NCBI GenBank assembly: GCA_977016875.1
Contig: CDRNST010000180.1
Span: forward strand, 930,001 to 994,000
Reading direction: 5' to 3'
DNA length: 64,000 nt
From: Pavona decussata
Taxonomy: Eukaryota
The stretch's first letter is position 1, and each line of letters opens with the position of its first letter. The notes below the pieces were generated by a model, which was given only the letters and a program-made list of their open reading frames with translations, was not told where the DNA came from and ran no database searches. The position numbers and the translations under genes are program-made. Positions 1 to 64,000 of this stretch are shown in pieces.

Positions 1-405
1 AGTCCCAAAAGAAAAGAAACCGGGTGAGTCTTAATTTGAGGAATGTTAGGAATGCTAGTAGATTCTACTAGCATTCCTTTGCGGAACTTACAGTCGAGCC
101 CGCCTGCGTCCTGTCATGGTGTCGCATGGAACTAACTCTATCTTCTTGAAGGAAATTGGATGTTTTTGCTCGAATTTGTCGTCAAAACATGTACTCGGAA
201 TTTCAAGTTTTGATTGCGTAACACACTTACAGACAGCACATCCATGGTTTTAGAGCGATTTTCAGCACAATGCGGAACAATTTCGACGGATTTAGTTGCC
301 TTTCACCGATCGATGAATCGGTAGTGCGGTTTTCATACCGCGTGTCATACTAGTTATCAAAGCTCGCGCCATTCTCCCGACCGAACGAAGCTAAACCAAA
401 ACTAA

Positions 406-554
406 GAAAATCCTTGAATAACAAGGACTGGAACCAGGTTTGTGAGCCCGCGAGAATGGCACCCCCCCCCCCCCCCCCCCCCGCCGAAACCATGTTTTTG
501 CGAAAACCGCTGGGCTCTGAAACCTGGTTTAGGGCCTTGTTATCTAAGGTCTTC
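406..554. mobile_element. Short non-autonomous TIR element (MITE) with 10-bp TSD
   Basis: Imperfect TIRs GAAAATCCTTGAATAACAAGG / CCTTGTTATCTAAGGTCTTC, flanked by CCAAAACTAA at 396-405 and 555-564; second copy at 52307-52448. Confidence 0.8.
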
Positions 555-1738
555 CCAAAACTAACCGTGTCTTGGTCGCACGCGTTTTCCTGCGCTTGAC
601 ACCGGTTACACGCATTTGCTTCATTACGCTTTTACCTTAATCTTCTTTACTTTCTTTCTTACCTTAATGATTTCAAATCGCGAAATTAAAGACCCGCAAA
701 TAAATTTAAAGCCCTGGTATGAAATCCTTTCATAAACTGACTTCAACGTCTGTTTACATGATTATCATGATATTTTTACCCTTTGTCCTTGTTCAATCTC
801 AGTTTCGTTGTTCGTAAATGACGAAGTGGTAGAATAAGAGAAAGCAAGGGTCACCGAGCTATTGAAAGACGAGTCAACTCTCGTTCCAAAGACGCGTTTC
901 AAGAAATCGGAAAGCAAGTAAACATGTCATCGTGGAAATTTCGTTTTGTTCAGTATCATAACAAAGCATTGCTTTGTGAAATTTTAAACAAAATTCATAT
1001 GCCAGTCTTAAGAACGCCATTTTGTTTAGTTCCTTTTCACAGTTTTTTTTTTTTTTTTTTTGCCTAATCACGAAATTTCCCGTTTCATTTTCAGGAGATT
1101 AAGTTCCCTGTTAAAAAACAACAAGGACGATCTATTCCATTACACCAGCGTAATTACTTGTTTGTTTCTTTTTTCGACACCTTATCGAAAACCGCTCTAA
1201 TTAGTTGACGGTGTTTTGACCGTCTGTCGATCAAGAATAGTTGACCCAAAGTCCTCTTGAAGACAGGCTAAGTTAAGATCAAGATAGATCTTTTTGTTTA
1301 CTTTATTGCTTTTTCGGTAGGAGCAGTTAATTTTCACTAAATGGCCGCAAACATGATATTTACGTGTTTGCTTATTTGGTTTGTTCAGTTTTCTATACCA
1401 GAAACCGACGCTGAGACTTTTGCTAAGTAGTAAGCGCTTGGAAGGAAGAGGGAGAGGGGTGTGGCATCGAAAACGGTTGAAATCTGACCGAAAGGTTGAA
1501 GAATTTGCATGAATCCTGTAATCCTAAACGCATTCCAGGCCAATAATTACAGCCTCTTTCCCAGATTTCCAAACACTTACCGAGAGAACCATGCTCTTTG
1601 TCACCTTGAGATGCAACGAGTGACGTCAGATGCATCCCAATGACGAGTGAGGGAGGGAGGGGGGGGGGGGGGTGGTTGCAATTTCTAAACATCAAAACCT
1701 CTTCTACTGAATTAATTACCTTCCTTATCAAGTTCCAG

Positions 1739-4700
1739 ATCCTGTTGCCTTTTTCCCTCTCAATGCTGCGTATGGTACCAAGGAAATCAAGAATCGTGTA
1801 GCCCTTGTGGTCTCCAATGGGGTAAGTCTGGCTGAAGGCCCTGACGGTACACCTGACAGCGCTTACGAATTTGCTGGAACTGTAAACAGTTATATCGAGT
1901 TTCCAAACACTGAAGGAGGACCTTTGGATGTGCGCTACTCAATGACAATGCTATGCTGGGTGTACCATTTTGGCCAAGACGGACCTCTCTTTAACTACAA
2001 GACGAGTGGACCCTGGGGGGTGCACCTGTGGGTGGTAGCCGGCCAACTTTTTGTCCGCTTTACCCACCGAAATTACGTTTTTACAGGCGCCTTACTCAAC
2101 ACACATCTAGCTGGTGGATGGAAGTTTGTTGGTGCTTCCTATGACGGCGGTTCTGGTGACGCAAAGCTGTGGGTCAATGGAGCCGTGGTTCAGACATTGA
2201 ACATCGGAGCGGGTATGGATCTAGCCACACAAGACAACATCAGAATGGGAGTGAAGAGTGGTGATGGAAGGTACTTCAAAGGCAGGATCGCCCAGATGCA
2301 GGTGTACAACAGCGCCTTGAGTCAGGAGCAAATACAGGCAATCGATAATAGGATGCAAGGTAAGTGTTTTGCTTGTTCAACATTCTATGGAAAACCGTTC
2401 TATTTTGGCACAGTGTTTTGACCGTCTGTCGAACGAGAATTTTTGACAAAGGGTCTCTTGAAGACAGACTCTAAGCTAAGACCAAGGTATATCTTTTTGT
2501 TTACTTTATTGTTTTTCAGTGCGAGCACTAAATTGCACTGTTAGTGCAATAGGGGAGACATAAGCATGGCTATCGGAGTTTGGATTCATGAATCTGAAAT
2601 TAAACCCACTATCTATAAACTTTTACTCTTAGATTTTTAAACTACCTGAAAAAGAAAAGATAAGATAATTTATTTAATGTCAAATATACAGGGGGTGGTC
2701 TCCCAGTCCCCCGAGCCACAGGCTCATGATAAAAGTGTTTGACAATATAAAAGAAAGTTAATATCGTCAATAGCTACTAAGAAAAAAATTCTGCTTTGTG
2801 CGAATGAAAAGCATTGAATGCCGTTTTTTTGTCTAAAAAAGGCAAATGGCCTCCATTTTGATGTTGGGAGAAAGAGCTTTACAAGTGTTGTAAGTAGTAC
2901 TGTAATGGTAGTAAGCACTGCAATACGTAACATGCAAAGATTTCATGACACACAAATTTCCCGAGTAAAAGAATGATCGGTTGCATTGAATGTGCGCTAC
3001 TTCAAAATACCTCTCTACGTTATCTTAGTTTATCTGGTACCCAGATCTCCCGCGTAAGTTTCACCACATTCTCGTCCCCAGAGCCGCCTGGTCCTCTTAG
3101 CCGCTGGAGGCTGGGCACGAAGACCAAGTGGCTCTGGGGACACAGGATTACGGAAGTCCTAGATTCTAGGACTTCCGGTATTCATGTATGAAGTCTTGAA
3201 ATGTCATTAAATTTAGAGAGGATAACATGGCGGCTGCTAGGGGCGAAAAAAGTTTATTGAGATACTGGCGAATGTTCTGCGTCTTCTCATTTTGGAATCG
3301 ATTCTTCTTCGTGAGCAGCTTGGGAACGCAATTAGAATTATTGTCGAAAAAAGGAGGGATGTGTCAGATGTCTCTGCCTTCGACAAATCCTTGATATTCC
3401 AGCTTTGCTTTGCTTTGCCTTTAGCTTTGCCCTTTGTTTTGACTCATGGCTGGAGGTCAGTGACTCCATCATTTTTGTCGCATCGCCGTTGAATGCGCTG
3501 ATGCGGGATCAGATATCAAACTTAACAGCATGAAACTACCATCTGCAATGATTCTTTGAGGCGAATCGTTAGACTTCTCTGTATCCCAAATGGAAGGAAT
3601 ATTAAGTGTATTTAAGTTTATTGGGAAAAAAATTGGAAGATTTTGGTCAGTGTTGAGATTAGGGAAAAGATAAAAGCAGCTATAGATGATGAGGCACGTC
3701 TCATTGCAGAATGGTAACAAGTTTTATTCTACTTCTTTTTACAATAAACATATAGATACTCTAGAACTATATACTTTGTGATCAGCCTAAATCACACTAT
3801 ACAAACCTGTGAGGGTTAATCTGTCATTATATTAAAGTTGTATAATGTTATGCAAATCATTAACGGGAAAATGACTACAGTACGTTCGCACTTTTAGGAT
3901 GGGACTGGTGTTTCTATGTTTATTACACCTATTTTAAAATCACTGGTGATCTTGCAATCCGATTGGCTCTCAACAGTGCGATTTATTCGCGAATCACTAT
4001 CTTTTGTCCGCAAATCGCTCCCTTTAGCCCATGAAAATAAAATGAAATAATAAGAACCACTTAAAAAACGGGTTTCTTGAAGCAGCCTCTTATAACATTG
4101 ACAAAAAAAAAAGCGATTTCAAAATGGGTGTAATAAATTACTAAATATTGAACTTTGCACTCCACTCAGTTCTATTAATTAACAATTATGCTTTTAATAA
4201 TTTTAATACATGAATGCCATAAGAAGAATAATCTGTGCCCATACTGTTATACAGATGACTCATTATTATCAGACAAACTAGTAACGCTAGCACTCCATCT
4301 TTAGTATTTATGCCTGCAAATTAACTACCATACAGATTCATCGGATTGGATTATCCATCTCTGCTATAAATTCACCCATTTTGACTTCAGCATTATTTAA
4401 CTCATTCACTTATTATATTACACATTGACCATTTGCGTGTTTAATCATGTTATGTAGCCTTCAATAGACTTATTTTGAGTTCATTGGGTTCAATGAGTGT
4501 TCCAAATATTAAGTAAATTTAAAAGTTGTTCTAAAAAACACCAAATGTTGAATGCAATTTCTATTCTGACAATTTTTCTATTATACAATTTTAAGGAATT
4601 TTCATATTTTCAGTGACACTCTTTTTATGTCTCAAAGATAATTTTAGCTAGTATTAGATTTTAAGGGATGATAATGCACATGTAAATTAATTGTGTTGCC

Positions 4701-5725
4701 CTCTTCCACTTTCAAGTAGGTAATTTCCCAAATTCCACCACCACCCCCTCCCCCTCCCCCGAAAAAAAAAATAATATTATAGGGAAATAATTATTTTTTA
4801 GATCTGTTCCTGGTATGCTAAGTGCCATGTTTCCAAATGTACCAATAGTTGCACTGACAGTGTCAGCAACAGAGAAAACAAGAGATATAATTTCAAATTC
4901 CTTTGAGATAGTGGATCCTGTCATCATCTCATTGAAGGGAACTCAAACAGAAAGTACATATTTTACACTGCTGCTAGATATCACAAACATTAAATAGAGG
5001 CCTTCTTGCTGCCTTACATCGCAAAGCTAAAGGAGCTGAGAGAGATTTCCCTTCAGTACTGTACTTTATTCAGGTTAGAAATTTGTGGGGAACGGCGCTC
5101 CAGCCATTTGTGATCGTCGCTTGAGCGAGAAGCAGTTTGCACCGATAGGCTCGGGAAATTTAGCCATTCAGTTGGCGTAGAACTGCGAGCTCTTTCACTT
5201 TTGTCTCAGCCAACGAAAGCTCCTGCGAAGATAGACTATTTTTCATGAAAGACTGCAATTCGTAAATGTTTTTTTTTGTGAAAGCAAGGTTGATGGAGTT
5301 TTTTTAAGGAAAATTATCATCGAGCGAAACTTCCCTTCCCGATACTCTAACTGAGACTCCACACCGTGTTTCCTTCACGAAACTATTGACAGATCAGTGG
5401 TTTCTAATTAAAACCCGTTTGATTATAACACCTACAGATGTTTAAAACATTTACCAACGGCTTTTTCGGAGAATCTTTAGCGATTTTTTATCGTCCGCCA
5501 TCGTTTTGACGATACTTTTATTTTTCGCGCCAGGCCGCCAGTCGCCGATCCCTCGCTCTGTCGCTAACATTTTCACTTCCGTTTTAGATTTCTATTGTTG
5601 AGAACTAGCCAATCAAATCCTGTGTCCCCAGAGCCTCCTTTCCCTCGTGCGAAGGCCCCGCCGGCTAAGAGGGACAGGAGGCTCTGGGGACGAGAATGGT
5701 TTCACCATAGACTAAGCACTGTAAT

Positions 5726-5781
<56 letters not shown>

Positions 5782-5809
5782 TTCATTCTTACTTGTCTTA
5801 ACAGTCTGA
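1739..5809 (+). CDS. 3' part of LamG/ConA-like domain protein, paralog 1: domain exon 1739-2359 plus terminal mini-exon 5805-5809
   Basis: Exon TTCCAG|AT...CAAG|GTAAG (621 nt, phase 1-1) encodes DPVAFFPLN...SMTMLCWVY...WKFVGASYD...KLWVNG...YFKGRIAQMQVYNSALS (LamG_3/pentraxin-like pattern). Terminal exon TAACAG|TC TGA followed by AATAAA near 5896. No 5' exons recognisable in the window. Confidence 0.8.
3067..5698 (+). mobile_element. Decayed AcademH-like DNA transposon
   Basis: Termini CATTCTCGTCCCCAGAGCC / GGCTCTGGGGACGAGAATG; exact 9-bp TSD GTTTCACCA (3058-3066, 5699-5707); empty site in the paralogous intron at 18248-18256; internal RecQ-like remnants. Confidence 0.8.
4815..5090 (+). pseudogene. 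Frameshifted RecQ-like SF2 helicase fragment inside the transposon
   Basis: AMFPNVPIVALTVSATEKTRDIISNSFEIVDPVII matches the RecQ motif III region (FPxVPxxALTATAT); a downstream shifted frame reads IEAFLLPYIAKLKELRE. Confidence 0.7.
5728..5783. repeat. (TTTA)n microsatellite
   Basis: Direct reading; lies just upstream of the terminal-exon acceptor. Confidence 0.95.
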
Positions 5810-8220
5810 GCCGGCAGAGAAGACCAGTTCAGAAATTAACCACCAAACTAGCTGAAAGCATTGGCTTTAAAACTTGTATTAGATGTCAAGCGCAGAATAA
5901 ATTCATTTCAAAACTGTTCAATGTTTGTAGTACTTTTTTGTGAGACAAAACTTTTCTGTGGAGAATGATGGGTTATTCAGTCAGTAGCACGACCATACAA
6001 AGAAAAAAGAAATCCGAGTTCTCCCAATAAGTCTTCCTCACTTTGTTTAACATGTGAGCAAACGCCACTAAACTTGGCAGCTATTCGTGAAATTGCTTTG
6101 TAAGGAATTTGTTGTAATGGCGTTGACATAAACTATATTATATGTTAATTAAATGGCGTTGACAGGCAGGTTTTCAGAAATTGGACCATTTTTGAATTAA
6201 AACTGACAAATCTCCTACGGTGATTTTTGTACCACTAGATTATTTGGTGTTTTTGCTATTGGTTTTGATAATTTTGAGGTCAGATTTGGTTGATTTCTGA
6301 ATGCGGGGGAATAAAAAATATAAATTGGTTGATCCGCCATGTGATATGACGGCGACCGTTTGAAAATTATGACGTAATTCGCGCGTTACGTCAGCTAACT
6401 AGGCTTCAAAGGAAAGTTTCCCTTCCTACGCTATGCCCATCCCCTAAACCCAGATTGAGGGCCATAAAAAGCTTGATATAGGTTGGGCCGAGTTAAAAAG
6501 GAAACGTGAAGTAATTTAAGTTTCATTCCAACTTAATTTACTTACATAAACATCTCTATCAAATTTCTACCGTTTAATTTAAAAGAAGACGATATTCGTG
6601 TACATCAGATCCTTGCTCGTTCAACTTCGAATTAATAATACTCTTCACTTGCGGGTGTAAAAGCTCCCTGAAAGAAGATATAGCGGTAATCTCTTCGTAA
6701 ATGGCAACGCTTCATAGCGACGTTGCAGGATGTATCGTTCTTAACCAAACCAATACGTGTTCAGAAATGTTCCGCTTCCACGATTGAAGATAATCAGAAC
6801 AATTTCCTACCTTGTTTAAAATTACAATTGCATCGAGCAATTAGCCAAGTCAGACTAAACCATTCTTCTAAACCGTCAATAAATGTTTTAAAGTAAATTG
6901 GAAAGGTAAAATTAATAATAATGGCCAATCCTTCAGTCATGTTCTGTGCATATTAAGTAAGTCCTTCGGCTGATATATTCAAAACGCCCACGTTACCCCC
7001 ACACCTCACTAACCAATGTATTATAGTTCTTTCAAAAAAAGGGAAAAAAAGAGCCACATGAGGTAACATCTGTTCTCTTAGCTCGTTGGCAGCTTAGAGA
7101 TAGCCATACCTCTAGTTTATTATAATATTCATTAACATTTTCAAACATCAAGTGAATATGAGAGTACAGCTTATACACACAGGCCTCAGTCTCCTGAACA
7201 AGAAAAAGGTTATACAGTATTACATAAAGGAGTGCTTGGGAAAAAGAATATCACTAATAAATACTTATCCAGTGTGTTGCTTTTTCCACCTTGCAAACGC
7301 AAGCAAGTAAGATCATCATAAATATCATTGGGTGTGAACACCACCTTAGAATTACTGAGGTCAACTGATTCAGACTGCGCTCTGCCAACTAGTTCATCAG
7401 TTACTGTAAACTTCTTTCTCTTGCTTGCGGACTGTTATCTATCTAAAGAGGGAAAAACACTCGACTCTGGATTACCTAAGATTTGACTTTGCACTTGGAG
7501 TTGCCTGTAATGCGAGAATCTCCAGCGATAGCTTACAGTCCATGCCAGGGCAAGTAGGCTCACGTGTAAATCGCAAGCCAAAGTTGAACAAAGTACAGTT
7601 GAAAAAATATCGAAAACACTTCTGAATGAGGTTAAAATACATCAGTTGTAGCCAGCAGTGCCCATACCCCCGGGCATTAAGAGTTTTGGAAAGCAAACCG
7701 GAAAATGCCTCACAGCGGGGACAAAAAGCTGTTCAAATGCCCCACGATACAGCTAAAAAGATGAGGTGATTTATTCGGTCCTGGGCTTAACTTCATTCTA
7801 ATTCAGACCAAACTAAGTCTTAAACGAGTCTTATTTCTTTATGTTGCTCCAGAGTTCGTTCCTTGTGTACTCTACCATCTCATTTCGTCCTCTTAAACAA
7901 AGTTAATCACAAAGTTTATCGTCTTTGCCGATGAACTTATCAGTGACAGTACTGTGAGGTGTAAATCATGAGACCACGAAATACCTCGGGGTGGACTAAT
8001 GTCTGCCCCCGGGACGGACAATGAGGGAAATGGGGAAGAAAATCTCAAATCTTTTCATCAGCGCTTAAGCACTCAAGCTAACATCTGATTGGAGCATCAA
8101 ATAAAAACGAAAACGTCAATGATATCCGATTGTTATCCGGGGATAAAAACGTGTGACTCTCTGATACTGATCAATATTGGTGATTTCAGTGGTCAGGAAC
8201 AGATCTTGAGCGCTGAGAAA

Positions 8221-11200
8221 ATGCATCACTTCGCCTCCTTTGTCGTGTGTATCGTTTTGGTGGTAATTGTTCAAGGGACAAATCCTAATGAGTCGGACCA
8301 GCACCAAGGTACGGTTAAAAGCCTACGCGGACTGCTGGAAAACGTCTTGAAAAGACTGGAGCGATTGGAAAAGAAAGTGAAGGAACATAGCACAATTCTT
8401 GGTGATTGTTGCCATAAAACTAAAGGTAAGACCGTTTTCGATCATCTTTACCTCCTCTTTACTGAAGCCTACCCAAAGTGAAAAACAACAGTTAACGCTT
8501 ATCGTGTCGTTAATTTGTGAGGTTTGTAAAATTGTGGAATTCCCGCGTAGCAAGTCCGATGAGTCCAGGAGCTCTAAACGACAATAAAATTGTTTTGGCA
8601 GCAATTTAAAAAAGAAAATGTCAATTTAAATTAAGGTTTCTTTGTTCTGAATGGAAAACTACAAAGACTTTTTGGCAAAAACAACGTGCGTCGCGTCACA
8701 GCTATAAAATAAGACGTGATGGAGTATCGGATTAATCGGGTGACTTATGTAGACGCGCTTTGGCGGGAAGTCTCATGTGGAGACAAGCTGTTTCGCTAAA
8801 ATAAGTGTTTCCTCTTAGTGTAATTCGTTGATTGACATTTGATTTATTAATTAACTGCGTCATTGACAGTTGGTGGCGCAAGCGCTAAGTACAGTTGACT
8901 TTGAGTTCCAACACGTTTTCCATGTTAGAGAGCAGTGGTTGTTTTTACCACGCTAACCTGTTCTGCTGACCGGTTTTGCCGACCTGCTTTATACTGGAAA
9001 GTTTTGACTGGTGACGCCACAGAAAAAAGTATTATGTTTTGTAACCGATTGGATTTTGAGTGTTGTAATTTTATATTTCTCGCACGCAATTTTCATGAAT
9101 CGCTAGCTATTAGATTTCAATAGAATTATGTATTGTTTCTTACAGATCCAATAAAACTAAAATTAAAGATTATACAATTCCGTGTCCAGTCATCTATCCA
9201 AGAACCATTTTTCCCCGGACCACACGGTTTTCTTCTTATTTAAGTCTCAAAAGTGCAATTTATTGGGCTCTAATGCGCATACGCTAAGTGTGGGGCAAGA
9301 GTAAGCCTTAGGAGTAAACCCAATATTGAATTTGTCGATGGATCGCGAACGTGACAAAGTTTAAGTTGTGTCAGCTTTTCGCGGTAAAAGCACTCACAGA
9401 CCAGCAACTACGTTTAATACTCACACCAGAAATCCTTTTTTGCAATGCCGCGAGAGGACACCATCTCCGCTTTCAAGCGATTTCTTTTTGAAATACTGAA
9501 AAATGATGGGAGGAAGCAAACCAAGATGTCTTTGGGCGTGTAAAACAAAGATTAAGAGATTTACGTGAATTCAAGTGAAACTCAAGCTCCAGAGAGCAAG
9601 GAATAGTCAAGTTGGGATTAGCGAGTTCAATAGAGTTGGACTTTGCCTTGAGATGTACTTCAAGTTGGGGTTGACTACATCGAACCTTTGAAAGCTGACC
9701 GAAAGCCACTTTAAAAATTAACAGTAAAGAATATTTCAGTCCTAACTGTTTTGGATTCCATTTACTGAGCATACTGATCTCTTGAACTAAATTACTTTCT
9801 TTATCAAGTTCTAGATCCTGTTGCCTTTTTCCCTCTCAATGCCGCGTATGGTACCAAGGAAATCAAGAATCGTGCAGCCCAAGGGGTCCCCAGTGGGGTA
9901 AGTCTGGCTCCAGGCCCTGATGGTAAAGTTAACGGCTCTTATGAGTTTTCCGGAACCGCAAACAGTTATATCGAGTTTTCAAACTCTGAAGGAGGGCCTT
10001 TGGATGTGCGCTACTCAATGACGATGCTATGCTGGGTGTACTATAACGGCCAAGACGGACCTCTCTTTAACTACGAGAAGAGTGCAACTTGGGGAGTGCA
10101 CATGTGGGTGGCCAATGGCCAACTTTTTGTCCGCTTTACAAAACGAGATTACACTTCTACGACCAACTTACTCCACACACCACTGGCTGGTGGATGGAAG
10201 TTTGTTGGTGCGTCTTATGACGGCGGTTCCGGTGACGCAAAGCTGTGGGTCAATGGAGCCGTGGTTCAGAAATTGAACATCGGAGCGGGTCTTGATCTAG
10301 CCACACAAGACAACATCAGAATGGGAGTGAAGACTGGTGATAGAAGGTACTTTAAAGGAAGGATCGCCCAGATGCAGGTGTACAATCACGCCTTCAGTCA
10401 GGAACAAATGGAGGCAATCTATAAAAGGATGCAAGGTACGTCAGTTTTGTTTGTTCAACATTCAACCAAAAACCGTTCTATTTTGGCACAGTGTTTAGAC
10501 CGTCTGTCGAACAAGCATTTCTGACCAGGGATCTTTTGAAGACATGCTCTAAGCTAAAATTAGGTGATTTCTTTTGGTCTACTTTATTGTTATTTTTAGT
10601 AGGAGCACGAAATTTCCTTTAAAATGACACCAAACATGATATCTATGTGTTTGTTTATTTCGCTTGTTGTTTTTTATATATTCAACCTATTGTTTAACTC
10701 TGTATTTCGTGTTTGTAGCTTATACTTAGAGACCACCACATTAGCAAGGCTTTAATTTAATCGGTTTAANNNNNNNNNNNNNNNNNNNNNNNNNNNNNNN
10801 NNNNNNNNNNNNNNNNNNNNNNNNNNNNNNNNNNNNNNNNNNNNNNNNNNNNNNNNNNNNNNNNNNNNNNNNNNNNNNNNNNNNNNNNNNNNNNNNNNNN
10901 NNNNNNNNNNNNNNNNNNNNNNNNNNNNNNNNNNNNNNNNNNNNNTTTATGCTAAAATAGAAAACGCTTCGAAGGAAAAGGGTGGGTGGTATCGAGAGAA
11001 AACATCGTTTTCGTAATGAAAACCGTTGATATCTGACCGAAAGGTTGAAGAATTAGCGTGAATCCTGTAATCCTAAACACATTCCAGGTTAATAACTACA
11101 GCCTCTTTCCCAGATCCCTACACACTTATCGAGCGAACTTAGCGTTTTGTCAGCTCATGCAACGAGTGATGTCAGATTTGACGCAAGGAAGAGTGGGAAG

Positions 11201-14200
11201 TGACTGCTATTTCTTAACATCAAAACCTCTTGTACTGAATTTTAAAATTACTTTCCTAATCAAGTTCTAGATCCTGTTGCCTTCTTCCCTCTCGATGGCG
11301 CGCATGGCACAAGGGAGATCAAGAATCGTGTAGCCCAAGGGGTCTCCAGTGGAGTAAGTCTGGCTCCAGGCCCTGATGGTAAAGTTAACGGCTCTTATGA
11401 GTTTTCCGGAACCGCAAACAGTTATATCGAGTTTCCAAACTCTGAAGGAGGGCCTTTGGATGTGCGCTACTCAATGACGATGCTATGCTGGGTGTACTAT
11501 AACGGCCAAGACGGACCTCTCTTTAACTACGAGAAGAGTGCAACTTGGGGAGTGCACATGTGGGTGGCCAATGGCCAACTTTTTGTCCGCTTTACAAAAC
11601 GAGATTACACTTCTACGACCAACTTACTCCACTCACCACTGGCTGGTGGATGGAAGTTTGTTGGCGCGTCCTATGACGGCGGTTCCGGTGACGCAAAGCT
11701 GTGGGTCAATGGAGCCGTGGTTCAGAAATTGAACATCGGAGCGGGTCTTGATCTAGCCACACAAGACAACATCAGAATGGGAGTGAAGACTGGTGATAGA
11801 AGGTACTTCAAAGGAAGGATCGCCCAGATGCAGGTGTACAACAGCGCCTTGAGTCAGGAACAAATAGAGGCAATGTATAAGAAGATGCAAGGTACGTCTG
11901 CTTTGTTTGTTCAAAATTCCATCGAAAACCGTTCTATTTTGGCACAGTCTTTAGACCGTCTGTCGAACGAGAATTTCTGACCAAGGATCTCTTGAAGACA
12001 TGCTCTAAGCTGAGATTAAGTGATTCTTTTTGTCTACTTGATTGTTTTTTTAGGTAGGAGCACGAAATTTCCTTTAAAATGACACCAAACATGATATTTA
12101 ATTACGTGTTTGTTTACTTCGCATGTTCAGTTTTTTATATATTCAACCTATTGTTTTAATCTGAATTTCGTATTTGTAGTTTATTCTTTGAGACAACCAC
12201 ATTAGCTATGCTTTAATTTAATCGTTTAAAATAGTTTTATTGTTATCATCATCATCATAATCATCATTATCATCATCATCATCATCATCATTATTATTAA
12301 GAGAAATCGACGTTGAGATTTATGCTAAAATAGAAAACGCTTCGAAGGAAAAGGGTGGGTGGCATCGAGAGAAAACATCGCTTTCGTAATGAAAACCGTT
12401 GATATCTGACCGAAAGGTTGAAGAATTAGCGTGAATCCTGTAATCCTAAACACATTCCAGGTTAATAACTACAGCCTCTTTCCCAGATCCCTACACACTT
12501 ATCGAGCGAACTTAGCGTTTTGTCAGCTCATGCAACGAGTGATGTCAGATTTGACGCAAGGAAGAGTGGGAAGTGCCTGCAATTTCTTAACATCAAAACC
12601 TCTTGTACTGAATTTTAAAATTACTTTCCTAATCAAGTTCTAGATCCTGTTGCCTTCTTCCCTCTCGATGGCGCGCATGGCACTAGGGAGATCAAGAATC
12701 GTGTAGCCCAAGGGGTCCCCAGTGGGGTAAGTCTGGCTCCAGGCCCTGATGGTAAAGTTAACGGCTCTTATGAGTTTTCCGGAACCGCAAACAGTTATAT
12801 CGAGTTTCCAAACTCTGAAGGAGGGCCTTTGGATGTGCGCTACTCAATGACGATGCTATGCTGGGTGTACTATAACGGCCAAGACGGACCTCTCTTTAAC
12901 TACGAGAAGAGTGCAACTTGGGGAGTGCACATGTGGGTGGCCAATGGCCAACTTTTTGTCCGCTTTACAAAACGAGATTACACTTCTACGACCAACTTAC
13001 TCCACACGCCACTGGCTGGTGGATGGAAGTTTGTTGGTGCGTCCTATGACGGCGGTTCCGGTCACACAAAGCTGTGGATCAATGGAGCCGTGGTTCAGAA
13101 ATTGAACATCGGAGCGGGTCTTGATCTAGCCACACAGGACAACATCAGAATGGGAGTGAAGACTGGTGATAGAAGGTACTTTAAAGGAAGGATCGCCCAG
13201 ATGCAGGTGTACAAGCACGCCTTAAGTCAGGAACAAATAGAGGCAATCTATAAGAGGATGGAAGGTACGTCTGTTTTGTTTGTTCAACATTCAATCAAAA
13301 ACCGTTCTATTTTGGCACAGTGTTTTGACCGTCTGTCGAACGAGAATTTCTGACCAAGGGTCTCTTGAAGACATGCTCTAAGCTGAGATTAAGTGATTCT
13401 TTTTGTCTACTTTATTGTTTTTTGTAGGTAAGAGCACGAAATTTCCTTTAAAATGACACCAAACATAATATTTATGTGTTTGTTTATTTCGCCTGTTCAA
13501 TTTTTTATCTATTCAACCTATTGGGTACTAAAGAACCCACTCACTGTTCGCAAAGAGTAGGGGACGTAGTTCCCGGTGTTGTGGTCTGGTCTTTGTGCGT
13601 ATATTCCGTATATCCCGGGTCCGCAGTAATTGGCTTTAGCTGTTGCGATATCCCTGTCCATATTGGACAAAGCTAAATAAATAAATATTGTTTTAATCTG
13701 AATTTCGTATTTGTAGTTTATACTTAGAGACGACCACATTAGCTGTGCTTTAATTTAATCGTTTTAAATAAATGGTTTTATTGTTATCATCATCATCATC
13801 ATCATTATTATTAAGAGAAATCGACGTTGAGATTTATGCTAAAATAGAAAACGCTTGGAAGGAAAAGGGTGGGTGGCATCGAGAGAAAACATCGCTTTCG
13901 TAATGAAAACCGTTGATATCTGACCGAAAGGTTGAAGAATTAGCGTGAATCCTGTAATCCTAAACACATTCCAGGTTAATAACTACAGCCTCTTTCCCAG
14001 ATCCCTACACACTTATCGAGCGAACTTAGCGTTTTGTCAGCTCATGCAGCGAGTGATGTCAGATTTGACACAAGGAAGAGTGGGAAGTGCCTGCAATTTC
14101 TTAACATCAAAACCTCTTGTACTGAATTTTAAAATTACTTTCCTAATCAAGTTCTAGATCCTGTTGCCTTTTTCCCGCTCGATGGCGCGCATGGCACAAG

Positions 14201-17200
14201 GGAGATCAAGAATCGTGCAGCCCAAGGGGTCCCCAGTGGGGTAAGTCTGGCTCCAGGCCCTGATGGTAAAGTTAACGGCTCTTATGAGTTTTCCGGAACC
14301 GCAAACAGTTATATCGAGTTTCCAAACTCTGAAGGAGGGCCTTTCGATGTGCGCTACTCAATGACGATGCTATGCTGGGTGTACTATAACGGCCAAGACG
14401 GACCTCTCTTTAACTACGAGAAGAGTGCAACCTGGGGAGTGCACATGTGGGTGGTAAATGGCAAACTTTTTGTCCGCTTTACAAAACGAGATTACACTTC
14501 TACGACCAACTTACTCCACTCACCACTGGCTGGTGGATGGAAGTTTGTTGGTGCGTCTTATGACGGCGGTTCCGGTGACGCAAAGCTGTGGATCAATGGA
14601 GCCGTGGTTCAGAAATTGAACATCGGAGCGGGTCTTGATCTAGCCACACAGGACAACATCAGAATGGGAGTGAAGACTGGTGATGGAAGGTACTTCAAAG
14701 GAAGGATCGCCCAGATGCAGGTGTACAAGCACGCCTTAAGTCAGGAACAAATACAACCAATCTTTAAGAGGATGCAAGGTACGTCTGTTTTGTTTGTTCA
14801 ACATTCAATCAAAAACCATTCTATTTTGGCACAGTGTTTTGACCGTCTGTCGAACGAGAATTTCTGACCAAGGATCTCTTGAAGACATGCTCTAAGCTGA
14901 GATTAAGTGATTCTTTTTGTCTACTTGATTGTTTTTTTAGTAGGAGAACGAAATTTCTTTTAAAATGACACCAAACATGATATTTGTGTGTTTGTTTATT
15001 TCGCCTATTCAGTTTTTTATATATTCAACCTATTGTTTTAATCCGTATTTCGTATTTGTAGTTTATAATACTTAGAGACGACCACATTAGCTGTGCTTTA
15101 ATTTAATCGTTTTAAATAAATGGTTTTATTGTTATCATCATCATCATCATCATCATCATCATTATTGATAGAAATCGACGCTGCGATTTATGCTAAAATA
15201 GAAAACGCTTGGAAGGAAAAGGGCGGGTGGCATCGAAAGAAAACATTGCTTTCGTAATGAAAACCGTTGATAGCTGACCGAAAGGTTGAAGAATTAGCGT
15301 GAATCCTGTAATCCTAAACACATTGCAGGTTAATAACTACAGCCTTTTTTCCTAGACTTTCTGAAAGTCGCTCGCTCGCTTCTCATTGAATGGACTTGGC
15401 GCTCGCTCGCGCTCCGCGCTCGCTCGCTCGAGCTCTGACGATCGCGCTTCGCGCTCTCTAAGCTGGACTTGTAAGCAAGTCTACCTTTTTTCCCAGATCC
15501 CTACACACTTATCGAGCGAACTTAGCGTTTTGTCAGCTCATGCAACGAGTGATGTCAGATTTGACGCAAGGAAGAGTGGGAAGTGCCTGCAATTTCTTAA
15601 CATCAAAACCTCTTGTACTGAATTTTAAAATTACTTTCCTAATCAAGTTCTAGATCCTGTTGCCTTCTTCCCTCTCGATGGCGCGCATGGCACTAGGGAG
15701 ATCAAGAATCGTGTAGCCCAAGGGGTCCCCAGTGGAGTAAGTCTGGCTCCAGGCCCTGATGGTAAAGTTAACGGCTCTTATGAGTTTTCCGGAACCGCAA
15801 ACAGTTATATCGAGTTTCCAAACTCTGAAGGAGGGCCTTTGGATGTGCGCTACTCAATGACGATGCTATGCTGGGTGTACTATAACGGCCAAGACGGACC
15901 TCTCTTTAACTACGAGAAGAGTGCAACTTGGGGAGTGCACATGTGGGTGGTGGTCAATGGCCAACTTTTTGTCCGCTTTACAAAACGAGATTACACTTCT
16001 ACGACCAACTTACTCCACACACCACTCGCTGGTGGATGGAAGTTTGTTGGTGCGTCCTATGACAGCCGTTCCGGTGACGCAAAGCTGTGGGTCAATGGAG
16101 CCGTGGTTCAGAAATTGAACATCGGAGCGGGTCTTGATCTAGCCACACAGGACAACATCAGAATGGGAGTGAAGACTGGTGATGGAAGGTACTTCAAAGG
16201 AAGGATCGCCCAGATGCAGGTGTACAAGCACGCCTTAAGTCAGGAACAAGTACAGGCAATCTTTAAGAGGATGCAAGGTACGTCAGTTTTGTTTGTTCAA
16301 CATTCAATCAAAAACCGTTCTATTTTGGCACAGTGTTTTGACCGTCTGTCGAACGAGAATTTCTGACCAAGGATCTCTTGAAGACATGCTCTAAGCTGAG
16401 ATTAAGTGATTCTTTTTGTCTACTTGATTGTTTTTTTAGGTAGGAGCACGAAATTTCCTTTAAAATGACACCAAATATGATATTTATGTGTTTGTTTATT
16501 TCGCCTGTTCAGTTTTTTATATATTCAACCTATTGTTTTAATCTGAATTTCGTATTTGTAATTTACACTTAGAAACGACCACATTAGCTATGCTTTAATC
16601 TAATCGGTTTAAATAAATGGTTTTGTTGTTATCATCATCATCATAATCATCATTATCATCATCATCATCATTATTATTAAGAGAAATAGACGTTGAGATT
16701 TATGCTAAAATAGAAAACGCTTGGAAGGAAAAGGGTGGGTGGCATCGAGAGAAAACATCGCTTTCGTAATGAAAACCGTTGATATCTGACCGAAAGGTTG
16801 AAGAATTAGCGTGAATCCTGTAATCCTAAACACATTCCAGGTTAATAACTACAGCCTCTTTCCCAGATCCCTACACACTTATCGAGCGAACTTAGCGTTT
16901 TGTCAGCTCATGCAACGAGTGATGTCAGATTTGACGCAAGGAAGAGTGGGAAGTGCCTGCAATTTCTTAACATCAAAACCTCTTGTACTGAATTTTAAAA
17001 TTACTTTCCTAATCAAGTTCTAGATCCTGTTGCCTTTTTCCCGCTCGATGGCGCGCATGGCACTAGGGAGATCAAGAATCGTGTAGCCCAAGGGGTCCCC
17101 AGTGGGGTAAGTCTGGCTCCAGGCCCTGATGGTAAAGTTAACGGCTCTTATGAGTTTTCCGGAACCGCAAACAGTTATATCGAGTTTCCAAACTCTGAAG

Positions 17201-18334
17201 GAGGGCCTTTGGATGTGCGCTACTCAATGACGCTGCTATGCTGGGTGTACTATAACGGCGAAAACGGACCTCTCTTTAACTACGAGAAGAGTGCAACTTG
17301 GGGAGTGCACATGTGGGTGGCCAGTGGCCAACTTTTTGTCCTCTTTACAAAACGAGATTACACTTCTACGACCTTGTTACACCACACACCTCTCGCTGGT
17401 GGATGGAAGTTTGTTGGTGCTTCGTATGACGGCTATTCCGGTGACGCAAAGCTGTGGGTCAATGGAGCCGTGGTTCAGACATTGAACATCGGAGCGGGTC
17501 TTGATCTAGCCACACAGGATAACATCAGAATGGGAGTGAAGACTGGAAATAGGAGGTACTTTAAAGGAAGAATCGCCCAGATGCAGGTGTACAACAGCGC
17601 CTTGAGGCAGGATCAAATACAGGCAATCTATAAAAGGATGCAAGGTACGTGTTTTGGTTGTTCAACATTCAATCGAAAACCGTTCTATTTTGGCACAGTG
17701 TTTTGACCGTCTTTCGAACGAGAATTTTTGACCAACGGTCTCTTGAAGACAGACCCTAAGCTAAGATCATGGTATATCTTTTTATTTACTTTATTGTTTT
17801 TCAATACGAGCACTAAATTGGACTGTTAGTACAATAGGGGAGACATGACGCATGGCTATCGGAGTTTGGATGAATCTAAAATTAAACACACTATCTATAA
17901 ACTTTTCCTTTTAGATTTTTAAACTACCTGAAAAAGAAAAAAATTCTGCTTTGCGCGAATGCGGTATAGAGCATTTTCTTAAAAAGCATTGAATGCCGCT
18001 CTTTTTGTGAAAAGGAAAAGCCAAATTGCCTCCATTCTGATGTTGGGAGAAAGAGCTTCACAAGTGTTGTAAATAATACTGTAATGGTACTATAAGTAAG
18101 CACTGCAATACGCAACGTGGAAAGATTTCATGGCACACAAATTTCCTGCGTAAAAGAATGATGACATCGGTTGTATTGAATGTGCGCTACTTCGTAATAC
18201 CTCTCTACGTCATCTTCGTTTATGTGGTACCCAGATTTCCCGCGTAAGTTTCACCATAGATATTATAGTGTAATATTACTTGTTTGTTTGTTTGTTTTTT
18301 TCTTTATTTATTCTTACTTGTCTTTACAGCCTGA
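8221..18334 (+). CDS. Secreted coiled-coil plus >=6 tandem LamG/ConA-like domain protein (paralog 2). Exons 8221-8425, 9815-10435, 11271-11891, 12644-13264, 14158-14778, 15654-16277, 17024-17644, 18330-18334
   Basis: Exon 1 encodes MHHFASFVVCIVLVVIVQG (signal peptide), heptad-like LRGLLENVLKRLERLEKKV and CC, with phase-1 donor AAAG|GTAAG. Each domain exon is TTCTAG|AT...AAG|GTACG, 621 nt (one is 624), with no stops. Terminal exon TTACAG|CC TGA, AATAAA at 18421. Confidence 0.85.
10770..10945. other. Assembly gap (176 N) inside the array
   Basis: Run of N at the position where other units carry the (ATC)n tract. Confidence 1.
13524..13685 (+). mobile_element. 5'-truncated SINE with Deu/Nin-domain-like core
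   Basis: Absent from sister introns; TSD TATTG (13519-13523, 13686-13690); (TAAA)n tail; core TAAAGAACCCACTCACTGTTCGCAAAGAGTAGGGG...TTCCCGGTGT resembles the Deu/Nin domain. Confidence 0.7.
15353..15483. mobile_element. 131-bp TAGAC...GTCTA element with 10-bp TSD
   Basis: TIR TAGACTT/AAGTCTA; TSD CCTTTTTTCC (15343-15352, 15484-15493); (CGCT)-rich interior; absent from sister introns. Confidence 0.85.
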
Positions 18335-19829
18335 GCCGGCAGAGAAGACCAGTTCAGAAGTTAACCACCAAACTAGCTGAAAGTATTGGCTTCAAAACTT
18401 GTATTAGATGTCAATCGCAGAATAAATTCATTTCAATACTGTTCAATATTTGTTGTACTTTTTTGTGAGACAAAACTTTCCTGTTGAGAATGTGTTATTC
18501 AGTCAGTAGCACGACCATACAAAAAAAAAAAGAAAAAAGAAATCCGAGTTCTCTCAATAAGTCCTCCTGACTTTGTTTAATATGTGAGCAAACGCCACTA
18601 AACTTGGCAACTATTCGTGAAATTGCTTTGTAGGAATTTGTTGTGATGGGGTAATGACAGGCAGGTTTTCAGAAATTGAAACATTCGTAAATAAAAATAA
18701 CTTCGGTAATTTCTGGACCTTTTGTAAACAATAAAAATACGATCAATGTAGAAACTCACACTTGTAATATTTTATCATTGGTTTTCTTGGGTTTTTAATT
18801 GTTCGGTGTCGGGAAACGATACAATATATGCTTTATTTACGGGAATATTTGAATCAAAGGGATAAAAATATTAAAAAGTTCAATGGTTTGTCCTTCTATT
18901 TAAAAATACTTTTTAGTGTAATGCTGATCTAGCTCTGATCAAATGAAGACGCTATTGTTTATTTATAATCCATCAAATATTTTCGCTCGCACGCGATTGG
19001 TCTAAACGCCTCACTTGACCGAATATACCCCAGCTAAAACTGGAGAATATCCGATGATATTCCCCAAGTGATATTCATCAATTTCAAAAACTTCGAGGCG
19101 CGTCTTGTTTACAATTAAAATTAATGTCAAAATGGGGGAACGGTTTGCTCGCTTTTGTGACAGAAGGAGAGATAAACCTGCTGGTCGATAAAGCAGTATC
19201 AGAAAACAACATATGCTCTAAACGTTTTTGACAGTAAACTGCTCTTAAACGAAATGTTCAAATACTCAAGCTCGTTGCTACATGTTGCGAAAAATATTAC
19301 AAGGATAATAACCACCATAGCCTCCATTTGGCTTTAAAAATATGCTCAGATATTTGTCCTTGGACATTATCTGCTCCTCGAAGCTCACAGTTTTCCTCGA
19401 GCTTCGCTCTCGGAAAACTGTTCGCTTCTCGGAACAGATAATGTCCGCGGACAAATATCTGAGCATATTTTCGCGCCAAATAGCGGCTATTGTTTATATA
19501 TGATCCACGTTAGGTAATCTGCTCTCTTTGCTCGTTGGCAGCTTAGATCTCTTATAACTCTAATTTATTATATTCAGCAACAAACTCAAACGACAAGCAA
19601 ATATGATGGTATAGCTTATACAGTCCTCAGTCTTCTGATCAGGAAAAAAGGTTGAACAGTATTATGGGGAGTGACTTTGGAAAAAATAGAACATAACTAC
19701 GAGGCATGTTCTCATTATTTTCAATCCGGATGGCGAGGAGAAGGAAGACTACCTCGGCAAAGATTATATTCACGCTATCACCATTTCTAACCTCACTCAC
19801 TGGTTAGACTTGTGCTATTATCCGTGCCT

Positions 19830-20350
19830 GGCACCACAAGTAACCTAAGCTCTCTGAGTGTTCATAAGACCTTAGTAACATCTCGTTGTAATTTGAGTGT
19901 CGATGAGTTACGCAATGGCGAAAATTATAAGGGTATGGGAATTTACGAACGTGTTAAGGAGTAAAACATAAAGGGCATGAATTGAACAAAAATGTCTTAT
20001 CTTGTCTCCTTGATACCTTGTCAGTGTTTGTTTGGCGTATTTTGGCCGTTTCAGCGCGATTATGAGAGATATAGTAGAGAGGAAAACAGCAAACCTAAAC
20101 TGAGCCACTGGAATCGCGCTGTTACGGCCAAAATACGCCACACAAACACTGACAAGGTATCAAGAGGACAAGGTAAAGCATTCTTGTTCAATTCATGTTC
20201 TTTATTTTCGACTCCTAAACATGTTCGCAAATTCCCATACAAACCCTTACAATTTTCGCCATCGCGTAACACTCATCGTGGCACTTAAATTACAACGAGA
20301 CATTACAAAGGTTTTAAGAGGCACTCATAGAGCTTGGGGAACCTGTGCTG
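19830..20350. mobile_element. Foldback element with ~230-bp imperfect inverted arms
   Basis: For example TGATACCTTGTCAGTGTTTGTTTGGCGTATTTTGGCCGT versus ACGGCCAAAATACGCCACACAAACACTGACAAGGTATCA; absent from the paralogous segment. Confidence 0.8.
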
Positions 20351-20439
20351 GCTCATCCCACCTACAACAGTGTATCATGTGACGACCACGCCTCAATATA
20401 AATTACATTATGTTGGGCCATAATGTTTGCTTTTTCATT

Positions 20440-21455
20440 GTGTTTCTTTTCCCGCCTTGGAACTCAAGCAAGTAAGCCTTAGCATTACTGAGGAAAACTA
20501 ATTCAGACCGCGCTCTATCAACTAGTTTATCAGTAACTGTATTACTTCTTTCCCTTGCTCGCGGACTGTTATCTATCTAACGAGAGAAAAACACTCGCCT
20601 CTGGATTAAGTAAGGGTTGACGTTGCACTAAAGTTGCCGGTAATGCGAGAATCTCCAGCGATAGCTTACAGTCCATGCCAGGGCAAGTAGGCTCACGTGT
20701 GAATCGCAAGCCAAAGTTGAACAAAGTACAGTTCTGAAAAAAATATCGCAAAACACTTCTGAATGAGGTTATAATGCATCAGTTTTTGCCAGCAGTGCCC
20801 ATACCCCCGGGCATTAAGAGTTTTGGAAAGCAAACCGGAAAATGCCTCACAGCGGGGACAAAAAGCTGTTCAAATGCCCCACGATACAGCTAAAAAGATG
20901 AGGTGGTTTATTCGTTCCTGGGCTGAACTTCATTCTAATTCAGACCAAACTAAGTCTCAAACGAGTCTTATTTCTCTATGTTGCTCTAGAGCCTACCCAA
21001 AGTGAAAAAAAAAAACAGTTAACGCTAATCGTGTCGTTAATTTGTGAAGTGGATAAAATTGGGGAGTTCCCGCGTAGCGAGTCCGATGAGTCCAAGAGCT
21101 CAAAAGGACGATAAAATTAAATGTTTATTCCTAAATAACAAAATTTAAATTTAAATTAAAGTTTTCTTTGTTCTGAATGGAAAACTACAAAGACCTTTAG
21201 GCAAAAACACCGTGCGTCTCAGCTATAAAATAAGACGTGATGGAGTATCGGATTAATCAGGTGACCAGGTTACTTATGTACATGCGCTTTGGCGGAGAAA
21301 TTACTCTTTACTTGGGTGTCCTGTAGAGCCCAATTTCTTCTTTAGTCTCAAAAGTGCAATTCATTGGGCTCTAATGCGCATACGCTAAGTGTGCGGCAAG
21401 AGTAAGCCGGATACTGTATTTGTCGATGGATCGCGAACGTGACAAAATTTAAGCT
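20440..21455 (+). pseudogene. Remnant third LamG-family copy: upstream region and intron 1 with exon 1 deleted
   Basis: Junction CTCTAGAG/CCTACCC at ~20990 joins sequence equivalent to 7854 and 8468, removing ~613 bp including the signal-peptide exon; homology stops near 21455 before any LamG exon. Confidence 0.75.
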
Positions 21456-22599
21456 GTCGTTCTTTTAAATGGTATGACGCGTAGTCATATTCATAAACTT
21501 TGCAGGTAATAATTCCAGAACTTTTGACAGTGAATGATATTTTGTCCAGTCAGACACAATCTTTGCTTATGTTTGCTATGTTCATGTAAAATTGTGTTTA
21601 ACAATATTGATGGAGTGTGTAGAAAAACAAAACTGGAAATGACTTCTGATAGAGTGTTGGTTGATTGTCATTCAAAATTGCATGTTGCTATTTGCTCGTC
21701 AAATAACAAGAGAACTGGAGAAAAGATCCAAAGTGCGCTAAGGCATTACAAATATAACATGATGTAGATTTAAAACAAGATAGACAGATATTGCCTTCCA
21801 TACACCTGAGTTTTTTTATTTTAGTTCTAATCAGAAGCAAGAAAATGAAGAGATAATCTTGACAGTTTTTGACATATTGTATGAATAAGTAGCAAAATAA
21901 TCCATCATCATTTTAATTAGTATAGCAGTCCATTTCAACAGCGGGTTTCCCAGTTATGTAAACTGTGATATTACTCACTATCCCACTTGTGGGATCCTTT
22001 GTTGCACGTTCTTTCCAGGTGAGTCAAGGTAAGTTACATTAAGTGCCATTACTGCCGTATAGCTACACCTTTCTTATTTAATTTTACTTATCATTTCCTT
22101 TTGTAGAGCTGGAAGAAGAAAGTATCATTTTAAAAATGTTTGTAAGCCATTACATAGTCATTCGTTGGATGATCTTTGGGACAACGAAATCACATATGAT
22201 CATTTGGCGTGAAAAATAAATAAATGGATGATCAACATTCAACTGGAAACGCCTATCATAGTACAGAAAATAGGTCTCGCCAATTAGTTGTTTTTTTTTC
22301 GTTAATTTTTCGACTTTTTTCCTTTTTTGTGTGTGTGTTACTCGTGATTTCCCTACCTCCCCTAAATTCTATTTGTTCTGTCTTTGATTGCAATAACTGT
22401 AATGATATTAATTTCATCCTTAAACAGTTGTAAGTCTGGCCCGCCTATATTAGCTCTCGCTACCTGCGGGCCAGTCTCTCTTGTTTGCTAAATTTTTGAA
22501 TTTTTGAATAAACTTAAACTTAAACTGGTTAGTACGGAGGTTGAGGTTTCCTGCAATTACAGAAAAGGGCTGAATTGTTGTTGGCTTTTCATGGCTTAT

Positions 22600-23436
22600 C
22601 AATAGGAACAAGAGTCATGTACTGTAATTTCGCTATATATATATATTTTTTTTAATCTTAAATGTTGATCTAGAATGGTCCGAGTTGTTAACGAAACTTC
22701 TCTGCACAATGAAACAACCTTGTAGGGAACGAGTGTGCTTGAGGAGCCGGCTGTCGGGATCAACTCACCAACTTCGTACATTACAACCGTCCATAAACGA
22801 TTATAGGGAAAGCTTACAGTACACAATGGCGGCTGTACATTTTACCACAAAACCTTGCGAACCTAACGCATAGAAAGCCATATTTTTGCGAAATTCCGGT
22901 CCCTGTACTAGCAACATTGTGTATGCTTTGTTTTAAGTTTTTAGAACTTTTCTGTGCTTTTTTATGGCGTTTTAAGGGTTTTCGTACGCTTTGGATTCTG
23001 TAAACGTACCAGACGCCATTTTTTCCGGTACGTTGGATTTATAAAACTTTTGGATGCAGAGGACCACACGGCGCAAAAAAAAAAAAACTATTCTGAATAC
23101 GTTCCATGTATACGTTACATGTATCCTATGGCTCGTTATATGGACCATGTTTATAGTTATATGTACTCTTGTCTACCGTTCACCATTTTTGTTTACGTTC
23201 AAATTTAAACTTTTTGTAGCCGTTATTTTTTAACCTATATGCATCTTATGTACTGTTATATACGCTACCTCATGTAGACTAGTTACGTTCAAATTTAAAC
23301 TTTTAAGAGCCGTTAGTTTTTGTCATTGTAACTCTGGCCCTGAAGAAGACTACGTAGTTGTACTAGTTGAAATATTGGCCCAAATAAATAAGCCCCTTAC
23401 CGTCCTGTCAGCCCTCGAATCAGTTTGGATTTACAC
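22600..23436 (+). mobile_element. Non-coding Penelope-like (pLTR-type) repeat
   Basis: Ends with a minimal hammerhead motif followed by AATAAA; related pieces at 46513-46595 (minus) and ~54815-55110 (plus). Confidence 0.55.
23336..23380 (+). ncRNA. Minimal type I hammerhead ribozyme motif
   Basis: GGCC-CTGAAGA-A-GACTA..TAGTT-GAA-ATAT-T-GGCC: CUGANGA and GAAA core boxes, stem I GGCC/GGCC, stem II, and palindromic AUAU stem III. Confidence 0.6.
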
Positions 23437-25106
23437 TGACAAGGAAATTGGATTGTCTCAAAAAAAAAGCTCATCGACGTATCAAACACCACAAAAAATC
23501 GTTATAACACCACCTCTTTCCCACACGCGCAGGGATAAAAGGAAAAAGGTACGTTAACAAAAAGGACAGGAATCCAGCTGGTGTATAAACCAAATCAAAA
23601 CCGGAAAACGAAGATTTCACGCCACTGAAAAAGTTTTTCGTTTTCACTTTGTTTTTTCAATTTTTAGTCTACCTACATTTAACGTTCAAAGCGAGAGGCA
23701 TGTCGCTGAAAATTCCACAAATGCATATAACATGCATTAGAGCTCAGAAAAGCTAGCGTGTTTCAGAGCAGCTCTTAAGCAAAACAAACACAACTGGACA
23801 ACGTTTCTTTCAATAAAGGCCCCTTAACAAATTATAATAAGGATCTTACAAATTATATCAGTCTATTATTAACTTGTTCGTTCAAAATGTATTTTCGGTT
23901 TTGTTATGTTATTTTGACCAATTGTAAATAATATTAGTTAGTTAGGTTTAATTAGTTGTAGGTCCATATCGGCTCTTCAGTGTCGCTAGTGACCTACATA
24001 TCAATACCTCTTCCAAATATGTGACGTTTAAGCATAGGGTATTTGCATTTCTATCATTTGCCGTTCTAACCCCAAATTAATAATTAATCCTTTTGACTTG
24101 CAGGTGCAAATCCCCGTTGAAAATAATAATAATAAAAAAACAACAAAGTCGGTATTCTCTAAGAAAATTTTCAATATAGTCAACGCGACGTTTCAAGAGA
24201 CGTAAAACGTCATTTGCAGTGTTTAAGACTGAACCCTTCTGTCACGATTTAAGCTGATCGGAGCAATGAAGGACTCATTCAAAATCGCACTTGCATCAAG
24301 AAATTAGCTAACTCAGTTTAAAGCATTCTATTTTTAATAGATGCCCTGAAGTAAATTGGAAAAGTAATAATAATTACTCCTCCTTCTTTCATGTTCTGTG
24401 GGCAAGGCCTTTGGCCGATTTATTCAAAATAGTCACATTTATAATTATGATCACTGATCAATATCGACTTCAAATGAGGGTTGTTCCCTCACTCACTCAG
24501 CCATTTTATCCCAATTATTTTCCAGTGCGAAATAAGTTTAATACACACTTTGAAAACCGTTGCTCAGACAGCCCTTTTTACAATGATTTGAGCCGCTTCG
24601 TGGACTGTAAACTAAAGACAATTCGTTTATTTTATCTAAGATATTGCACCTTAAAAATTAAAAATTCAAATCGCGATTGGATTCGCTAGAGTTGTTCTCG
24701 TTGCACAAATGTCATTGTTTCGTTCTCCAAACAACTCTATGCAAAATTCGTCTCAATCCGATCCATATTAGTTCATATTGACTCACGCGTTTATCAAAGT
24801 ATAAGAAAGATGTATGGTTGCCACAAATGCACAAGAGAAAATAGTAGTACGATACAAACAATTATGGGAATACAAATTCTGTGCAGTGTTCTCCTTGTCC
24901 ATGTTTACAAGTGTTTTTATACTATGTCGGACTCTATCGTTGATAAACAACTTGCTCTCTTTCATCCACCGCGTATTTCTGTCCATTTGTAAATATTGTC
25001 AGTTCACTATATATGTTTGGCCACACTCTCTGTAATCAGGGTCAAATTCTGCGTCGTCACTCGACCACAAACCTGTAACCTCCGTGAAGGTTTGTAAACC
25101 GTTGTT

Positions 25107-25391
25107 TCACGTAGTAACCCATACAGCGATCACAATCAACGGCACAAGATAATTTCCAACGTACAGGGAATAAAAGAATATAAATAAAGTTAAAGCAATT
25201 GCCACGCACGCTCCAACAATCTGCTCCTTCGTAGCATCTCTGAGGCGGTCGCGCATTAAGTTTTCGAAGCTATCGATTGCATTCCTCGCCTTTCTGGTCG
25301 CAGCATGGGCCAAGAATCCTTTATTCGTCGAAGAAACTTTCCTCGAAACTCTCGTAACCTTTCTCTGTGGTGGAGACAGGTGCGTTTCCAT
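25107..25391 (-). CDS. Candidate small single-exon membrane protein (94 aa)
   Basis: GCAATGG start context; basic N-terminus followed by about 35 hydrophobic residues; no recognised family. Confidence 0.35.
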   Translation of the reverse strand: METHLSPPQRKVTRVSRKVSSTNKGFLAHAATRKARNAIDSFENLMRDRLRDATKEQIVGACVAIALTLFIFFYSLYVGNYLVPLIVIAVWVTT

Positions 25392-28300
25392 TGCTGAAGG
25401 TTTTTTAAGTTAAGCGCTAAACTTAATCATACGGAAAAAACATTCAAGTGTTTCTATTTTGTGACTTAAGGACTATATGTAAATTTGTACCCATGGGGAG
25501 TGCGAGAATAGTTTTGATTACAAACAAAAAACGTGCTCACGGTCATTAATATTTGATTCAACAATTACTGAAATGGGGTACGAACGACAAACGAGGACTA
25601 TTCAATAAAATAATAGAATGTTTTGTTAGGAACGAATAAAACCCTATTCATCAACGGGTTTCTTACTTAGATCCTTAACTAGCTACAGTTTACTAGTTTA
25701 GTCCATTTCCAATTGTTTTATCATTAGTGCCGGCGTGCGGCTAGAGCGAGTCCTAGTTACCAGTGGACAGGGGCACAAATGGCGGGAAAAACATGCGCGC
25801 CGCGCAACTGCCCCAGGCTAAATTTGTCAAACTCCCTGGCACTGTAGAGACTCAAACAATATTGATAATTTCGCTCTTAAAATCTTTGATATTTTTTCCT
25901 CATTTGACCTCGCTCTGATCAATATTAAGTTCAATTTATTGTGAAGCAAATACGGCAAGTGCAAAGTTTTTATTATGTTAATTAGTTCCCATTCCTATCC
26001 AAACAAAACTAATTTTAAAAGCTTTGACCTCGCATTCATAATGAGGTTCACAACAACTCGAAATTAGCCATATTTGGCAGACTTATTATCATGTGCGAAA
26101 CACATCATAGTTCGAATTATTTCATGACTTTATTCTACTGTCAGCTATTTAAATTGCTAGAAGCAACCGAACAGGTCAAATTCTTGGTTATGTTCAAAAT
26201 ATAAATACAAAACTATGATTACTCTGTCGTGGTAATCAATCTGTATGCCAAAATAGAACTTACTTGGAGTAGTTAAAATTTTCAGATTTTATAAATTCTC
26301 ACTCAGCAAACTTTTCGACCAAGCTTTTCAAATATTTCACGGTGATCTCCCTGCACAAAATGTACTTACTATACAGTGTCTATGCTTGTATTAAAAACTG
26401 GATCATTGCATGTAATTCCAGGGATTTGATTGGCTCAACCACCATGTTATATGAGCCATTATACCATGCTTGAGAAACAGCGACCATTAAATTGTCTTCT
26501 GTTTGTCAGCAAGATTTAGCAATATTTCTTGATTGTTTTTAGTCTTTTTAATAAAATTATTCCACTCGTACTTGTTTAATATGAGATGATTATTATAGCC
26601 AACTCTCCAACGCACGTTCGTGGAATAATTGTTAATTTTGCGCTCTTAAATGCAGAACTTGCAGGATCCGCCAAAGTGCAATCCCCTACATGTACAGTCA
26701 ACTGACAACGGGATCTTTCGAACTCAAATTGCAATGACCAGCAAAATCACGAAAATTCCCACTCTGCAAGCCCTGATCATGACATTTAACATGAACTAGA
26801 GGTTCCTCGCAGAAGGTTAAGAGCTGCAAGCGGGTGTGTCATGTGTGGCTGTCACATGCACGTACATTTGTTTGACACAACAGACACTTTCAACGAGCTA
26901 GCCTGCTTGCTGGCAGGCTATCAACGAGCGTGACATAGTGTGACACGAACTTGAAGAGAGAAAAATCCTCCTAAAGAAAAAATGACTGACAAAACACGAA
27001 AAAAAAAATGCAGGCAAGGACACTAGTACCTCCTCAGTTCATGTTTTTGATGGTTTTCCGGGGTTTTGGACCAGATATTAATTTGGTTTGATTTAATACG
27101 TTAGCCAAAAACAACATTCGCTCAGTTTAGATTATTTGTGACCATAATGACCCGCCAACCGGCAGTTTGCCACATTGAACACTGACCATAATGGCTCTGT
27201 ATTCGTGAGATCGATACTTTCGATCAACAGGCGTGAGACAGCCTCGTGCATGCATGCATAATATGAGTGTGATTTGGCCGGTTTCAGTTCGTTTGTCACA
27301 CTCGTAAGCATTATTTTCGATATATTTAGCTTCTTGGCACTCCAGTAAAACGTTCGGACAATTACTTTCAGTGAGAAACAGCAAATTAATTGGAAAATTA
27401 CTCACCAAATCCTGAAATTCTGGAGACAAGCGTGGATCAAAAACGTGAGAGAAAAACGCAGTTTTAGTGTACAGCGGTGTTGTTAAAGAAAACATTCATG
27501 AAAGCGAGGCAAAAGCCAACAACTCGGGATATCAGCTATGCTGCTCGCAGCAACAACGAAATCTTTCCAACTCACATTGCAATCAATCTGGAAAAATATT
27601 AATAACGCAAATTCCCGCTCTGTAAACCCTGGTACCTGAACCACAAACTAAAATAAAAAAGAACGAGCAACAACTACGTGCATGAAATAATCTTTATTTA
27701 CACTTCGCTGAAATATATACAATGAATTGTTTTAAATTAATTGTCAGCTTGCTGGCTGAATGGAACCTCCAATAAAGAGTTATATTCATTTATGCAGTAT
27801 TTTTTTTTTTAACCCTTTGAGCTCCAGTATTGACTAGCTTGTAATTTCTCCTAACCATAACGGTACTTAACTAATTAAAGCACAGAGACCACGAGAAAAA
27901 AAGAAATGATCACCAAATACAAGATGTCTTGATCTTTAAGCAAATTCTCTTTACTAGCACCATAAGGAATGTATGGAGGACCGTCAGGAGAATATGCGTG
28001 TTAATCATGTATGGATGCAGCAACAGTAAGCTGAGCCCGTTTCTCCAAAGTCCCAATAACTTTTCGCGCTCGACAAGTATATTCTCAAATCCGCTTTTTA
28101 TCGAGTTTTCGTAACTTTACATCAGTTCAATCTACAAAATTATAAAAATTTCAGACTATTTGCGTTAAAAATCAATTCATCAATTCATACATTAGACTCT
28201 TACAATTTGTTATCCTTTTTTTTATTCTAAGTATTCTTCACTATTTCCGAATAAAGCCAATCGATACCAAATAATGATGACAATTATTTTCTCGTATGAC

Positions 28301-29013
28301 TTCCTGTATAACGAATGACATTTGTGTACAATTTTTTTTTTAATTTAATAAAGAGAAAGATGGAAAGTATGAAACTAGGCTATGTGATACATAGCAGGTG
28401 TATTCGATACCAATCGGCAACGACAATTGCCTCGTCCAAAGGCGTTTCTTTTCAGTCGAACGCAGTGCGCATGGTGTTGTGGAAATGTTGCGTTTCGCGT
28501 CCCGTCAGGCCACACGTCACTATTTTCCCGCCCTTTTCACGAAATGCGTTGGAGCCTGGGGCCAAGTCAGAATGTCAAAAGCGTCAAATGTGGTGATTAG
28601 GAAAGAAAACACGGAAAAGTGTCACTCAGACGTGCAAAACACAAACACACTGAGTTATAATCAGTTGAATATAACTACAGAGGCATGGGAATTCTTTGAG
28701 ACGAGAGAACGTAATTTCTCGTTTCCGGACTACAGTCACTCGGCTTCCAGACAGCTCGAAAAAAAAAGGCTCAAAATGATTGAAATGGTTCAAAAAGGAT
28801 GAAAGTATTGCATTCACCTAAAACAAGGAAATAAATATAACTTAAAACCTCTTCAAGGAGGTAAAAGAAATGAGACTGATAAAGTCTAAATTAAATTAAA
28901 TTTTCCTTTTCATACATTCCATATTATACATCTTATAAACTTAAATTAAACCTAAATAACCTTAACTGAATTTCTATTTACAAAATCATATTACTAAGCC
29001 ACGTGACTGAATG

Positions 29014-32000
29014 TTAATCGCTGTCGCTTCCTGATTCACTCAGCTGAAGATCTTCACCTGTGTGGAAGAAAAAAAAATCCTAGCATTGAATTTTCTCCGA
29101 AATAAAGGGATAAGACGCATTCTCGACCCGGCTCTGGGGTCGAAAATAGATAAGACGCCTAAAGACGGTGCTCCCTAATACAAGGGGGGGTTATTGCGCA
29201 GTTTATGACTACTTGAAATGAAGCTTGATTATCTCTGAAAAAAAAAAAAAACCCGAGGTTATCATACCACAGCTTTTACTAAGATCTTCTTTTCCCGCTT
29301 AGTCATACGCCACACAAGAATGCCTTAAGTTTGTGTTAGGAAGTACCGGCTTTAAAAAAAAAAAAATAAGAAATAAGACTGAAACCCGAGTTTCTCGGAG
29401 TATCCCGAGATCCCGCCACAGAACACATGCGCAGTAGTAGAAAGAAGCACCGTCCTTAAATGGTAATTAAATACACTGTATAAACAATTTCCCGGCATTT
29501 GTCTGTTGCCAGTGACTCTCCTCAATTGACGATTGATGGTAAAAAAAAAATCTTCTCTCTCAGCTCACTCTCTTTCTCTAGAGAACGACAGAAAGTCATT
29601 AAGACCGATTCGTGTAGCAAGCCAACGACATGGAGAATATGCTTGTTCATATTGGGACATAAACGATTAAGCTGTGTCGGGGATTTTTTTTGTATCAGTC
29701 TTCAGAGAAAAGTTAAAAAAAAAAGCGATTTGCAGTTTGACGATTGATTTCTGTCCGCTTTTTCTTTCTTTCTCATTTTTTTATTTTTATTTTTTGTATT
29801 TTTCGCACCCTGGAAGAGAAAAATACGCGATCATTGTGAAAGTGAGTCTTTTTTCAGACGGTTTCCTTGCGTGTGCTGACCCGTTCTCTAACATGACTGC
29901 ATCAACAAGTCACCCTGGTGCACTACAATCAACGCTTGCGGCTTCGAAAACTGAAAACGCTTCGTTATCGATTAAAAGAAAGAACAAAAACCTCTGTTAT
30001 AGCCAAGCACTAAGGCTTCCGGAGCTGTTCTCAGTCCCCCGCGCGTACCTCGCGCTCGCCCGTTGAGCGAGACAAGGAGGACCCCTAGGAATACGGCTGC
30101 TGTGCGAATTTCTATCTAGCAACTGTACAATACAAAGAAACTCGCAGCCTGTTTCATTTCTTCCATTGGTCGCATCGTGAATTCAAAAATTGACTGTAAT
30201 TTTTCTGAGAAGTCCAAGCAGAATAAACTCACTGACACTTCTGACAAGCCGCAGAGATGGCAATTTCATGTACACATATTAATCTTCTCAAACCGTCTGG
30301 TAACTTTCCAGGATCTTCTTTATGTGTAATTTTTAATTTTTATTCCGACAAACTAACACTAACGCCGTGTAGTGGTCTGTTAGATCGATCGATTAAGGCC
30401 TCGATAAAGAAGAGTGTCTGGGATGCCAGAGATTTTGTCCACCGAAACGGAAATTTTTTCCCCCAGTTAACAGCAATGTCATAATTTTGACCATCGCCAT
30501 CTCTCTAAAAATATACCAACCAATCAGACTAGTTTTCAGTTTTCAAAACCTGTCGTGAATCATAAGTTAAATCAAGGTTTCTTTTTCAGCAAAGAAAACT
30601 GTCTAGCAGATTGAAGATTGTTCAGTCCACTTACACTCGGCCGGTTCGACGTATAAAAACGACCCTGGTGTTACTAGTGCAATACAAGATTCGCTATCGT
30701 GCTGGCCAGCTTGGCCTAATATTTTTTTTCTTTCTCACTGTCCATATCAAGAAGTGCAATTTTTATTTAAAACTCGGGGAGAAATTATCAGTGGGTAAAA
30801 TTTCGAGTTGGGAAAAAAAACACAGGAACTCCTCGTGCCACGTTGCCCCAAATGTAAGCATTTGTCTACATGCACAGGGCGCAGAGGAGTCAAATTTGAT
30901 GTAAATTCCGGCTCAATTTCCTGGAAAATTGCAGCGATTTTGTTGATTAAAATACTGATCGAACAAAGCGTCACGGGATCTTATTATGCGTCTGTAACAA
31001 GTAAATGTAAATTACGAGGAAATGTAAATATAACAAGTAAATGTAACATTATCTTGGAGATAATCTTTCAACAGACGCTTAATAATATCCCATGACACTT
31101 TGCTCGATCACGTTCTTGTGTTTTCATCAACAAAATCGGTTTGCACCGCAATTTTCCAGGGAATTTAGCCGGAATTTACATCAAATTTGACTTCTCTGGG
31201 CCCTGTGCACATGTGGCGAACAGGTAGCACACGTGCACACGCGTACATGTCAAGTTTGTTCACGCCCCGTTTTTCGAGATAAAAGCACCGAGCCACAAGG
31301 GAACGACTGATTGAACTTTGCCCAGCGAAGACATAACATCACATCTCTTTCTCAGCAAAATAGTTCAGTTTGCTCAAAAGGTACCCCCGTGTAACTGCGA
31401 CATGGTTCCAATAACGAAAAGGCAAGAACTGTCATCTCCCTTCAATGCTAGAAGAATACGGATTACGTACACCACAGATGTTTCCGAGGCTGAAAGATGG
31501 CTGAGAGTTCATATCTTAGATTGCTCTGTTGCGGCCGTTGGCTTTGATATCGAGTGGCAACCTCAATTTGTCAGCAAGAAAAACGGTGGCACGGAAAACG
31601 AAACCGCCGTCCTTCAGTTAGCGGTTGAAGCTTCTTGTTTAGTTCTACATATTTGTCACATGCCAACGTTGCCAAGGTCGCTTGCTTTGCTTCTTTCAGA
31701 TGAAAATATCGTCAAAGTTGGAAGTGGTGTAGAGAAAGATGGTTTAAAACTCGAAAGAGATACAGGATTGGTCATGAAGAACTTGGTTGACATCCAACGG
31801 ATGGCAAAAGAACTGTGTCCGGGATTACAGAGAACAGGAATAAAATCACTAGCGAAACACCTTCTTGGAATCGAGATTGACAAAAGTGAAGCAATGAGCG
31901 ACTGGGAAGAGGTCCCTCTTGAGCCATCGCAGATTGAGTACGCTGCCCTAGATGCGTGGTTTGGATTGAAAATCTTCCGAGAATTGGAAAAACGCCGACT

Positions 32001-34250
32001 GCGTTTGCAAGGAGAAAGTATCGATACAACCGGACCTTTTCAAGAAGAACTGCACGTGTACGACCAAGAAACCCAAACTAAAACTCTTGATAAATGTCCC
32101 ATGATATGCCTTGTACTCTCGATACTCTTGGGAATTCTGGCGAGTTTCTTGTTTTCTCACTCGTGACTGAAGAAACTTACATGCGTTGTAAGCGTCCGCG
32201 CGTTCAAACAGCGAAAAACGCGCAAAACCCATTGAAACGCTTGCTAACTGGAATACGAGCATCTGATTGGCTGTCATCGTTTGAACACTAGCACGTGCGC
32301 ATGCGTTATCGTTGAAAAGCTCAGTTTTGTTTTTGCTTCTTGTCTTGCCTATAAATTATAACTGCCTATAAATAAAATAACTTTAAAAACAGTTTGTGTT
32401 AATTATTCTGTTTTGTAATATGTTATCCAGATCGAAAACAGAGCAGTTTTTTTTGTTTGCATTTTGGGGGAAGAGAATTACAATGTCGTAACTTCTTGAT
32501 ATTTACTTGTATGTGTCACTGCATAAAATTACCTTTCTTACAGGAAATTAACGCTTGTGTTTGAAATAAACGCGATTTAAGGGGGAAATTTAGTTTGAAA
32601 TAATGAAAATTCACCCAAGCGAGAAGGCTCAATTTCCAAATGCAGGAAAGAAATGCAAGCGCGGAGGTCTCGTATTCTATCAAGTATCTACTACCATCAA
32701 ATCTACTAGTGTTCTATCACGAATGCCGTTCTCTGATTGGCTACGCTACTCGCTATCTATTCTGTAATAGATAGTGAGTAGCGGTTTTCAACAAATGGCG
32801 GCCGCTTCCTCGCGTTTTCGAAGTGTCTGCGATGAGGAAATAGATAATTTACTTGTTTAGTTTTGAACGACAAGTAGATTTATACTAGAACAATTAGATT
32901 ATTCGCTCTCGATTCCTATGCATGATACCTGATTCGGGCTGCGCCCTCATCAGCTATCACGCGATAGAAATCGAGAGCGAATAATCTAATTGTTAAAGAA
33001 AAAACGTTCATGTTTCAAAAGCCATTTTCATGACCATTTCGTCCTAAGTACACTGAAACAAGCAGCCAAGAATTAAAAAAGAAAAAAGAAAGACAAAAAA
33101 ATGAAGCAAACAGAAAAGATCATAGTATGAGTTAACCTAAAGTATTCTGAACAACATATTCAGACGTTGAAAACTTCTGCTACACAAAGAGAGTTGCTGT
33201 TTTACTTTTGAATTGCTTCTACAGTACTAAGGAATTTGGCAAACAACCAATAACAACTGAATCAATAAAGCCGTGGAAATAAACTCTCCACTTCATTAAG
33301 GTCAGTGAAATTAACGCTCAAACGAAATAACGCATTTTTTTAAAAAATTTGCATTAACTTCATGAGGCATTTAAAATTTCCTGCAAAAAACAGCAATTTA
33401 AAAAGACGCTCCCGGGTCAGGTCTGAATAGTACTGTACCAAGGGAATTCCTCCAAGAAACAGGACTTATACTTACAGAGCGTGTTGAAACCTTCTTCTTT
33501 TTTGGCTAAAAGATCTTTTTCAACCATCTAACAAGAAATAATTATTAGTACAAAGTCAGTTCCCCATGATGTCAGTTTTCAGACTCCTTGGTTTCCAATT
33601 GATTGGAAAAGTATTGTACTGTGACAAACCACATGCAATACTTTCCTATATCCAACATTAATTTACTATTACTGAAAGTATTGTACTGTGACAAACCACA
33701 TGCAATACTTTCCTATATCCCAACATAAATTTGTTACTACCGAAATTGCAGTTATGACTTCAGTTGTTATTCTTTTCAGGTTGTATTAAATTTCAACAGG
33801 AAGATAGACTAGAATCACTAAATGCTTGTCGAAATACTTGCTACTGAAGGAGTAAAACTACAAAAAATGATTGCATGACAATGTTTTGATGTATCTATTA
33901 AACGACATTAACAAGTAAATGAGAGCCAAGGTGAAAGAGTAGACTAGAAACCTACAGTAAAGAAAAGACCAGATTCTCCCGCAGATAGTTAAACGAAATA
34001 AATGAAACTCAGTTATAACCCAGTAAGTGAAAAAAAGACCGATATCAAAGGGGGGCCCAAGTTTTTCTTTTTAACAATGTGGGGGCATTGAAGGTAACAG
34101 GTTTAATCTATGCTTAGAAGTCTGTATTTGCTGAATACAACCGAATACAATAATCCTTGCTCTTTCCTAACATTCCTACAGCTCAAGAAAAATGCTGAGT
34201 ATTTTTGCAAACATGTCTACAATATCATCATCCTCCTCCTCCTCCTCATT

Positions 34251-34302
<52 letters not shown>

Positions 34303-37300
34303 CCATGTTTATTTAAAAACACTGCCACAGTAAATACATCAGGCATTAACAATTTAATATAAAAGCTACAACTTATTACAAGAGACTATGTATACAGATT
34401 AATCTTTAAAATATTGCTAACTATTAAAGAAAAGTAAACTAAACTTACGCTAGCCATTAAGCTGTTAAGCTTTTCGACATCTTTCTCGTCAAACTCATCA
34501 CCATCTTCATTTTCGTCTTTCTCTGAATCAGAGCTATCACTGGATGATGATGCACTAGACTCAGGTTCAGCAACAGGAACAGGATTTTCCAGTTTGGAGC
34601 TTGTTTCCTATCAAATGAATATGAAGTCTTTCTAAGAAGTAAGTAAGACAGTCCAAACAAATTTCTGGCAAACAAAAGTCATACGCAGACTCAAGGACTG
34701 AGACAAACCAACCAGAAATTCCACAAAGTCCGCTATGCACCGCCATGCTCAAACATGATGCCACAATGGGGTGCTCTGTGCATGCGCTAACCACTAAGAG
34801 CTGCTGACCACCCATTGAATGCCAGCTTTTCTTTGTTGCTAACTTAGTTAAATTTAACTGCACAAAACCAGTCAGAACACCCATTCTGGGCTTATTTTAA
34901 GAAACTTAAATTAGATCTTAAGACTAAGTCAGCCGTTTATTTACTGTTACATGTAAAGAACAGATACCTGAGTGCTTGGGGTAGAAGGCACTGGGCTGGA
35001 ATTCTTAACAGGTGAAGCCTGTTTTGATGTTTTCTTTTCCACTGGTTTCTTCTTGGTTTTGTTTTTCTGGGATTTTGATAGAGTTGCTGTTGAAGGGGTC
35101 ACGGGGACCTTCACTGGCTTGGATGTTTGATTTGAAGACCTAAACAATATCACAACAAAAAATTGACAGTCAAATGCTAAATAGACTGTTCACAGTTCCC
35201 TATTTTTCCATGGTATTTTCGAGATTTGTACCCTTCGGTTGAACTCCCGCCATCAATTTGTAAAGGGGAGCGCAACCTGGGAAGAGTGTCTGAACTACAT
35301 GTACCAAGGGGAACTCTTGTCAGGGTATGTTGAGCAGGGGAAGAGGAGCATTTTTCTGCTGCCTCCTCACTCCCGCTCCCCTCGGTAGTTTTGACCCTCT
35401 CCCCAGGTTGCCTTCGCTGTTAAACCAAGATGGTGGGAGTTTGATCGAAGCGTACACTGTACGAGTCTTGAAAATCCCACAGAAAAATAGGGGACTGTGA
35501 ACAGTCTAATGCTAAATAACTGAACTACAGGTAAAATAGGTACATCTAGGTTTGCACTAATACCGGGGCTGCAATATTTACCACAGTTTTGAAGTAACAA
35601 TATAATATTATTGAGATCACATACAAATATGTTGTACAGTGTATGAAAAATCATCCTTGCACTAAAATATTGTTAAATTGTTACAATAACTACAGTATGT
35701 TAAAAGAGCACAACCACAACAAACATGTAAATTATAACAACAAAAGTTTACACACACCTCACTTTCTTTAGCTGTGGAACATTTGACTCAATTCTTTCCA
35801 ATGTAAATGTCTGAAATCAATTTTATTGAAAGCTTTTATTGCAGACAGTAAATATATACCTACACTGGTAATTAACTACACTGTTGTAAACAGTTTGAAC
35901 AACTTCATTAAATCCTGGTAAAATTACTACTACAAAAACGAAATCTTGACTGAGGTACAGTGAACATACAAAATGTTTACTTCCTGGGGGAGTTGCATCC
36001 CTAGGGATGTATCAACATCCATCAATTTTTTCACAAGTGCAGAGGCTCATTTGCTTACAAACTTTAGAATTTGCAGTTATAGCATATTTTATGGCCAGTT
36101 GCATGAATTTCCACAATACACTTACCTTTTTGTCTTTATCAACCACCAAAATAAATTCCTTCGTGCAGCTTCTTTTAGAACCCCGATAAACAGTAGTACC
36201 AGAATCCTGAAATTGGTATCAAATCATATACCACAGTCATGTATTAATTTTAAATATTTGTAAATAATTACGTAATTCAGCCTTCAGGCTGCGAAGTGAT
36301 TTTTAAATAAACTATCTATCTATCTATCTGTATCATTGTTATTATTATGTCTCAGTGGGAATTTCATGGGTTCACTTAGTACTACTGAGTACACTACCGG
36401 CACAGACTCAGTTAATTCTCTTATCCATCATTTGTGTCCTTAGTGCTAGCAGCACAACATTTATTTGTACCCTTTACATTCACATAGCCACAATTACCAA
36501 CAGAATTACCAGCGACTTGCTCCCGTCCGGCCTTGTAGCTCAGTCCACAGCTGGCCCAAGCTCATGTTAACAAATAAACGTGACTGGTAGCGATCAGTAC
36601 CGGACGTATTGTGTTAAATTTGAATTTATATACTAGGTTTATATGTGAAACCAACTGCTTTGTTTAAAACCGTAGAAATTTGAACGATTTCTCAATAAAA
36701 TTGACTTACCTTGACTCGTTGTTGTATTCTTTGTTGCTTGTCTGTTTTTCAAGTCGATTGGAGAGAAAGACAAGGCGAAACTCAAGATCTCAGGGTGCTC
36801 GCCCGCTTGAAGCCCGCGCAAGACGCGCGATGTGTCCGGATTTGAGTTCGATCAAACTGAGGGGACAGTTAATTATCTCTACTTTGATTCTGTGAAGGAA
36901 TTGGGGCAGTAGGATATGTTCAGTGGATTTTATGGCTTCGAGCGGGCAAGCACCCCGAGATCTTGAGTTTCGCCTTGTCTTTCTCTTAGGAGTGGATGTC
37001 AACAGAAACGATAACTCCCCGAAATTGCTTCCAATATAAATATATAAAGGAACACAATTACGCCCGGTACTGATCGCTACCAGTCACGTTTATTTCATAA
37101 CATGAGCTTGGGCCAACTGTGCTCAGTCAGTAAAGCAATGTTGATCCAATCCTGAGGTCATGGGTTCGATTCCGGCTGATGGGTCTTTGCCTTATGTGGT
37201 CTCCCATTTCCTCACTAGAGCTAATGCTCAGAGGGCCACTTACGTGACTAGCACTACAACATGCACTACAAGGTAAATTCTCTGATCCATCACATATGTT

Positions 37301-38759
37301 GTATTACATTTTCGATTGCTACTGGAGATAAGTTTACATTGTATGATTACCTGGACATGAGGAACAGTCACTGCGATTTCATCCTTTTCACCCACCACAA
37401 GTTCAGCTGGTCTTGTGGTGTCTACTGATGCTGGCTTGAAATCATCTATTAAGAAATCAGAACAAAATATATACCTGATAACAAACAAAGAACTAAAATG
37501 ATAAATTATTGACAAAAATAATCATGTTGAAAAGAGAGGAGACATCTTTATGCATTTGTTATAGCTCAGTCAATATATCAAATTATAAAGGAAATTTATA
37601 GGTTTAATAGAAAAGACATTAATTCTATTAGTACTTTTAGCCCTTGGGGTTGTATTTACAGCTGTAGGTACTACAGATTTGTATAAATACTACAACCTTG
37701 GTTAAGACATTGTTTAACAAAACCAGAGTCTACACCAATTTCAATCAGGTCAACCCAAATAACTAATTGTTGTCTAAGGTGAACAATGCCAGGAAGGCAA
37801 AATAATTAAACCAATCAACAGTAACCCCTTAGTTTTTCTTGAAACATTATGCACTGAAATTCATTGCATATAGTATATGAAAACTGTAAGAGAGTTTTGA
37901 CAGCAAGAGTTTGAACAAACCCTTGAAAACTCCAGCTATGTGTATCACTGACTTAGGCTTCAGCTATTTAGCTCTCAACAGCAAAACACTTGCATTGCAA
38001 TTTTAGTGGCCATGCAAGGGGAAGGGGGTCTGGGACCAACTTTTTTGTGAGCAAAAATAAGGGTTCATTACTTTGGTTCAGGATCAAAGATCCAAGATCA
38101 CTCAGATCACAGTGATCAAAGGAACCAATGAATCTGCTCTGGGCAAGGATTTGACGGTTCCTTTGATGCAGCGTGACCCGAGTTATCTTGGATCATTGAT
38201 CCTGAACCAAAGGAGCACACACTAAGACTCACAATGCAACATTTCAATAAACTCTGATATATTTTCAATGTGGGCTTTGATCTTGTTCACTCCATGGCCC
38301 CACCTTATGTGAGGTTCTGGATCCACCACCGGTGATCTGCAGCCCCCTTTTCTTTCAACTTTCTTTCATTTTCTTTCATTCACACATAAAACAAAAATAT
38401 TCTGAACTAAAGGGTACTGTCCTTCATTCCAAAGACAAAAATTACCAAAAAAGTATGGCAGTCAGACCAAAGAATTAGGAAGCTTATAATCTTTAACTTG
38501 GGGCTGTATGTAATGGGTTTCTTCGGCAACAGCTGTAAGACTTATATCAGCTTACATGAAAAGCTAATACGTGCACAACATTAACTATTTTTAGCCGCAA
38601 AAATAATAAATAGCACGGAAATTCAATCTTACATCGTATTGTGTGAAAGGCTGTCTTCGGTCCTCCTTTTGAATGAAAGCTATTCCCGAGTCTCAGTTCG
38701 TATTCACGATCACTGTTAAAAGGGAATTCTAATTCCTTATTGCCACTTGAAGCCGCCAT
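29014..38759 (-). CDS. EAF1: ELL-associated factor (EAF1/EAF2 family). Exons 38759-38633, 37445-37351, 36206-36126, 35810-35758, 35139-34968, 34607-34449, 33527-33476, 29057-29014
   Basis: Spliced product MAASSG...LRLGNSF...AFHTIRYDFKPASVDT...VYRGSKR...FTLERIESNVPQLKKVR, then a Ser/acidic region and the family C-terminus NTLCEDLQLSESGSDSD*; all GT-AG introns phase-consistent. Confidence 0.92.
30871..31209. mobile_element. MITE-like inverted repeat upstream of the exonuclease
   Basis: TGCACAGGGC..GTCAAATTTGATGTAAATTCCGGCT versus AGCCGGAATTTACATCAAATTTGAC..GCCCTGTGCA. Confidence 0.8.
31402..32166 (+). CDS. Intronless DEDDy 3'-5' exonuclease (WRN-exo/EXD2/WEX-like) with C-terminal hydrophobic helix; nested antisense in the last EAF intron
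   Basis: ExoI VGFDIEW, TAVLQLA, ExoII region KVGSGVEKDGLKL, ExoIII SDWE..PL...QIEYAALDAW; C-terminus MICLVLSILLGILASFLFSHS*. First ATG at 31402; the frame is open from 31318. Confidence 0.88.
   Translation: MVPITKRQELSSPFNARRIRITYTTDVSEAERWLRVHILDCSVAAVGFDIEWQPQFVSKKNGGTENETAVLQLAVEASCLVLHICHMPTLPRSLALLLSDENIVKVGSGVEKDGLKLERDTGLVMKNLVDIQRMAKELCPGLQRTGIKSLAKHLLGIEIDKSEAMSDWEEVPLEPSQIEYAALDAWFGLKIFRELEKRRLRLQGESIDTTGPFQEELHVYDQETQTKTLDKCPMICLVLSILLGILASFLFSHS
32889..32994. repeat. Palindromic end of a dispersed repeat
   Basis: AACAATTAGATTATTCGCTCTCGATT...AATCGAGAGCGAATAATCTAATTGTT. Confidence 0.8.
33608..33727. repeat. Local direct duplication of ~50 bp
   Basis: AAAGTATTGTACTGTGACAAACCACATGCAATACTTTCCTATATCC occurs twice about 67 bp apart. 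Confidence 0.9.
34224..34302. repeat. (ATC)n/(CTC)n microsatellite
   Basis: Direct reading. Confidence 0.95.
35182..35508. mobile_element. TAGAC...GTCTA non-autonomous element in an EAF intron
   Basis: TIR TAGACTGTTCACAGTTCCCTATTTTTC / GAAAAATAGGGGACTGTGAACAGTCTA; flanking repeat ATGCTAAA (8-9 bp, boundary ambiguous). Confidence 0.85.
36529..37235 (+). mobile_element. tRNA-derived SINE split by a DNA element
   Basis: A-box GGCCTTGTAGCTCAGTC at 36529-36545 resumes at 37122 with CTCAGTCAGTAAAGCA and B-box GGGTTCGATTCC. Confidence 0.65.
36546..37121. mobile_element. Foldback DNA element CACAG...CTGTG with 7-bp TSD and a nested second inverted repeat
   Basis: ~58-bp TIR; TSD CTCAGTC (36539-36545, 37122-37128); inner IR ~36762-36813 / 36934-36985. 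Confidence 0.85.
38071..38212. repeat. Palindromic MITE-like repeat
   Basis: CTTTGGTTCAGGATCAAAGATCCAAGAT ... ATCTTGGATCATTGATCCTGAACCAAAG. Confidence 0.8.
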
Positions 38760-39099
38760 GTTGAGAGATTTCAATAACATGAGCCTGCAGTACAGTTTGA
38801 AGTGTCTTCATTTAAAGAGCTTGCGCACGCGCACAGCATGTTTACTTTCAATATGGCGGCTGAGAGGTTGCTGCAACTTACGGAACAACAAAAACAAATA
38901 CATGTAGAAGTTGCAGAAAATACAGTTATGCATGTCTCCAATCTCCGACTATACTTAGAAAGGAGTAGCTGAAGGAGTCTGAAATTTAGACCCGTAAAGG
39001 CGGTGTAAATAGTGCCCGAAAATTCATTTGTCTTCATCAGTGGTGAGATGAAGCTCGGAGCCTTGGTTCCCGATGAACTTGCCTGTTGATATCTGAGGA
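38760..39099. promoter_or_regulatory. Probable bidirectional promoter EAF/GTDC1
   Basis: Divergent start codons 340 bp apart; NRF1-like TGCGCACGCGCA at ~38822 and YY1-like ATGGCGGC on both strands. Confidence 0.6.
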
Positions 39100-42000
39100 A
39101 TGGAGCTTGGGTGTAGCGGTGAAATATCTTGTTCACAAGACCAAGTGAAGTCAGTTGATCAAAGAGTAAAACTGGGTGAAAACCTTGCATGGAAGGATCT
39201 TGCACTGCAGCCGGCAGGGAGTGTTATGAAGGCATCTATTCTTCTTGTTGAGCCCTTTTACGGTGGATCACACAAGCAACTAGTCGATTTAATTGCGAGG
39301 GAAATTTCAGAGTGCTTGTTGTGCTGTTTACCTGCAAAGAAATGGCACTGGAGAATGAGAACAAGTGCACTTTATTTCTCTCAGAAGATTCCATATGGGA
39401 AAAGTTACAGGTACGTTAGTGCCACTAAAATGCAGACCTCCCAAGCTACCAGAGTCTCATCTACATGTACTATATTAGTTGACACTACATCTACTTCGTC
39501 TTTTGTGAACTTGGAGTACAGTATGGATAATTATTTTCTGGAGGTGCACATTGCTAGTTTTGGAGATGATTGAAGACTTTATAAAATAACAATTTTCAGA
39601 GCCTTGTACTTTCAATGTTTTATGTTTCTCAGGGTGTTGTTTGCAAGCTCTGTGTTGAATTTAGCTGAACTAGTGGCCCTGCGTCCAGACCTCGCACAGT
39701 TGAAGAAGATCCTTTACTTCCATGAAAATCAGCTTGTTTATCCTGTAAGAAAACAACAAGACAGAGACTTCCAGTATGGCTACAACCAGATTTTATCATG
39801 GTAAGGTTCAGGTTCATGGAGGTAAACTCCTTGTTTAGTCCAGTAACTGGAACAACTGTCACATGTATATAGTTTAGTGACAACTTTACGTCTTTTGTAA
39901 CATTAACAATATTATTTATATTACCAGGATCAATCATTCTCCACATTTCTTGCAGTTTGGTGGCTGATGTTGTGGTTTTCAACTCTCACTTCAACATGGA
40001 GTCATTCTTGTCATCAATCAACAGTTTTCTAAAGTTAATGCCTGATTATCGGCCAAAGGGACTGGATCAGATAATCAGGCCAAAGTGTACGGTGATATAC
40101 TTTCCTTTGATGGCAACTGATCAAATGCCAGAGTATCCATGTGGGAAAGATGTACATGTACATGCACAGGACCATCAAAGACCAGATGAGGAGTTTAAAT
40201 GGGAACCATTTTCAAATGATAATTGTAGTGAAAAGGTTTGTTATGGCATCACACTTGCAACAGGTATTCTTTGATTACACACACTTTGGAAATGCATTTA
40301 CTAGGACAAAATTCACAGGTTTCATTAAGTGCCAGCACCAGGCAAATTGAACTTCAGTGAGCACGACTTTGCTTAACAATCTTTAAACCAACTTTTTCCC
40401 AGACATGACAAATCCAAGGTAACTAACTTAACCGGGTGCACTAATTACTTGTGAACCATCCATTGCATGATGGAAAAGAGTCATGCATTGTTAGTCTATT
40501 ATTTTTGTGAACTGGACAGCACACTCTCACCAAAAACACTGAAGAACCCTTCCTTGCTTTCAACCACTCCACCCTCCAACCACTCCCCATTTACCCTTAG
40601 GGTATTGCACATATTGATGACAAGTGCCAGTATAGCCTCATTTTATTATACAGTACTGGCAATAATAATTATTATTTTATTCTCGTATGTTAGCAGACTT
40701 CACCAGATGACAAAACATCATGTAGAAGATCAGAGTCAGAATTTGCAAGTCCTCTGCATATTGTATGGGCTCATAGATGGTAAGTAACCTGCAATTATAT
40801 TCCAGCTCTTGTTTCACCGTTTTGCGCAAATTTTATGTGTATATTTTTGACACCTGATCAATGGAACCGATTCATTAAATGAAAATCAACCTGATTTAGA
40901 AAAATGTTTATTTTTTTTTTTCTGTGACTGGCCAGCACTCTCAAAATAACAACCACATCAATCAAAATTCATAATTAAAATCCAGCATATAAAAAAAAGG
41001 ACATTAAATTTTATTCAATTTAAGGAAATTAAAATTAATTTTATTTCATAATCAAAATCCAGTATCTAAATATACATATGATTGTGCCCTGATCATATTA
41101 AGCTGAAAAATTTTAGCATGTAAACTGGCCTTTATAGAAATAGCATCACAAGGAAAGGAGCCAATCAGAGACTAAAGGAAGTCTTACATTAAGTTCCCAA
41201 GAGTTCTTCACTCTTAACAATGTGACATAAATTTATTCACTGCTGTTACTTTGTTAATTACCAGGGAGCATGACAAGGGCCCTGAATTGTTCTTCCACAC
41301 ACTTTATCAGCTGGCTGATCAAGGATTGCAATTCAAGATGTCGGTCATTGGAGAGACTTTCTCTGAAGTCCCAGGTATGAATGGAGCCGTAAACTCTCAA
41401 ACAGAGAACTCCACTAATACATGCAATCATGTATTATTTTAGTAAAACCAGTTCAATATAGTTTTTGTAATTAGCCCTCTGGCAAGTTTGAAGATTAATA
41501 ACTAGCCTGCATAACAGGCGCTTATTGAGCCGAGCAGGAAGAGAGAGACATTAAGCACGACTGGCGAGCGCAGAGCACAAGATGAGGGGGAGGTTAGTTT
41601 TCTCTCCCCCCTTGTCTTGCGCTCTGCGCTCGCGAGTCGCGCTTCGCACTTAATGTCTCTCTCTTCCTGCTTGACTCAATAAGAAAAATGGTTATTTTTT
41701 TCTCCCCCTCGTCTCGGCTAATTAATAACTGGGAAAGTGCATGATACTTATACCATGGGTATGCATTGTGCACAACAAAATAATATACAACACAAGTGTA
41801 GGACTAATAATATTAGTTGTACGCTTGTGAAGAAGTTCCACTGAAATTGAAGAGCTTGCTGCTAGTGGAAACTCATCTCAATGCCATGCTTTTTTCATTA
41901 TGGACAAATTCATCGAATAAACAATAAAAGATGCTACAGCTGTATAATTTAAATTTAATAGAAAAGAGGGTAAGTTCTGAAGAAACTGTGGTGCTGTGTC

Positions 42001-44421
42001 AGTGGAAAAGTCGAAACAAATGGTTGGTTTTACCAGCAGAGTTTATAAGGTTAATTAGCCACCATTAAGGGATTCAAGTGCTGATGGTTGAAGCATTATC
42101 CCCTCTTCTTTATGGGGGCCAAATTACCTTAGTTATCAACTCTGCTGCAGATCAAGTAAAAAGCAAACATTTAAATTCAATCTCTAACTTTAACTAGATG
42201 TTTTTGAAGAAGCCTTTGCACGAATCAGTGATCACATTCTTCACTGGGGTTACCAGGAAACACGGCAGGATTACATTGAGGTGCTCAAGACGGCTGATGT
42301 GGCTGTGTCTACTGCTGAACATGAGTTCTTTGGCGTCTCAATGTAAGTTTGAAATTTGTTGAAATTTGATTAAGTCCACATTTGATGTATATGGGTTCCA
42401 TGAAAGTTCCTTGCTGGAAAAATGAGGGTGCCATATGGTTACACTTTGAATTTAAATGGTGACACAAATGCAATTTCATCCCTGGACTCAAAAGTTGGAA
42501 CCATGCACCTTGTGTGTGTGTGTGTTTTGTTATGGCTTATATATACATGTAATAGACAGTGCCACAGGAAAGTACTTCTCACACACCGCTGGGACCCATG
42601 TCAAGCCGACCACCGCAACAAAAAGTGAAAAATCACCCTTCTCAGTAGCTTTCATTTGAATGGTCACACTTAGGATTTCAACCAGAGACTCAAAAGTTAG
42701 AACCACCTTGTACATGTACAGCATAATAAACAACACCACAGGAAAGTGCTACTCAGTAGCTTTCATTTGAATGGTCACACTTTAGGATAATTTTCACCTT
42801 GAGACTCTAAAGTTAGAACCACCTTGTAAAGCATAAAAGACAGTACCTAAATAATTTATGTTTTTATTTTTCTTTAGTTGAGCATTTTCAACATGAGCCC
42901 CTGGCTCGGGAGACTGGGCGACCACTTCCCACGTTTCGACAAAAAATAAAGACTTATATACTTGTACTCATACTAGTACCACGGAAAGTATTGCTCAGTA
43001 GCTTTCATTTGAATGATCACATGTAAGGATTTTATCCACAGACTATTTTAATATTTAAATTGCAAACAACGAAAACACCACAGGAAAGTTTTACTCGGTT
43101 GCTTTCACTTGAATGGTCAGTCACCCACAGGCTCGAGTCAAAATAATAAAACCACAATAAAAAGCCCACATCATAGTACACTGTACTGCTCAAATAAATA
43201 GCTTTTGAGTGTTGAGAAGTAACATTTTAGGATTTCTTGTACAGTAGTTACACCTGGTACATCTGATTGTTTTATAATACATTTCGCAACCTATATTCAG
43301 GTGCAAGGTGAATAACCTCCCCATAAGATTTCATCTGTAGTCTCAAACATTTATGATCACGTTACAAGATTTAAGTAAGGTTTATCTCTGGGTGGGAAAG
43401 GTTTATGGACGTTGTACAGTATGTTGTTTGCTAAACTGTTATATCGTGATTTATATATCCCAGGCTGGAGGCAGTGCAATATGGCTGTTATCCACTCTGT
43501 CCAAATAAGCTTGTTTACCCTGAGATATTTCCTGGTAAGTTGGTAACTATTATTTTGAAATAATGTGCCAGTCCTTTCCGGCAGTGCCCATCCCAGTCTC
43601 AAATACTTTTGTATAAAGGCTAACCACAAGCTATCTCAGCTATATTTGGCTAAATGGAGTGTTATGTAGGCTCACCGGAGAGCTATTTAGGCTAACTGGA
43701 GAGCTATTTAGGCTAACCTTAAGCTACCTATTAAGCTAAATTAGGCTAAATTAGTGTAATTTTGTTAGTTACCAGTCTGCCACGATAAGTATCTGTCATC
43801 TTGAATTGGGCACAAAAAAAAATTGCCCGGGGAGGTGAGGGTGCAACTCTTACATGTAGCTTAGCTTCGTGTGCTTTGCTTTATTTTTTTATTTTTTTTT
43901 TCTCGCAATTATCAGCTAAGAAAAGGCTCGAAGCTTCGTTATTAATTCTAACCTCTGTCTGAGTTTATTAAGTAAACAGCAGGTCATCGTGTATGACTGT
44001 ACGTTTTTATTGCCACTTAATTGCAATAAATGTCTCGTCTTGCTGTTGTATACAAAGAATACCTTAAGGTATCTCTTTTTCTTGCTTTTCTAGCAGAATA
44101 TTTGTACTCAACACCGCAGCAGTTGGCCAAGAAGCTGAGATATTTTTGTAGAAATCCTCGACATGTGAGGACGCGCAAAGCATCAGTAAGTAAATAACAT
44201 GATCATATAGCAAAGATTGACGAGGATTTGGATCACATATCTTTGTCCAGCACATTGTACGTTAAACTTGATTTATCACAACACTCTAGGATTATAGTAT
44301 TTCTCAAATTAGTTTATTTTTATTTTTCCAGGTCGACTGGAGAAAGTTTTGTTGGGACAAACTTAAGGATCAATTTTATGAACTTTTTTCACCACTTGAA
44401 ACAGAACTACACCTACCCTAA
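39100..44421 (+). CDS. GTDC1: Glycosyltransferase-like domain-containing protein 1 (queuosine-tRNA mannosyltransferase, QTMAN). Exons 39100-39410, 39633-39800, 39956-40235, 40697-40779, 41265-41374, 42198-42342, 43464-43534, 44094-44185, 44332-44421
   Basis: [85 protein letters not shown] motifs; splice phases consistent. Start ATG (39100 vs 39226) uncertain. Confidence 0.93.
41503..41720. mobile_element. TAGCC...GGCTA hairpin element with 9-bp TSD
   Basis: TSD ATTAATAAC (41494-41502, 41721-41729); long internal inverted repeat ~41522-41682. Confidence 0.85.
42440..43230. repeat. Degenerate ~100-bp satellite-like tandem repeat
   Basis: Recurrent CTCAGTAGCTTTCATTTGAATGGTCACACT..AGGATTT..GACTCAAAAGTTAGAACCACCTTGTA..CACCACAGGAAAG. 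Confidence 0.85.
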
Positions 44422-44977
44422 AGCTTCACCATCAGGGTCGAGTGTTTCCTCGGTATGTCTTCGTAAAACACCCGAAGAGTTTCCGATTCTAATTTGCCAA
44501 TCAGGGATGCGATGAGCACTGCAGCCTGCCGATAATTGTCCCAGGTATTCAGCATTTAGGCAACCGGCCCCAGGTGCTTTCTTTGAAGAAACTCAAGTGT
44601 GTTAATCAGTTTTGGAACAGGAGATTGTTCGTTAACTTGTGGACTGCAAAACTACTCAGTATGACACGTCTTCTTAATTTTTAATTTTTTTTTTTTTCGA
44701 TTTGACGTTTTCGGACACGGGGACGATACATTAACACACGTTACTACAAACATAAATGAAGGCACGCTTTAAAACAAACTCTGTTGTCAAACATAAACGA
44801 ATCGAAACTTTTTCGTGTTCATTTGACGGAGCTTAAGTCACTGAAACCAAATTGTGCATCCGTCGGTGTCCGCATGATAGCAAATGCTTTGTCCAGTTTA
44901 GTCATGCGTCTTAACTCCGCCATCCGCGCCCTACATACATGGGATCTCACTGGAACTGAGCCAGATATCCTTTTTTA

Positions 44978-47900
44978 TCAACTTGGAGCACCTCTGATTT
45001 TCTCGTAAGCGTAGGCGACATTAAGAACCGTGGCTTCGTCAAATTTCCTTCCCACAATCATCATACCAACTGGTAAGCCCTCACTGAAGCCTGCATTGAT
45101 CGACACCGCTGGGTGACCTGTCACGTTGAAAGGCGAACAGTTCTCGGCGTTTTCAAAAGCTCTGTCCATGTATTCTGCAGACAGAGGCGAATGTTTAAGA
45201 TATAAGAAATATCAGACAGGTAGCTTGTTCTATTCTCAAACAGGCTTAATATTATGAAATTAATACGTCTTCACCAGGCAAAATAGTGCTTTACGCTATT
45301 TTGCTGGTCACGTTTTCACACGCAAACTTGTTTTTGCTTACTTGTGCATAAGGTGTTGACTTTGTACTTGATTGATGCAAAATAAATAACTTTATCAATG
45401 AATAAACTGGTAACAATGGGATTAAACGTATCGTGAAATTTTAGACACCTTACTAGGATTTATCTGAAGGCTACTTAAAGAAATTAGATTCAGCTAACTT
45501 TTGGCCGACTTCAGAGTCCTTTCTTGCGCCTTCGTTGGTTCCCAGTATTTTTAAGCTCACTCCTAATCCCTGAATTGAACCAAAGTTAATAGATTTTAAT
45601 CGATTTAAAATCAGTTTGTTGACGAAGGCTGAATGAGCTCTTGTAAGGTTGATTTATTAGCCCCAAAAAAGTGGGGATCTATTGGACAAACCTACTAGCA
45701 CTGACTGAAAGGTTATGGGTTAACCAACCAAATTCACGATTGCAGGGTATTTCTACTGCATTTTGTAAATAAGGTAAAACCTTACCCTCCAGGGGAAGAT
45801 TCTCTTGTGGAAAGACTGGTGGCTTCTTGGGAATGGTCGGTAGAATCAACACGTCATACTTCTCGAGTGCTTCATCATAAGCCTTGCAAAGTACTCGACC
45901 TAGATTTTGCGCCTTTCCGTAGAAAATGCTGTTGTAATCTTCGTGCAAATACTTTGCAATTAGCCGGATGAATTTGCAGGTTTTTGACAAATCGTTTGAG
46001 TGGCATTTCAGGCCTCGCGAGACAGCTTCTTGGAGAGTTGTGTCGTAGTACATCTCCGCAGAAGAACCGAAACCTGACAGGGTAAATAAGTGAAAATCAG
46101 TGGACCAGAATTAAACAAAACGGAAACAATCGAATCGCAAATTGAAGTCGTTTTCTAATCACAGCTGGTCCATCCACACACACATACACAAACACACTCA
46201 AAAATAATCTTAAAGGAACTGTATAGATTTAACGCTAAGCTGTTAGCATATTAATTTTTTTAATGAAATTGCAGTAAAACACCAGTAAACGGTTGGCAAA
46301 TGATCGTTTTCAAAAAAAATATATTTAAATTGAAATGTCAACCGTTTCTGCCGTGGGAACGCAGCCTACCGCGCTAAAATTGTATAAGCTATGTTAATAC
46401 GAAACTTTTGAATACAGGGGGCCACACAACGCACAAATAAACTTCTGAATACGTTTCGTTGCTGGATCTCTTTTAGTAGAAATGCACGTTCCAGACGTCA
46501 CCTCAGTTACGTGTAAATAAACCAAACGGATTGCAGGGCTGACACTACGGCAGGGGTAATTTATTTGGAACAATATTTCAACTAGTACAACTAGTGGATT
46601 ATCGCAAATGTTCTAAAATCCTCTAAAATAAAAGTAAACCGTTGTATAGCAAAACTATTAGCATCATAGACAATGTTTATTGTTACTATGGCAACAGTTT
46701 CTCACCGGCCCCTTCCAGCATCATTCGATCGCCTCCAATTTGTACAATGGCGCCAAAGATTCCAAAACCTTGCATGAAAAGGAAAATAAAAGCACACATC
46801 TTGGTTTAACAATTTTCCTAGAAATACAAAATTTTCCCACATTTGTCGTGAGAAACATTCCGGATCCTGCCACATCGTCATCTGACGTGTCAGAATGCGG
46901 CATTGTTACCAAGCAACCGCAAAACCTTGGCTTTGTGAGAGAAAATAAGTCGGCCACTGAATTACTGAAACAATATTAAAGCATGGGAATGGTGTAGTAT
47001 TCAGTGAGTGACCCAGGCAAACTCGGAAAAAGGACATCGGAGTGCTCCTATCAGCAGTGGAACCTAAGACCTTCAGTGAACTTGAATTCTTCGTACGTGA
47101 TCACCATGGAAACAGATAAAAAGTCGCTCACTGGAGATGTTAAAAGAGATTCTTAATCGAGCCGTTACGACTCTGATAAATATCATAATTGATTTAATCT
47201 CGGTTTCATCAAAGTTGCCCTGTTGTAACTGGAGCTTTCACCCAGAGAGAAGTAACTGTATTAGCACAGTACTGATGCAATACTGTAAAAGATCATTTAC
47301 CATCTGAATGCATTGGGATTGAGACTTCCTCGACGACTGCGCCGCACTCGCTGCCCAGCAGTCCAGCGGCTTCCTTCACCATCTTGTCGACATCAGGTTC
47401 AGAGCTCTCCAATCCAAACCCTTCTTTCAAGATTCCTATCTTCACGTTTTCTATATTTCCTGTAAGCTGATTTAAAAACATATTTTAAACAGGTTTCAAT
47501 TGCCCTTTCAATGGGCCAATATACTTTTGTCGTTCTCATATCCGTGGTCAGTTTAAGCGCGAATAACTTTAAAAAGCGAGTAAATTTCTATCAGTAAAAC
47601 GCTAATTAGACAAAATTAATCTACATTAATTCCACTAGTTATCCTGTCTATGAAAAGCCAGGGCTAAAATAAGGTTGATTAGTAATTCCTAATAGTACAC
47701 GAGCAAGCGTAGATTAATCTAACGTTAGTAAAAACGTTGAACTAACCAGTATCAAAAGTACATATCTGATGGGATCCCATGAAATAATCCTACGTTCCCA
47801 AGATACGTGGTATCAAGTTCTGGCATTAATAATTCTAGTTACAATTTTGTACAAGACCGCGCGCGCCCATTCAACATGCTCCGAAGAAAGAAACGAGACT

Positions 47901-50900
47901 ACAAAATAGGGCCTATACGTAGCATGCTTCGAGGTCGTTTTCTTTCCCAGTCTTCGCGAAAAGCGAAGGAAAGCTTCCGAAAAGAAAGATTTTCCCCTTT
48001 TCTAGCTTTGTACATTCACGAGTCTCCCAAGTTCTCGGAAAAGAAACAACTGCTACGCAAATCAGGCCCATCCCTACAAAGAGTAAGTTTGTACAAGAAC
48101 TGAAGACAAGAGATACGCACCAAGGCTGTGTATTCTGGAACTTTGAGGTCACGTGGCTGCCTTGGATCCAGTCCTCCATCATATCCTGCCATAACCTACC
48201 AGAACATTGAAAAAGCATATTGCCAATATTTCGTCTCACATTGTAGAAAAATTAGGATTATAAATAGCTATTACTGGAACATTGCAAAATTGGGCGGCAA
48301 CTTGTGTAAACGGCCATGATAATCGAGACTTCCTTTCCCAACCACTCCCTCAATGAAAACACTTGATATCATCTACTTATCAAAAGATCTCGCAAGCTTT
48401 TATTTCGTGGAGTACTAAGCGGGCCGCACCAAATCAAATCCTATGATATTTAAGATCGTACAATTATTAAGTAGCACGTTTGTCTTTTTTTAGCGTTCAC
48501 TCTATTTACACAAAAACGTCAGGTATTACTTCTGGTCTAACATTTTACCTCCAGCATCAAAGCTGTATCATAAACTGTTCTGGCCATAGGTCCCGTATGA
48601 TCCAGAGTGAACTCTATGGGCATAATGCCCGTACATGGGACAAGTCCGTACGTGGGTTTCAATCCCACAATACCACATGCGGCTGAAGGGCCCCTTATGG
48701 AGCCTCCTTGATCCCCGCCAGTTGCCATGTCAACATGTCCTCCACCCACCTTAGAAATAGAAAAAGTAATGTGGAAAATATTTGCAAATAACGGAAAAAA
48801 GCAGAAAAAAAAGAGAATGCATTACTTCATTTAAAAGAGAGAAAACTCATTTTGTTTATGAAAACGTCCAAGCCCTTCAGATGTATGTGAATATCCATGC
48901 ATTTGCCTTTGATTATCAGAAATCACACTTAAATACCCTTGGAAGAGGCCAAAAACCTATGTATCTGGAAAGGTTTTGTTTTGAGAGCTGTCATTAGACA
49001 GTCAACAACAGGCTTTCTTTCGACTTATCGTTGAAATATCTTCTCACCAAAGCGGCAGATCCCGAAGAAGATCCTCCAGCCATCCTTGTTTTATTGTGTG
49101 GATTCACCACAGGACCCGTAGCAGCAGTAAAGCTTCCTCCGCTGATGCACAAATTCTCACAGACAGCTTTGCCTACTATGTGCCCACCAGCGTCCAATAT
49201 CCGGGACACTACTGTGGCGTCAACATCCGGGACAAACCCCTCCAGGATGAGGGAGCCATTCATCATGGGTACTCCTGCTACACATGTGTTATCTTTGATG
49301 GCCACTGTTTTACCCTGAAGTTTACCACTTGATGCTCCTTTGATATCACACCGCCAGTACCTGTTTAAACAAGTTATTAGCCTGCTTTCAATAGAACGTT
49401 GAAGCAACAGAGATGTAAAACTAAAACCAGCAGTAACTTGCTAGCGCGCTCTCTCCCGCGCTTGGTATCGCTTGCATGTATATGGCTGAAGTTACGATAT
49501 TGTTTATGTCCGTTGGCATTGGTCAGAATGACTCCTTTAGTTCGGTTGATGACAATGTTAGAGTCAGTCAATCTGGAGAAAATGCAAGGGAGGAACTGAT
49601 TCACAGTGTATCGAAGGTGTTTGCGGTGATTCTTTTGGACATTTTTTATAATCTTGTCCAAAATAAATTTCAAAGGAGAAAGATTGAGTGAAAAGCAGCT
49701 CTGGATACGATTAATTTCCATAGCGCTAGAAACGAGTGCGTGGAAGGCTAACGTAGGCTATATTTGAGTACACTGAACAATTCTTTCCCACAATGTCTAC
49801 TCATTTGGTCGTGAAAACGTTCGTTCTTGTTGAACTAGCTGAAGAATTTTAGCAACACTTCCTATCAGAAGCAAGTCTTGTTTCCTCAATAAACATCTTA
49901 AAATGAAATTAATATATGTATTTCTGGAGCCAAGTCTCCTTGATTTTTATCTCGAAATTAATTCCTATTATCTAAGTTTAGTTATCTGTTTGATTGACGT
50001 GTGTCTCTCACCAAGCATTGCAAGGGTTTTCTTCAGGCGTCGGCCTGTAACCCGGTGTGCGGGGATATTTCACCGGTAGCTTGGGGTCTGGTAGCTCGTA
50101 CAGCCGCTGGTAGGTATCACCCAGGGTCTTGGCGATAGCCTCTGTTGAATACAAATGAATCTGTTTAAGTTTTCACGGAAACTTTCATTTCATAATAAAA
50201 AGTCTCTTCCATTATTCAGTTTATAGAACATAAATCCAACCTCTGTAGGCCGTCAGTTCACTTTCTTCCATCTCTAGTCCCAGGCCACGCGCAATTTCAG
50301 ATAGACGCTGAAGGCTTGGTACCCGGACAGCAGGCTCTTTGTAGAGCTTCTCTGTGAGGGGGTAGGGAGAGAGGAAGATGGAATGATATTTCTGATCAAA
50401 AAAGACGATCAAATGTACAGCAAATAAAGATACGTTTTGCCATACATACTGAATAAGAATACCCCTAGAAAAAAAGAATATGTATTTTTTGTTTCTCAAC
50501 AGGTTTTTTTTTCCAGCAGGCGGTTACAAATTATCGAAGACCATTACTGTTGTAGAGGCTATTATTGTGTACTGCACACAGGTTATTTGTCGAAATCATA
50601 TTATTTGAACGATAGGAAATAGAAGAGCCACGCGCATTTCAGTGACCATGATATCCATGGGAATAAATTTACATGATTTTGTCAGTACAGCGTGTATAAA
50701 CAAAGGCCATGCATAAATTCATTGAAAGCCCATCACAAGTAATCACCCATGTTACATGGCTGAGTACTATATCACATTAAACATTACATTTTCTAAAACC
50801 TCTTTTCACGAGAACCACTGATACTGCGATTGATGTAAAGAAGACTAACAAACGGCCCTAAATAGCGTGCATATTCAACACGATCGAATGTGCTATTGAG

Positions 50901-51215
50901 GCTGTAGGACTCTTTCTGCTGATGGCCACAAAGTTTGGCCGTTTTGCGATAATCGACAGAATCGACGATAAGTTTCAAAAGTAAAATTTGCTGAGACATC
51001 GGGGTCATCCAAGATAATCTTTGATATTTTTCTAGCTCTGTCAGCGGGAAGCTGAAGAACCAAAACGAAATCGAATTCTCGTAAAGTTCGTCTGGTTCAT
51101 TTTTATAAATCGACTTCACCATCTTTTCGAAACCTAAGTCTGACTTTAACTCGCTTCGAATTTACATTTTGCTGTACGGTAGCAATTACTTACTTTGTTC
51201 GGTGCTTTCAGCCAT
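44978..51215 (-). CDS. Amidase-signature family amidase, intact copy A. Exons 51215-51194, 50351-50241, 50141-50012, 49360-49048, 48749-48549, 48195-48121, 47466-47301, 46768-46706, 46073-45786, 45174-44978
   Basis: Catalytic Lys in [70 protein letters not shown]; continuous frame across GT-AG introns. Confidence 0.92.
46513..46595 (-). mobile_element. Truncated 3' end of the Penelope-like repeat
   Basis: Reverse complement TAGTTGTACTAGTTGAAATATTG..AAATAAA..GTCAGCCCT..GTTTGG matches 23355-23436 but lacks the CTGAAGA box. Confidence 0.7.
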
Positions 51216-52291
51216 AATGATCACGGCAGTCCGTCGAATAAAACTGGAGGAATAGAACGAACAGGGTCACCTGTTAGAGTCACGCGATAGTCCACGCTCT
51301 CCATAGGTGGAATATAGGGTTGTCACACAACTTGATTGCGTCTGTGCGTTATACAATTGCATCAAGCGTCGACTTCTGCCCTAGTATGGCTAAAAGCAAC
51401 ACACAAGGTACGTGATTTCAAGCTTACATCAAATTCCTGAGACAAAATTATTTCTGATAAGGCTGAGTTACATTCAATCACCGAATTTTTCGTGAAAACC
51501 CGATCGCTTTTGTGCTTTGCTGTACTCGAGGAGAACATGCGCCTAAGTTGTTGTTGTTGTTGGTGTTTTTTTTTTTGTGGCTCCATCGGTGGGAGCCAAT
51601 TGGAAAACTGGATGTCTGCTCGCAGTCCTGATGGACCACTTGTGGGTTTGAAAATCGTTTTCTTTAAAATCAATGTAAAATTGGAATCACGGTAGATGAT
51701 TTCCATTTGTGTGGACTGATTAACTGATTAAATATGCGTGACCCGAGGTAAATGTTGGGGGCTACACTTTGTAAATCCAGACTCGCAACCCATGCAGCAA
51801 GTCGCAAGCAAAGTATATGTGGCGTTAATGAAGCAGAGTCTCCCGTGGTGGCTTCCAAGTAGACGTGTTCAGTGTTCAGTTAAGCGTTCAGTGGTCGGAA
51901 TGGGATGTAAATTTGCATCGTATTTTGGAAACGCATCAATGACTGTTTGTATACATTAAAATGCAGTCGAACCTCCCCGTGCGACCACCTGAGACCATCC
52001 CCCGTTAACCTGGTAAACGATCACCTCAGCGACCACTTTTCCAAAATGCCAACATTTTCTCAGTCAATTCACTTTAGTTGGCACCTCTCGTAAGTTACCG
52101 CGACTACTTTTTGGGCTGATGGTTGGAAATTTTCTATTGTTTGTAAACCAGTTGCAATACACCTAATCCCATCATTATGCCTAACCTGTGAACAGGCTGC
52201 GAAGTGGGGTATAGGGCGAACAGGTCGGTCGACGTTTTCTGCCTGTACTGGAACCACAAATCTTCTCTCTCCCGTCTACGACCGTCTACAG

Positions 52292-52754
52292 AAAAGCTGT
52301 ACAAAGAAAAACAAAAATCATTAAATAACAAGGACTGGAACCAGGTTTGTGAGCCCGCGAGAATGGGCACCCCCACCAAACCCGTGTTTTCGCGAAAACC
52401 ACTGGGCTCCGAAACTTGGTTCCAGTCCTTGTTCAGTCTAAGGTCTTCCTATACAAAGAGCCTGCAGTCCGGGTACCAAGCGTTCAGCGCCTATCTGAAA
52501 TGCGCATGGCCTAGGACTAGAGATGGAAGAAACTGAAGTGACAGCCTACCGCGGTTGGATTTGTGTTTTGATAAATTGAAGAAGCATTTTTAAGAGTTCT
52601 ATTAAAATTACTTTATTTTACACTGTAATTGAACGTTGTATTCAACAGAGGCTATCGCCAAGACCCTGGGCGATACCTGCCAGCAGCTGTACGAGTTACC
52701 AGACCCCACTGAAGCTACTGGTGAAATATCTGAAGAAAACCCTTGCAATTCCTG
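52292..52754 (+). pseudogene. Amidase exons 2-3 remnant on the plus strand (52292-52553, 52649-52754)
   Basis: Homologous to copy A exons 2 and 3; MITE inserted in exon 2, a 1-nt deletion, and a small insertion plus an internal deletion in exon 3. Confidence 0.85.
52307..52448. mobile_element. MITE (same family as 406-554) inserted in amidase exon 2
   Basis: TSD CTGTACAAAG / CTATACAAAG (10 bp, 1 mismatch) derived from exon sequence. Confidence 0.8.
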
Positions 52755-53502
52755 GTGAGACACATGTCAATTAAACAGATAAGTAAACTTGAGCAAGGCA
52801 GTAGGTGTTTAGTAAGTGTCGCTGAATTTGCCTGTTGCCGGTTTGAGCAAACAGTTAGCACATTGTAGAAGGACTCCAACAGTAGTTCCTGTTCCTCACT
52901 ATTATCAGCACTAAGAGTTTTGGCTTGGATCTTGTATCTGAAGCAATCCAGATGATTGAAACGATCGTACATTATGTTACCAGGCGAGCTGAGCTTCCAT
53001 GACCTTCCATGGTTGCCCCATTATCTTCTTTTATCAAATTTGCTTTTATTGATATTGTATTCTTAAATTGTTGTACATTGTAAGAGCATTGAGATTTTAA
53101 AATTGGTAACAAAGGGGCTACTCCTTACCGCAAAAGGCAACAAATTCCAAAGTTTTTCCGATCTCCTACTGATTAATGTGATTAGTACTATATATATGGC
53201 GTCATTATAATGTCCTTTGTATGCTTTTGATAGACAACCTACTCATGAATCTGACTGTCCTGCTGTTTAGTATGTCAGCAGTTGTCTCTGATCTTCTCAT
53301 AAGCGTAGGCGACATTAAGAACCGAGGCTTCATCAAATTTCCTTCCCACAATCATCATACCAACTGGTAAGCCCTCACTGAAGCCTGCATTGATCGACAC
53401 CGCTGGGTGACCTGACACGTTGAACGGACGTGTGTTTGGGCTACTTACAGATGCCTTTGCCAGATACTCTGCAAGAAAACCGTTTAATTTTCAAATAAAA
53501 TA

Positions 53503-53604
53503 CAGTCGAGTCTCCCGTAAGCGGACACCCTTGGGACCAGAAGAAGTGTCCGCTTAAGAGAGGTGTCCGCCTACGGGAGGTGTCCGTAAGCGGAGGTTCG
53601 AAGT
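53503..53604. mobile_element. Tigger/pogo-like MITE
   Basis: TA|CAGTCGAGTCTCCCGTAAGCGGACAC...GTGTCCGTAAGCGGAGGTTCGA; related sequence near 51964. Confidence 0.6.
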
Positions 53605-55459
53605 GTCCATTCTATAAAAAAATAAATTTAAAAATGGAACAGTACTTCCAGAAAGTACGACTCAGTGACTGCCATCTACATTCTCATACTTTAACACGAG
53701 CCTTGGTCTGGCACAAGCAGTCAGTTATTTCCAAGTAGATACTGAGTTGTAAACATCGCGGAGTCCGTGCGGCACAATATCAAAGAATATTGAAATTTGA
53801 AAGTGATAATCAAATTTGCATCGTGGAAAGGCGCCATAAAGATTTACTCAAAAAAGCAAGAGTTTTTGCACCTGAGTTGCTGTATTTTTTTTTTGTCAAA
53901 TATATTTTTTAATAAGCTTTTTGAAAGGCATCTTTGGCTTTCTTTATTGAGATACCAATTCTACACCGTTTAAATCTTTCTTTCTCACTGGAGCAGCCGT
54001 CCCTTTTATAGTGCAGGTCCTTGTCTGAGGGTTTTAACCACGAAGTCAAAAGACCACCTTGCACAGTACCAGGCTACATTTGAATGGTCACACGGTAGGA
54101 TTGAGCTGGATCATGATTTCAGATCATTTCATACACAAAATAACCAAAATCATCTTTTTCTCCAAGATAAACACCACCACAGGCAAATGAAGGACTTCGT
54201 TGATAGTCTCAAACCAGTTATGCATACAAAAGCACCGACGCGGAGTGACCTGAAAAGCATCTTGCAACCATAACGTGACATAGCTGTTTGTAAATGAGGT
54301 AAATCCTTACCTTCCAGAGGAGGATTGCGGGAAGACTGGTGCCTTCTTGGGAATGGTCAGTAGAATCAGCAGGTCACACTTCTCGAGTGCTTCGTCATAA
54401 GCCTTGCAAAGTACTCGACCCAGATTCTGCGCCTTTCCGTAGAAAATGCCGTTGTAATCTTGGTTCAAATACTCTGCAATCAGCCGGGTGGTTTGACAGG
54501 TTTTCGACGAGTCGTTTGAGTGGCATTTCAGGCCTCGGGAAAAAGCTTCTTGGAGAGTTGTGTCGTGGTACATTTTCGTAGAACAACCGAAACTTGACAG
54601 GACAGTCAAAGCAATTAGAGATAATTCTTAAATTTGTTATTTTGTGGAGGGAAAAGTCCCAAATCGGCTATATCTCAGCGCCGCTAGGTAATGAAGGTTC
54701 GCTCATAAAAAAAACTTCGAGATTTATGTAATAGGCCACTTCCGAGTTGCTGCGAACCTCATTATCAAAGCGAGGCAAAGTGCAAAGTTTTTATTTACAT
54801 GAAAATTAGTTGTCAAGGAAACACTGAGTCACAAGTGTTAAGATCAGTTATGAAATTATAATCTGCCCACTATTCACCGTACGTACGGTACCGGTACGGA
54901 AAAGATGGCGTTTGTACATTTTACCACAATACTTTGTGAACCTAACACAGCTAATAGCACATATTTTTCCCCCCAAATTCGTCAATGTCCCAACAACATT
55001 GCGTATATACGGTATATGCTAGCTTTGAAGTTTTTTTGAAGTTTTCTGTGCGTTTTTATGAGCGTATTTGGGGTTTTCCTACGCCACGAATTATGCGTAA
55101 ATGCACCAGTCCGAGTCACTATCTTTTTCCAAACGGTGGATGGTCAACAAAGACATAAATTAAGCTTATTTTTTCCATAACCAAAAAGGGCTCAATCATC
55201 AAAAATACAACAATTGGAAAGTTGGCCGTAACTGTAAATTCCCTATTTAGAGAGGGAGCACTGGATTCAGCCTTACCAGCGCCTTGGAACATCATTCGAT
55301 AGCCACCAAGCTGACCAACGACTATGTAAATTTGTTTACCTACGATGGAATAGATACAAACAGGTATGTTGAAGTCTGAGAAGTACTGGTAACGGTTGTA
55401 AAGTAGACCGCGCTATCTAGATCTCTATTAAAAACGTCTTTCCTAAAAATAAGTTCAAG

Positions 55460-55714
55460 TTTAATGTCAATAGCGCGGGAAGTGCTTGCGCGATCTCCCG
55501 AGCCAGAGGTTCATGATAAAGTGCTTGACAATAATCCAGATCGAATTGGAATATGGAAATGTTGGTTTTTGAGGAGAAGACCGGTGTACCCGGAGAAAAA
55601 CTTCTCGGAGCAAGGATGAGAACCAACAACAAACTCAACCCACATATGACGCTGAGTCCGGGAATCGAACCCGGGCCAAATTGGCGGGAGGCAAGTGCTC
55701 TCACCACTGTGCCA
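55460..55714 (-). mobile_element. tRNA-derived SINE-like repeat
   Basis: Minus-strand A-box TGGCACAGTGG and B-box GGTTCGATTCC followed by a non-tRNA body. Confidence 0.75.
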
Positions 55715-56594
55715 TAACCTTTAGATACTGTTTACAGTAATTTACTAATCGCTACCGGCGAGAGAGATAATGAGGGTGAACAGTAATTACTGTTGGCCTA
55801 GTTGTTTACATAGCCGGAAAACTACTGCCTTCTCGAAGTACTACAGTGCTACTGTAGTTCAGTGAAACCCCACTCCCGGAGATAAGCACACTCTATTCTA
55901 TGGGGTGATATTCGACTATCTGCTTCTTCGGTGCATAAACACCTTGTGTTAGTTTCTCTGTCTAAACAGTGCATGCCAGCAATTTTTAAGAAACCTACAA
56001 AAGAAAACTAGCTTGGCTTAGAGTAGCCTTGCTATGAACGTGTGTACGTAAGACTTGGTGTGAAATTTGCAACGCCATCATATCTCGCGGTTTATCTAGT
56101 GCAATGCCCTACTGCATTTTAAAATTTAATGCCAGGTCAAGAAAACACGCAGGGTCCATTTTAGAATTTTAAAAAATCCCAGTTCAAGGGCTGAGATTAA
56201 AATCAGTGACTTCCCCCAGCGTTCCCCAGTGTTTAATTAATTGATCAATTACCATCTGAATGCATTGGGATTGAGACTTCCTCGACGACTGCGCCGCACT
56301 CGCTGCCCAGCAGTCTAGCGGCTTCCTTCACCATCTTGTCGACATCAGGTTCAGAGCTCTTCAATCCAAACCCTTCTTTCAAGATTCCTATCTTCATGTT
56401 TTCTATCTTTCCTGTGAGCTGCAAAAGGACAAATTCTAAGTAGATGTTTCCAATGGAATCAAATTATACCTGATGTATCAGGTGTATGGTCGGTGTATTT
56501 GTGTGAAAGTTAACTAAAATTAAAGTACCTGCAATGTTACTCAAGGAGTCCAACATGCAACTAGCAAGCCTCTAATTTTGAGGCATATCATCTA

Positions 56595-56878
56595 CAATCC
56601 TGGCCAAAACTTTCGGGACACTTGACTTTTTTTTACTTAAAAACATGAAAATTCTTTCTCCCCCTTCCTCCTAAACAATGTTGAGAGTCAGGAGTCAGAC
56701 ATGGCTCGAAAATCTTGTACATTTTATCAACTTCAACATTGTTTAGGGGGGGGGGGACGGGATAAATAAGTTTCTAAGATTCTTTTTGGGACCTTAAACT
56801 GTAGGTAGTTGTGTAATTTCACAACAAAACTTGTAAAAAAAAAACGTCAAGTGTCCCAAAACCAATTGGCCAGGATTG
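56595..56878. mobile_element. Tc1/mariner-type MITE
   Basis: TA|CAATCCTGGCCAA..GGGACACTTGAC ... GTCAAGTGTCCC..TTGGCCAGGATTG|TA. Confidence 0.8.
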
Positions 56879-58883
56879 TAGATAAAACATCATGGTTGCT
56901 ACGCGGCTCACACACTTTGTAGTATTTAGATACAACACCCTACTTCACAGCTCATTTTACACCACGAAACGAAAGAGAATATCGAAGAATAGCCAGACTC
57001 TCATATCGATGCTCTCCGCGGAAAGCAGCAACTCACTCCGGCACAATGTAGAGTCAATGGGGCAAATCATAACACAAAAGCATATCCAACTTGAAATGAA
57101 TTTTTCAAAGAAAACTGCTTTCAAAATGTATTTTTAAAAGATAGTGATCTGCAGGCGTAACTGGAAACGAATCAAGTTTTTGTCGTACTTCCTAGTACTA
57201 TTCTAATATGAAAATACGTTGTATAAAATCAGTAAAATAAATTTATCCACAATGTAGAGCAAACAAGAAATCAGTGACGCACCGATGCAGTATACTCTGG
57301 AACTTTCAGGTCACGTGGTTGTCTTGGATCCAGTCCCTCATCATATCCCGCCATAACCTATCGAGACAATTGCATTGGTGTAAAACAATAGAACAATTTC
57401 GTTTCACGCTAACTAAGCATCATGTTTTCACGGGAGCATTGCAAATAGGCCATTTCTGAGCTGCTTTCAGCCTCATTATGAAAGCGAGGCATCGGAAAAA
57501 GTCAGTTTTAGTTTGAAAATTAGTTGTTCATATGCAACTGACAACTGAACAAAAAAATTTTTCACATGAAAACCTTCACATTTAGCGTCGCTTTCACAAT
57601 GAGGTTCAAAGCAACTCGGCAATGGTCTATTGCGAAGTACGTTGCGAATCATCGTACCAGAAAGGCCTCCAGACTTAGTCTTTCCTTCGATGAAAGCACT
57701 TAGGTAAACATTTCAACTGTACTAAAGCTCTTGGTCGATCCACTTATAACAAGAGGTAATGAGTTACTAGTTAGACGGAGGACCTGGATATCCCACAAGT
57801 GAAGCTAGTTCAGACCTCAAGCCATGGCGTATGTTATCAAGTAGTAAACTTGTCGTTTCTACATCCCTCCTTCATTCAACATAAAAAGAAGTAACTTCTG
57901 GTCTAACATCTTACCTCCAGCATCAAAGCTGTATCGTAAACTGTCCTCGCCATAGGTCCCGTATGATCCAGAGTGAACTCTACTGGCATAATGCCCGTAT
58001 ATGGCACCAATCCGTACGTGGGTTTCAATCCCACAATGCCACACGCCGCGGCAGGAATCCTTATAGAGCCTCCTTGGTCTCCGCCAGTTGCCATGTCAAC
58101 GTGTCCTCCAGCCACCTTCACATGGAATACAGAGATATATATTATACAGTATCTGTGTTCATTGATAATTCAATTAAAAGGCACTGGGGTCATCCAAAAA
58201 TTTGGCACGAACAACGCACATGCCATCACGAAAAAACGCGTTGAGACATGACGGATCTTTTGCAGAGATATTTGACACCGCTAAGCTAAGACACTGGAGT
58301 AGCTTGGGCAAGAAAACTAGACACCACGAGCTGCATTGATGACACTAATCTATCAGTTAGCTATTGTTCTTTCATAATCTATAAAATATTAATTCCAATC
58401 AACTTGAAACTTTCATGTATAACGGACCTACAACGTATTTCTCATTTCGTTATTGTGGCTCTCTAGGAAGGCTTGTTTTCCAACCCGAAAATCAGCGATT
58501 GCTATACATATCTTTTCACTGTGTTTTCGTCTTTCTTTTACTGCCGTAAGGATCAGTCTTGCCGTATATGATTTATTATAGCGTGCTTCCCTCACCAAAG
58601 CTGCAGATCCCGAAGAAGATCCTCCAGCCATCCTTGTTTTATTGTGTGGATTCACTGTAAGACCCGTAGCAGCAGTAAAGCTTCCTCCGCTGACGCACAA
58701 ATTCTCACAGACAGCCTTACCTACTATGTGCCCACCAGCGTCCAATATCCGGGACACTACTGTGGCGTCAACATCCGGGACAAACCCCTCCATAATGAGG
58801 GAGGCATTCATCATAGGTACTCCTGCTACACATGTGTTACCTTTGATGGCCCCTGGTTTACCCTGAAGTTTACCGCTTGATGC

Positions 58884-59836
58884 TCCAATTGGCTCCCACC
58901 GATGGAGCCACAAAAAACACCAACGTACAACAACAACTTAAGCACATGTTCTGCTCGAGTACAGCAAAACACAAAAGCGACCGGGTTTTTACGAAAAATT
59001 CGGTGATTGAATGTAACTCAGCCTTATCAGAAATAATTTTGTCTCAGGAATTTGATGCAAACTTGAAATCACGTACCTTGTGTGTTGCTTTTAGCCATAC
59101 TAGGGCTAGCCTGATACTCAGGTTATACCAGGGCAGAAGTCGACGCTTGATGCAATTGCGTAACGCTCAGACACAAGTTGTGTGACAACCCTATATTCCA
59201 CCTATGGAGAGCGTGACATCGCGTGACTATTAAACACGTGACCCTGTTGTTTTCAGTTCACTCGTTGGGGTGGTGGTCGTTTTCCGTCGTTCTATTCCGC
59301 CAGTTTTATTCGACGGACTGCCGTGATCATTATGGCTGAAGGCACCGAACAAGGTAAGTAATTGCAACCGTACAGCAAACTGTAAATTCGAAGCGAGCTC
59401 AAGTCAGATTTAGGTTTCGAAACTGGCGATGCTGAAGTCGATTTAAAATGAACTAGACGAACCTTACGAGAATTCGACTTTGTTTTGGTTTTTCAGTCGG
59501 GCACGAAGCTTCCCGCTGGCAGAGCTAGAAAATATCAAAGATTATCTTGTATATGTTTGACCCCCATGTCTGAGAAATTTTCACTTTTGAAACTTATTGT
59601 CAATTCTGTCGATTATCGCAAAACGACCCAAGTTTGACGCCATCAACAGAAAGAGTCCTACAGCCTCAATAGGACATTCGATCGTGTTGAATATGCACGC
59701 CATTTAGGGCTGTTTGTTAGTCTTCTTTACATCAATCGCAGTATCACTGGTTCTCATGAAAAGAAGTTTTAGAAAATGTAATGTTTAATGTGATATAGCA
59801 CTCTGCCTTGTAACATGGGGTGATTACTTGTGATGG
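58884..59836 (+). repeat. Inverted copy of amidase promoter, exon 1 (59332-59353, MAEGTEQ) and part of intron 1
   Basis: Reverse-complement homology to ~50730-51603; donor G|GTAAGT intact; homology ends where a CAGGCCCGTAGC G-rich element begins at 59837. Confidence 0.9.
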
Positions 59837-60076
59837 CAGGCCCGTAGCAGGGGGAGGGGCAGGGGGGGCTTGAGCCCCCCCAGAATTTTTGGAAGTTAAA
59901 AAACGATGTGCCAAAAATGGTAATTAAAGCAGATTAATCTGCACTGATCAATCAGTCTTGAACTCTTGTCGGAAATCGATTCCATGCAATAAAAGGCTTT
60001 CAGAATCGGTCGTACTTAATTACCTACTTGTCAAACTAAATCACTTGATAAGATCAAAGAATGAAATAATTAAATA

Positions 60077-63000
60077 TGTTAAGTGAAGATTAGGTTTCTC
60101 TATGGACTGGAGAGAGTGAACGCATTGAAAACATTGAACATTGTGACCAGGGACCAGGGACTTGAAATAAAACGTCTTCTATGCTGAGAATTGTCGTGGA
60201 TTTCTGAGGCCACGCGGAGGCGTTCGCGACAAATTGGCACCTCCGACGGGACACACGCAACACTGGGACGAGAACAGAAGTAATTCTACTGCAGTAATTT
60301 CGAAACTGTGACGGCAAACATGGAAGAGGTCGAGGGAGCATTGGAGACAAAGCCTACACAATTGAAGTTTTCAAGGGAACGAACAGAGAAAATCATCCAA
60401 AGCGGGAAATGGGACAGAGTAGAGAGACATCAAAATGCGTTAAAGGAATTGGCAGGCGAAGCCGATCAGTTGAAAAGAAAACTAGAAGAGATGAAGATCG
60501 CTGCAAAAGAAAATGTGGACCATGTGAAGAAATGGAGCGACGAAATTGAAACCAGGATCGATGAGGCAGAAGAAGATGTTACGCGCCTACGAGAATGGGC
60601 TGAAACAATGAAGAAAGAAGAGAGTCAGAAGCTCCGAGACGAAGAGCTAAAGTACGAACAGAAGCTTTTCGAAACACGCCTACAATTTCAAAGCGAGTTA
60701 AAAGAGGCCGGGAAGTTGCAACAAGCGCAAGGGAGTGGTTCAGGGAGTGGTACTGGTGATGTTGTGGCTGGGTTGCAAGCGAAGTTACCAAAATTAGTTA
60801 TCACTAAATTCAACGGCACTTTCCAAGATTGGCCACGATTCTGGGGACAATTCTGTGAGGCAATCGATAAATCGAGTATCGCTGGTGTAACCAAGTTTTC
60901 GTATTTGAGAGAGCTGTTGGCTCCGAAAGTTAGAGCGTCCATTGAAGCCCTTCCATTTACACCTGAAGGATATCTTCGCGCCCTAAGCATCTTAAAGGAT
61001 AAGTATGGCAAGGAATCAGAAATCGTGAAAGCATACAACAAGGAAATTTTAGAGCTGCCAGTCATTTCTGGAGTGAATGTCAAAAAGATCCACGAATTCT
61101 ACGAGCGCTTGACATATTGTGTGCAATCTTTGGAAACAATGGGCAAACTAGACAAGGTCAACGGAAATGTATCGATGACACTGGATAAATTACCGGGAAT
61201 TAGAGGCGATATCGTACGTACGGATGACTCCTGGGAAAGTTGGGATTTTGTGAAGCTGTGCGAAGCCTTGAAACTGTGGACAAGACGCAACCCAATCGAG
61301 TTTACTAACGCGGCCGAGAGAGCAGATCCGTTCCCTCGTCGACGGGAGAGATCTGACAAGCTCTTCAACGTCAGACATCAAGAGCCGAAACCACGTACAT
61401 GTGTTTATTGTGATAACACATCGCATTTTTCCTGGGAGTGCCCAAAGATAACAACGTTCGATGAAAGGAAGCGATTTTTGGCTCAACATCGCCTTTGTTT
61501 TAATTGTGCACGCAGCGGTCATCCAGCCTCCAGATGCGAAAGCAAAGCTTCATGTCAGCGATGTGGTCGTCGACATCACACCTCTGTTTGTGACCGTGAA
61601 CGTGACGAATCGGGGCCACGACAAGAAGTCGTATTGACTACCTCAGAGAAAGGAGATGGCATTTTCCCTGTTGTGAATGTGAAGGTCAATGGTATTGAGT
61701 GTCGTGCGTTGATTGACACCGGAGCGGGAAGTTCTTACGCTTCTGCGAAATTAATTGAACTTCTCAAGATAAACCCCGTTGATGTGAAAGTTAAACAAGT
61801 AGACATGCTAATGGGAACATCATTAGCCCGCCTTGAAACCTATCAATCCTGTGTTGAATCAGTTTGTGGAAACTTCAAAATGGATGTGAAGTTAATTAAA
61901 GTGAACAAAGGAGAACTGTTGACATTAGACAACCCTAACTATGACGCTGTGATTGTCAAGTACCCACACTTAAAGGGAGTGAGAATGCGTGACCGTGACA
62001 CCAAACCACAACTTCCAGTGCACATAGTACTTGGGGCCGGGGAATACGCAAGAATCAAGACAGAAAATCGACCGCACATCGGGAAAGACGGTGAACCAAT
62101 TGCTGAGCTTACCAAACTTGGTTGGTTTGTTATGTCTCCTGGACAGGAGTTCGACCGAAATGCGATGATGCTAACTCAAACTAGCCAGCTGGAGTATGAA
62201 GAACTGTGCAGACTCGATGTGTTAGGGCTGGCTGACACCTTTCTCAATGACCAGCAAGCTGTGTACGGTGAATTCAAGGAGCAATTAGTCAGGACCGAGG
62301 ATGGCTGGTACGAGACCGGACTGCCCTGGAAGGAGAACCACCCACCTCTGCCTTCAAATGAACGGGGGAGCCTGCAGCGGCTACGCAACTTAACACGTAA
62401 GTTGCGGCGTACCGGGAAAACTGAAGAATACGAAACCATCATTGTAGAACAAAGGGAGCAGGGCGTGGTCGAGGTTGCAGATAAGCCAGCTGAAGGGATC
62501 GAATTCTACATACCCCACAAGCCAGTGGTGAGAGAGGATGCTGAATCTACCAAAACGCGCATTGTACATGATGCATCAGCACGGGAACACCCATCAGCCC
62601 CATCCTTGAATGAGTGTCTCAACCCTGGCCCTCCGCTGCAGAACAAGCTTTGGGATGTGCTCGTTCGTCAGCGGTCTTACCCAGTTGCAGTGACAGGCGA
62701 CTTGAAGAAAGCATTTCTGCAAGTGCGCATCAAAGCATCAGACAGGGATGCACTTAGATTTCACTGGAGGAAAGATGAACACTCTAAGCTTGAAACACTG
62801 AGATTCACAAGAGCGTTGTTCGGGCTGACGTCTTCGCCCTTCCTGCTTGGGGGAGTTATAGAGTGTCATCTAGAGACATGGGAAACGAGAGCGCCAGAGG
62901 TGGTGACGGAGCTGCGAAAGAACTTGTACGTGGATGACTTGCTGTCGGGAGGAGTGACTGTGGGGGAAGCACAGTACCGCAAGGAGCATGCCATCGAAAT

Positions 63001-64000
63001 ATTCGAGGACGCAAGTTTTACTTTACACAAGTGGCATGCTAACGTCCCGATGCTGGAGGGAGGTATCGAAAGCAAAGATAGTGATTTGTCTTTCGCCAAA
63101 CATCAACTTCAACACCCACAAGAAGCTAGGGCCAGCCTACTAGGACTAGGATGGGACAAAGACAAGGATGAGTTGAGCGTCAAATTTCCCACTGAACAAG
63201 TCCAACCGACCAAGAGAGGGATACTAAGCAAGCTTGCCAAGGTGTATGACCCCCTGGGACTGGTCTCACCTGTGACCCTTGAAGGAAAAATGATCTTTAG
63301 AGATGTGTGTGATGCAACTAAAGCATGGGACGTGAAACTCGAAGAACCACTACTACAGAGATGGAAGAAATGGGAGCAGTCTCTGCCTCTAGAGCAGTTG
63401 TTGCCAAGGGCAATCACCAGCTACCAAGAACCCTTGCAAGATGTCGAACTACATAGCTTCGGTGACGGCAGCAAACAAGGAGTGGGAGCCGCAGTGTACG
63501 CAGTTGTGCGACAACAGTCGGGAACAACACAACGCCTGCTAGCCGCTAAAGCGCGTCTAGCAAAAGAAGGACTATCCATACCCCGTATTGAGCTGATTGG
63601 GGGCCACATGGCGGCTAACTTAGTCACAAACGTGAAGAATGCTTTGGAGGGTCTACCAATTTCGAACGTGTATGGCTGGCTTGACAGTACTGTGACCCTT
63701 CACTGGATACGAGGAGGGGGAGAATATAAGCAGTTTGTTGCCAACCGCGTGAACAAAATTAACCAGCACCCCGAAATCCAGTGGAGGCATGTGTCAACGA
63801 GGGAAAATCCAGCTGACCTGGCAAGTAGAGGAGGGGAAACGACTGAACTGTGGTGGAGTGGACCGAAGTGGCTGGCTAATCGAGAGCACTGGCCACCTAA
63901 CCCTGTGACTTCAGCTTCGCCAGCGACAGAGGTTGAAGCTAAAACTATCCGAGAAGTGCTAACAGTGACGCAGACGAAGGCTGCCAGTGATGGATTGGAC
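60077..64000 (+). mobile_element. BEL/Pao LTR retrotransposon (putative 5' LTR 60077-60231, putative PBS from 60235), truncated by the window edge
   Basis: TGT...ACA 155-bp segment containing AATAAA, followed by TGGCACCTCCGACGGGA, then the gag-pol ORF. The 3' LTR is not visible. Confidence 0.9.
60320..64000 (+). CDS. BEL/Pao Gag-Pol polyprotein (open to window end)
   Basis: Same frame: KLPKLVITKFNG..DWPRFW (DUF1759-type gag), three zinc knuckles CVYC..H..C / CFNC..H..C / CQRC..HH..C, protease ALIDTGAG, RT LYVDDLL, RNase H HSFGDGS, IPRIEL, WLDS, NPADLASRG. Missing from the ORF track, consistent with no stop before the edge. Confidence 0.93.
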   Translation, partial: MEEVEGALETKPTQLKFSRERTEKIIQSGKWDRVERHQNALKELAGEADQLKRKLEEMKIAAKENVDHVKKWSDEIETRIDEAEEDVTRLREWAETMKKEESQKLRDEELKYEQKLFETRLQFQSELKEAGKLQQAQGSGSGSGTGDVVAGLQAKLPKLVITKFNGTFQDWPRFWGQFCEAIDKSSIAGVTKFSYLRELLAPKVRASIEALPFTPEGYLRALSILKDKYGKESEIVKAYNKEILELPVISGVNVKKIHEFYERLTYCVQSLETMGKLDKVNGNVSMTLDKLPGIRGDIVRTDDSWESWDFVKLCEALKLWTRRNPIEFTNAAERADPFPRRRERSDKLFNVRHQEPKPRTCVYCDNTSHFSWECPKITTFDERKRFLAQHRLCFNCARSGHPASRCESKASCQRCGRRHHTSVCDRERDESGPRQEVVLTTSEKGDGIFPVVNVKVNGIECRALIDTGAGSSYASAKLIELLKINPVDVKVKQVDMLMGTSLARLETYQSCVESVCGNFKMDVKLIKVNKGELLTLDNPNYDAVIVKYPHLKGVRMRDRDTKPQLPVHIVLGAGEYARIKTENRPHIGKDGEPIAELTKLGWFVMSPGQEFDRNAMMLTQTSQLEYEELCRLDVLGLADTFLNDQQAVYGEFKEQLVRTEDGWYETGLPWKENHPPLPSNERGSLQRLRNLTRKLRRTGKTEEYETIIVEQREQGVVEVADKPAEGIEFYIPHKPVVREDAESTKTRIVHDASAREHPSAPSLNECLNPGPPLQNKLWDVLVRQRSYPVAVTGDLKKAFLQVRIKASDRDALRFHWRKDEHSKLETLRFTRALFGLTSSPFLLGGVIECHLETWETRAPEVVTELRKNLYVDDLLSGGVTVGEAQYRKEHAIEIFEDASFTLHKWHANVPMLEGGIESKDSDLSFAKHQLQHPQEARASLLGLGWDKDKDELSVKFPTEQVQPTKRGILSKLAKVYDPLGLVSPVTLEGKMIFRDVCDATKAWDVKLEEPLLQRWKKWEQSLPLEQLLPRAITSYQEPLQDVELHSFGDGSKQGVGAAVYAVVRQQSGTTQRLLAAKARLAKEGLSIPRIELIGGHMAANLVTNVKNALEGLPISNVYGWLDSTVTLHWIRGGGEYKQFVANRVNKINQHPEIQWRHVSTRENPADLASRGGETTELWWSGPKWLANREHWPPNPVTSASPATEVEAKTIREVLTVTQTKAASDGLD

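Follow-up and report, generated by a model that had tools for sequence, protein, structure and literature searches.

What does a stretch of stony-coral DNA encode in which one small exon is followed by six nearly identical larger ones? The question is raised by positions 8,221 to 18,334 of a contig segment of Pavona decussata (CDRNST010000180.1, 930,001 to 994,000, forward strand; "the window" below is this whole stretch of 64,000 nucleotides, and all coordinates refer to it). The locus is a real, intact and at least partly transcribed gene, and the model that uses the RNA-supported acceptor described below comprises 1324 codons. The product is probably a disulfide-locked oligomeric, multivalent binding protein, in which six LamG domains are carried on a coiled-coil stalk. 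Scanning 7000-19500 for Rfam families and tRNAs gave no hit. The features of the gene are as follows:

8202..8425, + strand: exon 1 (CDS 8221-8425; 5' UTR from 8202 or further upstream)
8426..9808, + strand: intron 1, GT..AG, spliced out in the X2 contig
9809..10435, + strand: domain exon 1, 627 nt, phase 1-1, one Laminin_G_3 domain
10770..10945, no strand: assembly gap of 176 N, within intron 2
11265..11891, + strand: domain exon 2, 627 nt, phase 1-1, the unit modelled with AF2
12638..13264, + strand: domain exon 3, 627 nt, phase 1-1
14152..14778, + strand: domain exon 4, 627 nt, phase 1-1
15648..16277, + strand: domain exon 5, 630 nt, phase 1-1, with one additional Val codon
17018..17644, + strand: domain exon 6, 627 nt, phase 1-1, the most diverged unit
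18330..18445, + strand: putative terminal exon (coding 18330-18334; the 3' end is approximate)

Exon 1 is spliced to the first unit of the array in a transcript. Reads were mapped over 8100-10769, a stretch free of N and of long internal repeats, from runs that include X15, which is DNA-like, and X2, which is RNA-like and is classed as RNA only by the software's guess. X15 covers the exons and intron 1. X2 covers the exons and has zero depth over 8456-9256, which X15 does cover; its one contig in intron 1 is of low depth and lies over a repeat element. This element occupies about 9340-9652 of the intron. A single spliced X2 contig covers 8202-8425 and then joins 8425 to 9809, with GT..AG intron ends (the joint was placed at 8422 to 9806 and the cut moved by +3; the short side is 47 nt). 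The transcript linking exon 8221-8425 to the array, which an earlier note on this DNA had called for, is thus represented by one contig. The 44 nt past the joint are those of unit 1, whereas each of the other units differs from unit 1 there at five positions, so that the joint belongs to unit 1 specifically. Since reads of paralogues map there as well, sequencing depth over the domain exons cannot be ascribed to this gene. The Logan/ENA open reading frames of relatives run into introns and therefore carry no junction information.

The contig also corrects the exon boundaries. Those first proposed (9815-10435, 11271-11891, 12644-13264, 14158-14778, 15654-16277 and 17024-17644) are all flanked by AG and GT and free of stops, and measure 621 nt each (624 for the fifth). 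The acceptor used is the AG at 9807-9808, 6 nt further upstream; all six units have the same additional hexamer, TTCTAG, which adds Val-Leu in frame, so that the units measure 627 or 630 nt and are still in phase 1-1. Hence the earlier description of at least six 207-aa LamG/ConA-like exons in phase 1-1 holds for number, phase and fold and fails for length, which is 209 aa per unit. The six exons recur in direct orientation every 1370-1514 nt, all of them open, with identical splice-site contexts, and the proteins they encode are 89-95% identical to one another. Each unit has one cysteine, in the context MLCWVY, and would end in a short helix leading into the next domain.

The units belong to the Laminin_G_3 family (PF13385, ConA-like lectin/glucanase clan): the three that were tested score 60.5, 67.4 and 64.9 bits, for a gathering cut-off of 27.6 bits, with E-values of 2.8e-16 to 2e-18 that are far beyond chance. 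Sequence searches were run exon by exon. Laminin G proper (PF00054 / PF02210) gave no match at E <= 0.1 in any unit tested, and a protein-atlas look-up with the domain returned generic LamG clusters only. The earlier note had proposed a pentraxin/lectin-like protein. The Pentaxin HMM (PF00354) gives 19.2, 23.4 and 24.3 bits, below its cut-off of 25, and aligns over the C-terminal half of the profile only; the signature HxCx[ST]WxS and the intradomain disulfide of pentraxins are absent, and no unit has a second cysteine. The sub-cut-off HMM scores, the missing cysteine signature and the single cysteine per domain rule out pentraxin membership, and that identification gives way to Laminin_G_3 on the Pfam profile search and the cysteine count.

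The AF2 model of unit 2 (pLDDT 97, pTM 0.92, 15 strands) has a two-sheet jelly-roll fold that matches LamG, pentraxin, CBM40 and HCN structures with Z of 13-22. The top match is the carbohydrate-binding domain 4 of the arabinanase AbnA (Z 22, rmsd 2.2 Å over 184 residues), and the N-subdomain of neurotoxin Hc (BoNT/TeNT HCN) reaches Z 19-22. That AbnA domain 4 binds sugar does not demonstrate a function for the coral protein. Pentraxin domains (PTX3, Z 17; NP1, Z 15.6), sialidase CBM40 (Z 16), collagen IX NC4 (Z 14.6) and the N-terminal domain of thrombospondin-1 (Z 14.4) follow, while the LG domains of laminin, agrin and perlecan, at Z of about 12-13, score lower than the other ConA-like folds. 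A toxin reading of the Foldseek matches was rejected, as they concern a generic jelly-roll subdomain only and the gene has no other toxin module; Toxin_R_bind_N (PF07953) scores 13.1-15.4 bits against a cut-off of 23.8. No ligand-binding residues could be named in the unit.

Exon 1 starts with the ATG at 8221 and has 205 coding nt, that is 68 codons and 1 nt, so that it ends in phase 1, at the donor AAG|gtaaga (8425). Its features bear out the signal peptide, coiled coil and Cys-Cys pair that had been ascribed to it, as a signal-like N-terminus, a heptad helix and Cys63-Cys64. Residues Met1-Gly19 are hydrophobic and signal-like, with a hydrophobic core at residues 4-17 by hydropathy. An amphipathic helix of three heptads spans residues ~32-53 and has V or L at seven of the eight a/d positions by heptad count; the AF2 single-sequence model predicts helices at 2-19 and 27-65. 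The cysteines Cys63 and Cys64 are adjacent. The exon encodes one N-glycosylation sequon, N-E-S, and each of the six units has one N-x-S/T, which hints at a secretory route. The coiled coil is short.

The Pfam search of exon 1 returned no family over threshold, and coiled-coil models appear below threshold only (E 0.09); the match to Matrilin_ccoil (PF10393; 13 bits, E 0.088, cut-off 26.3 bits) is to be taken as a lead only. No relative of exon 1 was found among 270 retrieved family members, its sole outside relative is an ORF which runs on into an intron, and a protein-atlas look-up gave no match (score 0.75). Exon 1 also stands at the head of another set of genes.

At the other end of the gene, the sequence acag|CC TGA would provide a coding end of 5 nt (18330-18334), in which CC completes an Ala codon and TGA (18332-18334) is the stop; an AATAAA follows at 18421-18426 in the 3' UTR. 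All seven paralogous copies retain the acceptor AG and, immediately behind the 2 nt, a stop (six TGA, one TAA); they are 88-92% identical and also keep the AATAAA. This conservation supports the proposal that a putative terminal exon finishes one codon and adds TGA. The conservation around this exon extends into the flanking intron and is not exon-specific.

The array is young and was recently duplicated. The dS among the six units is 0.03-0.12, and the introns of units 1-5 are about 94-97% identical (88.5% for one pair), close to the 96-97% of the exons; unit 6 has 93-94% nucleotide identity with the other units, and similarity is greatest among the central units. In a tree, 17 paralogous units form a clade (support 97/97) that leaves out the six. 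The recent origin claimed before is upheld by the low dS and by this separation from the paralogous units. The array was born by recent tandem duplication of a 1.4-kb unit made of one exon and one intron, with unequal crossing-over as the probable route. The units are under moderate purifying selection, with a dN/dS of 0.28-0.80 (mean 0.46); on these values, diversifying selection on the units was rejected.

The gene is an ordinary one, belonging to a very large and uncharacterised family of coral genes, and nothing in it contradicts current knowledge. The genome of P. decussata has at least 130 such LamG exons, and neighbouring paralogous genes carry about one, two and six to seven units. The earlier note therefore overstated how singular the gene is, as it represents one of many architectures built from this module. 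Coral relatives such as Montipora capricornis XP_068735802.1, Acropora cervicornis KAK2548223.1 and Oculina patagonica XP_078350169.1 share the domain at 54-60% identity. The coral and marine-invertebrate relatives have the N-terminal (DP)VAxFPL and C-terminal GRIAQMQVY motifs and a signal peptide, and multi-domain members have 2-5 or more repeats; more distant Laminin_G_3 relatives occur in Ptychodera, Lingula and Branchiostoma. In the relatives the domain occurs alongside PAN/apple-like, EGF or other modules, and a counterpart of exon 1 is lacking. No relative among those returned places six copies behind a coiled-coil head, and all are unnamed.

From these features we infer secretion, oligomerisation, multivalent binding and the class of ligand. 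The signal peptide would be cleaved, leaving a short linker with one N-glycosylation sequon and a coiled-coil helix at least about 22 residues long. The coiled coil would join two or more chains, which the Cys-Cys pair may fix by interchain disulfides. The oligomer would then display 12 or more equivalent jelly-roll domains and could bind with high avidity to an extracellular ligand of repetitive structure, for example a glycan or matrix polymer.

The assembly gap (10770-10945) falls inside the array, between units 1 and 2, with the adjacent exons 334 and 319 nt away, and raises the question of whether over-expansion or repeat collapse has made the unit number wrong. Such an artefact is extremely improbable: the units differ mutually at 15-42 exon positions and the introns between them are of unequal length (740-887 nt) with private indels, so that they are distinct loci and not duplicated reads, and the sequences on either side of the gap align collinearly with a single intron (with positions 1-338 and 428-746 of the next one), which together with the distinctness of the units makes over-expansion unlikely. 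About 90 positions of a one-unit intron are unaccounted for in the gap region, and further units may be hidden in the gap. The gap lies within an intron and touches no coding sequence; the reading frame is thus independent of it. If the array is real, mature transcripts could still lack some of the units, because of cassette skipping or of silent units, in which case the six-domain protein would be a minor product or one of several. Any subset of the units can be joined in frame, since all have the same phase and splice contexts, and the neighbouring paralogues function with their differing numbers of units. We nevertheless consider this improbable, as the intact state of the six units and the purifying selection on them speak for translation of each, and the lone spliced contig, from reads mapped over 8100-10769, joins exon 1 to unit 1 and to no later unit.

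A different question is what an oligomer of this kind would do. The same gene model could encode a component of the extracellular or skeletal organic matrix, cross-linked by the coiled coil, rather than a soluble lectin for microbes or symbionts. The structural matches to the thrombospondin-1 N-domain, collagen IX NC4 and the LG domains of laminin, agrin and perlecan agree with a matrix role, as does the oligomerisation of matrilins, COMP and thrombospondins by a coiled coil and cysteines, for which the Matrilin_ccoil match gives a hint only; the mean dN/dS and the lack of diversifying selection between units point the same way. Carbohydrate-binding modules are however the best structural matches, and the literature search gave no papers on the family, only general remarks on cnidarian pentraxin-domain proteins, and we regard a matrix component as rather unlikely. 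It is very improbable that the array generates a repertoire, in which unequal crossing-over would vary the unit number between individuals and cassette splicing the valency and unit composition of the isoforms, and which, with some 130 exons in the genome, would give individually variable recognition of microbes or symbionts by a logic comparable to that of snail FREPs or arthropod Dscam. The disulfide-locked, multivalent binding protein is the reading we retain.

The gene is a clean and datable case of the way in which multivalent extracellular proteins are built in corals: a single phase 1-1 exon, which encodes a whole lectin-fold domain, was copied in place to six and joined to a small oligomerisation exon. 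If the proposal is true, the protein is a candidate for studies of immunity, symbiosis or matrix in corals.

Known systems resemble it in part. The bacterial LamG_3-type CBMs and clostridial HCN, which belong to the same Pfam clan, give the best superpositions, but AbnA and HCN have 12-18% sequence identity with the units and the likeness is one of fold only; unlike clostridial neurotoxins, the gene encodes no toxin, protease or translocation domain. Thrombospondins/COMP, matrilins and collagen IX NC4 offer a LamG-type domain or oligomerisation by a short coiled coil with nearby cysteines, whereas the order and number of modules differ and no EGF, TSP, VWA or collagen modules are found here. 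The long pentraxins (PTX3, NP1/NP2) likewise have a signal peptide, then a coiled coil at the N-terminus with cysteines for interchain disulfides, and then a jelly roll. They have one recognition domain per chain, compared to six here, and in this gene the helix and the two cysteines precede six Laminin_G_3 domains that do not qualify as pentraxins, so the likeness may reflect a shared working mode and not family membership. If the protein is a glycan-binding, disulfide-locked oligomer, it would represent a recognition design of the pentraxin or collectin kind with an independent origin in corals.

The gene occupies the forward strand of the window (G000:C180:930001-994000, in the 602-Mb eukaryotic assembly that was searched). 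Downstream of exon 1, the repeat comparison of the window shows six units repeated in the same orientation every 1370-1514 nt. Each repeat holds an open frame without stops, flanked by AG and GT, and the six units are 89-95% identical at the protein level. With the boundaries of the earlier note, the frames measure 621 nt (624 nt for the fifth); with an acceptor placed further upstream, on the basis of an RNA-like contig, the gene model amounts to 1324 codons. Rfam and tRNA scans detected no RNA family or tRNA in 7000-19500.

Features of the gene (window positions)
8221-8425, forward strand: exon 1, ATG at 8221, 205 nt to AAG/gtaaga at 8425, from sequence
9809-10435, forward strand: unit 1, 627 nt, phase 1-1, acceptor from the RNA-like contig
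10770-10945, no strand: assembly gap of 176 N, within the intron that separates unit 1 from unit 2
11265-11891, forward strand: unit 2, 627 nt, phase 1-1, same acceptor context
12638-13264, forward strand: unit 3, 627 nt, phase 1-1, same acceptor context
14152-14778, forward strand: unit 4, 627 nt, phase 1-1, same acceptor context
15648-16277, forward strand: unit 5, 630 nt, phase 1-1, same acceptor context
17018-17644, forward strand: unit 6, 627 nt, phase 1-1, same acceptor context
18330-18334, forward strand: putative terminal coding piece acag/CC TGA, after a different intron 3' of unit 6, from sequence
18421, forward strand: AATAAA, from sequence

Parts of the array are present in 19 sequencing runs, all from one organism; the 14 runs guessed to be RNA contain 17-31% of the sampled words, which is roughly the exon-only expectation. 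The reads of four of the runs (X1, X2, X10 and X15) were mapped to 8100-10769. X15 looks like DNA, because introns are covered like exons. The coverage of X1 and X10 is confined to parts of the domain exon, and that of X2 extends over exon 1 and the domain exon, leaving intron 1 uncovered except for a repeat element at 9340-9652. A 268-nt contig of X2 runs from 8202 to 8425 and resumes at 9809, with GT..AG ends and a single mismatch overall. The 44 nt past the joint are those of unit 1, from which each of the other units differs at 5 positions. Exon 1 is spliced to the array in this contig; the absence of such a transcript had been named in the earlier note as one refutation of its reading. 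The unit-1 acceptor of the earlier note has to be moved 6 nt upstream, to the AG at 9807-9808; the added hexamer TTCTAG encodes an in-frame Val-Leu and is identical in 6/6 units. The junction is carried by one contig from one run, which is RNA only by software guess, and paralogues may contribute to the read depth over the domain exons.

Two in-frame acceptors thus lie 6 nt apart (caAG TTCTAG, 9807-9814), as in all six units, and the contig takes the upstream one; if both were used, Val-Leu would be present or absent at each domain boundary depending on the choice. In intron 1, the X15 depth over 9340-9652 reaches about 400, compared with about 15-30 around it. Loose ends occur at 9333 and 9367-9369, and one low-depth X2 contig covers the same stretch. 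A dispersed repeat or a fragment of a transposon is the most likely explanation.

The evidence for the terminal piece comes from comparison of paralogue sequences. The 211 nt around 18330 are found again, at 88-92% identity, 3' of the last unit in six other genes of the family. The AG acceptor is kept in 7/7 aligned copies, with a stop exactly two bases past it (TGA in six, TAA in one), and AATAAA is kept in all five copies that reach that far. The conservation runs on into the preceding intron; it is therefore supportive of the terminal piece, short of proof.

The gap begins 334 nt past the preceding donor and ends 319 nt ahead of the next acceptor. In the alignment with the next intron, its left flank matches positions 1-338 and its right flank positions 428-746, so that the sequence is collinear with a single intron lacking about 90 positions. 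Six is the number of units visible in the assembly, and the gap may hold whole 1.4-kb units; it leaves the reading frame untouched in any case, since every unit is symmetric. (ATC)n microsatellites of differing lengths occur at 12245-12291, 15134-15162 and 16631-16671, which are corresponding sites of several introns between units. The gap lies where its own intron aligns with this site of the next intron, and a microsatellite may have caused the assembly break. In the intron after unit 4, identity to the other introns drops to 65-77% over 15187-15486; this intron thus carries a private insertion or replacement, which shows the units to be distinct loci.

The exon identity of units 1-5 is 96-97% and their intron identity about 94-97% (88.5% for one pair); unit 6 is the outlier (93-94%). 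Between unit pairs, dS is 0.03-0.12 and dN/dS 0.28-0.80 (mean 0.46); the units are constrained, not under diversifying selection. Divergence is greater in the edge units than in the central ones, as expected from unequal crossing-over. In the protein tree, 17 units from paralogous genes form one clade (support 97/97) with the six array units outside. The array therefore expanded or was homogenised after the split from the neighbour genes.

At least 130 exons in the genome encode this domain; they are mostly single open exons, many of them in arrays. Judging from unit positions and terminal exons, the same contig carries two upstream paralogues, one with two units and the other with six intact units and a broken one. 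A third has one unit, the same acceptor context (caag/TTCCAG/AT) and a terminal piece 3.4 kb 3' of the domain exon; no 5' exon was found for it. The differing counts imply that unit number changed repeatedly between paralogues.

One-unit paralogue (window positions)
1733-2359, forward strand: domain exon, 79% identical to the units
5805-5809, forward strand: terminal acag/TC TGA
5896, forward strand: AATAAA

Elsewhere, the forward strand of contig C70 (89771-188811) holds at least 35 Laminin_G_3 exons in about 100 kb, 36-50% identical to the array units; they form either a single giant gene with many domains or a dense array of genes.

The genome search found relatives of exon 1 at five other sites only. 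One, on contig C319 (373860-379700), is a segmental duplicate, now decayed, of window 5747-10769 (85-88% nt identity): exon 1 lacks its first 31 codons, which hold the signal part, and the single unit after it is interrupted by TAG. Directly upstream is a paralogue with two units (371643, 372851, terminal 373943) that looks intact. The other four are on contig C62.

Genes sharing exon 1 (C62 positions)
4042679, reverse strand
4077085, reverse strand
4175979, reverse strand
4270104, reverse strand

These genes have promoter, 5' UTR and exon 1 in common with the present gene (73% nt identity from window 8083, 45-56% aa), including signal, coiled coil and cysteines. Their further exons are of another kind and match no Pfam family above threshold, with ConA-like hints below it (Laminin_G_3, E 0.045; 3keto-disac_hyd, E 0.06). 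The head exon thus serves two kinds of genes as a small module, and it seems to be a shuffled oligomerisation module. Its only relative found outside this genome is an unspliced ORF of a Logan assembly, 81% identical, in which the Cys-Cys pair and the final heptads are conserved.

In residues 1-19 of the head, V-Q-G comes after a hydrophobic core of 14 residues, which by hydropathy is too short to span a membrane. Residues 32-53 have V or L at 7/8 a/d heptad positions, and Cys63-Cys64 come after this stretch. The single-sequence AlphaFold model of the exon 1 product shows two helices, 2-19 and 27-65, with pLDDT 85-92 at the centre of the latter.

Each unit is a domain of Pfam Laminin_G_3 (E 2.8e-16 to 2e-18 in the three units scanned); Pentaxin, Sialidase-N and Toxin_R_bind_N, of the same clan, stayed below their cut-offs. 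The units carry one N-x-S/T sequon and one Cys apiece. Unit 2, modelled with AlphaFold on 60 relatives (pLDDT 97, pTM 0.92), takes the form of a jelly roll with a helix at its C-terminal end, and both Foldseek and VIA-align place the model among ConA-like folds; the LamG/ConA-like domain per exon proposed earlier is thus borne out.

Structural matches of the unit 2 model
Arabinanase AbnA sugar-binding domain 4: Z 22
Neurotoxin Hc N-subdomain: Z 19-22
PTX3 pentraxin domain: Z 17
Sialidase CBM40: Z about 16
Short pentraxins: Z 15-16
Thrombospondin-1 N-domain and collagen IX NC4: Z about 14.5
Laminin G domains: Z 12-13

Such matches of a predicted model assign the fold and say nothing on function; the likeness to the neurotoxin subdomain is one of fold only and gives no ground for a toxin. 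Contrary to the pentraxin-like reading suggested earlier, the domain is no pentraxin, having neither the pentraxin signature nor the disulfide and scoring under the HMM cut-off. A PDB sequence search gave a best match of only E 0.02. The closest named relatives come from the stony corals Montipora, Acropora and Oculina and are uncharacterised. At E <= 0.001, 7903 relatives occur in a library of 1.84 billion proteins; among them are unnamed multi-domain proteins from corals, a hemichordate, a brachiopod and amphioxus.

Most likely, the protein would be secreted, its chains oligomerised by the coiled coil and the oligomer locked by the Cys-Cys pair, so as to display many equivalent jelly-roll domains and bind a repetitive extracellular ligand with high avidity. 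This ligand may be microbial, symbiont or matrix; recognition would be somewhat likelier than a matrix role, on the sole ground that the structures nearest to the domain are sugar-binding. Skipping of exons and differences in copy number between alleles are arithmetically possible, and plausible from the paralogues. In its proposed way of working the protein would be akin to long pentraxins, collectins and thrombospondin-type oligomers.
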